NCBI GenBank assembly: GCA_963833985.1
Contig: CAWIAD010000001.1
Location: forward strand, 1-64,000
DNA length: 64,000 bases
Direction: 5' to 3'
DNA from: an uncultured Planctomycetaceae bacterium
Lineage (GTDB): Bacteria; Planctomycetota; Planctomycetia; Isosphaerales; Isosphaeraceae
Positions 1-64,000 of the stretch are shown one piece after another; position 1 is the stretch's first letter; each line of letters opens with the position of its first letter. A model generated the notes under the pieces. It saw only the letters and a list, made by a program, of their open reading frames with translations, was not told the origin of the DNA and ran no database searches. A program made the translations under genes and the position numbers.

Positions 1-1
1 C

Positions 2-583
2 ATCTACATGCGACGATTTGTGAAGGGATGGAAGACTGGTGGACACGAGCGGCGTCTGGTCGCGCGAATCGTCAACTATGCGGACGACTTCGTCATCTGC
101 TGTCGCGGCACGGCCGAAGAGGCCATGACGGTGATGCGGAAGATGATGTCCAGGCTGAAGTTAACGGTGAACGAGACCAAGACGCGGCTGTGCCACCTGC
201 CTGAGGAGACGTTCGACTTTCTGGGTTATACCCTCGGCCGGAACTACGACCGACGAACGGGCCGATCCTACATAGGGTCACGCCCATCGCGGAAGAAGAT
301 CATTCGGCTGTGCAGCGAGATCAGTGCGATGACGATGCGCCAGACCACTGGACAGGACGTCGAGATGCAGATTGGTCGGATCAATCGCAAGTTACGCGGT
401 TGGTCCAACTATTTTCGCATCGGAACGGTGAGCCCAGCCTATCGCCAAGTCAACCACCACGTCCGCTACCGGGTACGTCAGTGGTTGTGTGCGAAGTTCA
501 AGGTGCCGGGTCAGGGGCTCAGACGCTACCCTGACAGATACCTGCACCAGGAGTTGCATCTTTACCAGCTGCAACGAACCTAG
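2..583 (+). CDS. ltrA: Group II intron reverse transcriptase/maturase, 5'-truncated by window edge
   Basis: YADD (IVNYADDFVI), LTVNETKT, FDFLGY and maturase X motif INRKLRGWSNYF; no HNH endonuclease domain. Confidence 0.95.
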   Translation: MYMRRFVKGWKTGGHERRLVARIVNYADDFVICCRGTAEEAMTVMRKMMSRLKLTVNETKTRLCHLPEETFDFLGYTLGRNYDRRTGRSYIGSRPSRKKIIRLCSEISAMTMRQTTGQDVEMQIGRINRKLRGWSNYFRIGTVSPAYRQVNHHVRYRVRQWLCAKFKVPGQGLRRYPDRYLHQELHLYQLQRT

Positions 584-641
584 CCGCGATGGTTTCGTGA
601 GCGAACGTGTGAACTCAACCGATGAGACAAGCCTTGTCCGA

Positions 642-747
642 AAGCTGGATGCGGGAAAACCGCCCGTCCAGTTTGATGAGCGGGGTGTGGAAACGAGGCC
701 CAGCCGAGCCATCGACTCGAGCCCACCGCGCCACACCTCGACTCTAC
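642..747 (+). ncRNA. Group II intron catalytic domains V and VI
   Basis: DV AAGCTGGAT-GCGG-GAAAA-CCGC-CC-GTCCAGTTT with AGC triad at 643-645; DVI stem GAG-CGGGGTGTGG / CCACACCTCG-A-CTC. Confidence 0.92.
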
Positions 748-748
748 T

Positions 749-942
749 TCGTGCCACTTCTTCGATCTGATGGATCAGGGAAGGCACGATTGGAATCGTA
801 GCCCACGAGGAGAGCATCCGGCCGCTTTTCGTGGGCCACGATCCCCGATCGTGTCACTTTTTCCATCTGATGAACCAGAAATGGCACGATCGGAATCGTA
901 CCCCACGAGAATCGAATGGCACGATTGGAATCGTACCCCACG
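749..942. repeat. REP-like palindrome cluster (unit GGCACGATYGGAATCGTASCCCACG)
   Basis: Copies at 783-807, 883-907 and 918-942, inverted copy at 830-856, partial inverted copy at 749-756; internal hairpin ACGATT-GG-AATCGT with a GTGG foot on the opposite strand. Confidence 0.85.
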
Positions 943-1020
943 GGGAGAGCGGCCAGGCAGGGCTCTCAGCCCCTGGCAAGCGAACGGCAATCCTGTCCAG
1001 AGACTTCCGCGGGTCTGCTG

Positions 1021-1144
1021 AGGTCGGTTTTCTGACGGGTTGCAAGCAGTTTCTGAGATCTAGGAAAGGGGGGGCAGACATTCCTGTCTGCCAGGGCAGG
1101 CCTGCCCCCCGGTCTCAGTCTGCGATCCGAGTGAAAACCGCTCC
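1021..1144. mobile_element. MITE-like dispersed element carrying a REP-like hairpin
   Basis: Terminal inverted repeats CGGTTTTC (1025-1032) and GAAAACCG (1133-1140); internal GGCAGACA-TTCC-TGTCTGCC; homologous to 53142-53223. Confidence 0.65.
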
Positions 1145-1233
1145 AGGTCGGCATTGGGAAACAGACAAGGTGGAAGGACGCAGACTGGGCGCTCGTTCCG
1201 CTGGTGCGCGTTGGCTGCCACGGACCGCCCGGC

Positions 1234-1560
1234 TTACTTACCGGGTTCCATGGGCTCCTTGACGGCACGCAGAAAGTGCGGGCCCTTGCCCTTGGCCTTG
1301 AGTGTGGCGATGTGCGCCTCGGCCTCGGCCTTCTGGGCGTATTCGAAGCTGGCGATGGTCCGCCCGCCCATGTCGCAGACGGCCCAGACCATACGCATCC
1401 GTGGACCGGAGACGGGCTTGGTGCGTGCGGCGGGCGCAGACGCGGTGTCACGCGCAGGCTTGTTGCGCGGGCGCGACTCGGCGGGCGTGTTCAGCCCGCG
1501 TGCCTCGGCAGCTTCCGCGGCTGCCCGCAGTTCGTGGCGGTTGAGTGTGCGTCGAGCCAT
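1234..1560 (-). CDS. Small basic hypothetical protein
   Basis: ORF MARRTLNRHEL...PHFLRAVKEPME with protein-like composition. Confidence 0.65.
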   Translation of the reverse strand: MARRTLNRHELRAAAEAAEARGLNTPAESRPRNKPARDTASAPAARTKPVSGPRMRMVWAVCDMGGRTIASFEYAQKAEAEAHIATLKAKGKGPHFLRAVKEPMEPGK

Positions 1561-1732
1561 GGATGATCGGTTCCTGGGCAAGCGAGCCGCATCAGGCCTT
1601 CCTTGCCGACGCGGCCCGGTCGATCAATCGGGTGCCTGCGAGATCCAGTGTTGAATGATGAAAGTGGATACCAGAACGACCCTGCGACGCAAGAGCAAGA
1701 CCGTCGAAATACGCACGCTGGCTCGTAGTCGC

Positions 1733-2725
1733 TCAAACGACCTTCGATCGATCGAGCAGTTCGGCCGGCAGCCGGTAGACGGTGGAGTGGTCGGTAACCA
1801 GGAAGCCGAGCGACTGGTACAGGGCCAGCGCCGGGCGATTCTCCTCCGCGGTCTGCACCTCCACCATGCTCAGTCCATGCTCGCGCGCCCACCGCAGAAT
1901 CTCGGAGACGAGGTATTCGCCATACCCCTGGCGCCGGTGGTCCGCGGAAACCAGCAGGCTGCAAATGCCCACCCGGGCGCGTCCGTCGCTGCGGCCGAAC
2001 CAGCTCATGTCCCAGATGTCGGCCCGGGCCAGCTCAGCAGAATCGCTGCGTGCCAGGAGCCGGAACCGGGTCAGGCGGAACTGGCTCAGTGCCTGGTTTT
2101 GCCACCAGTTCACGGGCATCGCGTCTTCTTCGAACTGGAGTTCCGTTTGCCTGCGGATCAGGACGCCGCGCGGATCACGCGGTTCGGCCCGGTCCAGGCC
2201 GTACTCCAGTGACACGGTCAACCCGGCTGGCTGGTAGCCCAGCGCCACCAGGTGACGGTGGAAATCGGTGTGGCGAGACGGCACGCCTGACCCCTCGGAG
2301 CCACCGTAGATTCCCCAGTAGTAGGGATTGAGCGGAAACTGGCCGCCACCGTAGAGCACCTGGGCACCACGGCTGCGGAGATAGCGTTCGGCCTGGAGGA
2401 CCAGGGTGCCAGGGAGCGCGGGGTCGTCGGCATCGTCGTCGATCGCCAGCATGGCGATGGTGCCCAGGCTCGAATCGAGGCGGAACGGCACCGTCGATTC
2501 CACGGGCAGGTCGGGGCCGAACCCCGCATGGACGAAACCGACCAGCCGGTCGTCACGCTCGGCCACGATCAGTCCCGCCCGATCAAAATGGACGGTGCCA
2601 AATGCATGGAGGTCCAGTTCGTGCACCCGGAGGGGCCGCGCGGCACCAGCGCTGGGAATCGTCCGGTTCCAGAGTGCCACCAGGGCCGGCGGATCGGAAT
2701 TGCGAAAAGGACGATAGCGGATCAC
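1733..2725 (-). CDS. Tandem GNAT-family N-acetyltransferase
   Basis: RRQGYG acetyl-CoA motif and NRPALALYQSLGF; GTG start at VIRYRPFRN inferred. Confidence 0.85.
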   Translation of the reverse strand: MIRYRPFRNSDPPALVALWNRTIPSAGAARPLRVHELDLHAFGTVHFDRAGLIVAERDDRLVGFVHAGFGPDLPVESTVPFRLDSSLGTIAMLAIDDDADDPALPGTLVLQAERYLRSRGAQVLYGGGQFPLNPYYWGIYGGSEGSGVPSRHTDFHRHLVALGYQPAGLTVSLEYGLDRAEPRDPRGVLIRRQTELQFEEDAMPVNWWQNQALSQFRLTRFRLLARSDSAELARADIWDMSWFGRSDGRARVGICSLLVSADHRRQGYGEYLVSEILRWAREHGLSMVEVQTAEENRPALALYQSLGFLVTDHSTVYRLPAELLDRSKVV

Positions 2726-2771
2726 GGAAGTCGGCCGCGCTTTCTGGGCGGATACAGTGGGTACACCGGCG

Positions 2772-3080
2772 TCAGGGGACGGCGACAAGCACGTCCTGAC
2801 CTTCAATACGAACTTCATAGACAGGTTGCTTGATTCTTGGACCCAGCGGCGTCTTGCCGGTCTTGAGATCGAACTGCCAGCCGTGCCAGGGGCAAGTGAC
2901 CGTGGTTCCGGCCACCGGCCCATCGACGAGCGGACCTCCCTGGTGCGGGCAGATGGCGTCGATCGCCAGGATCTCTCCCTCGACGTTGAAGAGCCCGTAG
3001 ACGCGGCCCTCGAATTCCACCTCCTGGGCCGCTCCCTCGGGTAGGTCTCCCAGGGTCGCCATCTTCACGAACCGTGCCAT
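2772..3080 (-). CDS. Rieske [2Fe-2S] ferredoxin
   Basis: CPHQG...CPWHGWQF Rieske motifs. Confidence 0.92.
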   Translation of the reverse strand: MARFVKMATLGDLPEGAAQEVEFEGRVYGLFNVEGEILAIDAICPHQGGPLVDGPVAGTTVTCPWHGWQFDLKTGKTPLGPRIKQPVYEVRIEGQDVLVAVP

Positions 3081-3267
3081 ACCTCTCTCCCTCCACCCAC
3101 AGCCCGGCGGCTCAAGTCGTCGCAGACTCCCCCAGGCATTCACCAACACGACATCCCTTGAACTTACTCTATCAGACCGCTGGCAGTCCGGAAATCGGCT
3201 GCACGGGGACGGCCGCGAGACGAAGGGGCCCGCTCTGCCTAGAGTATTCCTGGGAGATCGAGGCAAG

Positions 3268-4932
3268 GTGTCGGACCGGCGGCCGCGACGCTCACCGCGC
3301 GGTCGCCGAAGCGTCGATGGGAGTCTGCTGGTGTACGACCTGGTGGTGGTCGGTGGCGGAATGGGCGGGTTGGCGACGGCGGCCCTGGCGCAGCGGATGG
3401 GCCTGCGCACCGCATTGCTGGAAGCGCATACCAGGCTTGGCGGCTGCGCGGGTTACTTCCAGCGTGGGCCTTTCACCTTCGACGCGGGCGCGACGGCTCT
3501 CATGGGTCTGCGGCCCGGCGAACCGCTGGCCGGCCTGCGCGATGTCCTGGGGCTCGATTTTCAAGCCGTGACCACGCCGGCCTACCGCGTGGTGCTGCCG
3601 GATCGCGAGGTCGAGATGGTGGCTGATGCCGGCCGGCTGGAGTGCGAGATGGCACGAGCCTTCCCGCAGGTCGGACGCCGGGAAAGCGCCCTGCGTTTCT
3701 TCTGGAAGCTGCAAGCCGCCGTGGGAAACGAACTGTTCCGGGCCGCGGCAGCGATTCCGCGGCTGCCGGTTCGCGGACCGGGCGACCTGCTGCACGATGC
3801 ACGAATTCTGGGTGTCCGGGGAATGCTGGCAGCCGGCACCGCGGCACTCACCGTGCAGGACATGCTGCGTTTGCTGGGTCTTGATCGGGACGTGCCTTTT
3901 CGCGCACTGATCGCCATGCTGCTGCAAGATACCGCGCAGGCCGGACCGGAAAGCGTGCCGTTTGCCAACGCCGCGGCCTGCCTGCAAGCGTACCGTCTGG
4001 GAATGAGCCGCCCCCGAGGCGGCATGCGGGCACTGGCGGAGGGCATCGGGCAAGCCTTTGCCGGCCTGGGGGGCGACCTGCGGACCGCGACACTCGTGGA
4101 CCGGATCGAGCACGCGGGAACCGACGGGACGAGCGGCAGCGGCCAGCCGGGCTTTGTCGTGGTGACGCGGCGCCGCGAGCGAATGCTAGCGCGCCAGGTG
4201 GCCCTCAACCTGCCGCTGGACCTGGCGGCCCGGTTGCTGGCACGGCCGCTCGTGGACCGTCTCGCCCGGCGCGAGCGGAGTTCCCGGGCGGCCTGGAGCG
4301 CCTGCACCGGTTATGTCGCCCTCGACCGCCGCGCCGTCGCCGACGACGCGCCGTTGTTCCACCAGGTGCTCCAGTCCTACGACGAGCCGATCCACGAAGG
4401 CAACAACGTGCTGGTATCGCTGTCGCCGCCGGACGATGAGGCCTATGGACCACCGCACTGCCGCATCGTCACGCTCTCGACGCATACGCGTCCGTCCGGC
4501 TGGCAAGGTCTCGATCACGAGGCTTACCAGGTCAGGAAGCAGCATTATCGGCACCTCCTCACGAAGGCGCTCGTGCGGGCCTTGCCGGACGCCGGTTCAG
4601 CGCTCGTGCATGCTGAGTTCGCCTCGCCGCAGAGCTTTCTGCGCTACACCCGGCGCACGGCAGGGGCCGTGGGTGGACCGCCGGTCTCGCGCTTCAACAG
4701 CAACTTCCTGGCCGTCGGCTGCGACGTCTTCGGGCCAGGAGTCTGGCTGGTCGGCGACTCGGTTTTCCCGGGGCAGGGTACGATGGCCACGGTGATGTCG
4801 GCAATCCGCGTGGTCGAGCGCATCACGCGTTTGCCCTGGTCGAGCATCAAGGCCACGAGCCCGCACGCACGGGAAACCGGTCAGCTCCGCGACCCAAGCA
4901 TCGGCGCACGTTCCTTGCAGCCGCAACCGTAG
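3268..4932 (+). CDS. Phytoene-desaturase-family FAD oxidoreductase (CrtD/CrtI-like); start uncertain
   Basis: VVGGGMGGL Rossmann motif, LGGCAGYF-x-RGPFTFDAGAT, C-terminal LVGDSVFPGQG. Confidence 0.85.
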   Translation: MSDRRPRRSPRGRRSVDGSLLVYDLVVVGGGMGGLATAALAQRMGLRTALLEAHTRLGGCAGYFQRGPFTFDAGATALMGLRPGEPLAGLRDVLGLDFQAVTTPAYRVVLPDREVEMVADAGRLECEMARAFPQVGRRESALRFFWKLQAAVGNELFRAAAAIPRLPVRGPGDLLHDARILGVRGMLAAGTAALTVQDMLRLLGLDRDVPFRALIAMLLQDTAQAGPESVPFANAAACLQAYRLGMSRPRGGMRALAEGIGQAFAGLGGDLRTATLVDRIEHAGTDGTSGSGQPGFVVVTRRRERMLARQVALNLPLDLAARLLARPLVDRLARRERSSRAAWSACTGYVALDRRAVADDAPLFHQVLQSYDEPIHEGNNVLVSLSPPDDEAYGPPHCRIVTLSTHTRPSGWQGLDHEAYQVRKQHYRHLLTKALVRALPDAGSALVHAEFASPQSFLRYTRRTAGAVGGPPVSRFNSNFLAVGCDVFGPGVWLVGDSVFPGQGTMATVMSAIRVVERITRLPWSSIKATSPHARETGQLRDPSIGARSLQPQP

Positions 4933-5726
4933 ATCGAGCAGCCGCCGACATACTCCCAGCATTCGCCGTGGTGGGGGGTGTGGCAACTGGCGCAGAGGGC
5001 CACCGGGCCGCCGTTGATGGGCTCAAGGCAGACCTTGCACACCGGCGGCCCGAGCGTCTCGACATCCCTCTCGGATGGGGCCACGATCTGGATCCCCTGG
5101 CGCATCCGCCGGCTCACCCCGAGCTGCAACCCGTCGTGAATGGTGAGCGCTTCGTGGACCGCCTGGCAGAGGGCCTCGGAGCTCTGGCCGAGGTTCCGAT
5201 CGATCTGCACCAGCAGGCGTTCCGGATTGATCGAGATGAGTATGCCCCCGGCATGGACCAGTTGCTGGAGGCTGGCGATGGCGGCCCGAACCGGCGGACT
5301 GAGGAAATCACGCGCCATCTCGACGTCGTTCGCCTGCACAAGGAAGGCGTGATCGAACTCGCGATCGCCCGAGCGGACGTTCTGGGTGCCTCGGGGTGGT
5401 TGCGTGGGAGCGGGACGCGTGACCGGGGCGAGCTCGAGCCGGAAGGGGATTCCGGCCCGGAACCGCGCCACCACGCGGGTGCGCGGGCTCGCGGCCTGGC
5501 CGGGGATATTAGGGGCAAGTCCCACGCGCACGGCCGTGCCGTTGTGTTGAAAACTGACCGTGGGCGGGTCGCTCAGCCCGCGGCTCTCGTAGCGGCCCCC
5601 GTGCCGGTGCGCGAGCTGCCGGTACGCCCGGTAGCGTGCGCCGGTCATCCAGGTGTTGAAGGATGCGAGCACCCGGATGACTGCGTAGATGAAGACGACG
5701 ATCAGGGCCAGTACGACGAGTTCCAT
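4881..5726 (-). CDS. Membrane-anchored protein with C-terminal prokaryotic RING finger
   Basis: N-terminal TM helix; CKVC...CASCHTPHHGECWEYVGGCSIYGC matches the Prok-RING_1 pattern. Confidence 0.85.
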   Translation of the reverse strand: MELVVLALIVVFIYAVIRVLASFNTWMTGARYRAYRQLAHRHGGRYESRGLSDPPTVSFQHNGTAVRVGLAPNIPGQAASPRTRVVARFRAGIPFRLELAPVTRPAPTQPPRGTQNVRSGDREFDHAFLVQANDVEMARDFLSPPVRAAIASLQQLVHAGGILISINPERLLVQIDRNLGQSSEALCQAVHEALTIHDGLQLGVSRRMRQGIQIVAPSERDVETLGPPVCKVCLEPINGGPVALCASCHTPHHGECWEYVGGCSIYGCGCKERAPMLGSRS

Positions 5727-5873
5727 GTTGGGCCACGGATTCCCGGATGAGCCCGCCTGAGCGCCTCCAGCCGGCCGGAACGTCCAGGGCCGGAGACCCG
5801 GCGCTCGATGGCACCAGGATCACGATGAGTTTACGGACGCGGCTGCTCGTCGTGCAACGAGAGATTGGCGTGC

Positions 5874-6677
5874 TCACGGCCCGGCGTGCTCGGGGCTTGG
5901 CGCGCGGGAACGGGGCGGAGCGGCCGGGACGTCGTCCGCGGCCAGGGCGAGCGCCGCGACATAGCCCGGCCGGGGCTCTGTTTCCCAGAGCTCCCAGTCG
6001 CCGACCCGCGGCCGCGGGGCGACCGGCGAGAACGTGCTGGCCAGGGCTGCGGTGCCGAACATGGTCTCGTACGCGGTGGCCAGGCCGGCGAGGCCCACCC
6101 CCTTGGCCTTGAGGATGGCCTCCTTTCGTGTCCAGCCGCGCAGGAATGCCGTGTCGCGACCTTCCGGCGTGATGGCCGCGAACTGGGCCTGCTCCGCGGC
6201 CGTGAAATATGATGTGACGATCCGCGCCGCCTCGGAGATGGTCCGGACCCGCTCAATGTCGACGCCGAGCTGCCGGTCGCGGCTGACCGCGATCAGGGCG
6301 AGCTCGTCGGAATGCGTGACGTTGAAGTGCACGCCGAGCGCGCCGCGTTGCGATAGCTCCGGCTTGCCGCCGGCACCGAACCGAAACGAGACGGCCTGGG
6401 GTGGGACGTGGCTCAGCAGACCGAGGATCACGCGCAGCGATCCGCGGCAGACGGCGAACCGCCGCCCGTCGCGGGGCCGGATGAACCGCCGCGCTCGCGC
6501 CTGTTCCTCGTCACACAGGAAGCGCCAGTCGGGCAGCCGGACGAGGTCGTCGCAGCCGGGCTCGGGGTCGAGGTCTACCCGCAAGACCCACGTCTCTCCT
6601 GGTCCCGGCCCCGTCAGGGTGGTGTCCGCGGTGTAGTCGAGGAGCTGCGGGGGCCGAGGGCGCACGGGCATGTCCAT
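5874..6677 (-). CDS. Sfp-type 4'-phosphopantetheinyl transferase
   Basis: GKP, FNVTHS, LGVDIE and WTRKEAILKAKGVGL motifs. Confidence 0.92.
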   Translation of the reverse strand: MDMPVRPRPPQLLDYTADTTLTGPGPGETWVLRVDLDPEPGCDDLVRLPDWRFLCDEEQARARRFIRPRDGRRFAVCRGSLRVILGLLSHVPPQAVSFRFGAGGKPELSQRGALGVHFNVTHSDELALIAVSRDRQLGVDIERVRTISEAARIVTSYFTAAEQAQFAAITPEGRDTAFLRGWTRKEAILKAKGVGLAGLATAYETMFGTAALASTFSPVAPRPRVGDWELWETEPRPGYVAALALAADDVPAAPPRSRAPSPEHAGP

Positions 6678-6736
6678 ACATCTTCTTGTACTCGAACCGC
6701 CGCCCGGCACGCAAAGGGGCAAAACCTGTACGGGTC

Positions 6737-6764
6737 TTGACGCCGGCCTTCTTGATGGAACAAT
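6737..6764 (+). promoter_or_regulatory. Possible sigma70 promoter for the methyltransferase gene
   Basis: TTGACG-16 nt-AACAAT in a divergent intergenic region. Confidence 0.4.
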
Positions 6765-6916
6765 CTCTCCAAGGGTCGGGACGCTCACGCGGACCGAAGA
6801 AAACAGCCACGCCGGCGGCTGCCCTCTTGGTGGACCGGCCCGATCATGGTTTATTACCAGCCAGAGGATGCAGGAGCCCCTGGGCCCGCATGGCCCGCAA
6901 GCGGAGGGAGTAAGCA

Positions 6917-7729
6917 ATGCCCGCATGGCGGCTAAGGCAAGCGCTGATCGTCCTGGTGGGAAGCGGTTGTGTCGCTCAAGCGGCCGTCTGGACCCAGCCG
7001 CCTGCCGCCCCTGCCCCTGCCCCTGCCGCGAAGCAGGAGCACTCCGCTGGCAGCAAGGTTGACCCCCGGATCAATGCTCCCTTTCAGAAGCCCAGGGTGA
7101 AGGATTACGTGGCGCGGTTTGAATCCGAGGACCGCGAGGTCTACGCCCGGCGCCGCGAGATCGTGGCGACTCTGGAGCTGAAGCCGGGCATGGCCGTGGC
7201 CGACATCGGGGCGGGTACGGGACTCTTCACGCGTCTTTTCGCCGACGCGGTGGGGCCCACGGGAAAGGTCTTCGCCGTCGATATCTCGCAGGAGTTTCTC
7301 GGCCATATCGCCGCGGAGGCCCGGAAGCGCGGGCAGCCCTGGATCCAGACGATTCAGGGAAATCAGCAGACGACCAACCTGGCGGCCGGGTCCGTGGACG
7401 CCGTCTTCCTCTGCGACGTCTATCACCACCTGGAGAAGCATCAGCAGGTCCTTGCCTCGATTCACCGGGCACTCCGGCCGGGCGGACTTCTGGTCGTCGT
7501 CGAGTTCGACCGGGTGGAGGGCAAGAGCACGCCGTTCGTGCTTAACCACATTCGCGCCAGCCAGCGCGAGTTCCGCCGCGAGATCGAGATGGCCGGGTTC
7601 AACCCGACCCCCTTGCTGGACGGTCCGAAGCTCAAGGAGAACTTCATCGCCAGGTTTCGGAAGGCCGCGGGGCAGAAGGATAAAGACGTGGAAGCTCGCG
7701 GCAAGACCGTTTCCGGCGCGCACCTCTGA
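6917..7729 (+). CDS. Class I SAM-dependent methyltransferase with signal peptide
   Basis: VADIGAGTG, VFAVDI, ALRPGG; hydrophobic N-terminus and Pro/Ala linker. Confidence 0.9.
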   Translation: MPAWRLRQALIVLVGSGCVAQAAVWTQPPAAPAPAPAAKQEHSAGSKVDPRINAPFQKPRVKDYVARFESEDREVYARRREIVATLELKPGMAVADIGAGTGLFTRLFADAVGPTGKVFAVDISQEFLGHIAAEARKRGQPWIQTIQGNQQTTNLAAGSVDAVFLCDVYHHLEKHQQVLASIHRALRPGGLLVVVEFDRVEGKSTPFVLNHIRASQREFRREIEMAGFNPTPLLDGPKLKENFIARFRKAAGQKDKDVEARGKTVSGAHL

Positions 7730-7801
7730 AGGTGGGCACCTTCACGAGTGCGCGAGGAGGAAGGGGAGAGGCGAAGAATTGCAGGATCAGTCCGGCCTGG
7801 C

Positions 7802-8227
7802 TCATTGGTCGTGAGGGGTGGTCACGGGCGGATCGTTCTCGATGGATTGACGATAGTTGTGCCAGACTTCAACGAACGCCTGGGTCTCGGCATCACGCCA
7901 GGAGAGGCCAGTCTCCTCCAGCTCGTTGGCACGCTGGCCCCACTGCTGCCGCCACTCGATGGGCCATCCCGCGACGACGCTACGGTATGCCAGCGGGTGG
8001 AATACGGGCGCAGGCGGCCGCCCGGCCAACGAACGCTCCTGGCTCGCCGCGGGGGATCGGCTGGGACGGCGAAAACCGGAACTCCTGGCCGGCGGCTCGA
8101 CCCTCTGGGCATCGCCACCGGCCTCATCCTCGTCCCCGAACTCGATGGAGAGCCTTCCTTGGACACTCCGAACGCGCGACCCGGTCCGGGTCCGCTTCAG
8201 GGTCCGAAGCTCACGCACGGGAGACAC
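7802..8227 (-). CDS. Hypothetical protein
   Basis: Helical Trp-rich C-terminus (WPIEWRQQWGQRANELEETGLSWRDAETQAF); start uncertain. Confidence 0.55.
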   Translation of the reverse strand: MSPVRELRTLKRTRTGSRVRSVQGRLSIEFGDEDEAGGDAQRVEPPARSSGFRRPSRSPAASQERSLAGRPPAPVFHPLAYRSVVAGWPIEWRQQWGQRANELEETGLSWRDAETQAFVEVWHNYRQSIENDPPVTTPHDQ

Positions 8228-8384
8228 CTCCAGACATCATTGCTCGCGTCGACGACTCTCGGTCTCTTGCTCGTGAAACCACATTCATTATTCTAAGACA
8301 CGACCCCCGGCTTCCACCGGTTCACGAAATATTCTCCGTTTTCTCTAATGAAGTACCCATAGCACGCCACTTTGCCAATCTTTT

Positions 8385-9815
8385 TTGATGACTTCGATGC
8401 ATGAAAACACCATAGACCACCAGGTGGACGAATCAGCCCAGCCTGCGGACACCCGGATGCCGGCCGAGTTCGGGCTCCCCACGGCAATCTTCGTCGTTGT
8501 GGCCAGCATGGTGGGCGTCGGCGTTCTGACGACGTCCGGCTATACCATGGCGCTCGTGGGCAGTAACCAATATATGCTGATGCTCTGGGTGGTGGGCGGG
8601 GTGATCGCCATCTGCGGCGCACTCACCCTGGCCGAGCTTTCCGCGGCGCTTCCGCACACCGGCGGCGACTACGTTTACCTCTACCGTTCCTATGGTCCGC
8701 TGGCCGCCTTTCTCTCGGGCTGGGCGTCCTACCTTGTGGGCTTCTCCGCCCCCAGTGCGGCATCTTCGTTCGCATCAGCGAAGTACCTCCTGACGCCCCT
8801 GGGTCTGGAAGGCACCCGCGCCGCCGTGGTTCAGCGCGCGGTCGCAACCGCACTGATCCTGGTCTTCGCCGTGATTCACGTCTCCGGCCGAGACCGGACC
8901 GCGCGCGTACAGGGCTGGATCACGGCGCTGAAGCTGGCGGTGCTCGGGCTGCTCATCGCCGCCGGCCTGGCCGCCGGCTGGTCCCGGATCGGCAACATCC
9001 AGGATCCCGTTCCCGTCAACAACAGCCTGGCCGTGACCATGATGTTCTCGCTGGTCTACATCTACTACGCCTACACCGGATGGAACGGGGCATCGTACCT
9101 TGCCGGAGAGATCCGTGATCCTCAGCGCATTCTTCCCCGTGCCATCCTCCTGGGCACCGGGGTGGTGATGGCGATTTACCTCGCGGTCAATACGGTGTAC
9201 GCCCTGGCGCTGCCGGTGGCGGATCTGCGCGCGATGGTGAGCGATCCCTCCAACAAGCAAGGGCTCGATGTCGTGGCCCCGATCGCCGAGATCGCGGCCC
9301 GGCGGCTCTTCGGCCCGCGCTGGTCCAATCCGCTGAGCATCGCGATCGGCCTGATGTTGCTCTCCACCCTGAGCGTCTATCTCTTGCTCGGTCCGCGCGT
9401 CATCTACGCCATGGCGAAGGTGGGCCAGTTCCCGGCGATGGCCGGGCGCCTGACGCAAGGCACCGGAACGCCGGCCGTCGCCACCGCGTTCCAGGTGGGG
9501 ATGACCTTGATCCTGTTGTGGACCGGATCGTTCGAGAGCATCGTCGTTTACGCCGGCGTCGGGCTGTCCATCTTCTCCATGCTCTCCATGAGTTCGATCT
9601 TCGTGCTGCGCTGGAAGCTCCCCGACCTGCCTCGGCCGTTCCGGACTCCCGGCTATCCGTTCACCCCGGCGCTGTACCTGGCACTGACCTCGCTGCTGAC
9701 CGGCGCGGCGTTCCTTCAGCGTCCGCTGGTCGCGACCGCGTCACTCGGGAGTATCCTCCTGGGAGTGCCCATCTACTACCTGATGGTCCCGAAGCAAGAA
9801 GCGCCGATGACTTGA
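8385..9815 (+). CDS. APC-family amino acid permease
   Basis: About 12 TM helices; MVGVGV, AELSAALPHTGG, YAYTGW, EIRDPQR, PRPFRTP. Confidence 0.92.
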   Translation: MMTSMHENTIDHQVDESAQPADTRMPAEFGLPTAIFVVVASMVGVGVLTTSGYTMALVGSNQYMLMLWVVGGVIAICGALTLAELSAALPHTGGDYVYLYRSYGPLAAFLSGWASYLVGFSAPSAASSFASAKYLLTPLGLEGTRAAVVQRAVATALILVFAVIHVSGRDRTARVQGWITALKLAVLGLLIAAGLAAGWSRIGNIQDPVPVNNSLAVTMMFSLVYIYYAYTGWNGASYLAGEIRDPQRILPRAILLGTGVVMAIYLAVNTVYALALPVADLRAMVSDPSNKQGLDVVAPIAEIAARRLFGPRWSNPLSIAIGLMLLSTLSVYLLLGPRVIYAMAKVGQFPAMAGRLTQGTGTPAVATAFQVGMTLILLWTGSFESIVVYAGVGLSIFSMLSMSSIFVLRWKLPDLPRPFRTPGYPFTPALYLALTSLLTGAAFLQRPLVATASLGSILLGVPIYYLMVPKQEAPMT

Positions 9816-9867
9816 GCGGCCCGCCGGCGCGCGGGCGATGGAACGCAGGCTGATGGCCTGATCTCCA

Positions 9868-11073
9868 TTAGCGACTGGTGGTCCGGCCAGCCGGACGTGA
9901 GGGGCTCGGGCCGTTCTTGTCCGGGAAGCTGCCGGCGACGGCCCCGGCGACGCGGCCCAGAAGAGTGGGAAGCTCGCCCCGGCCGTTCAGTACGTGGGAA
10001 TCCGTTTGCGAACGCGTCCACCAGATCTGTCCGGTTTCCACACTCACGAGCCGCGCCCCGAGGGAAACCCGGCCCACCAGGACCTGTCCTGGCACCCGGG
10101 CCGAACGCTGGCTCTCGGCCGTGCATTCGGTGATCCGGACCACCAGTACCGCCGGCACCCCAAGGAGCTTGCCGACGGCCGTGGCGTTCTCCTCCGTGAG
10201 ACCCGATCGCTGGAATTGCTGTTCCTTGACCACCGACGCAATATCTGATCGGGCGACGAGGCTGTAACCCTTGCCGAGCAAGCTCTGCACGAACTCATCC
10301 TCGACCAGGCGTTGCTGGTCATTCTGGATCTCGCCCCGCACGGTCCGGCCATTGCCGACGGTGACCACCGCGAGCTTCGTCAGTTTCTGCGGACTGAACC
10401 CGCCTGTGGCGGCCGAGCTGGTACCGCCCCCGGGTTTCAGCGGGAAAGCCAGGGCGATGTTCCGGGCGGTGTCGGCCAGTACCAGCGAATTCTCGCCCCG
10501 GCCGCGGACAGCTCCAGACTCGGTGTGCTTGCCGGTCCACCAGATGCCGCCGGTCTCCACGCTGACCAGACGCGCGCCCAGCGACGCGCGTCCCACCACG
10601 AGGTTCATCCCCGTTCGCGGGTTCCGCTGGTTCTCGGTGCCACTATCGGTGATCCGGACCACCAGCACCGCCGGCACGTTCAGCAGCTTGCCGAGCGCCA
10701 CGGCACTTTCTTCTGTGAGACCTGACTGCTGGAATTGCTGTTCCTTGACCATGGCCTGGAGATCCGAACGCGACACCAGGTTGTAGCCCTTCTGGACCAA
10801 AACCTCGATGAACTGGTCCTCGACCAGTCTTTGCGGATCGGTCTGGGCCTGTCTCATGTGCCGGACCGTGCCCCCATTGGTGTCACCCACCACGACCACG
10901 GCAAGTTTGGTGATCATCGATGGATCAAACTTCGCGTCCGCCGAGGTCTGCGGCTTCGTGCGCGCGTTTCTTCCCTGCCTCTGCACACCGAGCGATGTCT
11001 GCGGGTGGCAGAGGACGACCGTCAGCAGGAGGGACACGGCCTGAAGACCGGTGCGGCCTGGAAGTCGATTCAC
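9868..11073 (-). CDS. Exported protein with two tandem CsgG/HfaB-like domains
   Basis: Signal peptide; duplicated domain with RSD-x-KEQQFQxSGLTEE-x-GKLL-x-ARLVSVETG. Confidence 0.75.
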   Translation of the reverse strand: MNRLPGRTGLQAVSLLLTVVLCHPQTSLGVQRQGRNARTKPQTSADAKFDPSMITKLAVVVVGDTNGGTVRHMRQAQTDPQRLVEDQFIEVLVQKGYNLVSRSDLQAMVKEQQFQQSGLTEESAVALGKLLNVPAVLVVRITDSGTENQRNPRTGMNLVVGRASLGARLVSVETGGIWWTGKHTESGAVRGRGENSLVLADTARNIALAFPLKPGGGTSSAATGGFSPQKLTKLAVVTVGNGRTVRGEIQNDQQRLVEDEFVQSLLGKGYSLVARSDIASVVKEQQFQRSGLTEENATAVGKLLGVPAVLVVRITECTAESQRSARVPGQVLVGRVSLGARLVSVETGQIWWTRSQTDSHVLNGRGELPTLLGRVAGAVAGSFPDKNGPSPSRPAGRTTSR

Positions 11074-11159
11074 CTGGTGAAACTCCCTGAAATGCTCGGA
11101 TCAAACTTTCTGCATGCCGGGCGCGGACAGCCCGCGCAGCAGTTGGCGTTCGCCCGGCC

Positions 11160-12107
11160 TCATCGACCGGGGCCCAGCTCGCGCGTGACGCGCAGTCCCT
11201 TCTCGGGAACAATCACGCCTTCCCAGTCCTTGTAGCCGCTCTTGCTGATGTGAATCTTGAGTTCCTTGCCAGCCGGCAGCCGGCGCTTGAGCGGAGAACC
11301 GCCGACATACTTGCCATCGATCTCGATATCACAGTTCTCGGGCTTGGGGGCGAACTCCACTTCCACCGACCCGTCCCCATCGCCCGCGCTGCTGGCGGCG
11401 GGCTTGCGGCCGAAAAGTGCCGCCTGGAACTGCATATCGCCCTCGAGTTGCCCAAGCGCCGCCTCGACGGCCTCGAAGCCGCGGTCGCTGCTGGTCTGAC
11501 GGCCGAAGGTCGAGGCCGTGAAGGTTTTCGATCCCTTCACGATCTTGGAGAACCGCACCCGGGCCGTCTCGATGTCGACCAGGCGAATGCGCATCTGGCA
11601 GGTGACCTTGGTGTTCCTGGTCCGCACGCCGTAGCCCTGGAACTCGACGGTGTCGTCGCGAATGTCGATGATCGAGCCCATGATGATGAGGTTGGCTCCG
11701 AGCATCTTCCCCAGCCGGATGGCTTTCTCCGGGTCGACCAGCCCGCTCAGGCCGAATTCCGTCTCGACGAGGACCGCGTCAACCCGCTGTCGTTCCAGGA
11801 TCGTGAGCCCGTCGATCCGGCCCAGTTGATCCTCGAGCACCGAGCGCGGAGCCTCCGTCAAGCGGTCGATCTGGTAGCGCCGCTTCGGCTGGCTGGGCCT
11901 CGTTCCGGTGGCCACCTCGTAGCTGATGTTCTGGTGGAGCTTCGATTGGTTCTCGAACGGAGGCACCAGCACGATCGGCTTGCGGCTAGCATCGTCTCCG
12001 GTCTGGCCGCGCAGTGGCGCGGTACAGAGGAGGCCGCTGAGCATGGTCAGGGCGAGAGCCAGGCCAGTGCGGCCGGCTCCAGATCGCAAGCGGTAAAGGC
12101 GTGTCAC
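11160..12107 (-). CDS. Exported CsgG/HfaB-like protein with C-terminal PEGA domain
   Basis: LERQRVDAVL...GLVDPEKAIRLGKMLGA...RLVDIET; PEGA-like IEIDGKYVGGSP...ISKSGY. Confidence 0.8.
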   Translation of the reverse strand: MTRLYRLRSGAGRTGLALALTMLSGLLCTAPLRGQTGDDASRKPIVLVPPFENQSKLHQNISYEVATGTRPSQPKRRYQIDRLTEAPRSVLEDQLGRIDGLTILERQRVDAVLVETEFGLSGLVDPEKAIRLGKMLGANLIIMGSIIDIRDDTVEFQGYGVRTRNTKVTCQMRIRLVDIETARVRFSKIVKGSKTFTASTFGRQTSSDRGFEAVEAALGQLEGDMQFQAALFGRKPAASSAGDGDGSVEVEFAPKPENCDIEIDGKYVGGSPLKRRLPAGKELKIHISKSGYKDWEGVIVPEKGLRVTRELGPGR

Positions 12108-12412
12108 GGTTCATGCCGCCAAGTGAGAGTGACTGGATTCAGCACTCCGATGCCCAACAAGCTAGCGATTCGCCCGCACGGTTGCAAAGGAATTGTGATC
12201 CGCGCGCCTTTTTTATGCACTTTCCTGCCGTCGCCTCACCACGCCGGCAGTTCCCGCGGTCCGCAAGCCGGGGGGCAAGAGTGAGTCGCCCCTGGCAGCC
12301 CGGCGTGCGCTCTGGGAAGATTCTGGGCTGTACAGGACGATTCGTCGAAAGCGAGATCATCAATCGATCGAGTGCCGGTGCGCGGGGAGCGCGGCGTGCG
12401 CGGGGAGGTAGC

Positions 12413-13312
12413 GTGCAGAGGCAGTTCCTGCCGGCCAGTGGTTCGGCCTGGATCCGGTCTCCTGTTCGGACATTCTTGCTGGGCCTTGCCTGCCTCTGGG
12501 CGGGTGCTGCCGCGGTGCGGTCCGAGCAGCAACCCGCGCGTGACGACCCGGCGCCCGTTCCGCGGGCGGAAGAGCCGGTGGACCGGGTCGCCCTCTGCAA
12601 CGGCCGCGACCTCTCTGGCCTCACCCACTGGCTCAGGGACACGAAGCTCGAGGACCCGCGCGGCGTCTTCAGCGTCCGGGAAGGCGTGATCCGGATCAGT
12701 GGCGACGGCTATGGCTACCTGGCCACGGGAACGGCCTATCGCGACTATCACCTGGTCGTCGAGTACCGGTGGGGCCAGCGCACCGACGGCGGCAAATTCG
12801 TCCGCAATTCGGGCATTCTGCTGCATGCGACCGGACCGGATGGCGGCGCCGGGGGAACCTGGATGTCCGCCATTGAATGCCAGCTCGCCCAGGGGTGCGT
12901 GGGCGACCTCATCCCGATTCGCGGCAAGGACGCGCAGGGGGCAGAGATCCCGGTGCGGCTCAGCAGCGCGGTGGTCCTCGGTGCCGACGATCACCCGCGC
13001 TGGAAACCTGACGGGAAGGAGCGCGTCTTCATGGGCGGCCAGCTCTGGTGGTCTGCGCACGATCCGCGGTTTCAGGAACTGCTTGACACACGCGGCCGGG
13101 ACGACGTCGAAAGCCCATCGGGTCAGTGGACCCGGGTGGAGTGCCTGTGCGACGGTGACCGGATCACGATCCGCGTCAACGGCATCACCGTCAACGAGTG
13201 TCACGCCGTCTTTCCGCCGGCCGGCAAGATCTTGCTGCAATGCGAGGGCTTCGAGCTGTTCGTACGAAGATTCGAGTTGCGACCGTTGAAGAAGCAAGGA
13301 GGACCGTCATGA
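12413..13312 (+). CDS. DUF1080 / 3-keto-disaccharide hydrolase family protein
   Basis: L(C)NGRDLSG, YHLVVEYRW, NSGI, W..VE, GKILLQCEG; GGAGG RBS before GTG. Confidence 0.85.
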   Translation: MQRQFLPASGSAWIRSPVRTFLLGLACLWAGAAAVRSEQQPARDDPAPVPRAEEPVDRVALCNGRDLSGLTHWLRDTKLEDPRGVFSVREGVIRISGDGYGYLATGTAYRDYHLVVEYRWGQRTDGGKFVRNSGILLHATGPDGGAGGTWMSAIECQLAQGCVGDLIPIRGKDAQGAEIPVRLSSAVVLGADDHPRWKPDGKERVFMGGQLWWSAHDPRFQELLDTRGRDDVESPSGQWTRVECLCDGDRITIRVNGITVNECHAVFPPAGKILLQCEGFELFVRRFELRPLKKQGGPS

Positions 13313-14592
13313 CCTCGGGCTCTGCTTCCCGCCGCCAGTTCCTGCGGACCTCGGCGCTGGCCGCAGGTACGTATACGGCATTACCGAGCGTGCACGTCGG
13401 CGGCAGCGACATCTTGCGGGTGGGCCTCGTCGGTTGCGGAGACCGCGGCACCGGCGCGGCAAGGCAGGCGCTTGCCGCGGATCCCGGAGCGCGGCTCGCC
13501 GCCATGGCCGATGCCTTCGACGACCGGCTTCAGCAGAGCCTCTCGATCCTGAAACAGGACGAGAAGGTGGGGTCCAAGGTGGAGGTGGCCCCCGAGCATT
13601 GCTTCGCCGGCTTCGACGCCTACAGGAAACTGTTGCAAAGCGGTGTCGACGTCGTCCTGCTGTGCACGCCCCCGCACTTCCGGCCGATCCATCTGAAGGC
13701 GGCCATCGAGGCGGGCAAGCACGTCTTCGCCGAGAAGCCGGTGGCCGTCGATGCACCCGGCGTGCAGTCGGTGCTGGAGTCCTGCAAGCTGGCCGGAACG
13801 AAGAACCTGTCGATCCTCTCGGGGCTCTGCCTGCGCTTTCACCAGGGCTTCCGCGAGACGGTTCAGCGGCTGCACGACGGCGCGGCCGGCGACATCACCA
13901 CCCTCTTCGCGAACGACTACCGCAGTGGACGCTGGGCGAAGCCGAAGCAACCGTCCTGGACCGAGATGACCTACCAGATGCGCAACTGGTACAACTTCAC
14001 CTGGCTCTCCGGCGACTTCAACGTTGAGCAGCACGTGCATTTTCTCGACGTCTGCGCTTGGATCATGAAGGAAGAATACCCGGTGCGGGCCATTGGCATG
14101 GGTGGCCGCCAGGTACTCACCGGCACCGAGTACGGGAATATCTTCGATCACTTCTCGGTAGTCTACGAATACGCCAGCGGCGCCCGGCTGATCAGCAATT
14201 GCCGCCAGCAGCCGGGATGCGCCGGCGACATGAGTGCGCACGTGCTGGGAACCCGGGGCAAGGCCGTATTCCAGGAGCGCAAGAACGGCCTGAAGATCGA
14301 GACCGGCACGGGATCTTGGCACTACTCCGGCCCGCAGAACGACATCTACCAGACGGAGCACGACGAATTCTTTGCCAGCATTCGCAACGGCCGGCACATG
14401 AACAACGGCGAGTACATGGCCAGGAGCACGCTGCTGGCGATCATGGGCCGCATGGCCGCTTACACGGGGCAGCAGGTGACCTGGGACATGGCGGCGGGGT
14501 CGCGCGTGGCGCTCAGCCCGGACCGCTACGACTGGGACGGCACGCCGCCGGAGCCGCGGATCGCCATTCCCGGCCAGACGCCGTTTGCATGA
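13309..14592 (+). CDS. Tat-exported Gfo/Idh/MocA oxidoreductase
   Basis: SRRQFL Tat motif; GLVGCGDRG; HVFAEKP; EQHVH; ATGA overlap with upstream gene. Confidence 0.93.
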   Translation: MTSGSASRRQFLRTSALAAGTYTALPSVHVGGSDILRVGLVGCGDRGTGAARQALAADPGARLAAMADAFDDRLQQSLSILKQDEKVGSKVEVAPEHCFAGFDAYRKLLQSGVDVVLLCTPPHFRPIHLKAAIEAGKHVFAEKPVAVDAPGVQSVLESCKLAGTKNLSILSGLCLRFHQGFRETVQRLHDGAAGDITTLFANDYRSGRWAKPKQPSWTEMTYQMRNWYNFTWLSGDFNVEQHVHFLDVCAWIMKEEYPVRAIGMGGRQVLTGTEYGNIFDHFSVVYEYASGARLISNCRQQPGCAGDMSAHVLGTRGKAVFQERKNGLKIETGTGSWHYSGPQNDIYQTEHDEFFASIRNGRHMNNGEYMARSTLLAIMGRMAAYTGQQVTWDMAAGSRVALSPDRYDWDGTPPEPRIAIPGQTPFA

Positions 14593-14603
14593 GGAGTCGG
14601 CCG

Positions 14604-15659
14604 ATGCACTCCAGAGCACCCAGGCACGAAGCAAGCGAGCGGGACCTGGGGGTGTGCCACGGGCCGTTGCCGTTCACCCGCCGCGCCCTGCTGGGCGCCC
14701 TTGGCTGCGGGCTCGCGCTCACCGGCCGGCGCGCGCAGGCCGCGGGCCGCGTCCCTGGCCCGCGGGCCGATCTGGAGCCAGGATCGGCACGCCTGGAGCC
14801 TCCGGCTCGCCCCGCGGAGCCGACCCGATTCCTGATCGCGTGCATGACGCTGCCGTACTCGCAGTTCCCGCTCAAGCGTGCCCTCAGCGGCATCAAGGCG
14901 GCCGGATACCAGCATGTCGCCTGGGGCACAACCCATATCGAGGAAGGAGGGCGCGAGCTCCCGGTCCTGGCGGCGGACGCCCCGGCCGAACGCGCCCTTG
15001 AGCTGGGCAGGCGGTGCCGCGACCTGGGCCTGGAACCGCTGCTCCTGTTCTCCGGAGTGTACCCGGAGGCCGACGGCGCCCTGGCCGTCTTGCGGCAGCG
15101 GATCCTTCAGGCCGGAGCGGGCGGCGTTCGCCAGGTGCTCACCTTCGGCCATACGCGCGGAGGCAACCGCAAGCTCTGGGTCGAACGCTTCAAGCAGCTT
15201 GGCCCGGTCGCCCGCGATCACGGCGTGACGATCGTGGTCAAGCAACATGGCGGCGAGACCGGCACAGGCGCCGCGTGCGCGGAGATCGTGCGCGAGGTCG
15301 ACGACCCGGGGATCATGGTCAACTACGACGCCGGCAACGTGATGGACTACCTGAACGTCGACCCGATTTCCGACCTCCGTTCCTGCATGGACCTGGTCCG
15401 CTCGTTCTGCATCAAGGACCACCGCAACACCCCTCGTGACGAGGACTGCGGCCCGGGCCTCGGCGAGATCGACCACTACAAGCTGCTGGCACTGGCCGCG
15501 CACACCGGCAAGACCATCCCGCTCTGCTGCGAGAACATCTTCGCCCCCCTCCTGCCCCGCCCCGGCAGCGCCGAGGAGATCGACCGCCTGGCAAGGCGGG
15601 CGCGCGAGTACCTGGAGCTGGTGGTCCGCGGCCTCCAGGCAGGAACGCCCCGGCGCTGA
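14604..15659 (+). CDS. Sugar phosphate isomerase/epimerase-type TIM-barrel protein (Tat)
   Basis: TRRALL signal; KQHG, NYDAGN, CIKD, GLGEID. Confidence 0.85.
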   Translation: MHSRAPRHEASERDLGVCHGPLPFTRRALLGALGCGLALTGRRAQAAGRVPGPRADLEPGSARLEPPARPAEPTRFLIACMTLPYSQFPLKRALSGIKAAGYQHVAWGTTHIEEGGRELPVLAADAPAERALELGRRCRDLGLEPLLLFSGVYPEADGALAVLRQRILQAGAGGVRQVLTFGHTRGGNRKLWVERFKQLGPVARDHGVTIVVKQHGGETGTGAACAEIVREVDDPGIMVNYDAGNVMDYLNVDPISDLRSCMDLVRSFCIKDHRNTPRDEDCGPGLGEIDHYKLLALAAHTGKTIPLCCENIFAPLLPRPGSAEEIDRLARRAREYLELVVRGLQAGTPRR

Positions 15660-15730
15660 GATGCCGCGGGCAAAGGCACTCCCGGCCCCCCGGCGGCTGA
15701 CCCGCCCCGCGTGCCCCACCCGCCCCTTGC

Positions 15731-15758
15731 TTGACGGCTCAGGCCCAACCTCTACACT
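15731..15758 (+). promoter_or_regulatory. Probable sigma70 promoter
   Basis: TTGACG-16 nt-TACACT upstream of the HEAT-repeat gene. Confidence 0.55.
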
Positions 15759-15834
15759 GGAAGGATCTGGTACTCCTCTGAATGGCCCGCGCCGGCATCC
15801 TACCGATGATCTGGCGCGATATGGATTTACGACC

Positions 15835-16854
15835 GTGCCTGACCTCTATGATCCTCAGCAGCCAGTTCTGGACGCCGGCAGCGGCAAGCCCCCCGCCCTG
15901 CCCGACCTGCCGCCCGTGGAGGCGCCTTCCGCGGGCTTCGTCGTCCAGCTCTTCGTCATCCCGGCGGTGGTCGTCGCGGTGGTGATCCTCGTCTGGCTGC
16001 TCTTCGGCAAGCTGGCCGGCGGAGAGCGCGATCCTGCCGAGTACGTCCGGCGCTTGCGGCAAGGATCGGGCGATTGGCGGTCGGCGTTCGAGCTGGCCAG
16101 CCTGATTCAGAATGACGCCCGGCTGGCGAGCAATCCCGAGCTGCTGGGCGAGCTGTCCGACCTGCTCACCGCGGAGCTGAAGGCCGGGCCGCGCGAGAAC
16201 ACCGAGCTGAAGGTCTATCTCATCAAGACCATCGGCGCTTTCCAGACGCTCGACGCGAGGCTCGGCGGCAACCGCAAGGTGGACCCTCTCGATGCGCTCG
16301 TCGAGGCGCTTGGGCCGGCCCACGAGCCGGCGGTTCGAATGGAGGCCGCGGCAAGCCTGGCCAAGCATGCGGCCCGGCTCGAGGGCAAGCTGGATGAGCC
16401 GCGGGCCGTCTCGGCGCTGCAAGCTGCGGCCAGCGGCGAGGATCCCGAACTGCGGCAGGTGGCGGCGTATGCCCTCGGCTTTTTCGGCGGCGATGCGGCG
16501 CGGCAGGCACTGCGGGAGCGGCTCACCTCCGATGATAGCCGCTACGTCCGCTACAACGCGGCCGTGGCGCTGGCGCGGCAAGGCGATCTGGCGGCAAAGG
16601 GCACGCTCAAGGAAATGCTCACCACGGCCGACCTCGACCGGGTGATCGATCTCCCGAGCAGCACCGAGAAGCAGAACAAGATCGAGGCCATCGAGCTCGA
16701 GGCCCTCCAGGCGCTTCAGTCCGCGCTGTCCCACCACTCCGCCGATCTGGCCCGTGCGCTCCAGCCGGAGGTGGAGGCCCTCCTGCAATCGGGCCTCGTG
16801 GGTGTGCGCAGCCAGGCTCAGGCGATCTTGAAACAATTACAATCCGGTTCCTGA
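15835..16854 (+). CDS. Membrane-anchored HEAT-repeat protein
   Basis: TM helix (FVIPAVVVAVVILVWLLF); VRMEAAASL, LRQVAAYALG, VRYNAAVALA repeats. Confidence 0.85.
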   Translation: MPDLYDPQQPVLDAGSGKPPALPDLPPVEAPSAGFVVQLFVIPAVVVAVVILVWLLFGKLAGGERDPAEYVRRLRQGSGDWRSAFELASLIQNDARLASNPELLGELSDLLTAELKAGPRENTELKVYLIKTIGAFQTLDARLGGNRKVDPLDALVEALGPAHEPAVRMEAAASLAKHAARLEGKLDEPRAVSALQAAASGEDPELRQVAAYALGFFGGDAARQALRERLTSDDSRYVRYNAAVALARQGDLAAKGTLKEMLTTADLDRVIDLPSSTEKQNKIEAIELEALQALQSALSHHSADLARALQPEVEALLQSGLVGVRSQAQAILKQLQSGS

Positions 16855-17431
16855 AGCCGGCCCCTGCTTGTCCGGCGCGCTGGCCGGTTCATCCCGGCGT
16901 ACTTCCTGGAAGGAATGCTCGATCGTACGGGGCAGTCACGCTTTGCGGTGCCTGCCGCCGGCCGGGGTTGTGCTGCGCGTGCCGGTTGGCGCACGGTGTG
17001 CTGTGGCAAATACCGTCATCCGCCGTTCCGCGTTTATCAACTTGCTGTGATCGGCACAGGACGACCTGGAACTTGAGGAAAGCGCGTAATTTGGTGAGAC
17101 GGGTCGCCAGCCAGTGTTATACTGGTCTGGAAGGCTCATTGTGAGTCTCGATCGTAGTGTATTCGACCACAGCCCGGGCGGTTCTTGAGAGAATCTTCCG
17201 CGGCAGCCGTGCACTGTGCCAGTGCAGTTCGTTGCGTGCGCGAGGTCGCAAATTGACACGGCGAATGTGGTGAACCCGTACGATCGTCAAATTGTTTCGA
17301 AACCGCATATCATTCGAGTGAACAGGGGAGCTTTCTCAGGGACGGGACAGCCGCTCCTTCGGGCCGTGACATGAGACCAAAGACAGGCGAATCGCGACAG
17401 GGATGCCCGAAGATCCGCCGAGGAGTCCAGC

Positions 17432-19004
17432 ATGTTCAAGTCCCTGAAAGTCGTACGCCTCGCTGCCGGCGCGGCCGCGGTGCTTTTGGGAGGATTTGCC
17501 GCGCCGGCGTGGGCGACTTACGGCGGAGGAGCCTGCCACCGCTGCGCCTCCCGCTCCCGTGGTCGCGACGCAGGTCAACGTCGTCAGTCTGGCGCCCCAG
17601 GTTGAAACCGTTTACCAGACCGTCTATGAGACGGTCTACGAGACGGAAGCCGTCACCGCGATGGAGACGCGCTACCGCACGGCCTACCAGACGGAAAACT
17701 ACACGGTCTCCCGGCCGGTCTGGGAAACCTCGTTCGTGGACCGCAAATACACCGTACAGCGCCCGGTCTACCAGACCGAGAAGCGGGAGCGGCGGTACAC
17801 GGTGCAGCGCCCCGTCTACCAGACCGAGAAACGGGAACGACGCTACACCGTGCAACGGCCGGTGTACCAGACCGTCAATACCGAGCGCCGCTACACCGTG
17901 ATGCGCCCGGTCACGAAGACGCAGCAGATGGAGCGGCGGTACACGGTGCAGCGCCCCGTGTACCAGACCGAGAAGCGGGAGCGGCGGTATACGGTGCAGC
18001 GGCCCGTGTACCAGACCGAGAAAAGGGAGCGCCGTTACAACGTGATGCGGCCGGTGTACCAGACGTCCAGCCAGGAGCGCCGCTACACGGTGATGAAGCC
18101 CGTGACCGAGACCGTCATGGTGGACCAGCCGTACACGGTCTGCCGCCCGGTCACCACGGTCCGGGAAGAGACCGTCGAGTGCGGTTACTACGAGCGTCAA
18201 TACACCACGGTTCCCGGGCCCGTGGTGGAGCGCAGGGTCCGCGTGCCGGTGCAGGAATGCGATCTCTGCGGTGAAGAGCGGCGCGGACTGTTCGGCTGCT
18301 TGCACCAGAAGAAGGTGACCGCGACCGTGGCCGTCCAGTGCCCCCCGAGAACCGTCAGCCAGCGGGTCTGGGTTTCCCGGCCGGTGACCCGGGAAGTCAG
18401 CGAGACCCGCTACGTCCGCGAGACGATGGTGCGGCAGATTCCGGTGACCCAGTGCCGGTATATTCGCGAGGAGCGCGTCGAGAACATCCCCGTGACGACC
18501 TGCCGCTACGTGACCGAGGAGCGGGTTGAACCCTATGAGGTTCAGACGTGCCAGCTCGTGGCCGAGGAGCGCGTCGAGCCGTACGAGGTCCAGACCTGTC
18601 GCTATGTCGCGGAGGAGCGCGTGGAGCCGTACCAGGTGCGGACCTGCGAGCTGGTCGCCGAGGAGAAGGTGGAGAGGATCCCCGTGACGACGTGCAGCTA
18701 TGTCTCGGAGGAGCGGGTTGAACCTTATGAGGTTCAGACGTGCCAGCTCGTGGCCGAGGAGCGCGTCGAGCCGTATGAGGTCCAGACCTGCCAGCTCGTG
18801 GCCGAGGAACGGGTCGAGAAGGTCCCGGTGCGGACGTGCCGCATGGTCCAGGAGACCGCCTCGCGCCAGGTTCCCGTGTGCGTTGCCGAGCAGGTTCCGG
18901 TGACGGTCAACCGCGTCGTCGCCCGGCAGGTTCCCCGGACAATCGCCGTGCAGCAGTGCACCCTGGTGCCGGTTGTCACACCCACCTGCCTCACCTGCCA
19001 GTGA
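17432..19004 (+). CDS. Secreted YTV-repeat protein (frameshift at about 17545, probably an assembly error)
   Basis: AGGAG RBS and ATG 17432 give a signal peptide (MFKSLKVVRLAAGAAAVLLGGFAAPAWA); continues in the +1 frame into 16-aa YTV repeats and Cys/Glu-rich repeats. Confidence 0.88.
17700..18880 (+). repeat. Two coding tandem arrays of 48-bp units
   Basis: About 10 x YTVQRPVYQTEKRERR (about 17700-18180) and about 10 x QTCQLVAEERVEPYEV (about 18400-18880), varying mainly at synonymous sites. Confidence 0.9.
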
Positions 19005-19030
19005 GCTGCCAGCGTTGTGCGTCAAGCGAG

Positions 19031-19069
19031 CGCGGCGTCCCCATCGGAACGGGTCGCCGCGTTTTTTTT
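19031..19069 (+). terminator. Rho-independent terminator
   Basis: CGCGGCG...CGCCGCG stem followed by T8. Confidence 0.85.
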
Positions 19070-19146
19070 CTCGCGGGCGAAGCTCAGGGAGGCCGCGGCG
19101 CGCCGGCCCGGCGTGCGCAGGGGCCACCTGTCTTCGCGGCGGTGAG

Positions 19147-19638
19147 TCAATCCCTCAGATCGATGTCCACCCGGGTCGGCTCCTTTTCCAGGATCACCCA
19201 CAGTTTGGAGGTCTCCGGATGGTGGAAGCGTTCGGGCACGGGAAAGGGGGTGGTCACTTCCTCTTCAACCTCATCGGCCCCGGCCGCTTCGCCGAATCGT
19301 CCCAGCTTCTTGAAACGGCGGCGTGCTGGCTGGGGTGTCAGGAAGATCTGGAACTCACCCGGCTCCATTCCGGTGACCCCGGAATCGTTGGCAAGCACGG
19401 TGTACTTGCCGTCGTCGGCGATTGCGGCAGCACCCCAGTTTGACTTGTTGCCCGCGATCGGCATGAAGATCACCACGCCGCCGGGCAGCGGCCTGCCGTT
19501 ATAGGTCACCCGTCCCCAGACCAGCAAGTTCGTGGACGTGGCCGGCATGTCGGCGCAGCCGGGGGCGGCCAGCAGGGCTGCCAGGACCGTCACCGCAACA
19601 ATCCCGCCCCGCACTGAATTGCTGATGGACAGACACAT
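19147..19638 (-). CDS. Planctomycete-type lipoprotein with carboxypeptidase-regulatory-like beta domain
   Basis: Lipobox APGC; GRVTYNGRPL, GMEPGEF, VPERF-x-PETSKL. Confidence 0.75.
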   Translation of the reverse strand: MCLSISNSVRGGIVAVTVLAALLAAPGCADMPATSTNLLVWGRVTYNGRPLPGGVVIFMPIAGNKSNWGAAAIADDGKYTVLANDSGVTGMEPGEFQIFLTPQPARRRFKKLGRFGEAAGADEVEEEVTTPFPVPERFHHPETSKLWVILEKEPTRVDIDLRD

Positions 19639-19812
19639 GGACGTCTTCCGCAACCTGGCATCGTGCCAGCTCAGGTTCGCCGTTTCCAGGCCGATCCGCA
19701 CATCGCGGAGCCGGCCTCTACCCAAAACTACGGAGCGCGGGTGACCCGGTCAAGAACCCGACGGGGAGCGTGGCCCGCGGCCAGCGCCCGGGCCGTCTGG
19801 CAGGCGAGGGGC

Positions 19813-20541
19813 TCATCCCCGCGCAATGAGCATGGATTCCAGGGGCCCGAAGTCGAGCAGCTCATCGCCGGTGCTGGCCAGACAGTGCAGCGATCCCCGC
19901 GGCCACGGGGTGGGAATCCGTAGCGAGGCGACGTCGAGCCCGGCGGCATTACCGGAGAAGGCCGGCAGGATGATCCGCCCCGCCCCGGCAAGGAAACAGG
20001 GGGCACCATGCCCGGAGACTCGCAGCACCGGGTGCAGGTGGCCGGAGATGAGCCGCTCGGCGGAAACGCGGCGATGACCGTGCGCGATGGTCCAGCCGCC
20101 AACTTCCAGAGCGCTATTGTGCACGGTCATGCTCGCCGGTGCGCCGGGGCTCCGCGTCCGGTGCGGCCAGGCGATACTGCGGTCGTGATTGCCCTCGATC
20201 AGCTCGAGCCGCACCTTGCGCTGTTGCAGCCATGCGTCCAGCCGATCGAGATCGGCGGCCGTTCGCGTGCAGGGCCGCGCGGACTCCACGAGGTCGCCTG
20301 CCACCACCAGCCGGTCGATGGCGCACCGCGCGAGCAGCCGTTCCAGCTTTTCCAGGCACTCGGCGAGCGAATGCGCCGGCACGCAATCGCCCGCGGCTCC
20401 CCGTGCCCATTCGTAGCCCAGGTGAACGTCGGCGATGACGGCCACACGCTCACCCGGGTGAATGGCTCCCCCTTCGGGCGTGAGCCGCCAGCCGTCCACG
20501 GCCAGTGTTCCTGCATCCAGGCCGGCATCAGAGCGCATCAT
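19813..20541 (-). CDS. Metallophosphoesterase (Lhr-associated MPE-like)
   Basis: ADVHLG, GDL, GNHD, HGH, GHLHP, LPAF. Confidence 0.9.
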   Translation of the reverse strand: MMRSDAGLDAGTLAVDGWRLTPEGGAIHPGERVAVIADVHLGYEWARGAAGDCVPAHSLAECLEKLERLLARCAIDRLVVAGDLVESARPCTRTAADLDRLDAWLQQRKVRLELIEGNHDRSIAWPHRTRSPGAPASMTVHNSALEVGGWTIAHGHRRVSAERLISGHLHPVLRVSGHGAPCFLAGAGRIILPAFSGNAAGLDVASLRIPTPWPRGSLHCLASTGDELLDFGPLESMLIARG

Positions 20542-23176
20542 GCGACATCTCCCGCCCGAGCCTGAAGCAACCGCGCGTGCAGCCGGCGGAGTGCCTCGGC
20601 CGGTGATTCGAACTGCACGGGCTCGTCGGCCGCCGGGCTGATCCAGGCCGCGGCGAACGGCGAAAGCTGGGGCAGCACGCGCCAGCGCAGCTCCGGTCCC
20701 GATTTCAGCCAGCGGACGGCCGATGGCAGGTCCAGCAGGTCGTGCAGCACTTCCCGGCGGGTCTCCACCAGCAGCGGGTGATGCGGGCAGGCCGCCTTCA
20801 CCAGCGGATAGAGCCGGCTGCTGACCCAGTCCATGCCCCCGACCCGCACCCGCCTGCCCGGTTCCGGGTTACGCAGGACCAGCAACCCCGTGGCCGCAAT
20901 GTAGCGGAACCTCCGGGCGGGCAGGTCGCCACGGTCCAGGCCCTCGAGCACGTCCTCCTCCAGGTGTTCCAGGCTCAGCAGAACGCTCAGCTCGTCGCGG
21001 GCGAGCGCGGACCCCTCGGGCAAGCGGATCGACCAGCCCAGATCGGCGGCCTGGATCGCGAGATCGCGGCCGAACCTGCGGCCCAGGCGGGCTGCCGTGG
21101 CCCGGGCGAGTGCCTCGCACGCCGCGCGGTTGAGCGGCGCGTGGAACGTGTACACCAGTCCCGGCTCATCAGCAGACGGGCATTCCTCGACCAGCAGGTG
21201 GGCCGGGCCGGGAACCTCGCTGGTGCGCTCCTGGGCCTCGATGATCTCGGCGATCACTCCCGCAACCCGGGCGTTCACCTGGAGGGCCTCGATGAGCCAG
21301 CCGTGCAGGGCCAGCGGCCCCCCGCGCGTCAATCGCCGGGCGGCCCGGGCTCGAAACCCGGCGACTTCCTCGGCAAGCTGCGAGGAGAGGGATTGCCGGT
21401 CACTGTGCCAGATGGGCAGGCCCGGCTCGGCCCCGCCCGCGCGCGCCTGGATCACCGCGCCGGCGCACGGCGGAACTCCAGCGAGCGGCCATCAAGGACG
21501 AAGCGGTCGCCAAGCGCCAGGCGATCGGCATAGGCGCCATCGAGCGTGCCGATGGCCACGCCGTCGAGCATCACCCGGACGGTCTCCTCGGTTGAGATCG
21601 TCCCCACGTTCATCCAGAACCAGCGGACGACGCGCGGGCCGCGCACGCCAAAGCGGCCGTTTCGCTTCCAGATCCGGGGTGACGACCAGCGCGGGGCGGC
21701 GCCGGGCTCGGGCTCGTAGGCACCCGGAGGGGCGGCCAGCTCGCCCGCCAGAAAATCGAGGCACGAGTCAAAATCCGGGCGCGCCAGGCTGGCCATCGGA
21801 CCGGCCCTGCGGAAGAGCGCGAACGCGTCCTCGACGGCGCATTCTCCGGCACAGGCCATTGCCAGCAACTGCTGGCATACCACGTCGAGCGGGGACTCGA
21901 TCATGCGTAACGGCTCGAGCCGGCCCGTGCGAGCCGCCCGCGCCGTGACGACCGCGCCGACGGCCTCGGCCGCGGTGGCCGCCAGGATGAGACCGCGTGA
22001 GACCGCCCCCAGGCGATGCCCTGACCGGCCTACCCGCTGCACGCACCGCGCCACGCCGCCGGGAAGCCCCACCTGGACCGTGAGGTCTGCCGTGCCGATA
22101 TCCACCCCCAGCTCCAGGCTCGTGCTCGACACGACGGCCCTGAGCTTGCCGTCCCTGAGCAGCGATTCGACCGTCCGCCGTCGGCTGGCATCGAGGGCCG
22201 AGTGGTGGGCCGCCACCGCGGGCCCTGCCAGGCCAGCCTGCTCGTCGTCCTCCGTGCGGGGCACCAGGCCCCTCGGGTCGTGTTTCAGGTCGTGGGTGAT
22301 CTTCTCGGTGAAGGGCCGCGTATTGGCGAAGATGACCGTGGTCCGGTTCTCCTTCATCAGTTGCCGTAGCCGGCGGATCAGGCGGCGGTAGCTCAGTCCG
22401 CGATGAACGGCCTCGCCGGGCTCGACAAGCGTCTCGACGTCGATTTCCATGGGCGGCGATCCCGTCGGCACTGGCGCTTCGAGCACGCGGCAGTTGCGTT
22501 CCGGACCTACCAGGAACCGGGCGACCGGCTCGGCAGGTTTGCACGTGGCCGAGAGGCCCACGCGGCAAGGATCACGCCGGGCTGCCGCAGCCAGCCGCTC
22601 CAGCGAGACGGCCAGGTCGGCCCCGCGCTTCGTGGGCACCAATGAGTGCACCTCGTCAACGATCACGTGCTCGACGTCGCGCCAGTGCTCGGCCCAGCGT
22701 CTCTGGCTCAGCAGCAGCGACAGGCTCTCCGGAGTGGTGATGAGGATATGCGGGGGCTCGTCGCGCAGCTTGCGGCGGAAGTAGGGCGACGTATCTCCGG
22801 TGCGGACGCCCACGCCGATCCGCCCCTCATCCATTCCCAGGAGCTGCTCGATGCCTCGAAGCGGACCGGCCAGGTTGCGTTCGATGTCGTAGCCCAGGCT
22901 CCGCAGGGGCGAGATGTAAACGCACCGCAGCCCGGGCACGAGTGTTCCCGCGACGTGGTCGCGCACAAGCCGGTCGACGACCGCCAGGAACCCGGAGAGG
23001 GTCTTGCCGGTTCCTGTGGGCGAGACCAGCAGCGTGTGCTCACCCCGGGCGATCACCGGCCAGGCCAGGCACTGCGCAGGGGTTGGCCCTGCTGGAAACG
23101 CGCGGGCGAACCAGTCCTGCACTGGCCGTGAGAGCAGCGTGAGCGCATCCTCTGCTGCCGGATCAATCGTTTGCAT
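20538..23176 (-). CDS. lhr: Lhr-core-like DEAD/DEAH helicase (frameshift at about 21465)
   Basis: PTGTGKT, TPESL, DEVH, LSAT, HHS, SLELGVD, QRVGRSGH; the C-terminal region continues in ORF 20538-21455. Confidence 0.88.
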
Positions 23177-23358
23177 CCTGGCAAGGGTGGGGCGTCCTGA
23201 ACCCACCGTCTCCTTCTGACCGGAACGTCTCTCTTGAGGCCGTGAATGCGGCCCCTGGGCGGTCAGAGGGTATGTTAACCCATCTTGTCGTCACCTGGAA
23301 ATGGTGTGCCGCCTGGCGGACGCTCGGGATTCGGCAAGCCGTGCAGGGAGCAGCAGGC

Positions 23359-24141
23359 TCAGCCCCTGCTCGCCTGCGAGGCCAGCGCGCGCAGCCATAC
23401 CTGGTCGTCGGGATCCTGCACCAGGTCGACTGCCGCGCCGTAGCGAATCAGCGACTGGTAGCGGCCTTGCTCGTAGGCCCGGGCCGCGAGCGGAGCAAGT
23501 TCGAGATTGAGGTCCGGATCAGGCGTTGCAAGCGGAACCGGAATGGACGGCAGCGCCCGGCGGATCGACCAGGCGTAGACGTCGGAGTACGCGCGATTGC
23601 CGGCCCGCGTGACAAAGGCGTAATAGTCGCCGGGCGGCAAGGGCCAGCCCGGCAGCCGGTGGCCGCCCAGCAGCAGGTCGATCTCCACGAGGTTCACCGG
23701 CTGGTCGAGCAATTCGTTCCGCTTCTCCAGGTAATCCAGGCGTCCGAGCCCGGACTTGCTGGTGGGCGAAAGGACCTTGAGGACAGTCACCAGGGAGAGG
23801 TCGGGCAGTCGCCTGATCTCGATCCAGCGCTCGCGCACCTCGTCGAGGTCCTTGCGTGCCAGCGGGACCGCGACCGGCTCCAGCGTGGCGACGCCAGACG
23901 GCTGGGTAGGAACGGCCGTCGCGTGCTCGCCGCGGGCGATCGAGACGTCCGGGCGGCAGCCGGCATGGACGTCACCCGTGAGCTCGACAAGGCTGATTCG
24001 CTCTTCCATCAAGGCTGCATAATGTCCAGGAAGCCGCTGATTGAGCGCCTCCCGACAGTACGTGAGCATGCTCGTATGGAAGTCGGGCCAGAACCCCTGG
24101 CTCTCCAGAAACGGGTCCATTCCGGGAAAAGGGCTGGGCAT
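23359..24141 (-). CDS. DUF4058 family protein
   Basis: MPSPFPGMDPFLE N-terminus; VLSPTSK; LVEIDLL. Confidence 0.9.
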   Translation of the reverse strand: MPSPFPGMDPFLESQGFWPDFHTSMLTYCREALNQRLPGHYAALMEERISLVELTGDVHAGCRPDVSIARGEHATAVPTQPSGVATLEPVAVPLARKDLDEVRERWIEIRRLPDLSLVTVLKVLSPTSKSGLGRLDYLEKRNELLDQPVNLVEIDLLLGGHRLPGWPLPPGDYYAFVTRAGNRAYSDVYAWSIRRALPSIPVPLATPDPDLNLELAPLAARAYEQGRYQSLIRYGAAVDLVQDPDDQVWLRALASQASRG

Positions 24142-24202
24142 GGTCGCGATCGCTCCGCTCTCCTGGAGTGGAAAACCACACGGACCATTGTACTGAGCGG
24201 CC

Positions 24203-24535
24203 TCATACCAGGACGAGCAGACAGACCGCCAGCACCACGACGCTGACGACGGCGAGCAGCCCGGCCGGCATGAACTTGCGCGTCTTCACCGCGAAGCGGT
24301 AGCCGAAGAAGCCCGCCAGATGCAGTGCCACCAGGGCGCCGATCACCATGCCCAGCGCCGCGCTCCGCATTGAAAGGAAGAGCGATAGCAGGGCGGCCAC
24401 GGCGCTGCCCAGACCGGCGATGAGCGAGGGGCGGCTCCCCGCCTTCGTGTAGCCGATGATTCCGCCCACCGCCAGCAAGACGGCGTAAACTCCGAGGGTA
24501 ACTTGACCTGCGGCCAGGCTGATCATGGTCTGCAA
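24203..24535 (-). CDS. TMEM14 family small membrane protein
   Basis: YAVLLAVGGIIGYTKAGSRPSLIAG...KFMPAG. Confidence 0.88.
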   Translation of the reverse strand: MQTMISLAAGQVTLGVYAVLLAVGGIIGYTKAGSRPSLIAGLGSAVAALLSLFLSMRSAALGMVIGALVALHLAGFFGYRFAVKTRKFMPAGLLAVVSVVVLAVCLLVLV

Positions 24536-24668
24536 CTCGCGATGGGGATTGACGGTCGCTGCGTCGGTGTCTATGGCAATGTCGAGGCGGGACCGCTTCG
24601 AGGTTCATCGTTGCATGGTCTTGCCGCCGGTCATGAACCAATCTACCTCAAGTTCGCGGAGCCCTCCA

Positions 24669-25361
24669 ATGCTCGCCACTCGAATCTTGCTGCTTTTCTT
24701 GTTCACCGGTCTGGCTGCCCTGGGAGTGCTGGCGGACCCGGCGCGCGGTCAGGAAACGGGTCCCGAAAAAGAGCCGAAGCCCGCTGCGCACCCGCAGCGC
24801 CTGCGGCCGGCCGACAGCGATGCGCCGCTGCCGGAAGGCTGGCCGGGCGCAACCGAGCCAGGCAAAATTGAGGTCAAGCACTATCCGGCCTACCGCAGCG
24901 CGGTGGCTCGGGCCAAGGGCGCATCGCTTGCCGCGGACAACGTGCTCTTCTTCACACTGTTCAACCACATCAGCAAGAGCCACATCGAGATGACCGCCCC
25001 GGTCGTGAATACCTACGCCACGCCCACGATGATCGAGGAGCCCAGGGGTACCGGCGAGATGACCATGGAGTTCCTCTATCGCAGCACCCAGCAGGGACAG
25101 GCGGGCAAGGGCGTGGGCGCCGTGGTGGTCAAGGATCATCCTGCCGAGACTTTCGTCTGCCTGGGCATCCTGGGCCGCATGGACGATGCCACGCTGCGCG
25201 ACGCCGTGACGAAACTGCACGCCTGGCTCGACCGGGCAGAGCACAAGCAGGCCTGGGTGCAGGCGGGTCCGCCGCGCCGGCTTGGCTACCACGGCCCCAT
25301 GACACCGGCAGCCGAGCGCCGCTGGGAACTGCAAATCCCGATCAGGCCAGCCGGCCGCTGA
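24669..25361 (+). CDS. Exported SOUL-family heme-binding protein
   Basis: Signal peptide; IEVKHYPAYR, LFNHI, IEMTAPV, MEFLY, E(L)QIP. Confidence 0.85.
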   Translation: MLATRILLLFLFTGLAALGVLADPARGQETGPEKEPKPAAHPQRLRPADSDAPLPEGWPGATEPGKIEVKHYPAYRSAVARAKGASLAADNVLFFTLFNHISKSHIEMTAPVVNTYATPTMIEEPRGTGEMTMEFLYRSTQQGQAGKGVGAVVVKDHPAETFVCLGILGRMDDATLRDAVTKLHAWLDRAEHKQAWVQAGPPRRLGYHGPMTPAAERRWELQIPIRPAGR

Positions 25362-25394
25362 GCTGTCGTCTCAGGTGTGAGGATCAGAAAAATG

Positions 25395-25470
25395 TCGCGG
25401 AACGGGAAGCGGCCGTGCGAGGCTTTTGCCGTTGTGGCGAGCCGAGGCACACGACCGTCCCGTTCCGCGA
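25395..25470. other. Long imperfect hairpin between convergent genes
   Basis: Perfect 13-bp outer stem TCGCGGAACGGGA / TCCCGTTCCGCGA plus inner CGGCCGTG / CACGACCG. Confidence 0.6.
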
Positions 25471-25531
25471 TTTACGCCTTGAATTTGCAGGGGAAGCCCA
25501 GCCGATGCAGCCACTGACCTGGTCGATCGGA

Positions 25532-26113
25532 TCAGGGCGTGCCGGCAGAAGGCTCGGGATTGCCGCCTGGCGGAGGCGGCTGCGGAACCTGGCCGCCGCC
25601 GGGAATCGGGGGCGCCGGAGCTCCCACGCCTGGGGGAGGAGCCAGTGCTCCACCGCCGCCGGGCGGTAGGTTGCCTGGTGCCGCGACGCCGGGGGCCATG
25701 CCAGGCGGCGGAGGCGGTGCGGGCACGCCGGGCGCGCCCGGCAGTCCGGGAACCGTGCTGAGCGGGCTGTTATTGACGTCGGTCGGCCGGCCGAGCTGGT
25801 TCTGGAATGGGCTCAGGGCGCCGGGGCCGGCCGGCTGGACAAACGCGCCTGGCGGTGGCGGCGGCTCGATACCCATGGCACGCATCCGGCTTCGCTGCGT
25901 GGCGGCCTGGGTGTTGGCCCACGGGAAGTCCGGCCCGGACGGGAAGTATTGAACGTCGTCGTGCATGTACTTACCAGAAGGCAAGGTCATGCCCGCGTAT
26001 TCCACCTGGCAGCCGACCGAGGGCAAGATACAGCCCACCGCCAGCGCAGACCAGAGCGCCACCCGGCGTCTTGTCGTGGCACTTCGCGGCGATCCTCTGC
26101 GGGGCAACCCCAT
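25532..26113 (-). CDS. Hypothetical lipoprotein with Pro/Gly-rich tail
   Basis: SVGC lipobox-like motif then GMTLPSGKYMHDDVQYFP; GGAGG RBS. Confidence 0.75.
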   Translation of the reverse strand: MGLPRRGSPRSATTRRRVALWSALAVGCILPSVGCQVEYAGMTLPSGKYMHDDVQYFPSGPDFPWANTQAATQRSRMRAMGIEPPPPPGAFVQPAGPGALSPFQNQLGRPTDVNNSPLSTVPGLPGAPGVPAPPPPPGMAPGVAAPGNLPPGGGGALAPPPGVGAPAPPIPGGGQVPQPPPPGGNPEPSAGTP

Positions 26114-26433
26114 TGTTTCCACCCTCCTTGGCGTCTTCGACGGTCCCTCTGACCCGTTCTGGAAGGGAGCTTGACCGCCGTGGGGAGTCCTTGGTTTGTT
26201 CCCGCCCAACCGGATGCGACAATCTCTCCTTGCGGCACAGCCGGACGCATCTTCGGGCGCTGGCTGTGACTTCTCGGCCGCACAGTGCGGTCGTCGGGCT
26301 TCTGACTTGGTTATGAAATCGGCCGGATGACCCGTCCAGGCCCAATGATTCCGCCAGTTTCGACAAAATGCGTCTTGACGGCAGGGACCGGGTTGCACGG
26401 TTTTCCCATCCAGTGAGTCAAATAAGGACGGCT

Positions 26434-27336
26434 ATGCGGCTGGATCAACGCACGGCGCAGTTATTTGGCCTATCCCGCCGTGCCGCGGCCATGGCGATCC
26501 AGCAAGGGCAGGTCGATCTCGACGGTGAGCCGTGCTCCGACCCCGCCCGGGAAGTCCTGCCGTCTTCCCTGGTTGCGTACCAGCGGAACCGCCCCCGCGC
26601 CGGGACGCTGGCGCGCCGCCTGGAGGTACTTCATGAAGACCCGCACATCCTGGTCGTGAACAAGCCGGCCGGAGTGCTCACCCAGCCCACGGCAGCACGG
26701 GAGCGCGATACGCTGGTCGAACGCGTGAGCCGGTATCTTGCTCGCAAGCATCATCAGAAAAGACCGTACGTGGGAATTGTGCATCGCCTGGACAAGGACA
26801 CCTCCGGTGCCGTGCTGGTGGTCGTCCACGCCCGGTCTCTTCGGAGCTTCCAGGATCTGTTCCGGTCACACGTCGTGGACCGCCGTTACCTGGGAATCGT
26901 CGAGGGCGTCTTGCTCTCGGCCTCGGGGCGGATCGACTTACCGCTGGTCAGCGACCGCGGCGACGGCCGGCGCGGGGTGTCGCGCGAGCGTTCCGGCGGG
27001 GTCTCCGCCGTGACTCATTACCAGGTCCTCGAAACGTTCGGCCAGGTTGCAACCCTCGTCGCGTGCCGGCTCGAGACCGGGCGAACCCATCAGATCCGCA
27101 TCCATCTCGCCGAGATCGGCCATCCGATCATCGGCGACGCAGTGTATCGCGACCGCAAACGTCCTCCCTTCCCGGTTCCGTTCGCCCGCCAGGCGCTGCA
27201 CGCCGAGAGCCTGGAGCTGGTGCATCCCCTCAGTCATGAGACCATCCGGGCCCAGGCCGCCCTTCCCCCGGACATGGCCCAGCATCTGATACTCCTGCGC
27301 GCCCGGTTCGGCTCCTCGGTTCATGAGAGTCGCTAA
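26434..27336 (+). CDS. RluA/RluD-family pseudouridine synthase
   Basis: S4-like MRLD; VNKPAG; HRLDKDTSG; LETGRTHQIRIH; QALHA. Confidence 0.95.
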   Translation: MRLDQRTAQLFGLSRRAAAMAIQQGQVDLDGEPCSDPAREVLPSSLVAYQRNRPRAGTLARRLEVLHEDPHILVVNKPAGVLTQPTAARERDTLVERVSRYLARKHHQKRPYVGIVHRLDKDTSGAVLVVVHARSLRSFQDLFRSHVVDRRYLGIVEGVLLSASGRIDLPLVSDRGDGRRGVSRERSGGVSAVTHYQVLETFGQVATLVACRLETGRTHQIRIHLAEIGHPIIGDAVYRDRKRPPFPVPFARQALHAESLELVHPLSHETIRAQAALPPDMAQHLILLRARFGSSVHESR

Positions 27337-27479
27337 CAAACCTCGGAGCGGCAGGGAGGACAGGAACAGGAGAAAAGGAACGGTCTGTCAATGATCCAAC
27401 GACGATTGGCTGGCCATCGCCCGATTCCTGCCCGGAGGTGCACCTGCTGACTTCGATCGATTCTTGGCTGTCGCTGTGG

Positions 27480-27875
27480 TCACGCGAGATTGAGCTGCCA
27501 GGACACACCAAAGCGGTCCCGGACCCAGCCGAACCGGGCGCTGAAGCCGTAGTTCCCGAGCGGCATCAGGACAGATCCGCCGTTGGCGAGCGCGTGGAAG
27601 ACCCGGTCGATCTCCGCCTCGCTCTGGCAGTCGGCAAAGAGCGACATCGCGGGGGTGAACGTGAAGTCGTGATGGATGGGGCTGTCGATGCAAAGCAACT
27701 CCTGCCCGCACAGCCGGAAGGTCGCGAGCCGCACGGTCCCCTCGGCTCCCGGCCCTGCGGCGTCGTAGCGTTCGAGCCGCTCGATGGCGGACCCATCAAA
27801 CAGCCCCACGTAGAATTTCATCGCCGCTTCGGCTGCGCCCTCAAACATGAGGTGCGTTCGGATTGCGTGGGCCAT
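27480..27875 (-). CDS. VOC/PhnB-like protein
   Basis: LMFEGAAEAAMKFY, FTFTPAMS, FGWVRDRFGVSWQ. Confidence 0.9.
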   Translation of the reverse strand: MAHAIRTHLMFEGAAEAAMKFYVGLFDGSAIERLERYDAAGPGAEGTVRLATFRLCGQELLCIDSPIHHDFTFTPAMSLFADCQSEAEIDRVFHALANGGSVLMPLGNYGFSARFGWVRDRFGVSWQLNLA

Positions 27876-28389
27876 CGACTGCTCGATTCTGCTCGTGGGA
27901 AGAGGATAATCCAAGCCGGTTCCGGATCACGCTGGCGATCTGCTCGGGCGTTCCGGAGACGTCCACACGGAGGGCATCCGCGGGGGGCTCCAGGATCTCG
28001 AGCTGGCTCTCCAGCAGGGCCGGGTTCATGAAATGGCCGGTGCGCACCGCCAGCCGCCGGGCAATCAGGTCCTCCGGCCCGCACAGGCAAACGTAGCGTA
28101 CCACGTCGAGGTCATGCCGGAGATACTCCTGGTAGGCATGTTTGAGCGCCGAGCACGCGAGCACGATATTCTCACGGCGACCGCGCGCGTCGTCAATCCG
28201 CCGCGCAATGGCTTCGAGCCAGGGCTTGCGGTCAGCGTCCGAGAGAGGGATGCCCCGGCGCATCTTGTCGATGTTTGCCTGCGGATGGAAGTCGTCGGCA
28301 TCGCAAAACGTCCAGCCAAGCTGGCTGGCGAGCACCTTGCCCACTGTTGACTTTCCGGACCCCGTCACTCCCATCAAGACCACGATCAT
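27841..28389 (-). CDS. gntK: Gluconokinase
   Basis: MGVTGSGKST, DADDFHP, ACSALK, GHFM-x-LLESQL. Confidence 0.92.
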   Translation of the reverse strand: MIVVLMGVTGSGKSTVGKVLASQLGWTFCDADDFHPQANIDKMRRGIPLSDADRKPWLEAIARRIDDARGRRENIVLACSALKHAYQEYLRHDLDVVRYVCLCGPEDLIARRLAVRTGHFMNPALLESQLEILEPPADALRVDVSGTPEQIASVIRNRLGLSSSHEQNRAVDGPRNPNAPHV

Positions 28390-28498
28390 GCGCGGAACTC
28401 CGGATCCAGTCATGGTGGTGAGGCCGCCCCCGCGTGCAACCGATAGAATAGACCAGCGCTGAGGGCGCGATCCAATCCTGCACACCCGTGAGGCAGCG

Positions 28499-30611
28499 AT
28501 GAAGACTGGCAGGCGAAGCTGGCGTGCGCTGCTGTCCGCCGGAATCTGGATCGTGGCCTTCGCCCCGGCGCGGGCCGCGGAACCGCCGGATTCGCCTCCC
28601 GCATGGAGCTGGAAGACGGCGGCTCCCGGGACCCAGGGGCTCAGCGCGGCCGGGCTGGAATCGGCCTGGGCCGGCCTGGAGAAACGGCACACCTCCGCAC
28701 TTCTCGTGATCCGCCATGACCAGATCGTCTGCGAGCGCTATGCCGCCGGCTGGAGCCGGTCGAAGCCGCATTACACGGCGTCGATGGCCAAGGCCCTGGT
28801 AGGCGGGGTCAGCTTGATGCTTGCCATGGACGAGGGCCGCATCGCACCGGACGACCTGGCAGGAAGATTCGTGCCCACCTGGAAGACGGACCCGAGGCGG
28901 GCCGCGATCACCATTCGCCATCTCGCCACGCACACCTCAGGCATCGAGGACGCCGAGGCGGATGGCCTGCCGCACGACCGGCTCACGGGCTGGAAGGGAG
29001 ACTTCTGGAAGCGCCTGGCACCTCCGCGATCCCTTCACGCTGGCCAGGGACGTGGCCCCGGTGCTCGGCCTTCCCGGCATGAGCGAGCGCTATAGCAACC
29101 CGGGCATGGCCATGCTGGGATACTGCCTGACAGTGAGCATCCAGGGGACGAGGTGCGCGGACCTGCGTACCCTGCTGCGCGAGCGGGTCATGCGGCCGCT
29201 GGGCGTTCCCGAAGCCCAGTGGTCGGTGGCTTATGGCGGGCCGATGGTCGTGGCCGGCCTACCGCTGGTAGCGACCTGGGGCGGCGGGGCGTACAGCCCG
29301 GACGCCGCGGCCCGCGTGGGGCGGCTCCTGCTGCGCAAGGGCGACTGGGAAGGACAGCGGCTGCTCTCGGCGGCCGTGATCGAGCGAGCCCTCAAGCACA
29401 GCGGCCTGCCGGGCCATTCCGGACTGGGCTGGTGGGTCAATCGCGAAGCGGATGGAACGAAGCTGTGGAAGTCGGCCCCGGAGGACGCTATTGGCGGCGC
29501 GGGGGCCGGTCACCAGGTGCTGGTGGTCATCCCCAGCCTTGATATGATCATCGTGCGCAACGGCGATCGGCTGGACGAGGACCCTGATTTCTGGGGCCCC
29601 ATCGACCGGTTCGTGATCGCGCCGGTACTGGGAGCACTGGTGACGGCCGGCACGCCGCCGTATCCGCCCAGCACGGTCATCCGGTCGGTGCGCTGGGCGC
29701 CCGTGGAGCAGATTATCCGTCGGGCAAAGGGGAGCGACACCTGGCCCCTGACCTGGGCCGATGATGACGCCCAGTACACGGCCTACGGCGACGGCAACGG
29801 CTTCGAGCCGGGGGTCCCGGACAAGCTGAGCATGGGTTTCGCCAGGATTGTGGGCGGCCCGCGGGACTTCAGCGGCACGAACATCCGCTCTCCCACGGGC
29901 GAGCGCAAGGGCGACGGTCCCGCCGGGCAGAAAGCCAGCGGCATGCTTGCGCTGGGAGGGACCCTCTACCTCTGGGCGCGGAACTCCGGCAACGCGCAGC
30001 TTGCCTGGTCGCGCGATTGCGGCCGAAGCTGGACCTGGAGCGACTGGCGGTTCGACACCAGCTTCGGCTGCCCGACGTTTCTCAACTTCGGCAAGAGCTA
30101 TGAAGGGGCAAGAGATTCGTTTGTGTATATCTACTCGCCCGATGGTTCCAGTGCCTACCAGCCGAGCGACCGGATGGTGCTGGCACGGGTGCCGAAGGAC
30201 AGGATCGCCGTGCGCCGGGCCTACGAGTTCTTCCGCGGGCACGATCGCGCCGGCAAGCCGCTCTGGAGCGGCGAGATTGCCGACCGCCAGGCCGTCTTCG
30301 AGTTCGCCGGGGGATGCGGCCGCTCGACGATCAGTTACGATCAGGGTCTGAAGCGCTATTTGTGGTGCCAGACATTGCCGGGTGGAGACGCGCGATTCCG
30401 TGGCGGCTTTGGAATCTACGACGCACCCGAGCCCTGGGGCCCATGGACGACCGTTGACTTCACCAGGGCCTGGGACGTGGGGCCGGGCGAGACGTGCAGC
30501 CTGCCCACGAAGTGGATGAACGGGGACGGCCGCAAGGCGTTCCTGGTCTTCTCGGGCGATGACTGCTTCTCCGTACGCGGCGTGGAATTCATGGTGGATT
30601 GCCCGGAGTGA
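28499..30611 (+). CDS. Beta-lactamase-family serine hydrolase fused to a DUF4185-like domain (frameshift at about 29026)
   Basis: SMAK, HLATHTSG, YSN; C-terminal GSDTWPLTWADD...YDAPEPWGPW. Confidence 0.8.
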
Positions 30612-30719
30612 TTTTGCCGACTTGTTAAGGTTTTTTCGGGTGAAACTCGGTCGACGTTGACATACAATCGCCGGAGCTCAGGACGGTCTGAGAATGCGTC
30701 ACACGATGAAGAGATTGTC

Positions 30720-33700
30720 ATGACAGACGTTCAAGCCTCGACGCAATCATCGTATGCTTCGCTCGACGACGCGCGGAGCGAGCGCCGGTTCCGGTCGCTG
30801 GCCGAGGCAATTCCGCTGATTGTGTGGACCGCGCAGGCTGACGGCGGCAGCGATTACCAGAACCGCCGCTGGGAGGAATACTCCGGTCTGACTGCCGAGC
30901 AATCGGCCGGCTCCGGGTGGATGCAGGCGGTTCACCCGGTGGACCGGGCCCGCTACACCAGCGCCTGGAAGGCGATGCTCCAGGACCAGCGGCGTGGCGA
31001 GTTCGAGGTTCGCCTGCGAAACGCTCAGGGTGTCTTCCGCTGGTTTCTGGCCCTGGCGGAGCCAATCTGTGATGACGCCGGCAAGGTGGTCCGCTGGTTC
31101 GGTACCTGCACCGATATCGACGATCGCAAGCGCGCCAGTGATGAGACGGTGCGGAAGCAGGATGAGCAGCTCAAGCTGGCGGCCGACGCGGCCCGGCTTG
31201 GCTACTGGGACTGGGACCTCAGCACCGACGCGATCTCCTGGTCTGACGGGCTGGAGCGAATCTCCGGCACCTCGCCCGAGGAGTTCGGCCTCAAGTTCGA
31301 GGGCTTTCTGACTCTCGTCCATGCCGACGACCGCGAGCCGGTGGCCAGGGCCGTGCGGCAGGCGATCGAGCAGGGTCATCCGTACGAGACCGAGTTTCGC
31401 ATGGCGCGGCCCGACGGCACGTATCGCTGGTGTCTCACTCGCGGGCAAGTGTACTACGACCACTCCGGCCGGGCCGTCCGCATGTCCGGGATCGACGTGG
31501 ATATCACGGTGCGCAAGGAGGCCGAGGAACGGCTCAGGCAAAGCGAGGAGCGGTTCCGGCAATCGATTGACACGCTCATCGACTGCCTGGCCATTTACAC
31601 GGCCGTGCGCGACCAGGACGGCCGGATCGTCGACTTCCGTACCGAGCATGTGAATCCTTCGGCCTGCCGCAACAATCGGCTGACCCGCGAGCAGCAGGTG
31701 GGCCGCGGTCTGCTGGAATTGCTGCCGGCGCACCGCGAGTGCGGCCTCTTCGAGAAGTATTGCAGGGTGGTCGAGACCGGCGAGCCGCTCGACATCGAGA
31801 CGATCTTCTACGAGGACGATTTTGGCGGCGAGCGCATCGGCCGCACTTTTTCGATCCGCGTCTCGAAGCTGGGCGACGGTTATGTCGCCGCCTGGCGCGA
31901 TATCAGCGACTGGAAACAGGCCGAGAGTCAGCTCAAGGAGAGCCTGGAGTTCTCACGGCGGATCGCCGAGATCACGCCAACGGTGCTCTACATCTTCGAC
32001 ATCGAGGAGATCCGGCCCGTTTATCACAACCGCACGATCGAGGCACTCATGGGCTACTCGCCCGAGGAGGTCCTGGCGTTAGGCTCCAGCGCCATGGCCA
32101 CTCTCATTCATCCGGACGACCAGGTCCTTCTGCATGAACACTTCGCCAGGATGCGCGACCTCGGGGACGGCGAGAAAGTTGCCCTCGATTACCGGGTCAA
32201 GGATGCGAAGGGCCAGTGGCGGCGGTTCCATGCCGAAGAATCGGTCTTCCAGCGCGGGGCCGACGGACGGGTGAAGCAGGTCATCGGCTCGGCAATTGAT
32301 ATCACCGGGTTCCACCTCGCCGACATCACCACCCGTGATCGCCACGATCGGCTCCGCACGTTTGCCGACTCCGACATTGTCGGTATCGTCTTCGCCGACA
32401 TTCATGGCGGCATCAGCTTCGCGAACGACGAGTACCTGCGGATCATCGGCTACAGCCGCGAGGAATTCAGCTCGGGAGGGATCCGGTGGACGGCGATCAC
32501 TCCGCCGGAATGGCTTCCGGTGGACCAGCGGGCCATCGAGGAAGCGCTTGCCGGCCCCGGCGCTTGCCGGCCTTACGAAAAGGAATACATCCGCAAGGAC
32601 GGCAGCCGGGTCCCCGTGCTCGTGGGCTTCACGCTCATCGAGACCGAGGAGACTGTCGCGTTCGTCCTGGACATCTCGGAGCGGAAACGGACCGAAGCGG
32701 CGCTGCGCGAGGGTGAGGAGCGGCTCAGTCTGGCCATCGAGGGCGCACGGCTAGGCATGTGGGACTGGGACGTACAGAGCGGACGGGTGCTCTGGAACCG
32801 CCATCACGAGCGGATCTTTGGATACGAACCCGGTCAGCCGGAACGCACCTATCGCGACTTCATCAGCCGCGTTCATCCGGACGACCTGCCGGCGATCGAG
32901 GCCGGTTTTCAGAAGGCCATGGACGAACGCAGCGAATACCGCTTCGTGCACCGCGTGGTCTGGCCGTCTGGCAAGGTCCGCTGGGTGGAAGCCCACGGCC
33001 GCTTCTCGTATGACTCCCAGGGGCGCGCCGTTCGTTCGCTGGGAATCCTCACGGACATCACCGATCTGAAGCAGGCCGAGGAGGCGCTGCGCGAGGCGGA
33101 TCGCCGCAAGGACGAATTCCTCGCGATGCTGGCCCACGAGCTGCGAAACCCGCTCTCGGTGCTCAGCAACGCCATCCAGCTCTTCCGGTCTCCCACCGCG
33201 ACCGCGGACGATCTGTCGTGGGCGAGCGGCGCCGCGGAACGCCAGGTGAAGAACCTGGTGCGCATGACCGACGACTTGCAAGACATCTCCCGCATCACCC
33301 AGGGAAAAATCAAGGTGCGCAAGACGCGGCTCGACGCGTCGACCGTGGTGCTGCGGGCCGCGGAATCCGTCCGTCCGTTCTTCGACTCACGCGGGCACGA
33401 GCTGCTGGTCTCGGTGGACGCCCCCTTGCCGCTGGAAGGCGATCCGACCCGGCTGGAGCAGGTTCTCACGAACCTGCTGAACAACGCCGGCAAGTATACC
33501 GAGAAGGGTCGGCGCATCCGGCTCAGCGCGGGGGTGGAAGCAGACGCGGTGGTGCTCCGCGTGCGCGACACGGGGCTGGGGATCGCACCGGAGATGTTGC
33601 CCAGAGTGTTCGAGCTCTATGCCCAGGTGGACAGCTCGATCGCTCGGGCCCAGGGCGGCCTGGGAATCGGCCTGGCGCTGGTTCGCGCCCTGGTGGAGAT

Positions 33701-34202
33701 GCACGGCGGCCAGGTCTCCGCGGCCAGCGATGGGCCCGGCCAGGGAAGCGAGTTCACGGTCCGCCTCCCCCTCTGCCGCGAGTTTCCCGGGTCGTCTCGG
33801 GCGGCGACCGATGCGCCGAGCTTGCCTAAAGCTCGACCGGTCCGGGGGCGCAAGCTGCTGATCGTCGACGACAACCTTGACACGCTCCGGAGCATGGCGG
33901 TCCTGCTCCAGCTGTACGGCCACACCGTGGTCACGGCCGAGGACGGGCCGATGGCTCTGGAAATGTCGCGCGCGCATCGTCCGGAGGTCGTCCTCATGGA
34001 CCTTGGCCTGCCCGGCATGAGCGGGTACGAAGTGGCCGAGAGCCTGCGCTCCGCCGGATTGGACAATCCCGCGTTGATCGCGGTCTCCGGATATACCCAG
34101 AAGCGGGACCGCGAGAAGTCGCGTCTTGCCGGATTTGACTTCCACCTCGCCAAGCCCGTGGATCTCGAGACGCTGCTGGCGATCCTGGATAAACTGGACT
34201 GA
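30720..34202 (+). CDS. Cytoplasmic hybrid histidine kinase (about 6 PAS, HisKA, HATPase, receiver)
   Basis: Repeated HPDD/DITxRK PAS-PAC motifs; LAHELRNPL; NLLNNAGKY; GGLGIGL; receiver VDD/DLGLP/KP. Confidence 0.95.
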   Translation: MTDVQASTQSSYASLDDARSERRFRSLAEAIPLIVWTAQADGGSDYQNRRWEEYSGLTAEQSAGSGWMQAVHPVDRARYTSAWKAMLQDQRRGEFEVRLRNAQGVFRWFLALAEPICDDAGKVVRWFGTCTDIDDRKRASDETVRKQDEQLKLAADAARLGYWDWDLSTDAISWSDGLERISGTSPEEFGLKFEGFLTLVHADDREPVARAVRQAIEQGHPYETEFRMARPDGTYRWCLTRGQVYYDHSGRAVRMSGIDVDITVRKEAEERLRQSEERFRQSIDTLIDCLAIYTAVRDQDGRIVDFRTEHVNPSACRNNRLTREQQVGRGLLELLPAHRECGLFEKYCRVVETGEPLDIETIFYEDDFGGERIGRTFSIRVSKLGDGYVAAWRDISDWKQAESQLKESLEFSRRIAEITPTVLYIFDIEEIRPVYHNRTIEALMGYSPEEVLALGSSAMATLIHPDDQVLLHEHFARMRDLGDGEKVALDYRVKDAKGQWRRFHAEESVFQRGADGRVKQVIGSAIDITGFHLADITTRDRHDRLRTFADSDIVGIVFADIHGGISFANDEYLRIIGYSREEFSSGGIRWTAITPPEWLPVDQRAIEEALAGPGACRPYEKEYIRKDGSRVPVLVGFTLIETEETVAFVLDISERKRTEAALREGEERLSLAIEGARLGMWDWDVQSGRVLWNRHHERIFGYEPGQPERTYRDFISRVHPDDLPAIEAGFQKAMDERSEYRFVHRVVWPSGKVRWVEAHGRFSYDSQGRAVRSLGILTDITDLKQAEEALREADRRKDEFLAMLAHELRNPLSVLSNAIQLFRSPTATADDLSWASGAAERQVKNLVRMTDDLQDISRITQGKIKVRKTRLDASTVVLRAAESVRPFFDSRGHELLVSVDAPLPLEGDPTRLEQVLTNLLNNAGKYTEKGRRIRLSAGVEADAVVLRVRDTGLGIAPEMLPRVFELYAQVDSSIARAQGGLGIGLALVRALVEMHGGQVSAASDGPGQGSEFTVRLPLCREFPGSSRAATDAPSLPKARPVRGRKLLIVDDNLDTLRSMAVLLQLYGHTVVTAEDGPMALEMSRAHRPEVVLMDLGLPGMSGYEVAESLRSAGLDNPALIAVSGYTQKRDREKSRLAGFDFHLAKPVDLETLLAILDKLD

Positions 34203-34266
34203 AGCTGCGGCGAAGCGTGGGACGAGACTCCATCGGCCGCGGCCGGAGTGCTCTCGGAGCAAGCCG

Positions 34267-35733
34267 ATGTCCGAATGGCTCACGAAAACCCTCAAGGCCG
34301 AGGTGCAGAGCTTGCTGCCGCTGGCAGGCGAGGACGATGACCTGCGCGCGGAGCTGCGGGCGCTCGCCCAGGAGATCCTCGCCGCGACGGAGCCGCCACC
34401 GGCCAGGGGTGAGCCGGCGAAAGCGCCTGCCCAGGGTCCCCAGGAAGAGCCGCGGCTTGAGCTGACGCTGGGCCAGAGGCGGACAAACCCTGACCGTCAT
34501 GCCCCGGTGCCGGAGCATCCAGACAGCAAGCCGGCGGCGGCCGGCGGATCCGAGCTGGACCGGCTGGAATTCCGGTGCCGGCGCAAGGCCGAGGCCGCAC
34601 GGTGGGCGGCGGAGTCCCAGCGGTTCGTCCGCGAGCGCGGCGAGGTCCCCGCGCCGGTAGTCGCGCTGGACGGGGAGCTGGCCGACTGGGCCGCCCAATG
34701 GACCGATGCGCTTTGCTGGGTAAGCCAGCGGGACACTGCCGATGCGACCGACATCGCGATCCTGGACGACCTTGCGGGATGCTTCGAGACACTGGCGGAA
34801 GCTCTGGCACTGGTCCGCGAGGCTCCTGCCCGCAGCAAGGCCTTCGACCGGGCGATCCGCCACCTGGCCGAGGCGCAATCGGCACTGCGGAGAGCGCTCG
34901 GGCGCCTGGATATCGGAAACGATTCCGACCAGGAAGCCGCGTTCGAGTGGGTGCGGGCGGCGGCGGCGCGGCAGCGCATCTATCTGGAACGGCACATGTG
35001 CGCCGACGACCTCGCCGACCCCACTGGCTGGCGCGATCTCCTGACGCGAATGGAACACGCCCGCTCGAGCGGCCGCTGGACTGACGAGCAGACCGCGCTT
35101 CTGGAGACGGCCCGCCAGCATGGCCACCGGCTCGCGGAGGGAGCAGGCGCCGCGGAAGACTGGCTGGCGCTGGCGGCCGCCGTTGCCGAGCTCGTGGCAC
35201 ACGGCATGCCGCCCAGCACGCGCGAACTCCGCGACCTGCTCTTGCCGCTCGTCGACGAGATTCCCGACCGCGATGACCTGCCAGTCGGTTTTCAGCGGGT
35301 ACTCCGCGAGATCGATCGCTTCCTGGCCACCCGCGGATTCAAGGCTGAGCCTGCCGCGGGGCCGGAGCCGACCGCTGAAGTGCAAGAGGCCGCACGGCTT
35401 CTGAACGGCAAGGCCGTGGTTCTCATCGGCGGCAGCCGGCGCCGCGATGCACAGGAAACACTCAGGCGCGCGCTGGGGCTGACCGCCCTGGTCTGGATCG
35501 AGACCAGGGAGCACCAGCCGGTGAGCAGCTTCGAACCCGTCATCGCACGCGGCGACGTCGCGCTGGTGCTGCTGGCCATCCGCTGGTCGAGCCACAGCTT
35601 TGGCGAGGTCCGCCATCTCTGCGAGCGGCACGGCAAGCCGCTGGTTCGTCTGCCGGGAGGCTACAGCCTGAACCAGGTGGCGGCACAGGTGCTTGCCCAG
35701 GCCAGCCAGCATCTCGGCATGGCCACCCCGTGA
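34267..35733 (+). CDS. Helical protein with C-terminal DUF2325-like domain
   Basis: KAVVLIGG...VLLAIRWSSHS...CERHGKPLV. Confidence 0.7.
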   Translation: MSEWLTKTLKAEVQSLLPLAGEDDDLRAELRALAQEILAATEPPPARGEPAKAPAQGPQEEPRLELTLGQRRTNPDRHAPVPEHPDSKPAAAGGSELDRLEFRCRRKAEAARWAAESQRFVRERGEVPAPVVALDGELADWAAQWTDALCWVSQRDTADATDIAILDDLAGCFETLAEALALVREAPARSKAFDRAIRHLAEAQSALRRALGRLDIGNDSDQEAAFEWVRAAAARQRIYLERHMCADDLADPTGWRDLLTRMEHARSSGRWTDEQTALLETARQHGHRLAEGAGAAEDWLALAAAVAELVAHGMPPSTRELRDLLLPLVDEIPDRDDLPVGFQRVLREIDRFLATRGFKAEPAAGPEPTAEVQEAARLLNGKAVVLIGGSRRRDAQETLRRALGLTALVWIETREHQPVSSFEPVIARGDVALVLLAIRWSSHSFGEVRHLCERHGKPLVRLPGGYSLNQVAAQVLAQASQHLGMATP

Positions 35734-35744
35734 CACCGGCGGCT

Positions 35745-36299
35745 TCAGTTCACCCTGGGGTCCGCCGGGAGCGACTTGAGACCGAGAAACTCGGAGAGCT
35801 TTCGCGCATGAATCTGCGCAACCACGGTGCGCCAGAGGTCTTTCTCGCCTTCCCAGAAGACGTGATCCTTCGTGGCGGGCAACGTCAGCCATGAATCCCA
35901 GTTGAACTCGCCTTCGAGCTGACCGGGGCCCCAACCCGAATAATTGGCGATGACCAGGGACGGCTCCGGGCGCTCGCGGATCACCTGCTGAACCGCGGCC
36001 GTCTCGAGCGTGACGAACACGCCCGGGATGATCTCGTGGTCCGCCAGGTTCTCAAGCGTATGCAAGACGGTGAGCGAGCCGGGCACCGGGCCTCCAAGCT
36101 GCAATGGCTTGTCCCAGGTGAAGTCCTCCTCGAAGATCCTTCCCGCCAGGTCCGTGATCTGGGTGTTGATCGGCTGATTGAGGATCAGGCCCATGGCTCC
36201 GTCCTGATTGTGCTCCAGCATCAAAAGCACCGACCGCGCGAACACCGGCGTGTCCAGTTGTGGGGCGGCGATCAGCAAGTGTCCCTTGAGCGATTGCAT
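35745..36299 (-). CDS. YqgE/AlgH family protein
   Basis: GHLLIA, FARSV, GAMGLILNQP, GGPV, YSGWGPGQLEGE. Confidence 0.92.
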   Translation of the reverse strand: MQSLKGHLLIAAPQLDTPVFARSVLLMLEHNQDGAMGLILNQPINTQITDLAGRIFEEDFTWDKPLQLGGPVPGSLTVLHTLENLADHEIIPGVFVTLETAAVQQVIRERPEPSLVIANYSGWGPGQLEGEFNWDSWLTLPATKDHVFWEGEKDLWRTVVAQIHARKLSEFLGLKSLPADPRVN

Positions 36300-36428
36300 G
36301 AATTCATCCGCAGCCAGGGGGATCTGTCCATGGCTCACGCACTGTGGCCTACAAAATCCTATGAGTCATGGCAAGCTGCGGGAAATAGCCGTTCAAGGAG
36401 GCTGGCGCCCACACACGCAGATCCGGCC

Positions 36429-36755
36429 ATGACCTATGAGCTTCAGGGTGGTCCGGCTGGTGAGCCGAAATCAGTGTTGTTTCGCCAGCGCGCCGAGATT
36501 TGCATCAGAACCGGACAGGTCCTAGGTTTGGGTGAGGCAGATCCTGGGCAGGAGGATCATCGGGTGGACGGCGCAGCATTGCCAGGTAACGAATTGCCCG
36601 GACAGACCCGGCCCATTGACTTCCTGCGCCACCTGCTGGAGCGCCTGGGCTCGCCCGATCTCACTCTGCCGGAAGCCCGTTGCCTGCGAGTGCGGATTCA
36701 TCAGCTTCTGGGCGAGGTCAATCCGGACCAGCACCTTCCCGAGGTGTTCCCGTAG
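36429..36755 (+). CDS. Possible small hypothetical protein
   Basis: Amphipathic DFLRHLLERLGSPDLTLPEAR segment; weak support. Confidence 0.3.
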   Translation: MTYELQGGPAGEPKSVLFRQRAEICIRTGQVLGLGEADPGQEDHRVDGAALPGNELPGQTRPIDFLRHLLERLGSPDLTLPEARCLRVRIHQLLGEVNPDQHLPEVFP

Positions 36756-36809
36756 ATTCAATAAAGTTGAAATAGCGTTAACGAAAAAGGCCAAGAGGCT
36801 TGCGACGGA

Positions 36810-36939
36810 CTTGTTCCCACGCTCTGCGTGGGAACACCGATCGGGACGCTCTGCGTCCCATGGATTTCCCAGGCTCCGCAGGGGCCAAAACGACGCGGAG
36901 CGTCGCAGACGGCATTCCCACGCGGAGCGTGGGAACGAG
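36810..36939. repeat. REP doublet-type palindromic element
   Basis: GTTCCCACGC-TCT-GCGTGGGAAC, GGGACGC-TCT-GCGTCCC, GACGC-GGA-GCGTC and TTCCCACGC-GGA-GCGTGGGAA in mirror order. Confidence 0.85.
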
Positions 36940-37033
36940 GGACAAACCTATGCCTGGACTCAACTTATCGCCATTTTCAATGGTATTGCAATTAGATTGA
37001 GTCCGCAAGCCGGCGCGCACACCGCCGCCAGCT

Positions 37034-37504
37034 TCACAGGTGGCAGCTCGCTCCGCCGGTTTTCTGAACATACTTCTGGTGATACTCCTCGGCGCGCCAG
37101 AAGGTGGAGGCGGGCGTGATCTCGGTGACGATCGGCCGCCGGTACCGGCCGCTGGCCTCAAGCCGCTCCTTCATGGACGTGGCAGCTGCACGTTGCGACT
37201 CGTCGTGCGTGAACACGGCCGAACGGTACTGGGTTCCGGAGTCGGGCCCCTGGCGGTTGAGCGTGGTCGGATCGTGGATCTCCCAGAAGATCTCCAGCAG
37301 CCGTTCATAGCCGACCTGGGAGGGATCGAAATGCACCTGGACCACCTCGGCATGGCCGGTCCGGTCGGTGCAGACGGCCCGGTAACTGGGGTTCTCCAGG
37401 TGTCCGCCCATGTAACCGACCGCTGTCTCGGTCACTCCCGGTACACGGCGAAATGCTTCCTCGACGCCCCAGAAGCAGCCCGCGCCGAATGTCGCTGTGG
37501 ACAT
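37034..37504 (-). CDS. msrA: Peptide-methionine (S)-S-oxide reductase
   Basis: GAGCFWG, TGHAE, HDPT-x-[12 protein letters not shown]. Confidence 0.97.
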
Positions 37505-37680
37505 GACTCACTCTCCCCTGGTGTTGCCGGTCGGTCTCCTCAAGAAGTTGTAGGGTGAACCCCGCACCAGAGCAAGCCCCGGCGATTTGGGGTATGCTCG
37601 GGATTCCTGAAAAGCATGGTCCGGATCGTGCCTGAGATGTCGCTCAGACCGGACGTACTCGACTGCTGCGAGGATTCTGA

Positions 37681-38814
37681 ATGAGCCCCGAGACGACCCA
37701 ACCACTGGCCGGCCCGCCGGACCGCAACGACCCGCTGCCCACGGCCGAGCTCTTCAGCCCCCTGGCCATCCGCGGGGTGACGCTGCGCCACCGGGTGGCG
37801 ATGTCCCCCATGTGCCAGTATTCCTCGCACGAGGGGCTGGCGAACGACTGGCATCTCGTTCACCTGGGCAGCCGTGCGGCCGGGGGCGTCTCGCTGGTGA
37901 TGGTCGAGGCGACGGCCGTGACCCGCGACGGCCGCATCTCACCGGGCGACATGGGAATCTGGGACGACGGGCAGATTGAACCCCTGGCCCGGATCGCCCG
38001 GTTCGTTCAGTCGCAGGGCGCCGTGCCGGGCATTCAGATCGCCCACGCCGGCCGCAAGGCCAGTTGCGACGTCCCCTGGAAGGGCGGTAAGAGCCTCAAA
38101 TCGCCGGCCGAAGGGGGCTGGACGGTCGTCGGGCCCAGCGCCATCCCCTTCCGCGCGGGTGATCCGGTACCGGTTGCACTCGATGAGGCCGGAATCGACG
38201 CTGTGGTTGCCGCCTTCGAGGCGGCGGCCCGGCGCGCCTGGTGCGCGGGCTTTCAGCTCATCGAGATCCACGCGGCACATGGTTACCTGCTGCATGAGTT
38301 CCTTTCACCGCTGGCCAATCAGCGCACCGACCGCTACGGCGGCTCGCTGGAGAACCGCATGCGGCTCCTGCTCCGGGTGGCCCATCGGCTGCGGTCGATC
38401 TTGCCGGAGACGATGCCGCTGTTCGTGCGCATCTCCGCCACCGACTGGGTGGACGGCGGCTGGGATGTCGACCAGTCCGTTGTCCTGGCGGGCCTGTTGC
38501 GCGACATCGGCATCGACCTCATCGACGTCTCGTCCGGCGCCATCGTGCCGGACGCGAAGATCCCGGCCGGTCCAGGCTTCCAGGTGCCGTTCGCGCGGAG
38601 GATCCGTGAGGAGGCCAGGATCAGGACCGGCGCGGTGGGCATGATCACCGACTTCGAGCAGGCGCGCACGATCATCGAGTCGGGGGCTGCCGACGTCGTG
38701 CTATTGGGGCGCGAACTGCTGCGCGAGCCGTACTGGGTACTCCGGGCGCAAGAGCACTTCGGCGTGCCGGCCGGCTGGCCCGTACCCTACGGCTACGCGG
38801 TGAAGAGGCGGTGA
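37681..38814 (+). CDS. NADH:flavin oxidoreductase (old yellow enzyme, YqjM/NamA-like)
   Basis: SPMCQYS, QIAHAGRKAS, EIHAAHGYLLHEFLSP, YGGSLENRMR. Confidence 0.93.
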   Translation: MSPETTQPLAGPPDRNDPLPTAELFSPLAIRGVTLRHRVAMSPMCQYSSHEGLANDWHLVHLGSRAAGGVSLVMVEATAVTRDGRISPGDMGIWDDGQIEPLARIARFVQSQGAVPGIQIAHAGRKASCDVPWKGGKSLKSPAEGGWTVVGPSAIPFRAGDPVPVALDEAGIDAVVAAFEAAARRAWCAGFQLIEIHAAHGYLLHEFLSPLANQRTDRYGGSLENRMRLLLRVAHRLRSILPETMPLFVRISATDWVDGGWDVDQSVVLAGLLRDIGIDLIDVSSGAIVPDAKIPAGPGFQVPFARRIREEARIRTGAVGMITDFEQARTIIESGAADVVLLGRELLREPYWVLRAQEHFGVPAGWPVPYGYAVKRR

Positions 38815-38846
38815 GCCTGGCCAGTCCGGACGAAGGAGATCGCAGC

Positions 38847-39188
38847 ATGGCACTGAACGTTCGATTCGATGGAAACGTCGCCATCCTGAGCAACTTCGCC
38901 CGGCTCATGAACGACCCCAGGTACGTCGATGCGGCTCGCGACGTGGCAGGACTGCTCGATGAGGGTACACGGGCTTTCGTCATCGAGCTGGCCGGGGTGC
39001 GGGAGACCGGCTCCAGCTTTCTTGGGGTGCTCATGACGATCACCCGCGCCATCCGCGCCGCGGGTGCCGAGGCGGTGCTTGCTCATCCCAGCCGCGACGT
39101 GCAGGCGCACCTGGCCGAGATGAAGCTTGACGAGTACTGGGACGTCTTCGGTTCGGTGGACGAAGCCGTGCGCTTCTTCCAGCGCTGA
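38847..39188 (+). CDS. STAS domain protein (anti-sigma antagonist-like)
   Basis: FVIELAGV...GSSFLGVL...FGSVDEAV; AAGGAG RBS. Confidence 0.75.
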   Translation: MALNVRFDGNVAILSNFARLMNDPRYVDAARDVAGLLDEGTRAFVIELAGVRETGSSFLGVLMTITRAIRAAGAEAVLAHPSRDVQAHLAEMKLDEYWDVFGSVDEAVRFFQR

Positions 39189-39206
39189 GCTCGGTGCACG
39201 GCCGCG

Positions 39207-40739
39207 CTAGCTTGCATTCCCGGAGAGCGCGGCTTCAATGGCCTGGATCGCACGCGTTGCCGCCTCGCTGGGCCGATACGCTGGCTCGGCGGCAGGGTCG
39301 CTTGCCACGGCCCTCAGTGCCGCGAGCGCGGACCTGGCCGAGGCGCCGAACCGGCCCAGCGCGGTGGCGGCTGCCGAGCGGACCGCCAGGTCTCTGGACT
39401 TGAGTGCCTCGGTCAGGACGGCCACCGCGGCGTCCGCGAACTCCGTGTTCGGGGCGAGCTTCGACAGTGCTTCCGCACACGACCACGCGGCGCTGGTCCC
39501 CCCGCTCCTGGGCTCCGCCTGGAAAGCCGCGATCAGGGCCGGGATCGCGGTCCGGGCCGGCGGGCCGATCGAGGACAGTGCGCTCGCCGCGTCCGACCGG
39601 CGGCTCGCGATCGCGGACTTCAGGTTGGCGCTCAGGGCGTCAAGAATCTCTGGACTGGCGGGAAAACAGGCCAGTGCCCATGCGGCTTGGCGCGCAGGGT
39701 TCGGCTGATCGTCGGGCCAGGACTTCTCAGGCTTCCGTTCCACGAACGGCTCTTGCAGGACCACCAGCAGCTCGGGTGTGGACGCCACGGCCTGCGGGCC
39801 CAGCCTGTACAGCAAGTACGCGGCGCATTCGCGAACCTCCGCGACCTTGCTGCGGAGCCGGTCACGAAGCACGGGCACAAGCGAGGGATCGGCCTCCGCC
39901 TGTCTCAGGCAGTTCCTCAGAGCCAGGCGAAACAGCGGTTGCACCGCTTCCAGCCGGGTGAAGAGCTCGGGCAGGAGCGGACGAAGCCCTTCCTTGTAAT
40001 TACTGCAAGCCGTCCCGGCCGACAGTCGCACCTTGTCATCCGGATCCTGCATGTGTTCGACGAGCGCACGCGGGATGCCGGGCGACAGGAACGGCCCGAT
40101 GTTTCCCAGCACCCAGGCGGCGAGGCCGCGGAATTCCGGAGCCGGATCGGCCAGTGTCGCGACAAGGGCTACCCGCACGTCGTCCCGGAGTGTCCCGTCG
40201 CAAGGCTCGAAGCCCAGGCAATAGGGCTGAGAACCAGAGCGGCCGAGGGGCATGGTGCGGAAGTGAACGGCGACCAGCGCTCTGAGGGCCTCGCGCCGCA
40301 CCTCGGCATCACCGTCTTGCAGGCGGCCCAGCAAGCCCCTGGTCACCACGCTCACCAGCGGCTGGTGCGCCTGCAACTCTTCGGGGGCGGGCTTCCAGCC
40401 GTCGAGCAGGCCGCGCATGACGGATCCGAGTGAGTTCGCGGCCGCGGCACGCACCTGGGCATCCTCATCGCCGAGCGCGAGTACCAGTGCGCTGAGGACT
40501 CGCTCGACCTCTCCGGGCTTCGGTGCGGCCACCAGTTCCCGTGCGGCCACGCGGCGGTCCACGGTGTCGCCATACTGCAAGACGCGGATGAACTGGTTTT
40601 GCGTTGTCTGCTCCCAGATCCGCAGGGACGACCAGATGAGCAGCGAGGAGATGGCCACCAGCAGCAGCAGAGTCCGGACGCTCACGCGGAACGGCCCGCG
40701 GCGCGGTTTGCCGGGAGCAGGTGCCGGTTCATCGCTCAT
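39207..40739 (-). CDS. Membrane-anchored HEAT-repeat protein
   Basis: FRVSVRTLLLLV N-terminus; DEDAQVRAAAA, VRREAL, VRSAAATALG repeats. Confidence 0.85.
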   Translation of the reverse strand: MSDEPAPAPGKPRRGPFRVSVRTLLLLVAISSLLIWSSLRIWEQTTQNQFIRVLQYGDTVDRRVAARELVAAPKPGEVERVLSALVLALGDEDAQVRAAAANSLGSVMRGLLDGWKPAPEELQAHQPLVSVVTRGLLGRLQDGDAEVRREALRALVAVHFRTMPLGRSGSQPYCLGFEPCDGTLRDDVRVALVATLADPAPEFRGLAAWVLGNIGPFLSPGIPRALVEHMQDPDDKVRLSAGTACSNYKEGLRPLLPELFTRLEAVQPLFRLALRNCLRQAEADPSLVPVLRDRLRSKVAEVRECAAYLLYRLGPQAVASTPELLVVLQEPFVERKPEKSWPDDQPNPARQAAWALACFPASPEILDALSANLKSAIASRRSDAASALSSIGPPARTAIPALIAAFQAEPRSGGTSAAWSCAEALSKLAPNTEFADAAVAVLTEALKSRDLAVRSAAATALGRFGASARSALAALRAVASDPAAEPAYRPSEAATRAIQAIEAALSGNAS

Positions 40740-40856
40740 GGCCGTTTCACCCCGCATCGACCGAGGAGCGAAGCGCAAGGCAGGGGCCAACTGTATTTGC
40801 TGGCCCCCCTGCCCTTCACCTGACATGGCAGCCGCGGCTGGCCGGGTCCGCTGCGC

Positions 40857-42203
40857 TCAGTGGATGGAGAAGCCCTTGCGGTAATCGCGGCGGATGTACT
40901 GGTCGGCGGCCGAGCAGTTCCTGGCCTTCAGCGCGGCCGCGTCCCAGTCGATCTTCGAGCCCGTCTTGAGTGCGACGGTGCCCAGCAGGACCGTCTCGGT
41001 GAGCCGGCCGGCGTACTCGAAATTGGACAGGGCCTTGCTCGGATCGCCGGTCTTGATGGCCTGGACGAACTCGGTGAAGTGCCCCGGCGAGCGCGGCAAC
41101 GTCCGCTTCGGCTTTTCGTAATCCTTGAACTTCTCGCGGGGCAGCAAGACGTGCTCGGCACCGTAGTCGTTCTGCGAGAAGAACGAGCCCTTCTCGCCCA
41201 CCAGCAGCAGCCCGCTGTCGGGGAGCTTCTCGCCGTAGAGCATTTCCTTGTAGACCTTCTTGCTCTCGGGGAACTTGTCGCCGCCGTCGTACCAGGTCAT
41301 CGTGATCGGCCCGCGATGGTTGCGCGGCCCGAACTGGGTGCGGATGATCGACCAGACGGGATAGGTCTCTTGGTCGACGATGCCCGAGGTGTCAAGCACC
41401 TCGACGCTTTCCGGCTCGAACAATTCCAGCGCCATGCAGGCGACGTTGATGGTGTGGCAGGCCATGTCGCCCAGGGCGCCGGTGCCGAAATCGAGCCAGC
41501 CGCGCCAGTTGAATGGCTGGTAGTCGGGATGGTAGGGCCGATCGGGCGCTGCACCCAGGAATTCGTACCACCGCACATGATTCGGAACGCCCGGCGTTTC
41601 CTTGAACCGGCTCAGCCCCTGGGGCCAGATGGGCCGGTTGGTCCAGACGTGGATCTCCTTGATGGGACCGAGGAGTCCGGACCGGATAGTCTCGACGCCC
41701 GCGCGGAACCCGCCATCGGCGGTTCCCTGGTTGCCCATCTGGGTGCAGAGCTTCTTCTCGGCCGCCAGCGTCCGCATCGTGCGGGCTTCCTCGATCGACC
41801 AGGTGAGCGGCTTCTGGCAGAAGCAGTGCTTGCCCATCTTCATGGCCATGATGCTGGCCGGGGCGTGCGTGTGGTCGGGTGTGCTCACGGTGACGGCGTC
41901 GATCTTGTCACCGAGCTCCTCGAGCATCTTGCGATAGTCGTAGAACTTCTTGGCCCTGGGATACTTCGCACCCATCTTGTCAAGGGTGTGCGCGTCGATG
42001 TCGCAGAGGGCGACGATCTCGCCGTGGCCGCCGGCGTCGTTGGTGTCGCTGTCTCCCTTGCCGCCCACTCCGATACAGGCGAAGCGGACTTTTTCGTTGG
42101 GCGAGCGGGTCGGGGCCAGCGCGAAGGCTGGTGCGCCACCGGCCGCGAGGGACCCGGCCGCGCCCGCCAGCGCAGTCCCCGTCAAGAACTCACGACGTCT
42201 CAT
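40857..42203 (-). CDS. Tat-exported Gfo/Idh/MocA oxidoreductase
   Basis: MRRREFL; IGVGGKG; STPDHTH; CQKP; GALGDMACH. Confidence 0.93.
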   Translation of the reverse strand: MRRREFLTGTALAGAAGSLAAGGAPAFALAPTRSPNEKVRFACIGVGGKGDSDTNDAGGHGEIVALCDIDAHTLDKMGAKYPRAKKFYDYRKMLEELGDKIDAVTVSTPDHTHAPASIMAMKMGKHCFCQKPLTWSIEEARTMRTLAAEKKLCTQMGNQGTADGGFRAGVETIRSGLLGPIKEIHVWTNRPIWPQGLSRFKETPGVPNHVRWYEFLGAAPDRPYHPDYQPFNWRGWLDFGTGALGDMACHTINVACMALELFEPESVEVLDTSGIVDQETYPVWSIIRTQFGPRNHRGPITMTWYDGGDKFPESKKVYKEMLYGEKLPDSGLLLVGEKGSFFSQNDYGAEHVLLPREKFKDYEKPKRTLPRSPGHFTEFVQAIKTGDPSKALSNFEYAGRLTETVLLGTVALKTGSKIDWDAAALKARNCSAADQYIRRDYRKGFSIH

Positions 42204-42396
42204 GATCCAGGCACTCCATCCGAAAACTGGTAGGAAACGTATCGGCTCACCCTGTGCCCGACTCGAGATTCAGACTGCCCCGAGGGATAGGGCCGCTTAA
42301 GCGGTGGGCCTGCCCTGAACCCTTTCAGCATGACACGGCACCCGCGCGATGGCAATGCCGTGCTATTGCCGGGTGGCTCCGAGGATAGGGCGCAGC

Positions 42397-45189
42397 TCAC
42401 TCCTGCGGCTGCACTGCGGCTTGCAGCAGCGCCGCCATGCCCTCGAAGAGCGCGCTGAGGCTTGATGCGGCCTCGGCGGGCGCCTCGATCACGACGCGCC
42501 CGTTCGACTCGCGGCGGACCTGAAGCTGCGAGAAGAGCTGCCGCACCTCACCCGTGCCTGGCAAGGCGGCCAGCGCACGGCCCGTGGCATCGGGCTCGGC
42601 GGGCGGTTGGGCCGTGGCTCCTTGCGGAGTCGTGGCTCCTTGCGGAATCGTGGCTCCTTGCGGAGTCGCGGCAATTGCCGGAGCCGGGGCGGGCAGCACC
42701 ATCGGAGCGAGCACGGGTTCGGCGGGGCGTTCCGCCTCGGGTTCCACGCGGTCCTGCGACTCGTCGCCGGCCTCGATCACCTCTTCGAACGGGTCTGCCA
42801 CCTCGTCATCCAGGCCCGCGTCGGCCAGCTCGATCATCTCGATCGCCTCGCTACCGCCCGAAGGGGCTGCCGCGGCAAGGGTGGCGGGGTCGTACAGCTT
42901 CCTCACCCGCGACAGGAATGACCCGGATTGCTCGAACTTCACGCTATCACTCTCGCCGTCGAAGAGGCCCTTGAAGAAGGCCTGCTTGTTGCCCACCAGA
43001 TCGGCGATCCGCGATTCGATGCCTTCCTCGCAGACCAGGTTGTAGACGTCGATCGGCTGCTTCTGGCCCAGCCGGTAGATGCGGCCGATGCGCTGCTCCA
43101 GCACCGCCGGGTTCCAGGGCAGCTCGAGATTGACCACGCAGTTGGCGGCGCGTTGCAGGTTCAGTCCCACGCCGCCCGCATCGCTGGCGAAGAGGATCGA
43201 GAACTGAGGATCGTCGTGGAACTCGACGATGTTCTGCGTGCGCCGCTTCTGGCTTTCGGCACCGGTGAAGAACCCGCCGCGCAGCCCGCGTTCGTTGAGC
43301 AGGTCGCTGACCGCCCAGTGGGCCAGGTGCAACATGCGCCGCCACTGGCTGAAGATGACGATCTTCCGCCCCTGGTCCACAGCCACCTGGCGCACGATCT
43401 GGCGCAGCTCCAGCAGCTTGGGCGCGGAGAGGCCCCTGAGCACGCTCTCGTCGGGCGGGCAGCCGCGCAGCGAGGGCCAGACGTGCTCGAATTGAAGCTG
43501 CGCCAGTCCGTTGGAGATGATCCGCTGGGTGGTCAGCAGGCTCATCAGGCGGAGGAACTCGGCCTGGGTGAGCGGCCGCAACTCGGCGAGTCGCATGAGG
43601 GCGGCGATCGGCTGGATGAGCGCGTCATGCTCTTCACGCTGGGCCTCGGTGAACTCCACCGGCACACGGATGTCCGTGCGGGGTGGAAGCTGATCGAGCA
43701 CCTCCTGGCGCACCCGCCGCACCATGCAAGGCGCCAGCCGCACGCGCAGCGTGTCCAGGTGCCGCACCCCCGTGATTTCCTTGCGGCCGTCACTGCGCAT
43801 CGCATGCAGTGCCGGCAGCCGCCACTTCGGCTCCAGGGCCATCTCGTCGACCCACTCCACGATCGACGCCAGCTCCTCGATCCGGTTCTCCATCGGCGTG
43901 CCGGTGAGCACCAGGCGGTAAGGAGGGTTCAGCCGCTTCACCGAGAGCGCTGTCTTGGTGGCCCAGTTCTTGATTCGCTGGGCTTCGTCCAGCACCACCA
44001 GGTCTGGCTTCCAGGCGCGGACGGTCTCCAGGTCGCGCAGGAGCTGCTCGTAGTTGATGATGAAGAGTCCTTCTCTGGACGTGTTGTAAACGTTCTGCCG
44101 GTCTCCGGGAGACCCGTCGATGACCCGGATCGGCAGCTCGGAAAAATGCGCCCATTCACGGGCCCACTGCGGTTTCAGCGACGCCGGGGCGATGATCAGC
44201 CCCCTGCGCACCCTGCCGGTGCGCCAGAGGATATCGCATGCGACGATGGCCTGGGCGGTCTTGCCCAGCCCCATGTCATCGGCCAGCAGGAGCTGACCGG
44301 TCTCCAGGAACCGTTTGACTCCTTCGCGCTGATACGGATAAAGCGGTGTCTTCAGCCCCTTGAGCACCGCCTTCTGCTCCGACGGCCAGAGCGTCTTCTC
44401 CACCAGCCGCCTGAGCCTGTCGCGCTCGTGAACCAGCAGGGCGCGCAGGGCAGGGTCGTGCCGCAGGCTGGACGACCGGCCGGGAACCACTTTGAGCAAG
44501 GCTTCGACCATCGCCAGCCGGCGATCCGGCTGGTCCGGGAAGGTCTTCTTGAGCGTCATCGTCCCGTTTTGCACCGGCCGGAACCATGTCAGCGCCTCCG
44601 CGGCCTTCGTGTTCTGCCTCTCCTGGCCGTCGCCGTCCAGCCAGGCAACCCGCTCAAGCCAGTCGCCCCGCCCCAGCAAGGGGCGAACCGGATCCCAGGC
44701 CGGCCCGCGAAAGGTGGTCTGCGCCAGATGAGCCTGCTCCCGCAACGCCCGCTTGAGCAGCGCGGGCTTGCCGTGCACGTGTTCCAGCACCACGAGGATG
44801 TGCTTGCAGAGAGCCAGCGAGTTTCTCAGGTAGTCCGGGCAATCACAACGGCCCTGGATCGGATCAACGCCCAGGACGATCGTGCGATACGGACGCGCCT
44901 CCGAGCCCCTGCGCCGGGTGCCGTAGTGGCCCAGGAGCTTGCCGTTCTCTGGCCGGCTGTCAATGCGCAGCTCATCCTTGCGGCCGGATTCCAGCCTGCG
45001 CAACAGAGCGTCCATGGCCTCGACGCGCACGGGCCACTCGTGCGCGGGCACGATCTGCATCACATGCCGCGCGAGGACCTCAGCCGGAATATTCGAGGCG
45101 TTGCGGCCCACCCGGCCCACCAGGGTGGCGAAGGCCTCGGTCTCTTCGAGAGGGATGGTGGAAGCGGAAGCGGTTGTCGCGGTGCTCAT
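42397..45189 (-). CDS. SWIM zinc finger-SNF2 family ATPase/helicase
   Basis: CDCPD-x-CKH SWIM; LLADDMGLGKT; DEAQ; LTGTPMEN; WNPA-x-QRIGRIYRLGQ. Confidence 0.92.
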   Translation of the reverse strand: MSTATTASASTIPLEETEAFATLVGRVGRNASNIPAEVLARHVMQIVPAHEWPVRVEAMDALLRRLESGRKDELRIDSRPENGKLLGHYGTRRRGSEARPYRTIVLGVDPIQGRCDCPDYLRNSLALCKHILVVLEHVHGKPALLKRALREQAHLAQTTFRGPAWDPVRPLLGRGDWLERVAWLDGDGQERQNTKAAEALTWFRPVQNGTMTLKKTFPDQPDRRLAMVEALLKVVPGRSSSLRHDPALRALLVHERDRLRRLVEKTLWPSEQKAVLKGLKTPLYPYQREGVKRFLETGQLLLADDMGLGKTAQAIVACDILWRTGRVRRGLIIAPASLKPQWAREWAHFSELPIRVIDGSPGDRQNVYNTSREGLFIINYEQLLRDLETVRAWKPDLVVLDEAQRIKNWATKTALSVKRLNPPYRLVLTGTPMENRIEELASIVEWVDEMALEPKWRLPALHAMRSDGRKEITGVRHLDTLRVRLAPCMVRRVRQEVLDQLPPRTDIRVPVEFTEAQREEHDALIQPIAALMRLAELRPLTQAEFLRLMSLLTTQRIISNGLAQLQFEHVWPSLRGCPPDESVLRGLSAPKLLELRQIVRQVAVDQGRKIVIFSQWRRMLHLAHWAVSDLLNERGLRGGFFTGAESQKRRTQNIVEFHDDPQFSILFASDAGGVGLNLQRAANCVVNLELPWNPAVLEQRIGRIYRLGQKQPIDVYNLVCEEGIESRIADLVGNKQAFFKGLFDGESDSVKFEQSGSFLSRVRKLYDPATLAAAAPSGGSEAIEMIELADAGLDDEVADPFEEVIEAGDESQDRVEPEAERPAEPVLAPMVLPAPAPAIAATPQGATIPQGATTPQGATAQPPAEPDATGRALAALPGTGEVRQLFSQLQVRRESNGRVVIEAPAEAASSLSALFEGMAALLQAAVQPQE
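42613..42672 (-). repeat. 18-bp coding tandem repeat, about 3.3 copies (PQGATx)
   Basis: CGTGGCTCCTTGCGGART at 42613, 42631 and 42649. Confidence 0.9.
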
Positions 45190-45276
45190 GTCGGGCCTCG
45201 TACAGTCCATGCACAAAGGGTCTACACACGGGTCCGTATTCTGCACGAATTCGCAATCGAATTCCACAACCTGGTG

Positions 45277-46038
45277 GTATCCGTTCACCGGGTGGGGCAG
45301 CTGGAATCAGGCAGCTTGTAGGGGACCTCCAGCACCCCGGAGGATTGACGCCCCAGCTTGGAAATCATCCCGGTGGAGATCGGGAGGCCGAACAGGTCCT
45401 TGATCAACTGCTGAACCCGCCGTTTGCTGAGGCGGTAGGCACCGGCCAGCGTCGAGCGGAGAGCCTGGAGATAAGGACCGAAGTTACCGGTCGGGACCCC
45501 GCGGGGCACGACGCCGCAGGTTGTCACTCCGCGGTCCGGGCACTACAGCCGATGCAGCCGGTATTCATCGACGACCGGCTCGATCCTGGGCAGTTCGGCG
45601 ACCTGATGAATCAGGGGATTGGGATCAACACCGTGCAGAGCACCGCCGCACCGTCGGCAAGCATTGGGAGTGCAGTCGCGACGGGATCGGAGCTTCCCGT
45701 GGGGAACCAAACAACGGAAGGCCTTGCGATGGCCGATTTGCCCGCCCCGTTTCCGCCGACCGGGAGGAGTGGGAGGATTGCGTTTCAGACCGATGGGATC
45801 GGAAGAAGAGGGCCTGGAGAGTTGGTGGAATTGAGCTTGAGCCGGGCTTCCAGATCTCTGATGCGGCGTTCCAGTTCGGCGATACGGTCTCGGTCGGCCG
45901 CGAACGCAACCAGCAAAGCAGCCTGGGCGTCCTTCGGGAGAGTGCTCCAGAGTGATGCTGCGAGGGGAAGGTGAATGAACATGATTCGCTACTACGATGT
46001 TACTGTACAAAGGGTTTGGTCGGAGTGTGAACGCGTAC
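45277..46038 (-). mobile_element. Internally deleted IS66-family element
   Basis: Inverted ends GTATCCGTTCAC (45277-45288) and GTGAACGCGTAC (46027-46038) flank a transposase remnant. Confidence 0.8.
45285..45982 (-). pseudogene. IS66 transposase (TnpC) remnant
   Basis: LEARLKLNSTNS / PSSSDP / GGQIGH / CRRCG / HQVAELP / FGP / LFGLPISTG; frameshift, in-frame TAG at about 45543, catalytic core missing. Confidence 0.88.
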
Positions 46039-46149
46039 AATTGACGGGAAGACTTCGGCCCTTCAATATCATGCGTGCGCGTGGCAGAATCGGAAGCTCG
46101 GAAAGAATGCAGTGACGGTTCTCGTCTCAAGGGTGAAGTGAGGTGCGTC

Positions 46150-47367
46150 GTGGCGGTCGGACGTGTCGTCATCGTCGGCGCGGGGCCTGCCGGGGCGGCT
46201 CTCGCCTACCTGCTCGCCCGCCGCGGGGTGGAGGTTTCGCTGGTGGAGCGGCACCCCGACTTTCAGCGGACCTTTCGCGGGGATGGATTGCAGCCTAGCG
46301 GCCTTGACGCCTTCGACCAGATGGGGCTCGGGGACCGGCTCCGCCAGCTCCCGCGGGCGATCATAAACACGATCGACGTCTACCAGGGGGGTCGGCCGCG
46401 GGCCCGGCTCGCGACCGCGTCGCTGGGCTTCATCGGTTGCTTCATCCCTCAGCCGGCGGTCCTCGCAATGCTCGCCGATGAGTCTCGCAAGTACCCGTCC
46501 TTCGAGCTCCACATGGGAACGGCGGTCCGGGACCTGCTCCGGTCGGGGGACCGCGTGGTCGGGGTTCGGGCCGATGGCCCGGACGGGCCTCGTGAGTTCG
46601 CGGCGGACCTTGTCATCGGTACCGACGGCCGCTATTCGACGGTCCGCAAACGGGGGGCGTTCACCGAACTGCCGTCCCCGCAGCATTTCGACATCCTGAA
46701 CTTCATTGTTCCCTTTCCCGACTTCTGGCCCGACCGCACAACCGTGCGGCTGGAACTGGGCCCGGGCTGCATCACGGGCGGGATACCTACGGCCGACGGG
46801 CGGCTGTGGGTCGGGATGACCATCCAGAAGGGGCAATACAAGGCGCTCCACGCCGCTGGGGCGGATGGGCTCACCGAGGAGTTGTTACACCGCACCTCGC
46901 CTGACCTGGCGGCGCACCTGCGCGAGAACGCCGAATCGCTTAAACACCCGGTGCTGTTGGATGTCATCGTCGGCCGGCTGGAGACCTGGACGACCCCCGG
47001 CCTACTGCTCCTTGGGGATGCGGCCCACCCGATGTCGCCCAACGGGGGTCAAGGAATCAACGTGGCTTTGCGGGATGCCCTGGTCGCCGCGAATCATCTA
47101 TGCCCGGTGCTCGCATCCGTAAACGACGCCGCAGCAATCAACGCCGCAGCCCGCAGGGTCGCATCGGAGCGGACGCCGGAAATCGTCGCCATTCAGGAGC
47201 ATCAGCGTAAACAGACGCAGACCTTCCTTGGGTCGGACCGCTTCTTGCCACGGCTAGCGATGTGGAGCCTCCCCCTACTCGCGAGAAGCGGCCTGGTCCA
47301 GCTTCTGATCGGGAAGAGGCTACGGGCCTTGCAGCATGGCGTCGTGCCCGTTCAATTGACGGCCTGA
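46150..47367 (+). CDS. FAD-dependent monooxygenase/oxidoreductase
   Basis: IVGAGPAG; GTDGRYS; LGDAAHPMSPNGGQGIN. Confidence 0.9.
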   Translation: MAVGRVVIVGAGPAGAALAYLLARRGVEVSLVERHPDFQRTFRGDGLQPSGLDAFDQMGLGDRLRQLPRAIINTIDVYQGGRPRARLATASLGFIGCFIPQPAVLAMLADESRKYPSFELHMGTAVRDLLRSGDRVVGVRADGPDGPREFAADLVIGTDGRYSTVRKRGAFTELPSPQHFDILNFIVPFPDFWPDRTTVRLELGPGCITGGIPTADGRLWVGMTIQKGQYKALHAAGADGLTEELLHRTSPDLAAHLRENAESLKHPVLLDVIVGRLETWTTPGLLLLGDAAHPMSPNGGQGINVALRDALVAANHLCPVLASVNDAAAINAAARRVASERTPEIVAIQEHQRKQTQTFLGSDRFLPRLAMWSLPLLARSGLVQLLIGKRLRALQHGVVPVQLTA

Positions 47368-47591
47368 GACGGGGGTGCCTCGTCGGATTGTCGAGGGCAG
47401 CCGGATTACAAGCCGACGGAGTTCAAGAGCTGGGCCGAAGGAGCCGCTGCTGAAGTGGGCCGTTCCGGTGCTGCGCATTGGTATGGTTGCCCGACGCGCC
47501 TTCAGAGCATGCTCGCAGCTCGACTCAATTTTGCACGTTTGTCACCCATCGACTTGTGAGCGGGTACACCCGGTGCCCAGGCCTGCGAATA

Positions 47592-48014
47592 TCAGAGAGT
47601 GAGGATGTGAGCCGCCATCGCCAGCCCCACGAGCGCCAGGATCGCCGCCATGACCAGCGGTGCCTTCGCGCCCATCGACGGGTTCGCCACGCCGCTCTCG
47701 AGCGCCCGAACATACGCGCGGTACCGCAGCGCCGAGACCAGGCACACGATCACGCCCAGGCAGACCATGGCGAATCCGAGCCAGGGTGAAATCCTCGGCC
47801 GGGCCACCATCTCCTGCGACTGGACCACGACCTCGGTCTCACGGATCAGCAGCCCGAACCGGGCGATCAGGAAGCCGAAACCCATCATGGCCAGCGAGGT
47901 CCGGACCCACGCCAGGAACGTCCGCTCGGCCGCCAGGTAGACCCGCGGATCCGCCACCCGCCCGGGCACCGGTCGCGAGGGCCGCATGGCATTCTCGTTC
48001 TCTGAAGCGTTCAT
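47592..48014 (-). CDS. YidH/DUF202 inner membrane protein
   Basis: LAAERTFLAWVRT plus three TM helices. Confidence 0.92.
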   Translation of the reverse strand: MNASENENAMRPSRPVPGRVADPRVYLAAERTFLAWVRTSLAMMGFGFLIARFGLLIRETEVVVQSQEMVARPRISPWLGFAMVCLGVIVCLVSALRYRAYVRALESGVANPSMGAKAPLVMAAILALVGLAMAAHILTL

Positions 48015-48140
48015 GATCCATCTGCCCAGATGCCGCCGAGGTCTTCAGCCCGCCGTGTGCCAGAGGCTAGTCTTGCACGCCGCGACCGGCTACAACACGG
48101 CTCAGCTTCGCGTTCTTCCACGTGGAACGCCATCGTATCC

Positions 48141-49294
48141 ATGGAGCCCTTTTCCGTGAATCCACCATCGCTCGCACGCCCTGGCACCGCGACTCTGGCG
48201 TTTGCCTGCTGGCTGGCACTGGGACCGCTGGCATCGGCCGGCGAAACTCTGCGCTGGAACGAGATCCAGGTGATCGGCACGCACAACTCGTACCACCTGG
48301 CACCGCTGCCGGCCGTGCGGGCGCTGATCGCGGCTGCCGGCGAGGCGCAGGCCCAGTCACTCGACTACACGCACCTTCCACTGGCCGAGCAATTCTCGGT
48401 CCAGGGAGTCCGGCAGATCGAGCTCGACATCTTCCACGACCCCGACGGCGGCCGATACGCCCGGCCGGCCGCAAGGAAGATCCTCTCCGCGTCGGGCCGC
48501 GACGCCGGTCCCGATCCCGCCCTGGACGGTGTGCTGGATCGCCCGGGCATGAAGGTCCTGCATGTTCCGGACGTCGACTACCGGACCACCGCGGCCACGC
48601 TCGCCGACGCGCTGAAGCAGGTGCGAGCCTGGTCCCGCGATCATCCCCGGCACGTGCCCATCATGATCTTGCTGGAGCTCAAGGAGAGCGCCATTCCCAC
48701 ACTACCCACCCGGCCTCTGCCATTCGACCGCAAGGCGCTCGAGGCGCTGGAGGCGGAAATCCTCGCCGTTTTCCCGCGGGGCGCGATCATCACTCCGGAA
48801 GAGATCCGGGCGCCTTGCCGACCCTGGCCGAGGCCGTCCGGACGCGCGGCTGGCCCCCACTGGACTCCGTGCGCGGGCGGGTCATGTTCGCACTCGACAA
48901 TGAAGACGAGATCCGCGATCGCTACCTGCAAATCCATCCGGATGGGCAAGGTCAGCTCTGCTTCCCCAGCGTCGCCGAATCGCACCCGCAAGCGGCCTGG
49001 TTCAAGATCAATGACCCGGTGCGCGATTTCGACCGGATTCGCCGGCTGGTCGCCGCGGGCTACCTGGTGCGCACTCGGGCCGACGCCGACACGGACCAGG
49101 CGCGCACCAATGACACGACCCAGCGTGACAGGGCTCTCTCCAGCGGGGCCCAGTTCGTCAGCACGGACTATCCGCGTCCCGATCAGCGGCTCTCGGCTTA
49201 CTGCGTGCAATTCCCCGACCACGTCGTGGCGCGTCCCAACCCGGTCAACGGAAAAAAGTCGGGGACCCCGAGCGATCTGGATCAAGGCCGGTGA
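48141..49294 (+). CDS. PI-PLC-like phosphodiesterase (frameshift at about 48810)
   Basis: QVIGTHNSYH, GVRQIELD, ELK; continues as RGRVMF...VRTRAD...SGAQFVSTDY. Confidence 0.82.
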
Positions 49295-49312
49295 AACCTC
49301 GGCATGCGCGCT

Positions 49313-50584
49313 TCAGCGCCGCGTGCTGCGCGGCCGGCGCAGGTCGACAACCCGGGTCAACTGGTCGATCGCCGTCTGGCAGGCCGCCTCGGCGTTCGGA
49401 CCCGCCTGGTTGGTCACGGCCATGACCAGGAAGTCCCGGGCGGGAACGATCCAGATGGAAGCGTACCAGTACGTGTTGCTGCCGTTGTGGCTGAGAATCT
49501 TGCCGCCGGACCATGGCCGCTGGCCGACCGTCCAGCCGCCCGCGTAGTCGAACCCCGGCGGCGGCGTGTGCAACGTGCGGAACGTGGCCGGCTTGAGCAG
49601 GCGGCCCTTGCCCTGGGCTCCGCGGAGGTGCAGGCTGGCGAACTTTCCCCAGTCCGGGACCGAGCAGTGCACGGTTCCCGCCGGTCCCATGCACGGGGCA
49701 TTGTCGCGGAGCACCGGCACGAGCTTTCCCCCCGTCTCGCGGTGGCCCCAGGGCTGTTCGATGCGCCCTCGGGCTGCGCCACCGGGAGGGCCAAAGCCGG
49801 CCGAGCTCATGCCCAGGGGCTCGAACAGACGATCCTGCATGAGATCTTCCCAGGGCTGGCCGGAAACCTGTTCGGCCATCAAGCCGGCCAGGACGTAGCC
49901 CGCGTTGGAATAGGCGTACACCGTTCCGGGACGTGAGAGCGGAGGCTTGCAAAGCAGCTCGAGCAATGCCGCCCTGCGCTGGTCGGTCGTGGTCTGGCCG
50001 GGGAGCCGCCACCAGGACGCGTCGTGCGGCAGCCCCGCGCGGTGCGTCAAGAGTTGTGCCAGCGTGACGGCCTGGAAATCGGGATGAAGCTGCGAGGCCA
50101 CTTCCGGGAACACAGCGTGAACCGTCGACGACCATTCCAGCAGCCCGTCATCGACGAGCATGCCGCAGAGTGTTGCCGTCATGGCCTTCGTGCACGAGCC
50201 CAGATGCACCTGGTCATCAATCTTCATCGGTTGCGCGGAGCCGAGCTTGCGCACGCCCGCCGCGGCGATGTTCGTCAACCGATCACCCCGTACGATGGCT
50301 CCGATGATGCCCGGCAGGTGCTGGGCGTCACGGATCTGTTCAAGCAAGTGGGCCAGTTGCGGGTCTTGCTGGAGTGCCGGCGTGGCGGACCCCGGCGCGC
50401 CGGGCGTTGTGCTGCGGTTCTTCGGCAGCGCGGGCCTGCGGACTGTGCGGCTGGACGCCGAAGCTTTGCCGGCGGGGCCGGTCTGCCCTCGGGCCTGGTG
50501 CAAAAACGGAGCGGCCTGGCATGCCCCCCACGCGGCCAGGGCCCGCGTGATCTCCCTCCCCATCCAGTCTCTGCGCCCGATCAT
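49313..50584 (-). CDS. Beta-lactamase-family serine hydrolase
   Basis: SCTK, LLTHRAG, YSN, HNGS; start uncertain. Confidence 0.88.
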   Translation of the reverse strand: MIGRRDWMGREITRALAAWGACQAAPFLHQARGQTGPAGKASASSRTVRRPALPKNRSTTPGAPGSATPALQQDPQLAHLLEQIRDAQHLPGIIGAIVRGDRLTNIAAAGVRKLGSAQPMKIDDQVHLGSCTKAMTATLCGMLVDDGLLEWSSTVHAVFPEVASQLHPDFQAVTLAQLLTHRAGLPHDASWWRLPGQTTTDQRRAALLELLCKPPLSRPGTVYAYSNAGYVLAGLMAEQVSGQPWEDLMQDRLFEPLGMSSAGFGPPGGAARGRIEQPWGHRETGGKLVPVLRDNAPCMGPAGTVHCSVPDWGKFASLHLRGAQGKGRLLKPATFRTLHTPPPGFDYAGGWTVGQRPWSGGKILSHNGSNTYWYASIWIVPARDFLVMAVTNQAGPNAEAACQTAIDQLTRVVDLRRPRSTRR

Positions 50585-50844
50585 CGCCGCCTCCGCCTGG
50601 CTCGCTCGCTCGCCGCTGTCTCTCTGCGTCACTCCATTATCGAGCATAGACCAGCTCATCGGGCAGGTGCAACCAGTGCCGGCTCGTACTGGCTCTCGCA
50701 TCGTGCGGTCTGGTGAAGCTGTACGGGCCAGGCTCAGGAAGGGCAGCCATAGGAGAATCGGCCGGTTGCATATTCGGATGCCATGAGCGGACACCCCTGG
50801 GCCTGCGGGGATTGCCTGTTCTTCAACGGTCGTTTCCTTCCCCG

Positions 50845-51516
50845 TCATGAAAAAAGCGCGAGCCCGCGCAGGCTGATAAGAAGCAAGTGGATGAGCATGC
50901 ACAGTATTCCGGTCAAGGCTGCCAGAACGCCGCCAGCCATGAGCCGAACCGGGAAGAGTCCGAGTCGGACGTGGACCGGGAAGACGTGGGTCTTCTCGAT
51001 GGCGGCCCACTTGTGGACGTCGGCGCGGTCCGCCGCCAGGTCGGCGCAGAGGCTGAGCAGGTCGCGACGGCTGCGGTACCGGACGAGGGCGATGCAGTCC
51101 CACTCCTCGGCGCCGTCAGGGGTAAGGAACCGGCCGGCCCATCGTCCCAGGAAGATGGGGACGCAGCCGCGCTTGAGCAGCCGCGGGACGACGGCGCGGT
51201 TGTACAGGGCGTCGGCCGCGCGCGGGTCATCGCCGTAATCCCAGGAGGGCGGGTAGACGGCCTTCGTGCGGAACCGGATCAGGTTCACCATCACGAACTC
51301 CCGGCCGTCGTCGTCCTTGACGGCCGTGCGGAGTGCGTCGAGGAAGTCCTGGTCGATGGGTGCACCCTGACCCTGCGCGTTCCGCTGCACGTGCTCCACA
51401 ACCGCGTCCGTCTCGGCGGAGGTCAACGGCCGGCCTCGGCCGCCATACCAGACCAGGAACACGACAAAGGCCAGCGTGAACGCCACGAGACCAGCAAACG
51501 GCAGCGAGAAAAACAC
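50845..51516 (-). CDS. Membrane-anchored DUF1330-like hypothetical protein
   Basis: TM ends; MVNLIRFR...WDCIALVRYRSR; GGGAG RBS before GTG. Confidence 0.65.
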   Translation of the reverse strand: MFFSLPFAGLVAFTLAFVVFLVWYGGRGRPLTSAETDAVVEHVQRNAQGQGAPIDQDFLDALRTAVKDDDGREFVMVNLIRFRTKAVYPPSWDYGDDPRAADALYNRAVVPRLLKRGCVPIFLGRWAGRFLTPDGAEEWDCIALVRYRSRRDLLSLCADLAADRADVHKWAAIEKTHVFPVHVRLGLFPVRLMAGGVLAALTGILCMLIHLLLISLRGLALFS

Positions 51517-51577
51517 CTGGACGGCTCCCTGAAGAGGCGCGGCGTGGGCTGACGCCGTGCGCGGTGGCCGGCAAGGC

Positions 51578-51610
51578 TTGACTCCTGCCCTACAACTTGT
51601 ATATGCATGT
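51578..51610 (+). promoter_or_regulatory. Promoter with overlapping palindromic operator-like site
   Basis: TTGACT-16 nt-TATATG; ACTTGTATATGCATGT (51595-51610) is a 12/16 inverted repeat. Confidence 0.5.
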
Positions 51611-51664
51611 AACTGGCGCCGGTCAAGTGACCCGGCGGGGTAACATCGTTCGAGGAGCAGGGCC

Positions 51665-52423
51665 ATGGGAAATTCGGACAGGGTCGCGTTCATCACCGGG
51701 GCGAACAAGGGGATCGGCCTGGAGACGGCACGGGGGCTCGGGGCCCTGGGCATCGCGGTGGTACTCGCCAGCCGCGACGAGGCAAACGGTCGGGCCGCGG
51801 CCGACCTGTTGAAAGCAGAAGGAATTGCCCAGGTCGAGCCTGTCCGGTTCGACGTCACGCAGCCGGCGGACCACAAGGCGATCGCCCGGTTCCTGGAGGA
51901 CCGTTACGGCAAGCTCGACATCCTGGTGAACAACGCGGGGGTGGCACTCGAGGACGCCGACTTCGGTGCGCCTGGGGGCTTCAACACGACGCCCACGGTC
52001 AAGCCCGAGATCCTGCGCCAGGTCTTCGAGACCAATTTCTTTGCCGTCGTGGAGCTGACGCAGACGCTGCTGCCGCTGATCCGCAAGGCGCCGGCCGGCC
52101 GGATCGTCAACCTGTCGAGCATACTCGGCTCGCTCACGCTGCATTCGGACCCGTCCTCGGGCATCTACGACAAGAAGGCATTTGCCTATGACGCCTCGAA
52201 GACAGCGCTCAACGCGTTCACGGTGCACCTTGCTCAGGCGCTCCGATCGACGCCGATCAAGGTGAACTCGGCTCACCCCGGCTGGGTGAAGACGGACATG
52301 GGCGGCGAGTCGGCCCCGATGGAACTCTCGGAAGGCGGTAAGACCAGTGTGCAACTGGCAACCTTGCCGGCAGGCGGCCCCACCGGCGGCTACTTCCATC
52401 TCGGCGAGCCCCTGCCCTGGTGA
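51665..52423 (+). CDS. SDR family oxidoreductase (carbonyl-reductase-like)
   Basis: TGANKGIG, NNAG, YDASK, HPGWVKTDMG. Confidence 0.94.
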   Translation: MGNSDRVAFITGANKGIGLETARGLGALGIAVVLASRDEANGRAAADLLKAEGIAQVEPVRFDVTQPADHKAIARFLEDRYGKLDILVNNAGVALEDADFGAPGGFNTTPTVKPEILRQVFETNFFAVVELTQTLLPLIRKAPAGRIVNLSSILGSLTLHSDPSSGIYDKKAFAYDASKTALNAFTVHLAQALRSTPIKVNSAHPGWVKTDMGGESAPMELSEGGKTSVQLATLPAGGPTGGYFHLGEPLPW

Positions 52424-52468
52424 TTCGTGTTGCAGCCGACTCATCGCACTATCCATCAAGAGGCAATC

Positions 52469-52951
52469 ATGAACACAGGCAGCCTGGTCGAATCCTACCT
52501 ATCGGGGCCCGAGGACCTGCGCGCAGCCGTCGCCGGCATGACCCGCGAGCAAGTCGTCGCGCGGCCGATTCCCGGCAAGTGGAGCGTGCTCGAAGTTGTC
52601 TGTCACCTCGCCGATACGGACGCCAACATCGCGCATCGACTGAAGCGGGTGCTGTCGGAGGATCGTCCCGCGTTCGAGCGCGTTCAGCCCGAGATGATGC
52701 GCGCCGCCCTCGCGTACCACTCCCGCGACCTTGACGAAGAGCTGGCGTGCTTCGAGTCTGGCCGTCGGCAGCTCGCTCGCATCCTGAACGCGTCCCTGCC
52801 GGAGGCCTGGGACCGGATCGGGATCGTGGGCGATCGAGGCGACAAGACCGTTGCCCAGATGGTGAACGGGGCGATCGAGCACCTGGCGCATCACCTCCCC
52901 TTCATCGTCGCCAAGCGGCAAGCCCTGCGGATGACCGAAGTCCATCCATGA
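52469..52951 (+). CDS. DinB family protein
   Basis: GKWSVLEVVCHLAD...HLAHH. Confidence 0.88.
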   Translation: MNTGSLVESYLSGPEDLRAAVAGMTREQVVARPIPGKWSVLEVVCHLADTDANIAHRLKRVLSEDRPAFERVQPEMMRAALAYHSRDLDEELACFESGRRQLARILNASLPEAWDRIGIVGDRGDKTVAQMVNGAIEHLAHHLPFIVAKRQALRMTEVHP

Positions 52952-53141
52952 CATCGATTCGTGGCGTCGTTCGAGCTGCTCTTGCTCATGGCTCCGGATC
53001 GTCGAACATCTCGAGGTCCCGCGAATGGTGGAAATGTTGACCGGCGTGGAGTTCCACGGCCCCCCGGACGATTTCGACGCTGATCTTCGGAGTGGGCGCA
53101 GCGCATCCAGCGACCTGCTGGAGGATCGTCGCGGGCACGTT

Positions 53142-53223
53142 CAGGGCGGTTTTCTGACCGTCGCAGGCAGTTTCCGAGTTTTGAAAGGGGGGGCAGTCTG
53201 CGATCCGAGTGAAAACCACTCTG
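53142..53223. mobile_element. Short copy of the MITE-like element at 1021-1144
   Basis: CAGGGCGGTTTTC...GAAAACCACTCTG ends; shares GCAGTTTC, GAAAGGGGGGGCAG and TCTGCGATCCGAGTGAAAACC. Confidence 0.65.
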
Positions 53224-53314
53224 GAATGGCTGCCGACCGAGGGGGCTTCCAGTCGCTTCGTCTGCCACGGCCGTTGTTCGTACGGTCTCCAGTCCACCTT
53301 TCGCGGAGAGGACC

Positions 53315-54731
53315 ATGTCCATGAACCGTCTGGTCAGGTGCGGTGCCGGACTCCTCGGCGCGGCGCTGGCTGCGCTCCTGCTGCTGCTCTCATCCGACCC
53401 AGCCTCCGCCCAGGAGAAGGGCGCGGCCAGAGCGAACCCGCCCGGTCTCGCACCGGCCGGCTATAACGACTACCAGAACATGCTCGATCAGCTTGGCATC
53501 AAACGGATGCGCAGGGGACGCAATGCGCGCGTGCCGGACACGTCACGCGAGGCCACGGCGAACTCCTACAAGGAGACCATGCCAGACCTGATGACATTCC
53601 AGGATGGAACGAAGGTGACGTCTCCGGAGCAATGGCCGCGACGGCGGGCGGAGCTCGTCGAGTTGTTCGAGCGCGAGCTCTACGGCCGGATTCCCAGGGG
53701 CGTGCCACGGGTGGACTGGGAAGTCACACGCACGGTCGAGGGTAAGAGCGGCGAAATGGAAACGCTCACCAGGACCCTCGTCGGCCACGTCGACAACAGT
53801 TCGTTCCCGCAGATCAAGGTCGCAATCCAGGCCAGTTACACGGTGCCCCGGAACGCAAAGGGGCGCGTGCCGATGATCCTCCAGTTCGGCTTCGGGTTCG
53901 GAGGCCGGGCCGTGCCCAGCTCGTGGACTCAACAGGCCCTCGACAAGGGCTGGGGTCACGGCACCATCGTCCCCAACAGCATTCAGCCGGACAACAACAA
54001 GCTGCGCGAGGGCATCATTGGCCTTACGAACAAGGGCCTGCCGCGCAGCCCAGAGGACTGGGGTGCTCTGCGCCTGGGCCTGGGCCTGGGGCGTGAGCCG
54101 CCTGATCGACTACTTCGAGGCGAACTCCGACTCTGGGGTTGACCCGGCCAAGGTGTGCATCACGGGCGTGTCGCGCTACGGCAAAGCGGCGCTGGTCGCG
54201 ACGGCCTTTGACACGCGGGTCGCGGCAGGCTTCGTCGCCTCCTCCGGGGCGGGCGGCGCCAAGCTCTTTCGCCGCGACTTCGGTGAGCTGCTCGAGAACC
54301 TGGCGTCCTCAGGAGGATACCACTGGATGGCCGGCAATTTCCTGAAGTATGCCGCCGATGAGGGCGCGGCGGGCAAGAAGACGGCGGCGGATCTGCCCGT
54401 GGACCAGCATGAGCTGATTGCCCTGTGTGCCCCCCGGCCCTGCTTCATCAGTTATGGCGTCCCCCCGGGGGATCCCAACTGGGTGGACGCCCACGGCAGC
54501 TTCATGGCAGCGGTGCTGGCTGGTCCCGCCTACCGGCTGCTGGGCAAGAAAGACCTCGGCACGCCCGGCGATTACCTTACCGACCCCATGCCTCCGGTGA
54601 ACACGCTCATCGGCGGCGAGCTGGCCTGGCGGCAGCACAGCGGAGGACACACGAACGTTCCCAACTTCCCGGCATACTACGAGTGGGCCGGCCGCTCCAT
54701 TCCAGCGACGGGACCGGGCAAGCACGAGTGA
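53315..54731 (+). CDS. CE15 glucuronoyl-esterase-like protein (frameshift at about 54072)
   Basis: WGAL..WAWGVSR, GVSRYGK nucleophile motif, SSGAGG, LPVDQHELIALCAPRP. Confidence 0.85.
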
Positions 54732-54873
54732 ACGTCCGCTACAGTACCAGGCAAATCAAGGGCAAAAGGGAGCGGGCGATCCACGCGGGCCTGGGGCATC
54801 CCGGGCGTGCGAGCGGCGGGAACAGGCCCGGGAGCCCGCAGACTTCACACACGTTTCTGAACCGGAAGCGACC

Positions 54874-55755
54874 ATGCACTTGAATCGCAGCGGGCACGCG
54901 CACGGCCGTACCAACCTGCGGCTGCTGGGGATCCTGTGGCTCTCGGTCTCCTGGCTTCAGGGCACGTTTGCCCAGGGGGTGGTTCGCGGTCCGGCCGCCG
55001 ATCAGCCGGTGGCCAGGAGAGACGCCAACTCCGCGCTGGCCCACGAGCAAATGCTCGCCAACGCGAAGAAAGGACGCATCGACGTCTATTTTGCCGGCGA
55101 CTCCATCACGCGCCGCTGGCGCGCCACCGACTACCCGGCTTTGCTGGCGAACTGGAACCACAATTTCTTCGGCTGGAACGCGGCCGACTTCGGCTGGGGC
55201 GGAGACACCGTCCAGAACATCCTCTGGCGATTGCACCATGGCGAGCTGGAGGGCGTCCACCCCAGGGTCATCGTCCTGCTGGCGGGAACCAATAACCTCG
55301 GAAACAGGCCCGCAAGTGAGGCCAGGGAAGACGAGGTCGTCCTCGGCATCAAGGCCGTGCTTCGCACCATGAGGGAATTGGCCCCCGACGCCACGATCAT
55401 CGTCATGGGGATCTTCCCGCGCAACGACGGGCCGCGGCCGACCGCGGTCATGCCGTCAATCCGCCGCATCAACGAACGCATCGCCAAAATGGCCGATGGC
55501 AAGACCGTCCGCTACCTGAACATCAACGACAGGCTGGCGGATGAGGATGGAAAACTCCTCGAGGGCATGACCGTGGACCGTCTACACCTCAGCCTCAAGG
55601 GTTACCAGATCTGGGCCGATGCCTTGAAGCCCCTGTTCACGGAACTGCTCGGCCCGCCGGCAAAGGAAGATCAGGCACCGCCGCCGACCGGCGACCCCAG
55701 TGCCGCCAGGAGGAAGCCTCCGGCGAAAAGTCCCGTCAGAACTCGAGGCGGATGA
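54874..55755 (+). CDS. SGNH/GDSL hydrolase
   Basis: GDSIT, GWGGD, AGTNN, DRLH. Confidence 0.9.
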   Translation: MHLNRSGHAHGRTNLRLLGILWLSVSWLQGTFAQGVVRGPAADQPVARRDANSALAHEQMLANAKKGRIDVYFAGDSITRRWRATDYPALLANWNHNFFGWNAADFGWGGDTVQNILWRLHHGELEGVHPRVIVLLAGTNNLGNRPASEAREDEVVLGIKAVLRTMRELAPDATIIVMGIFPRNDGPRPTAVMPSIRRINERIAKMADGKTVRYLNINDRLADEDGKLLEGMTVDRLHLSLKGYQIWADALKPLFTELLGPPAKEDQAPPPTGDPSAARRKPPAKSPVRTRGG

Positions 55756-56047
55756 GCCTTCCGTTCGCGCACGGTACAGAACACTACCAGCTCCTGGTGC
55801 AGTTGCCGATCCGCCGGCCACGAGCGTGAAAGGTGATGCGGCACTGACAAGGACGCCCGGCCCTCTTCGTCCCTGTTTCGAGTGCAGCCAGACCACGGTG
55901 CGAAGCCCTCTCTTTTATCGGGCCGCGAGCTAGAGTTGATGATGAAGCGAATGCAGTCGCGACGCAGAGGGTACAGGCGGCGAGCGCCCGCGTTCGTCAA
56001 GGGAGCAGGGAGGAAACCACGGCAGATTCTTCGCGCAGGTCGGTGTG

Positions 56048-56804
56048 ATGAGGCGCACCGTGGACCCCCAGCAACGGGCACTCCAGGAGGAAGTCCGTGA
56101 ACTTTTTCTATCTGGACGGTCCAGGGATCAGCGGGCTGTTCGAGCAGACCATCAACGACGTCGAAAACGAGTTCGATCGGCTTTACCGGGCCGATCCCAT
56201 CGGCAGCCTGCACGAGAAGACGGTCCTTGCCAGGCGACTGGGCGACCTGCTGGGAGTGGACCAGTTAACCACAGGCGGGACGTTCTGCCGGTCCAGGAAA
56301 TACATCGATGAGATCAAGGCCAAGTTGAGCGTCCAAAACAAGACGGTCCGGCTGCTCGACTATCAACGGGACGTCGAATCGGCAGCCAGGGCGTCGACGC
56401 TGGACCTGGCGATCCGCCGCTGGCGGTTCGGTGCGGCCAACCTGATTTGCGTGCACGAACACTTCCACATGCCGCAGTTCACCATGGGGCAGCGGAGCGA
56501 AGTCCTGGTCTACGCATCGGGCTTCTTGGAATTCGAGCTCGAGTTGCTGGTCGAAGCCGGCCTGGGCCGGAGGGGCTCAGCGATGGCCGCCACCGCGACC
56601 CTGACGCGCGAAAAACTGCTCGTGCTGATGTCGGCCAACCTCAGCAAGTTCCAGAACCTGCGGCAGGGGAAGATGACTCCCGAGAGCCCCGAAGCCCAGT
56701 ATTTTCACAGCTTCCAGGGAATGCGCGTGCCGCTCCACGTGCTGGGATCGCTCAACAAGTGCAAGGACGTATTCCGGATCAAGCCGCTGGCACTTTGGCG
56801 GTAG
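56048..56804 (+). CDS. Hypothetical protein, possibly DUF6414-like (probable frameshift at about 56100)
   Basis: ORF 56097-56804; removing one A joins MRRTVDPQQRALQEEVR to DFFYLD; family guess rests on terminal motifs only. Confidence 0.55.
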
Positions 56805-58042
56805 CTCCGGCACTTTGGCGGGACTGCCTCAGGCAGGCCTCATATGCCGCGGGAAAAGGTGAGAGCGCGCGCTCGAAGATGCCCAGAGTGTACGCGATCG
56901 CCAGACCGTAATTGGTCACCGGCACGCCGACTGACCGGAAGCGCTCCAGCCGCGAGACCATTTCACGGCGGTTTTGAACGCAGGCACCGCAATGGATGAC
57001 GAGCTGGTAAGGGCTGAGATCTGGAGGCAGATCGTGACCCGAATAGTGTTCAAACTGAAGCGCTCCGCCGACGTATTGCGTGAGCCAGCGCGGGATCTTC
57101 ACCCGCCCGATGTCGTCGGCGATGGGATGGTGGCTGCACGCCTCGCACACGAGGACGCGATTCCCCGGCCGCAGCCGTTCAATGGCCGTGGCTCCCTGCG
57201 CCTGGAGCACCAGGTCTCCCTTCTGGCGCGAACAGAATTGAAAATGAGGTCAGGGGCACGCCCGGCGGCGTATCGGCCGACACCTTGAGAAATGCCTGCG
57301 AATCCGTAACCACCAGCGCGGGCGGCTCCCGGAGCTGAGCCAGCGCGCCTGCCAGCTCGCGCTCCTTCACCACCAGGGCCAAGGCGTCGTTGTCCAGCAA
57401 GTCACGGATGGTTTGCACCTGGGGCAGGATGAGGCGGCCCTTCGGTGCTTCCTTGTCGATCGGCGTCACCAGCACGACAAGTGCGCCCGGCGGAACCAGG
57501 TCGCCGACCAGCGGCGGTGGGGCCAGAAACTCCTCAGGCGCCACGCGGATCAGCGCCTCCCTCAGCTCGGCGAGGCCCTCGCGACGCGTTGCCGAGGTGC
57601 ACACCGTGCGCACTCCAGCCGACCCCAGGCGGGCGATCTCAGCCTGGCTCGGACGACCCAGGTCCGCCTTGTTGAAGGCAACGACCACCGGGGTCCGACG
57701 GTCCTGAAACTGGGTCAGAAGGCCTTCCTCGAACACGCCCCAGTCGTCCGCGGCCGCGACCAGAACCGCCACGTCGATCCGCTCGAACACGCGGCGAGTG
57801 CGGTGCACGCGCTGCTCTCCCAGATCCCCGACGTCATCGATGCCGGCCGTGTCGATGAACAGCACGGGACCCAGGGGCAATAGCTCCATGGGCTTCTCCA
57901 CCGGATCGGTCGTGGTGCCGGCCACGGCCGAGACAAGCGATACGTCCTGGCGCGAAAGCGCATTCAGAAGCGCGCTCTTGCCGACGTTGCGCCGGCCGAA
58001 AAGCCCGATGTGCAGGCGGTTGGCGTTGGGAGTTCGGAGCAT
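56779..58042 (-). CDS. hydF: [FeFe]-hydrogenase maturation GTPase HydF (frameshift at about 57227)
   Basis: GRRNVGKS, GTTTDPV, DTAG, NKAD, APKGRLILPQ; EACSHH...IHCGAC cluster motif in ORF 56779-57210. Confidence 0.95.
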
Positions 58043-58086
58043 CTCTGGTGAGTCCTGGTGCGCCCGCTACGGCACGAACGCAGATG

Positions 58087-59499
58087 TCAAGGGGTGCCGC
58101 GCCCCGGGAGCTGGGAACCGAGCCTCATTACGGCTTGCGGGCTGACGTACTCGTCGAATTCCGCGCCCGAGAGCAGTCCCTGCTCAACCACCACGGATCG
58201 CAGGTTCCGTCCCTGCTGGCGGGCCAGCAGCGCAACGCCCTGCGCGGCTTCGTAGCCGAGCCGGCCGACCAGGGCCGTGGCCGTTGCCGTGGCTCCCTCA
58301 AGGTGCGAGCGGCAACGCGCCCGGTCCGCCGTGATGCCGTCGATGCAGCGGTCGGCCAGCAAGCTCGATGACCGGGTCAGCAGTTCCACCGCGGTCAGCA
58401 GGCTGTCGGCCACGAGCGGCAGCAGGTGGTTCAGCTCCAGGTTGCCCTGTGCGCAGGCCAGAAAGACCGTCTGGTCGCAGGCCGACGCGGCCCAGGCCGC
58501 CTGGATCACTCCCTCGGGAATGACCGGATTGACCTTTCCGGGCATGAGCGTCGAGCCCACCTGCACTGCCGGCAGGAGAATCTCGCCCAGGCCGGCATCG
58601 GGTCCGGATGCCAGCAGCCGCAGGTCGTTGGACACCTTGATCAGGCTGGCGGCGAGGGCACGGATGATGCCCGAAGCCTCCACGATCGCGTCCAGGTTCT
58701 GGGTGGCGTCAAGCAGGTTCTCGGCGCGGGCCAGGCCGAAACCGGTGATCTCCCGGAGATGCTCGATCACGCGGAAGATATAGGACCTTGGCGCTCCCAG
58801 GCCGGTCCCCACGGCGGTTCCTCCCAGGTTCACGACGCGCAGCCGTTCCGTGCACTTGGCGACACGCCAGCGATCTCGGGCGAACGCGTCGGCAAACGCG
58901 CCGAAGGCCCGGCCCAGGGTGATCGGCACGGCGTCCTGAAGCTGTGTGCGGGCCAGCTTGACGACGTCCGCGAACTCCTGCTCCTTGCGCTGGCACGATT
59001 CGGTCAGCCGCGTGACCGCGGATTCCAGGTTCCTGAGCTGATCCAGGGCGGCCACCCTGAGCGCCGTGGGGTAGGTGTCGTTCGTGGACTGGTGCAGGTT
59101 GACCTGCGCGGGGCCAAGATGCTTGTGATCGCCGGGGGCAAGACCCGCGATCTGTAGCGCGCGGTTGGCGAGCACTTCATTGACGTTCATGTTCGTGGAG
59201 GTGCCGGCTCCTCCCTGAAGCGCGTCGACGATCACATGGGCGTCCAGCGCGCCGGACATCATCTCCCGGCACGCGGCTTCCAGAGGGCGGGTCATCGCCG
59301 CGGGCAGGTAGCCCAGCTCGGCGTTGGTGCGCGCGCACGCGAGCTTCACGGCGCCGAAGCCGCGCACCAGGGAGCGATGCACGGGCCGGCCGGAAAGGGG
59401 AAAGTTCTCGACCGCCCGGCAGGTGGCGATGCCGTAGAGCGCCTCGGCGGGGACCTCCCGCATACCCAGCATGTCGCATTCCATCCGGACTGCCGTCAT
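58087..59499 (-). CDS. aspA: Aspartate ammonia-lyase
   Basis: QGGAGTSTNMNVNE, QSTNDTYPT, RTQLQDAVP, GSTLMPGKVNP. Confidence 0.88.
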   Translation of the reverse strand: MTAVRMECDMLGMREVPAEALYGIATCRAVENFPLSGRPVHRSLVRGFGAVKLACARTNAELGYLPAAMTRPLEAACREMMSGALDAHVIVDALQGGAGTSTNMNVNEVLANRALQIAGLAPGDHKHLGPAQVNLHQSTNDTYPTALRVAALDQLRNLESAVTRLTESCQRKEQEFADVVKLARTQLQDAVPITLGRAFGAFADAFARDRWRVAKCTERLRVVNLGGTAVGTGLGAPRSYIFRVIEHLREITGFGLARAENLLDATQNLDAIVEASGIIRALAASLIKVSNDLRLLASGPDAGLGEILLPAVQVGSTLMPGKVNPVIPEGVIQAAWAASACDQTVFLACAQGNLELNHLLPLVADSLLTAVELLTRSSSLLADRCIDGITADRARCRSHLEGATATATALVGRLGYEAAQGVALLARQQGRNLRSVVVEQGLLSGAEFDEYVSPQAVMRLGSQLPGRGTP

Positions 59500-59542
59500 G
59501 GTCTGGCCTCGCAGTGCAAGACGCGCGGCGCTTGCTCTGGCG

Positions 59543-61055
59543 CTAGAAGAAGAGATCGCGCTCGTCCGTGTTGCGGATCCGCGCCAGCCGGCTGCCGAGT
59601 CTCGCGTTTCAGCTCGCCGTCGGGCAGGGCGTTCAGCTCGCGCGTGAGCATTTGCTCGCCGGCCGCTCGGGTGGACGGGCTCGCGTAATCGACCAGGTAT
59701 TCCAGCAGCGTGCTCAGCGCGTTGGGCGTACACAGCCGCTCGATGAAGCCGGGGATGGCGAACTCCATGAAATGTTCGCCCGTCCGGCCCAGACGATAGC
59801 AGGCCGTGCAAAAGCTGGGGATGTAGTCGTCGTCGAGCAGCTGGCGGACGACCTCGTCCAGCGTGCGGACGTCGCCGAGCTCGAACTGCTCGCGCTCGCG
59901 GACCTGCTGCTGGGAGTCTCCGGCCTCGGTGTAGCCGCCAAGCTCGATGCGGCTGCCGGCGTCGATCTGGGAGACGCCAAAGCCCATGATCTCGTTCCGC
60001 AGCGCGGCCGGCTCACGGGCCGTAAGGATCATGCCCGTGTACGGAACGCTGAGCCGCAGGATCGCGACCACGCGCTTGAAGTCCTCGTCGGAGACCAGAC
60101 AGCGGCTGTTGGAGGCAACCCCTGAGGCCGGGCGCAGCCGTGGAAAGCTGATCGTGTGCGGGCCGCAGTTGTAGCGTTCCTGGAGGAAGCGGGCATGCGC
60201 CACCAGGCCGAGGACCTCGAACCGCCAGTCATACAGTCCGAAGAGCGCGCCCAAGCCCACGTCGTCCAGCCCCGCTTCCATGGCGCGCGAGAGGGCGTCG
60301 AGCCGCCACAGGTAGTCGGCCTTGCGCGTGCCGGCGGCGTGGACGGCCGCGAAAGTGGCGTGGTGGTAGGTCTCCTGGAAGACCTGGTAGGTGCCAATTC
60401 CGGCTTCCTTCACCACGCGGTAGCCCGCGTGGTCAAGCGGAGCGGCGTTGATGTTGACGCGGCGGATCTCCCCCTTCCCCCGCGTCGTTCCGTAAACGAC
60501 GCGTACCGTCTCGGCGATGAACGCGGGGTCGTACTTCGGGTGCTCTCCGAAGACGAGGATCAGCCGCTTGTGGCCGCTGTCTTCCACGGCCTCAACCTGC
60601 GCACGGACCTGGCCCAGGTCAAGCGTGCGGCGGACCGCGTCGATGTTGGACCTGCGGAACCCACAATAGTCGCAATCGTTCACGCAGTAATTGCCGATGT
60701 AGAGCGGCGCGAAGAGAACGATCCGGCGCCCGTACACGTCGCGCTTGAGCTGCCGTGCGGCGTCGAAGATCTCGGCAATGAGGTCCGGGTCGGTCGCGCT
60801 TAGAAGCACCGCGGTCTCGGCGAGCGTGAGCGGCTGCTTCTCCATGCTCCGGGCGATCACTTCGCGCACCTGCCGACGATCCGCCTTGTCGCTCAGCAAG
60901 CCGGTGAGTTCATCGTCGTTGATGAAGTCAACGGCGTGGTCGCTCAGAGCAGCGAGGCTCGGCAGGCCCCGGCCAGCGCGGGGGCCCGGTCGGGCGGCCG
61001 GCCCAGCAGCCGGCGGTAATGGTAAGGGGTTCACAATCGGAAGTTGGTAGTTCAT
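59543..61055 (-). CDS. hydG: [FeFe]-hydrogenase radical SAM maturase HydG (frameshift at about 59600; true end RDLFF*)
   Basis: FAPLY, CVNDCDYC, GEIRRVN, FQETYH, FCTACYR...C. Confidence 0.95.
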
Positions 61056-62144
61056 GTCTGGATACCTAGATTGTTCTGAACCTGGGCTCTTGCTCGGTCC
61101 TGGTAGTTAGGCGAATGGCCGTGGCCGCGACCGACCACACGGCCGATCGACCGGATGCGCCCGTGCAGGCAGCCGTGACAGGCCTGAGCCGAGTCGTCGA
61201 CGCATGCCTTGTTGGGATAGATCTCGTACGCTTTGCGATAGACCATGGGAGTGACGTTCGGCATGACCACGTTTGCGCCGCACTGGAGACCGCGCTCGCG
61301 GCCGCTCGCCGGGTTGAGTGTGGCTAATGCCGTGGTGCTGGGGAGGTTCGCGCGGGGACAGACCAGTCGAGCCAGCGCGATCGTCTTCAAGGTCGTGGTC
61401 TCATCGGCGGGCACCTGGCGGTGCGTCGGGAGTACCCAGCGGCGCACGTCCCGTCCCATGGGGGTCTCGGGGTGTGGGAGATAAGGACCCACCCCGATCA
61501 TGTCCAGGTCGAGGGCCCGCATCAGCTCCAGGTCCGCGGCCAGATCGTCCCAGGACTGACCCGGAATGCCGACCATGACGCCGCTTCCGACCTCATAGCC
61601 CAGGTCGCGTAGGCCCATCAGCAGAGAGATCCGGCTGGCTGGCTGGCTCGCGTGCGGGGGGTGAATCGCCTGGAAGAGCGTGGGATTGGAGGTCTCGAAC
61701 CGCAGCAGGTAGCGATCGGCCCCGGCCTGGCGCCACGCCGCCAGCTCATCGATCCGCCGTTCTCCCAGGCTGAGTGTGACGGCCAGCGGAGTGTGCTCCT
61801 TGATCTCCCGGATGCGATTCGCGACCCAGCGCATATCGAGTCCCGGATCCTCACCCGCCTGGAGCACGACAGTTCCGTAGCCGAGTGAGGCGGCCGTCGC
61901 GGCGGATTGCATCACCTCGGCGGCCGTCATCCGGTACCGCCCGAGCGTGCGGTTGCCGGCGCAGGCCGCAGTAGACGCAGGCGCGCCGGCAGTGATTGGA
62001 GAGCTCGACCAGCCCGCGGAGGTGAACGGCCTGGCCTACGTGCTCGCAACGGACGACGTCGGCCCGGGCGAAAAGCTGGTTCTGCCGCCCTGGATCGGGG
62101 CTCGTCAGAAGCTCGAGAACCTCGGTTCGAGAGATGACGTCCAT
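61052..62144 (-). CDS. hydE: [FeFe]-hydrogenase radical SAM maturase HydE (frameshift at about 61960)
   Basis: RGLVELSNHCRRACVYC; VLQAGED; RYLLRFET; GANVVMPN; YPNKAC...CHGC. Confidence 0.93.
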
Positions 62145-62183
62145 TGCGCCTTCCAGCTTCGGGCCCGGGTGCGGGAATGCGGG

Positions 62184-63920
62184 TCAGTGCCGACCGTCGG
62201 TTTTGTGCGACAGGTTCCGTTCCAGGATCTCGACGACGCGCTCGCCCAGACCTTCGACCTCGGTGACGACCGCCGAGAAAGCCTCCTGAAGCTTCTTCGA
62301 GCACGGCTCGATGACTTCCGCTTCCTTTCGTATGCCACCGGCCAGGTCGCGCACGGCGCTGCTGACGACGGAAAACGCAGCCCCGGCCTGGCCGGCGCGT
62401 GCCGCCTCGATCCGAGCGTTCAGGGCCACAATGTGGGTCTGTCGCGAGAGATCGACGATCGAATCGGCCACCCGTCCCAGCTCGTTGGTCGACTGCGATG
62501 CATCGGTGACCTTGGCGACCGTGCCCTCGAAGTTGGCGATCACTTCCTTCAGTGCGGCCGCGCGCCGCTCCTGGTCTCGATTGATCGTTCCCAGGAAATA
62601 GACACAGTGTTCGCGGCGATTCAGCCCGTTGTGCACGGCGATCGCCATCGCCTCGCACGATCCGTAGCCACAGGCGCCGCAGTTGAGCAGGTCTTCCGGC
62701 CCAAACTTGCTCATGCTTTGGTAGACGGCCTGTAGCTCGGACTGGCTGGGCTTCTTGAGCTTCACCGAGGCCGATCGATCGACGTACGAGCGCTGGAAGC
62801 CCGCGGGATCATCACGCTCACGCAGCAGGCTGGCCACTGCCGCCTGGCAATCCTCATCGCTGGCCTTTTCTCCGGCGTACCGCTCCCGCGCCTCCCTCGC
62901 GCGCTGAGTGACGTAGCTTTCGATTCGATCGATGCCGACCGTGCGTGCCGGCGTGCCCGTACCACCGTTGCACCCTTTCTCGCAACTCAGGCAATCCACC
63001 AGCAGCGGAGCGATGCCCTCGCGGACCGCGCATGGCAGATCGTCAAGATAATGATAGACTCCAGGAGTGCCCTCGATCTTGCGGGTGGCGCGGGAGGCAT
63101 CGCGGCTCCAGCGCTCGAGCGTGTCACGCAGCCCACCGGGCGACGAGAAGAGCACGGCTCGCTCCGCCGGCGGACCGTCGAAGTCGGTGGCCGGGTAGCG
63201 CGAAAGCTCCACCCCGCGCGCCGTGAAGTGCTCTGCGAGCGACCTCATGGTCACGTTGTAATCGCCCAGACCGGTCTCGTCGTACTCTCGCCGCTTGGCG
63301 ATGCACGGAGAGATGACCGCGATTCTGTGACCGAGGTACTGCGGGTACTGGTTTCGCACCATCCGCATGGAGTGCTGCATCGGGCTGCCGGCCGGTGCCA
63401 GGTAAGGCAGTAGCTCGGGCCGGTACAGCTCGATGTACGTGACGATCGCCGGGCAGGGCTGCGCCACCACCGTCGTGGCGTGGCTCTCCGAGATGTGCCG
63501 CAAGTAGCTCTGGACAGTCAGCTCGGCTCCGAAGCTGACGTCGAAGATCGCGCTGACTCCGGACTGCTTGAGCCAGCCGTTGAAGTTGAGGTACTGGTGC
63601 GGGAATGCGGCCGCCACCGCCGGCGCAACCACGGCAATCATCCGTACGCCAGCTTGCAGGTCCCTCCAGAACGCCTCAAAGTCATCCATCGGAAAGTGCG
63701 CACCGTGCTGGCATGCATCAATGCAACTGCCGCAGCCGATGCAAAGCTCAGGGTTGATTTCGACTGCATCGCCGGACGCCACGTTGCAGTACTTGACGGG
63801 GCAGGCGGTAATACAGGCATGGCAATTGACGCACCGCTCCGCGTCGACCCCCACCACGGCAGTCAACCCCTGCTGGGTAAGGTGCGGGCTGCTCGATTGG
63901 GATGCGATCGTTGATGACAT
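62184..63920 (-). CDS. Putative sensory [FeFe]-hydrogenase (group C-like) fused to a methyl-accepting chemotaxis signalling tip
   Basis: Two ferredoxin motifs; H-domain motifs AQPCPA, SPCIAKRRE, DCLSCEKGCNGG; FeS domain NCGACGYGSC; QTHIVALNARIEAARAG. Confidence 0.88.
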   Translation of the reverse strand: MSSTIASQSSSPHLTQQGLTAVVGVDAERCVNCHACITACPVKYCNVASGDAVEINPELCIGCGSCIDACQHGAHFPMDDFEAFWRDLQAGVRMIAVVAPAVAAAFPHQYLNFNGWLKQSGVSAIFDVSFGAELTVQSYLRHISESHATTVVAQPCPAIVTYIELYRPELLPYLAPAGSPMQHSMRMVRNQYPQYLGHRIAVISPCIAKRREYDETGLGDYNVTMRSLAEHFTARGVELSRYPATDFDGPPAERAVLFSSPGGLRDTLERWSRDASRATRKIEGTPGVYHYLDDLPCAVREGIAPLLVDCLSCEKGCNGGTGTPARTVGIDRIESYVTQRAREARERYAGEKASDEDCQAAVASLLRERDDPAGFQRSYVDRSASVKLKKPSQSELQAVYQSMSKFGPEDLLNCGACGYGSCEAMAIAVHNGLNRREHCVYFLGTINRDQERRAAALKEVIANFEGTVAKVTDASQSTNELGRVADSIVDLSRQTHIVALNARIEAARAGQAGAAFSVVSSAVRDLAGGIRKEAEVIEPCSKKLQEAFSAVVTEVEGLGERVVEILERNLSHKTDGRH

Positions 63921-64000
63921 GTTCGCGGCTCCGCTTGCTTGATCCAGCGCGCTGCAACTTCGGGGCGTCAGGCTGGATTGAGGAGAACAGTCATACCAAC

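Follow-up and report, generated by a model that had tools for sequence, protein, structure and literature searches.

A soil planctomycete (genome 10.2 Mb, 96% complete) carries a gene for a sensory-type [FeFe]-hydrogenase that ends in an MCP signaling hairpin and heads an operon with hydE, hydG, aspA, and hydF. What is new is that this sensor is the sole [FeFe]-hydrogenase gene of its genome, unlike the situation in the other C2 hosts that we checked. We consider it probable that the protein is a soluble cytoplasmic chemoreceptor for H2, or for an H2-linked redox change, with a dedicated cofactor assembly.

Organization of the Operon

The window, the whole 64,000-nt stretch of DNA that was analyzed, holds the operon on its minus strand at 56779-63920. 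The initial annotation had described five co-directional genes with gaps below 50 nt, and all five lie where it had placed them, in the order sensor, hydE, hydG, aspA, and hydF, with gaps of 39, 0, 43, and 44 nt. The sensor gene (62184-63920) is an intact ORF of 578 codons. The radical-SAM maturase gene hydE (61052-62144) matches TIGR03956 (E 1.2e-72) over profile positions 81-336, the C-terminal part, and hydG (59543-61055), for the radical-SAM tyrosine lyase maturase, scores 475.2 bits against TIGR03955 (cut-off 312). The gene for aspartate ammonia-lyase, aspA (58087-59499), is intact (NF008909, 575 bits, cut-off 510), and hydF (56779-58042), for the GTPase scaffold maturase, matches TIGR03918 in two frames, at positions 2-270 (357 bits) and 280-392 (160 bits). 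None of the catalytic motifs of HydE, HydG, or HydF is missing.

The placement of aspA between hydG and hydF has precedents in the clusters described in PMC11736057 and in Pelobacter carbinolicus (PMC3543383), although those clusters serve catalytic hydrogenases and the only candidate client here is sensory. According to PMC11736057, AspA, whose gene lies close to hydF, supplies the bridgehead nitrogen of dithiomethylamine in vitro, and the aspA product is likely the ammonium supplier for this bridge here.

Domains, Residues, and Fold of the Sensor

The sensor had been described as containing two [4Fe-4S] motifs, an H-domain with the cluster cysteines and lysine, an extra FeS domain, and an MCP tip; Pfam and our alignments bear out each element, all on the minus strand. 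Two ferredoxin-type [4Fe-4S] motifs (residues 25-74, 63699-63848, Pfam Fer4/Fer4_7) are liganded by C30/33/36/40 and C60/63/66/70, and the H-domain (Fe_hyd_lg_C, PF02906, 96.7 bits) spans residues 93-320 (62961-63644). This is followed by a 4-Cys "Putative Fe-S cluster" domain (residues 412-440, 62601-62687, PF04060 E 2.5e-07) with ligands C414, C417, C422, and C439. The ferredoxin and PF04060 ligands are invariant in 30/30 aligned sequences, as are the H-cluster ligands C156, C206, C313, and C317 together with K209 and E212 in 30/30 homologues; the H-domain has a further invariant Cys, C310.

Residue-level alignments of the H-domain with the solved structures 7qv7_D and 9rkm_A equate QPC156P with TSCCP, PC206IAK209RRE212 with MPCxxKxxE, and C313EKGC317NGG with CxxGCxxGG of [FeFe]-hydrogenases. 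In CpI numbering (from PMC10055695), C299 is replaced by Pro155, M353 by Ser204, and M497 by Leu311. Among sensory [FeFe]-hydrogenases, that paper gives Pro at the C299 site in ∼10% and Ser at the M353 site in ∼32%, with the M497 site nonconserved, so Pro/Ser/Leu at these sites reads as a sensory signature. The initial annotation was right that Pro takes the place of the proton-relay Cys in its AQPCP motif, but this is not peculiar to the sensor, since QPCPA is invariant in 30/30 C2 homologues.

The protein ends in a two-helix MCP signaling hairpin (residues 441-578, 62187-62600) with a PF00015 match of 57.9 bits that spans residues 464-562 and profile positions 18-116 of 172. The AF2 model (mean pLDDT 85.2) likewise ends in a two-helix hairpin, with helices at 440-508 and 510-574 and the conserved tip "...ALNARIEAARAG..."; the last FeS ligand, C439, directly precedes the first signaling helix, which begins at residue 440 in the model. 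Alignment gaps show that most homologues have a longer hairpin, and a motif scan found no methylation-like motif in that of the sensor. When the model was searched with Foldseek, the top matches were all [FeFe]-hydrogenases, with 74 matches at E ≤ 0.001 (8zqd_A, E 6e-16).

Class Assignment and Comparison with Known Sensors

On its sequence the sensor fits HydDB group C2, "Chemotactic (putative)" (PMC5037454), an already catalogued class, and the earlier assignment to chemotaxis-linked group C was thus correct: the domain order (Fer4 x2, H-domain, 4-Cys FeS, MCP signaling domain) matches, and the QPCPA, PCxAKxRE, and DCLxCxxGCNGG motifs are invariant. The homologue search gave 3542 matches at E ≤ 0.001, and the architecture is common to all but 2 of 120 among the matches listed. 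Hundreds of proteins are 45-57% identical to the sensor over >90% of its length; their hosts belong to the Spirochaetota, Bacteroidota, Desulfobacterota, Acidobacteriota, and gut Planctomycetota. Among named relatives, the nearest come from Isosphaeraceae, Gemmataceae, and other Planctomycetota MAGs. Unlike other C2 proteins, the sensor, with its shortened hairpin, falls in a distinct, well-supported subclade (SH-like support 100, stem length 0.65) made up of sequences from soil Isosphaeraceae and Gemmataceae, and the maturase genes stand in its own operon, an arrangement found in 3/80 related loci.

Group C had been called uncharacterized, which is too broad: TmHydS of the strict anaerobe Thermotoga maritima and TamHydS, the latter placed in group C in one paper and in group D in another, are described as biochemically studied. 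For C2 itself the statement stands in that our literature search found no paper on an MCP-bearing member. TmHydS, by its published description (PMC10055695; PMC13104023), resembles the sensor in keeping the cluster-ligating Cys residues while losing the canonical proton pathway, and in having an extra C-terminal [4Fe-4S] site ahead of the output domain; the C299/M353/M497 equivalents are Ala/Gly/Ser in TmHydS versus Pro/Ser/Leu here. Group C/D sensory hydrogenases are described with a PAS domain (PMC11216029, PMC8924675, PMC13104023), in place of which the sensor has its MCP hairpin.

Histidine-kinase-linked sensors of group C1 architecture share the same input module beside hydE-hydG-aspA-hydF. 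On metagenome contigs, 7 of the 11 hydrogenase-like HydG neighbors scanned have the order Fer4-H-domain-FeS-HisKA-HATPase_c; their output is a two-component kinase rather than an MCP, and they are 24-33% identical to the sensor. A 65%-identical input module in G011, a genome of the same genus, is fused to HisKA-HATPase_c-REC instead of an MCP, which suggests that the output domain is interchangeable. A more distant parallel is offered by the regulatory [NiFe]-hydrogenases (HydDB group 2b), in which aerobes use a catalytically crippled hydrogenase to sense H2 (Table 1, PMC5037454), although these histidine-kinase-linked proteins belong to an unrelated family with a different cofactor and have a transcriptional, not chemotactic, output.

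Genomic Distribution and Gene Neighborhood

PF02906 has one match in the genome, the sensor itself, so HydE, HydG, and HydF have no other candidate client. The initial annotation had seen no catalytic hydrogenase in the window, and for the [FeFe] type this holds genome-wide. Other C2-bearing genomes differ in this respect, with 2-8 PF02906 matches in 19/19 checked, some of them above 300 bits; a Gemmataceae relative has one match. Within the family, PF02906 matches occur in 4/121 genomes, one copy each. HydG matches above the curated cut-off are confined in the family to this genome and G090; hydG is in pieces in G007, and G011 has a weaker partial match, like most members of the genus.

The order sensor-hydE-hydG-aspA-hydF recurs in three (L015, L016, and L018) of the 80 related loci and is intact in L018. 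The 35 flanking ORFs of our genome gave one single weak match in L015 and none in L016-L018, and, judged from gene order, the five-gene module is apparently kept as a whole.

It had been suggested that a hydrogenase might lie upstream and that cheA and cheW be looked for. Beyond position 64000 there is no hydA; a che operon, with both cheA and cheW, lies there instead. The divergent intergenic region between it and the sensor is 572 nt long and begins within the window (63921-64000), and the che operon, identified by Pfam, occupies 64493-73033 of the contig. It holds a complete cluster of cheA, cheW, a GAF-MCP gene, cheY, cheB (split over two frames), cheR, and cheX, and its CheA has Hpt, H-kinase_dim, HATPase_c, CZB, and CheW domains. 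The genome has one other cheA locus. FlhA is present, and a profile search of the genome gave no match for Flagellin_N. Neither L015 nor L016 shares the che adjacency, and a cheA match is nearby in only 5/80 related loci. This lack of conservation, the missing Flagellin_N match, and the short hairpin without a methylation-like motif all count against a chemoreceptor for H2.

Proposed Mechanism

We propose that the input module of the receptor is a noncatalytic "sensory" group C2 [FeFe]-hydrogenase in which H2 would react at the H-cluster held by C156, C206, C313, and C317. Because the sensor lacks the classical proton relay (Pro155 for Cys; the E279/E282 equivalents missing), turnover should be slow. 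A redox change at the H-cluster would pass to the adjacent 4-Cys cluster (C414-C439), and, with C439 abutting the first MCP helix, a change there should shift the hairpin tip that would control CheA/CheW. The likely partner pathway is the divergent che cluster, and it is through the neighboring CheA that we infer signaling to occur. Downstream of the sensor, hydE, hydG, aspA, and hydF would be co-transcribed, and their products would build the [2Fe] subcluster: HydG would give CO/CN, HydE would process further, HydF would act as scaffold and in the dithiomethylamine step, and AspA would give ammonium. In this organism the maturases would serve the sensor alone.

Alternative Explanations

The same domains might instead form a receptor for redox, oxygen, or energy taxis, whose FeS chain, whether or not a full H-cluster is part of it, would signal how reduced the ferredoxin pool is, or exposure to O2/CO, with H2 as one input at most. 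We hold this to be possible but unlikely. Three ferredoxin-like/FeS sites do flank the H-domain, and the CZB domain of the neighboring CheA and the GAF domains of the neighboring MCP suggest integration of intracellular signals; a pure FeS redox sensor, however, would not need HydE, HydG, and HydF, which are here without another client. The five-gene order is also seen in three related loci, and no residue that holds the [2Fe] subsite varies among the aligned homologues. The lineage had been called mainly aerobic, in line with the haem-copper and bd oxidases encoded and with the nearest named relatives being Planctomycetota. In a cell with such oxidases, an O2-labile cluster could itself serve to sense O2, and an H-cluster in an O2-respiring organism poses a stability problem that counts against H2 reception. 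So does the absence of any characterized C2 protein: the literature search gave no direct link of a C2 protein to H2, and both PMC5037454 and PMC8924675 call group C putatively sensory.

Rather less probable is a decaying module, in which hydE, hydG, and hydF are truly frameshifted and the receptor, lacking a [2Fe] subsite, is nonfunctional or a mere [4Fe-4S] protein. The breaks do exist in the assembly, one per gene. In hydE the N-terminal part with CRRACVYC is in another frame, with the break at ∼61957-61963 just after the CX3CX2C motif, and comparison with the intact L018 gene indicates 2 nt apparently missing in CTGCGC[GC]CGGC. The hydG product has both CVNDCDYC and the C-terminal CX2CX22C motif, and a break near the C-terminus (∼59599-59603) puts the last ∼18 residues ("...IRNTDERDLFF*") in the +1 frame. 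The hydF break lies at ∼57225-57229, with P-loop GRRNVGKS and CxH...HCxxC present and, relative to L015, 2 nt apparently missing in TTCGCGC[GC]CAG. Three breaks in ∼7.0 kb are on the high side of the genome-wide rate of 0.107 per kb (expected ∼0.75; Poisson P(≥3) ∼0.04), all three shift the same way (f to f+1), the module is rare and patchy, as expected of a dispensable acquired trait, and G011 has only its weaker partial HydG-family match. Assembly error is nevertheless the likelier cause, because 10/73 conserved genes sampled genome-wide are split likewise and the operon is intact in a relative with a short-read-looking assembly. That cheB and cytochrome bd subunit I are also split points to consensus errors. 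Apart from its single break, each gene is free of stops and retains its catalytic motifs, and the products are 63-75% identical to their intact L018 counterparts, a range close to the 64-81% of L015. L015 shares the hydE break, with codon and GC-repeat context alike, while L016, with other codons there, and L018 are unbroken; this pattern suggests a sequence-context artifact, and by the gene tree the break is not inherited.

That the protein produces or consumes H2 as a functional hydrogenase and merely carries an MCP-like tail is very improbable, for although its H-cluster ligands are complete and sensory-type TmHydS is described as retaining measurable turnover (PMC10055695), it has Pro for the proton-relay Cys, "VQSY" in the E279/E282 region, an H-domain score of 96.7 bits versus >300 for catalytic enzymes, a TIGR04105 score of 135.9 bits versus a cut-off of 450, and a C-terminus with a conserved CheA/CheW-binding tip.

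Biological Implications

The genome has two [NiFe]-hydrogenase loci, and NiFe matches occur in 77/121 family genomes. If the sensor is the H2 chemoreceptor that we favor, its likely benefit would be locating H2 for the [NiFe]-hydrogenases or guiding movement in H2/O2 gradients.

Putative Sensor Operon and Its Lead Protein

The genome examined here (G000) comprises 10.16 Mb on two contigs with 65% G+C, and the window covers the initial 64 kb of one of these, C1. Five genes run together on its minus strand: the sensor gene, an intact ORF of 578 aa (63920-62184), is followed by hydE (62144-61052), hydG (61055-59543), aspA (59499-58087), and hydF (58042-56779), with intergenic gaps of 39, 0, 43, and 44 nt. 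ORF, NCBIfam, and Pfam searches reproduce the coordinates, order, and spacing that the initial annotation had given for these genes. HydG (475 bits, cut-off 312) and AspA (NF008909, 575 bits, cut-off 510) exceed their NCBIfam cut-offs. HydF matches its profile at positions 2-270 and 280-392 in two frames, the N-terminal part scoring 357 bits (cut-off 326), and the C-terminal part of HydE alone falls just short of its cut-off (245 vs 254.6 bits), as ∼80 profile positions at the start are encoded in another frame. Maturase motifs are found in all three proteins: CX3CX2C in HydE and HydG, CX2CX22C in HydG, and a P-loop with CxH..HCxxC in HydF. On the plus strand, a 235-aa ORF without a Pfam match (56097-56804) runs toward hydF and shares 26 nt with the 3′ end of that gene. 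We also note that CTGCAG is strongly depleted in G000, with 290 copies where a maximal-order Markov model predicts ∼2535 (observed/expected 0.11); the ratio is 0.7-1.0 for other GC-rich palindromes. This depletion hints at a PstI-type restriction-modification system in the genome.

Pfam divides the sensor into two Fer4-type 4Fe-4S motifs (residues 25-74), an Fe_hyd_lg_C H-domain (PF02906, residues 93-320; 96.7 bits, cut-off 22.1), a four-Cys "Putative Fe-S cluster" domain (PF04060, residues 412-440), and an MCPsignal domain (PF00015, residues 464-562; 57.9 bits, cut-off 34.6) covering profile positions 18-116 of 172. The four Cys of PF04060 are invariant in 30/30 aligned homologues from C2, the putatively chemotactic [FeFe]-hydrogenase group of HydDB. 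Residue-level alignment to solved [FeFe]-hydrogenases pairs QPC156P with TSCCP, PC206IAK209RRE212 with MPCxxKxxE, and C313EKGC317NGG with CxxGCxxGG; C156, C206, C313, C317, K209, and E212 have counterparts in the motifs of 7qv7_D and 9rkm_A and are invariant in all 30 sequences. We take these four Cys to match the H-cluster ligands C300, C355, C499, and C503 of CpI, and K209 and E212 to be the Lys and Glu of motif L2. The relay Cys (TSCCP), Met353, and Met497 of catalytic-type enzymes are absent, with Pro155, Ser204, and Leu311 in their places, and the sensor reaches 95-136 bits with the NCBIfam models for groups A and B1, whose cut-offs are 406-450. An additional Cys, C310 ("DCLxC"; window 62991-62993), lies three residues before C313, outside the prototypical motif, and is invariant in 30/30 C2 sequences; it could act as a substitute proton relay or as a redox-active thiol.

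An AlphaFold2 model built with 30 homologues (mean pLDDT 85.2) has a pair of long helices at its C-terminus (440-508 and 510-574; ∼69 and 65 residues). When the model was compared with the PDB by Foldseek, all of the top 50 matches were [FeFe]-hydrogenases, at a probability of 1.00 and TM ∼0.5 over 430-470 columns, with CbA5H (8zqd_A, E 6e-16) the best, followed by DdH, CpI, and HydABC. The tip of the helical pair matches MCP models and solved MCPs (6s18_A, E 2.3e-08), and N501, A502, G510, G513, and F516 at the tip are invariant in the 30-sequence alignment. MCPs dimerize. In MCPs, helices with Glu/Gln pairs are methylated for adaptation through CheR/CheB; a search of the short hairpin with an approximate consensus found no such site. 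A hydrophobicity scan in 19-residue windows found no N-terminal membrane or periplasmic part, the peak of 1.71 falling within the H-domain (residues 88-106), and we therefore read the sensor as soluble.

Relation to Known Sensory Hydrogenases

Group C2 is defined by an H-domain fused to a methyl-accepting chemotaxis signaling domain (PMC5037454 Table 1), and the sensor has both, the PF00015 domain appearing in the model as a two-helix hairpin. In a FastTree phylogeny it groups with 72 homologues fused to an MCP, and it shares invariant motifs with them, a result that serves as a proxy for HydDB's own classifier. A search of a 5.8-billion-protein collection gave 3542 matches at E ≤ 0.001 among 8000 scored; MCPsignal is present in all but 2 of the best 120 listed matches (44-82% identity) and the FeS domain in most of them, so the Fer4/H-domain/MCP architecture is a common one. 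Among the matches listed, P0002, P0003, and P0013 are 82% identical to the sensor. PMC13104023 describes, as a group C/D trait, an additional [4Fe-4S] site on the C-terminal side of the H-domain, ahead of the output; in the sensor, PF04060 (residues 412-440) provides this site. Architecture and C2 motifs together bear out the initial placement in group C, putatively sensory and linked to chemotaxis.

The same annotation had drawn attention to a Pro in place of the proton-transfer Cys. The substitution stands, but it is a clade-wide trait, since Q154-P155-C156-P157-A158 is invariant across 30 aligned C2 homologues. For sensory [FeFe]-hydrogenases, PMC10055695 gives Cys at the CpI-C299 site in only 17% of cases, with Ala in ∼43%, Pro in ∼10%, and Ser in ∼10%; Gly, Ser, or Thr occupies the M353 site (Ser204 in the sensor), the M497 site is non-conserved (Leu311 in the sensor), and the remaining proton-pathway residues are likewise altered. 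The further remark that group C is uncharacterized is too broad, as TmHydS and TamHydS have been studied biochemically; for C2 it agrees with the accessible literature on sensory and chemotaxis-type [FeFe]-hydrogenases, in which we found no paper with a C2 member as its subject. TamHydS is assigned to group C by one paper and to group D by another, and PMC8924675 still calls the sensory assignment putative. The gene order has precedents as well: PMC11736057 describes aspA placed between hydG and hydF and reports that AspA supplies the bridgehead nitrogen of the dithiomethylamine ligand in vitro, and PMC3543383 describes aspA in this position in Pelobacter carbinolicus as well. Earlier work already covers the protein class, the Pro substitution, and the hydG-aspA-hydF arrangement.

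Distribution and Sole Candidate Client of the Maturases

The closest named relatives of the sensor are Planctomycetota MAGs: an uncultured Planctomycetota bin (locus L015, genome G090; 69% identity), a "Planctomycetaceae" bin of the same genus as G000 (L016, G007; 67%), an Isosphaeraceae bin (L017, G011; 64% over sensor residues 1-459), and a Gemmataceae bin (L018; 63%). The remaining relatives, at ≤57%, come from Desulfoluna, Bacteroidales, Holophagaceae, many Treponema, and termite-gut Planctomycetes. The FastTree phylogeny holds 73 sequences, 7 of the 80 loci having been left out because their match was shorter than 450 residues. G000 and L015-L018 form one clade on a long stem with SH-like support of 100, separate from the clade of gut and Thermoguttaceae planctomycetes; it joins the Holophagaceae bog MAG L023 with support of 85, a placement that we flag as a possible long-branch artifact. 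The branching order inside the clade, from FastTree only, is L018,(G000,(L015,(L016,L017))). G090 belongs to another genus than G000, G007, and G011, so that the tree departs from the genus labels, a mismatch that hints at transfer among Isosphaeraceae.

PF02906 occurs in 4 of 121 family genomes (G000, G007, G011, and G090) with one match each, leaving 117/121 without an [FeFe]-hydrogenase gene. The sensor is the sole match in G000 (completeness 96%), and the Gemmataceae genome likewise has one match only. All 19 of the other C2-bearing genomes checked have 2-8 matches, including typical catalytic enzymes at >300 bits. HydG-family matches above the curated cut-off are confined to G000 and G090, the gene of G007 being in pieces; other matches reach ∼147-198 bits over profile positions ∼80-380, and G011 has this kind only. 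We read these weaker matches as ThiH-like paralogues. By the H-domain and HydG counts, the sensor is the only candidate for a client of HydEFG in these soil planctomycetes.

The five-gene order (sensor-hydE-hydG-aspA-hydF) is found again in L015, L016, and L018 and in none of the other 77 related loci, although L023 has a hydE-like neighbor and L017 stops at a contig edge. Of 35 flanking ORFs in G000, one has a weak match in L015 and none has a match in L016-L018; because the flanks are not common to L015-L018, the five genes appear to move as a unit. In G011 (L013:6842-9508), an input 65% identical over residues 1-459 is joined to HisKA-HATPase_c-Response_reg, without the MCP hairpin, and the contig ends directly after this gene. 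This is an exchange of an MCP output for a histidine kinase within one genus (G000 vs G011).

A metagenome scan with HydG returned no relative above 73% identity and a hydrogenase-like gene near 16 of 80 loci. Among 11 such neighbors scanned, seven have the composition Fer4/H-domain/FeS/HisKA/HATPase_c, three are prototypical HydA, and one is atypical, so a sensory hydrogenase beside hydE-hydG-aspA-hydF is not peculiar to the planctomycete clade. Histidine-kinase-linked sensory [FeFe]-hydrogenases adjoin hydE/hydG(/aspA)/hydF at L126, L134, L139, L140, L158, L186, and L204, where HydG is 59-72% identical to that of G000.

Frame Breaks in the Maturase Genes

In this assembly, hydE, hydG, and hydF each contain one switch from frame f to f+1. 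The intact genes of L018, together with those of L015 and L016, serve as the reference; this comparison places 2 absent nt in CTGCGC[GC]CGGC of hydE and 2 in TTCGCGC[GC]CAG of hydF, and gives either one extra A (GAG-A-CTC) or 2 missing nt in hydG. In L015, hydE is broken at the same codon as in G000, with the same GC repeat around it; L016, which has other codons there, and L018, whose contig name suggests a short-read assembly, are unbroken. As background, G000 was searched with 192 long ORFs of high GC3, drawn from twenty 20-kb stretches of the congener G004, of which 73 had an orthologue in G000 at ≥60% identity and ≥70% coverage. Ten of the 73 orthologues are split by a frame switch, with 12 switches in 111.8 kb (0.107 per kb), mainly single-base changes in G/C runs. 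Also split in G000 are cheB and cytochrome bd subunit I, the latter as two overlapping pieces in different frames at G000:C2 5603858-5605124, a probable assembly frame break.

Three breaks in ∼7.0 kb of hyd genes compare with ∼0.75 expected (Poisson P ∼ 0.04), an excess that is somewhat high and short of decisive. The maturases are 63-75% identical to the intact L018 proteins, comparable to those of L015 (64-81%). We consider consensus errors the more probable cause, with good confidence, and true disruption correspondingly improbable. Programmed +1 frameshifting or phase variation came to mind because all three shifts have the same direction and L015 breaks at the same hydE codon; it is unlikely, given unbroken genes in L016 and L018, no common slippery motif, and frequent breaks genome-wide. 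Two of the breaks resemble (GC)3 contracted to (GC)2, which prompted a count of GCGCGC; with 7647 copies in G000 at an observed/expected ratio of 0.82, like that of relatives, systematic collapse is rejected. Since GCGCGC is not collapsed and the background breaks are mostly of another type than dinucleotide contractions, the hyd breaks fit no one simple rule. Pseudogene calls in G000 need read-level confirmation because frame breaks are frequent.

Chemotaxis Genes and Hydrogen Metabolism Beyond the Window

A catalytic hydA had been suggested to lie upstream of the window. It is absent: the sequence beyond 64000 on G000:C1 holds a che cluster divergent from the sensor, and the sensor is the only PF02906 match genome-wide. 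The cluster consists of cheA (64493-67243; Hpt, dimerization, HATPase_c, CZB, and CheW domains), cheW (67247-67696), a GAF-MCP gene (67733-69844), cheY (69922-70293), cheB (∼70352-71550), cheR (71541-72410), and cheX (72548-73033). The REC and esterase domains of cheB lie on two frames, with the receiver at L014:6352-7209 in one and the methylesterase at L014:6612-7550 in another. In CheA, the CZB (chemoreceptor zinc-binding) domain is located between the kinase and CheW-like parts, and the GAF-MCP carries a pair of GAF domains without any evident membrane segment. The check for cheA that the initial annotation proposed finds two loci in the genome, one of them beside the sensor; this adjacency is not kept in L015 or L016. 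FlhA was found in G000, and a genome search gave no match to Flagellin_N.

Two [NiFe]-hydrogenase loci are present in G000 (G000:C1 1253184-1256101 and G000:C2 4729163-4733950). One is a pair of small and large subunits resembling group 1 uptake enzymes, and the other looks Hox-like, with NuoF/HoxU-like genes upstream that were assigned by eye from the starts of their ORFs. NiFe large-subunit matches occur in 77/121 family genomes. G000 also has two heme-copper oxidases and a cytochrome bd.

Proposed Mechanism and Significance

From the gene set, domains, conserved ligands, fold, and distribution, we infer the following course of events. HydG, HydE, and HydF would install the [2Fe] subsite on the [4Fe-4S] cluster of C156, C206, C313, and C317, with AspA supplying ammonium. 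H2 would be split at the putative H-cluster, presumably slowly because the canonical proton relay is missing, and the electron would pass to the C414-C439 cluster. The last ligand of that cluster abuts helix 440-508, through which the redox state of the cluster could influence how the hairpin (440-508, 510-574) packs. The hairpin tip would then modulate CheA/CheW, probably those of the neighboring cluster; if the system adapts at all, other receptors in the array may provide this. The main competing explanation, a sensor of redox state in general or of O2, loses weight through the dedicated maturases. The sequence features described in the initial annotation hold, and the analysis supports its reading of them as a soluble H2 or redox receptor with co-expressed cofactor assembly, H2 as the signal being putative.

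Group C [FeFe]-hydrogenases are abundant in genomes, yet their sensory role is called putative, and in most hosts they are accompanied by several catalytic hydrogenases, so that genetic results are hard to read. Matters are simpler in the Isosphaeraceae/Gemmataceae version, with a single hydrogenase-like gene, maturases in its own operon, and a minimal hairpin, and one operon makes the question directly testable; G000 adds the neighboring che cluster and, within its genus, the apparent swap of an MCP for a hybrid histidine kinase. The system also has implications for H2 cycling by soil bacteria that are nominally aerobic and for whether O2-respiring cells can maintain an H-cluster. What goes beyond the routine is that a sensory [FeFe]-hydrogenase occurs as an "orphan" equipped with its own maturases in an O2-respiring soil planctomycete host, together with the adjoining che cluster, the natural output swap in a congener, and a family in which 117/121 genomes lack an [FeFe]-hydrogenase gene. 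We tentatively suggest, as a reading that is possible rather than probable, that the five genes are a self-contained, horizontally moving "hydrogen sense organ", with which aerobic or facultative soil planctomycetes without a catalytic [FeFe]-hydrogenase would sense H2 by an H-cluster and steer behavior (through the MCP) or gene expression (through the histidine kinase of the congener) toward H2 burnt by [NiFe]-hydrogenases. If true, this would be the first case of the whole HydEFG/AspA machinery kept for a sensor alone, and an H-cluster would have to work in an oxygen-respiring cell.
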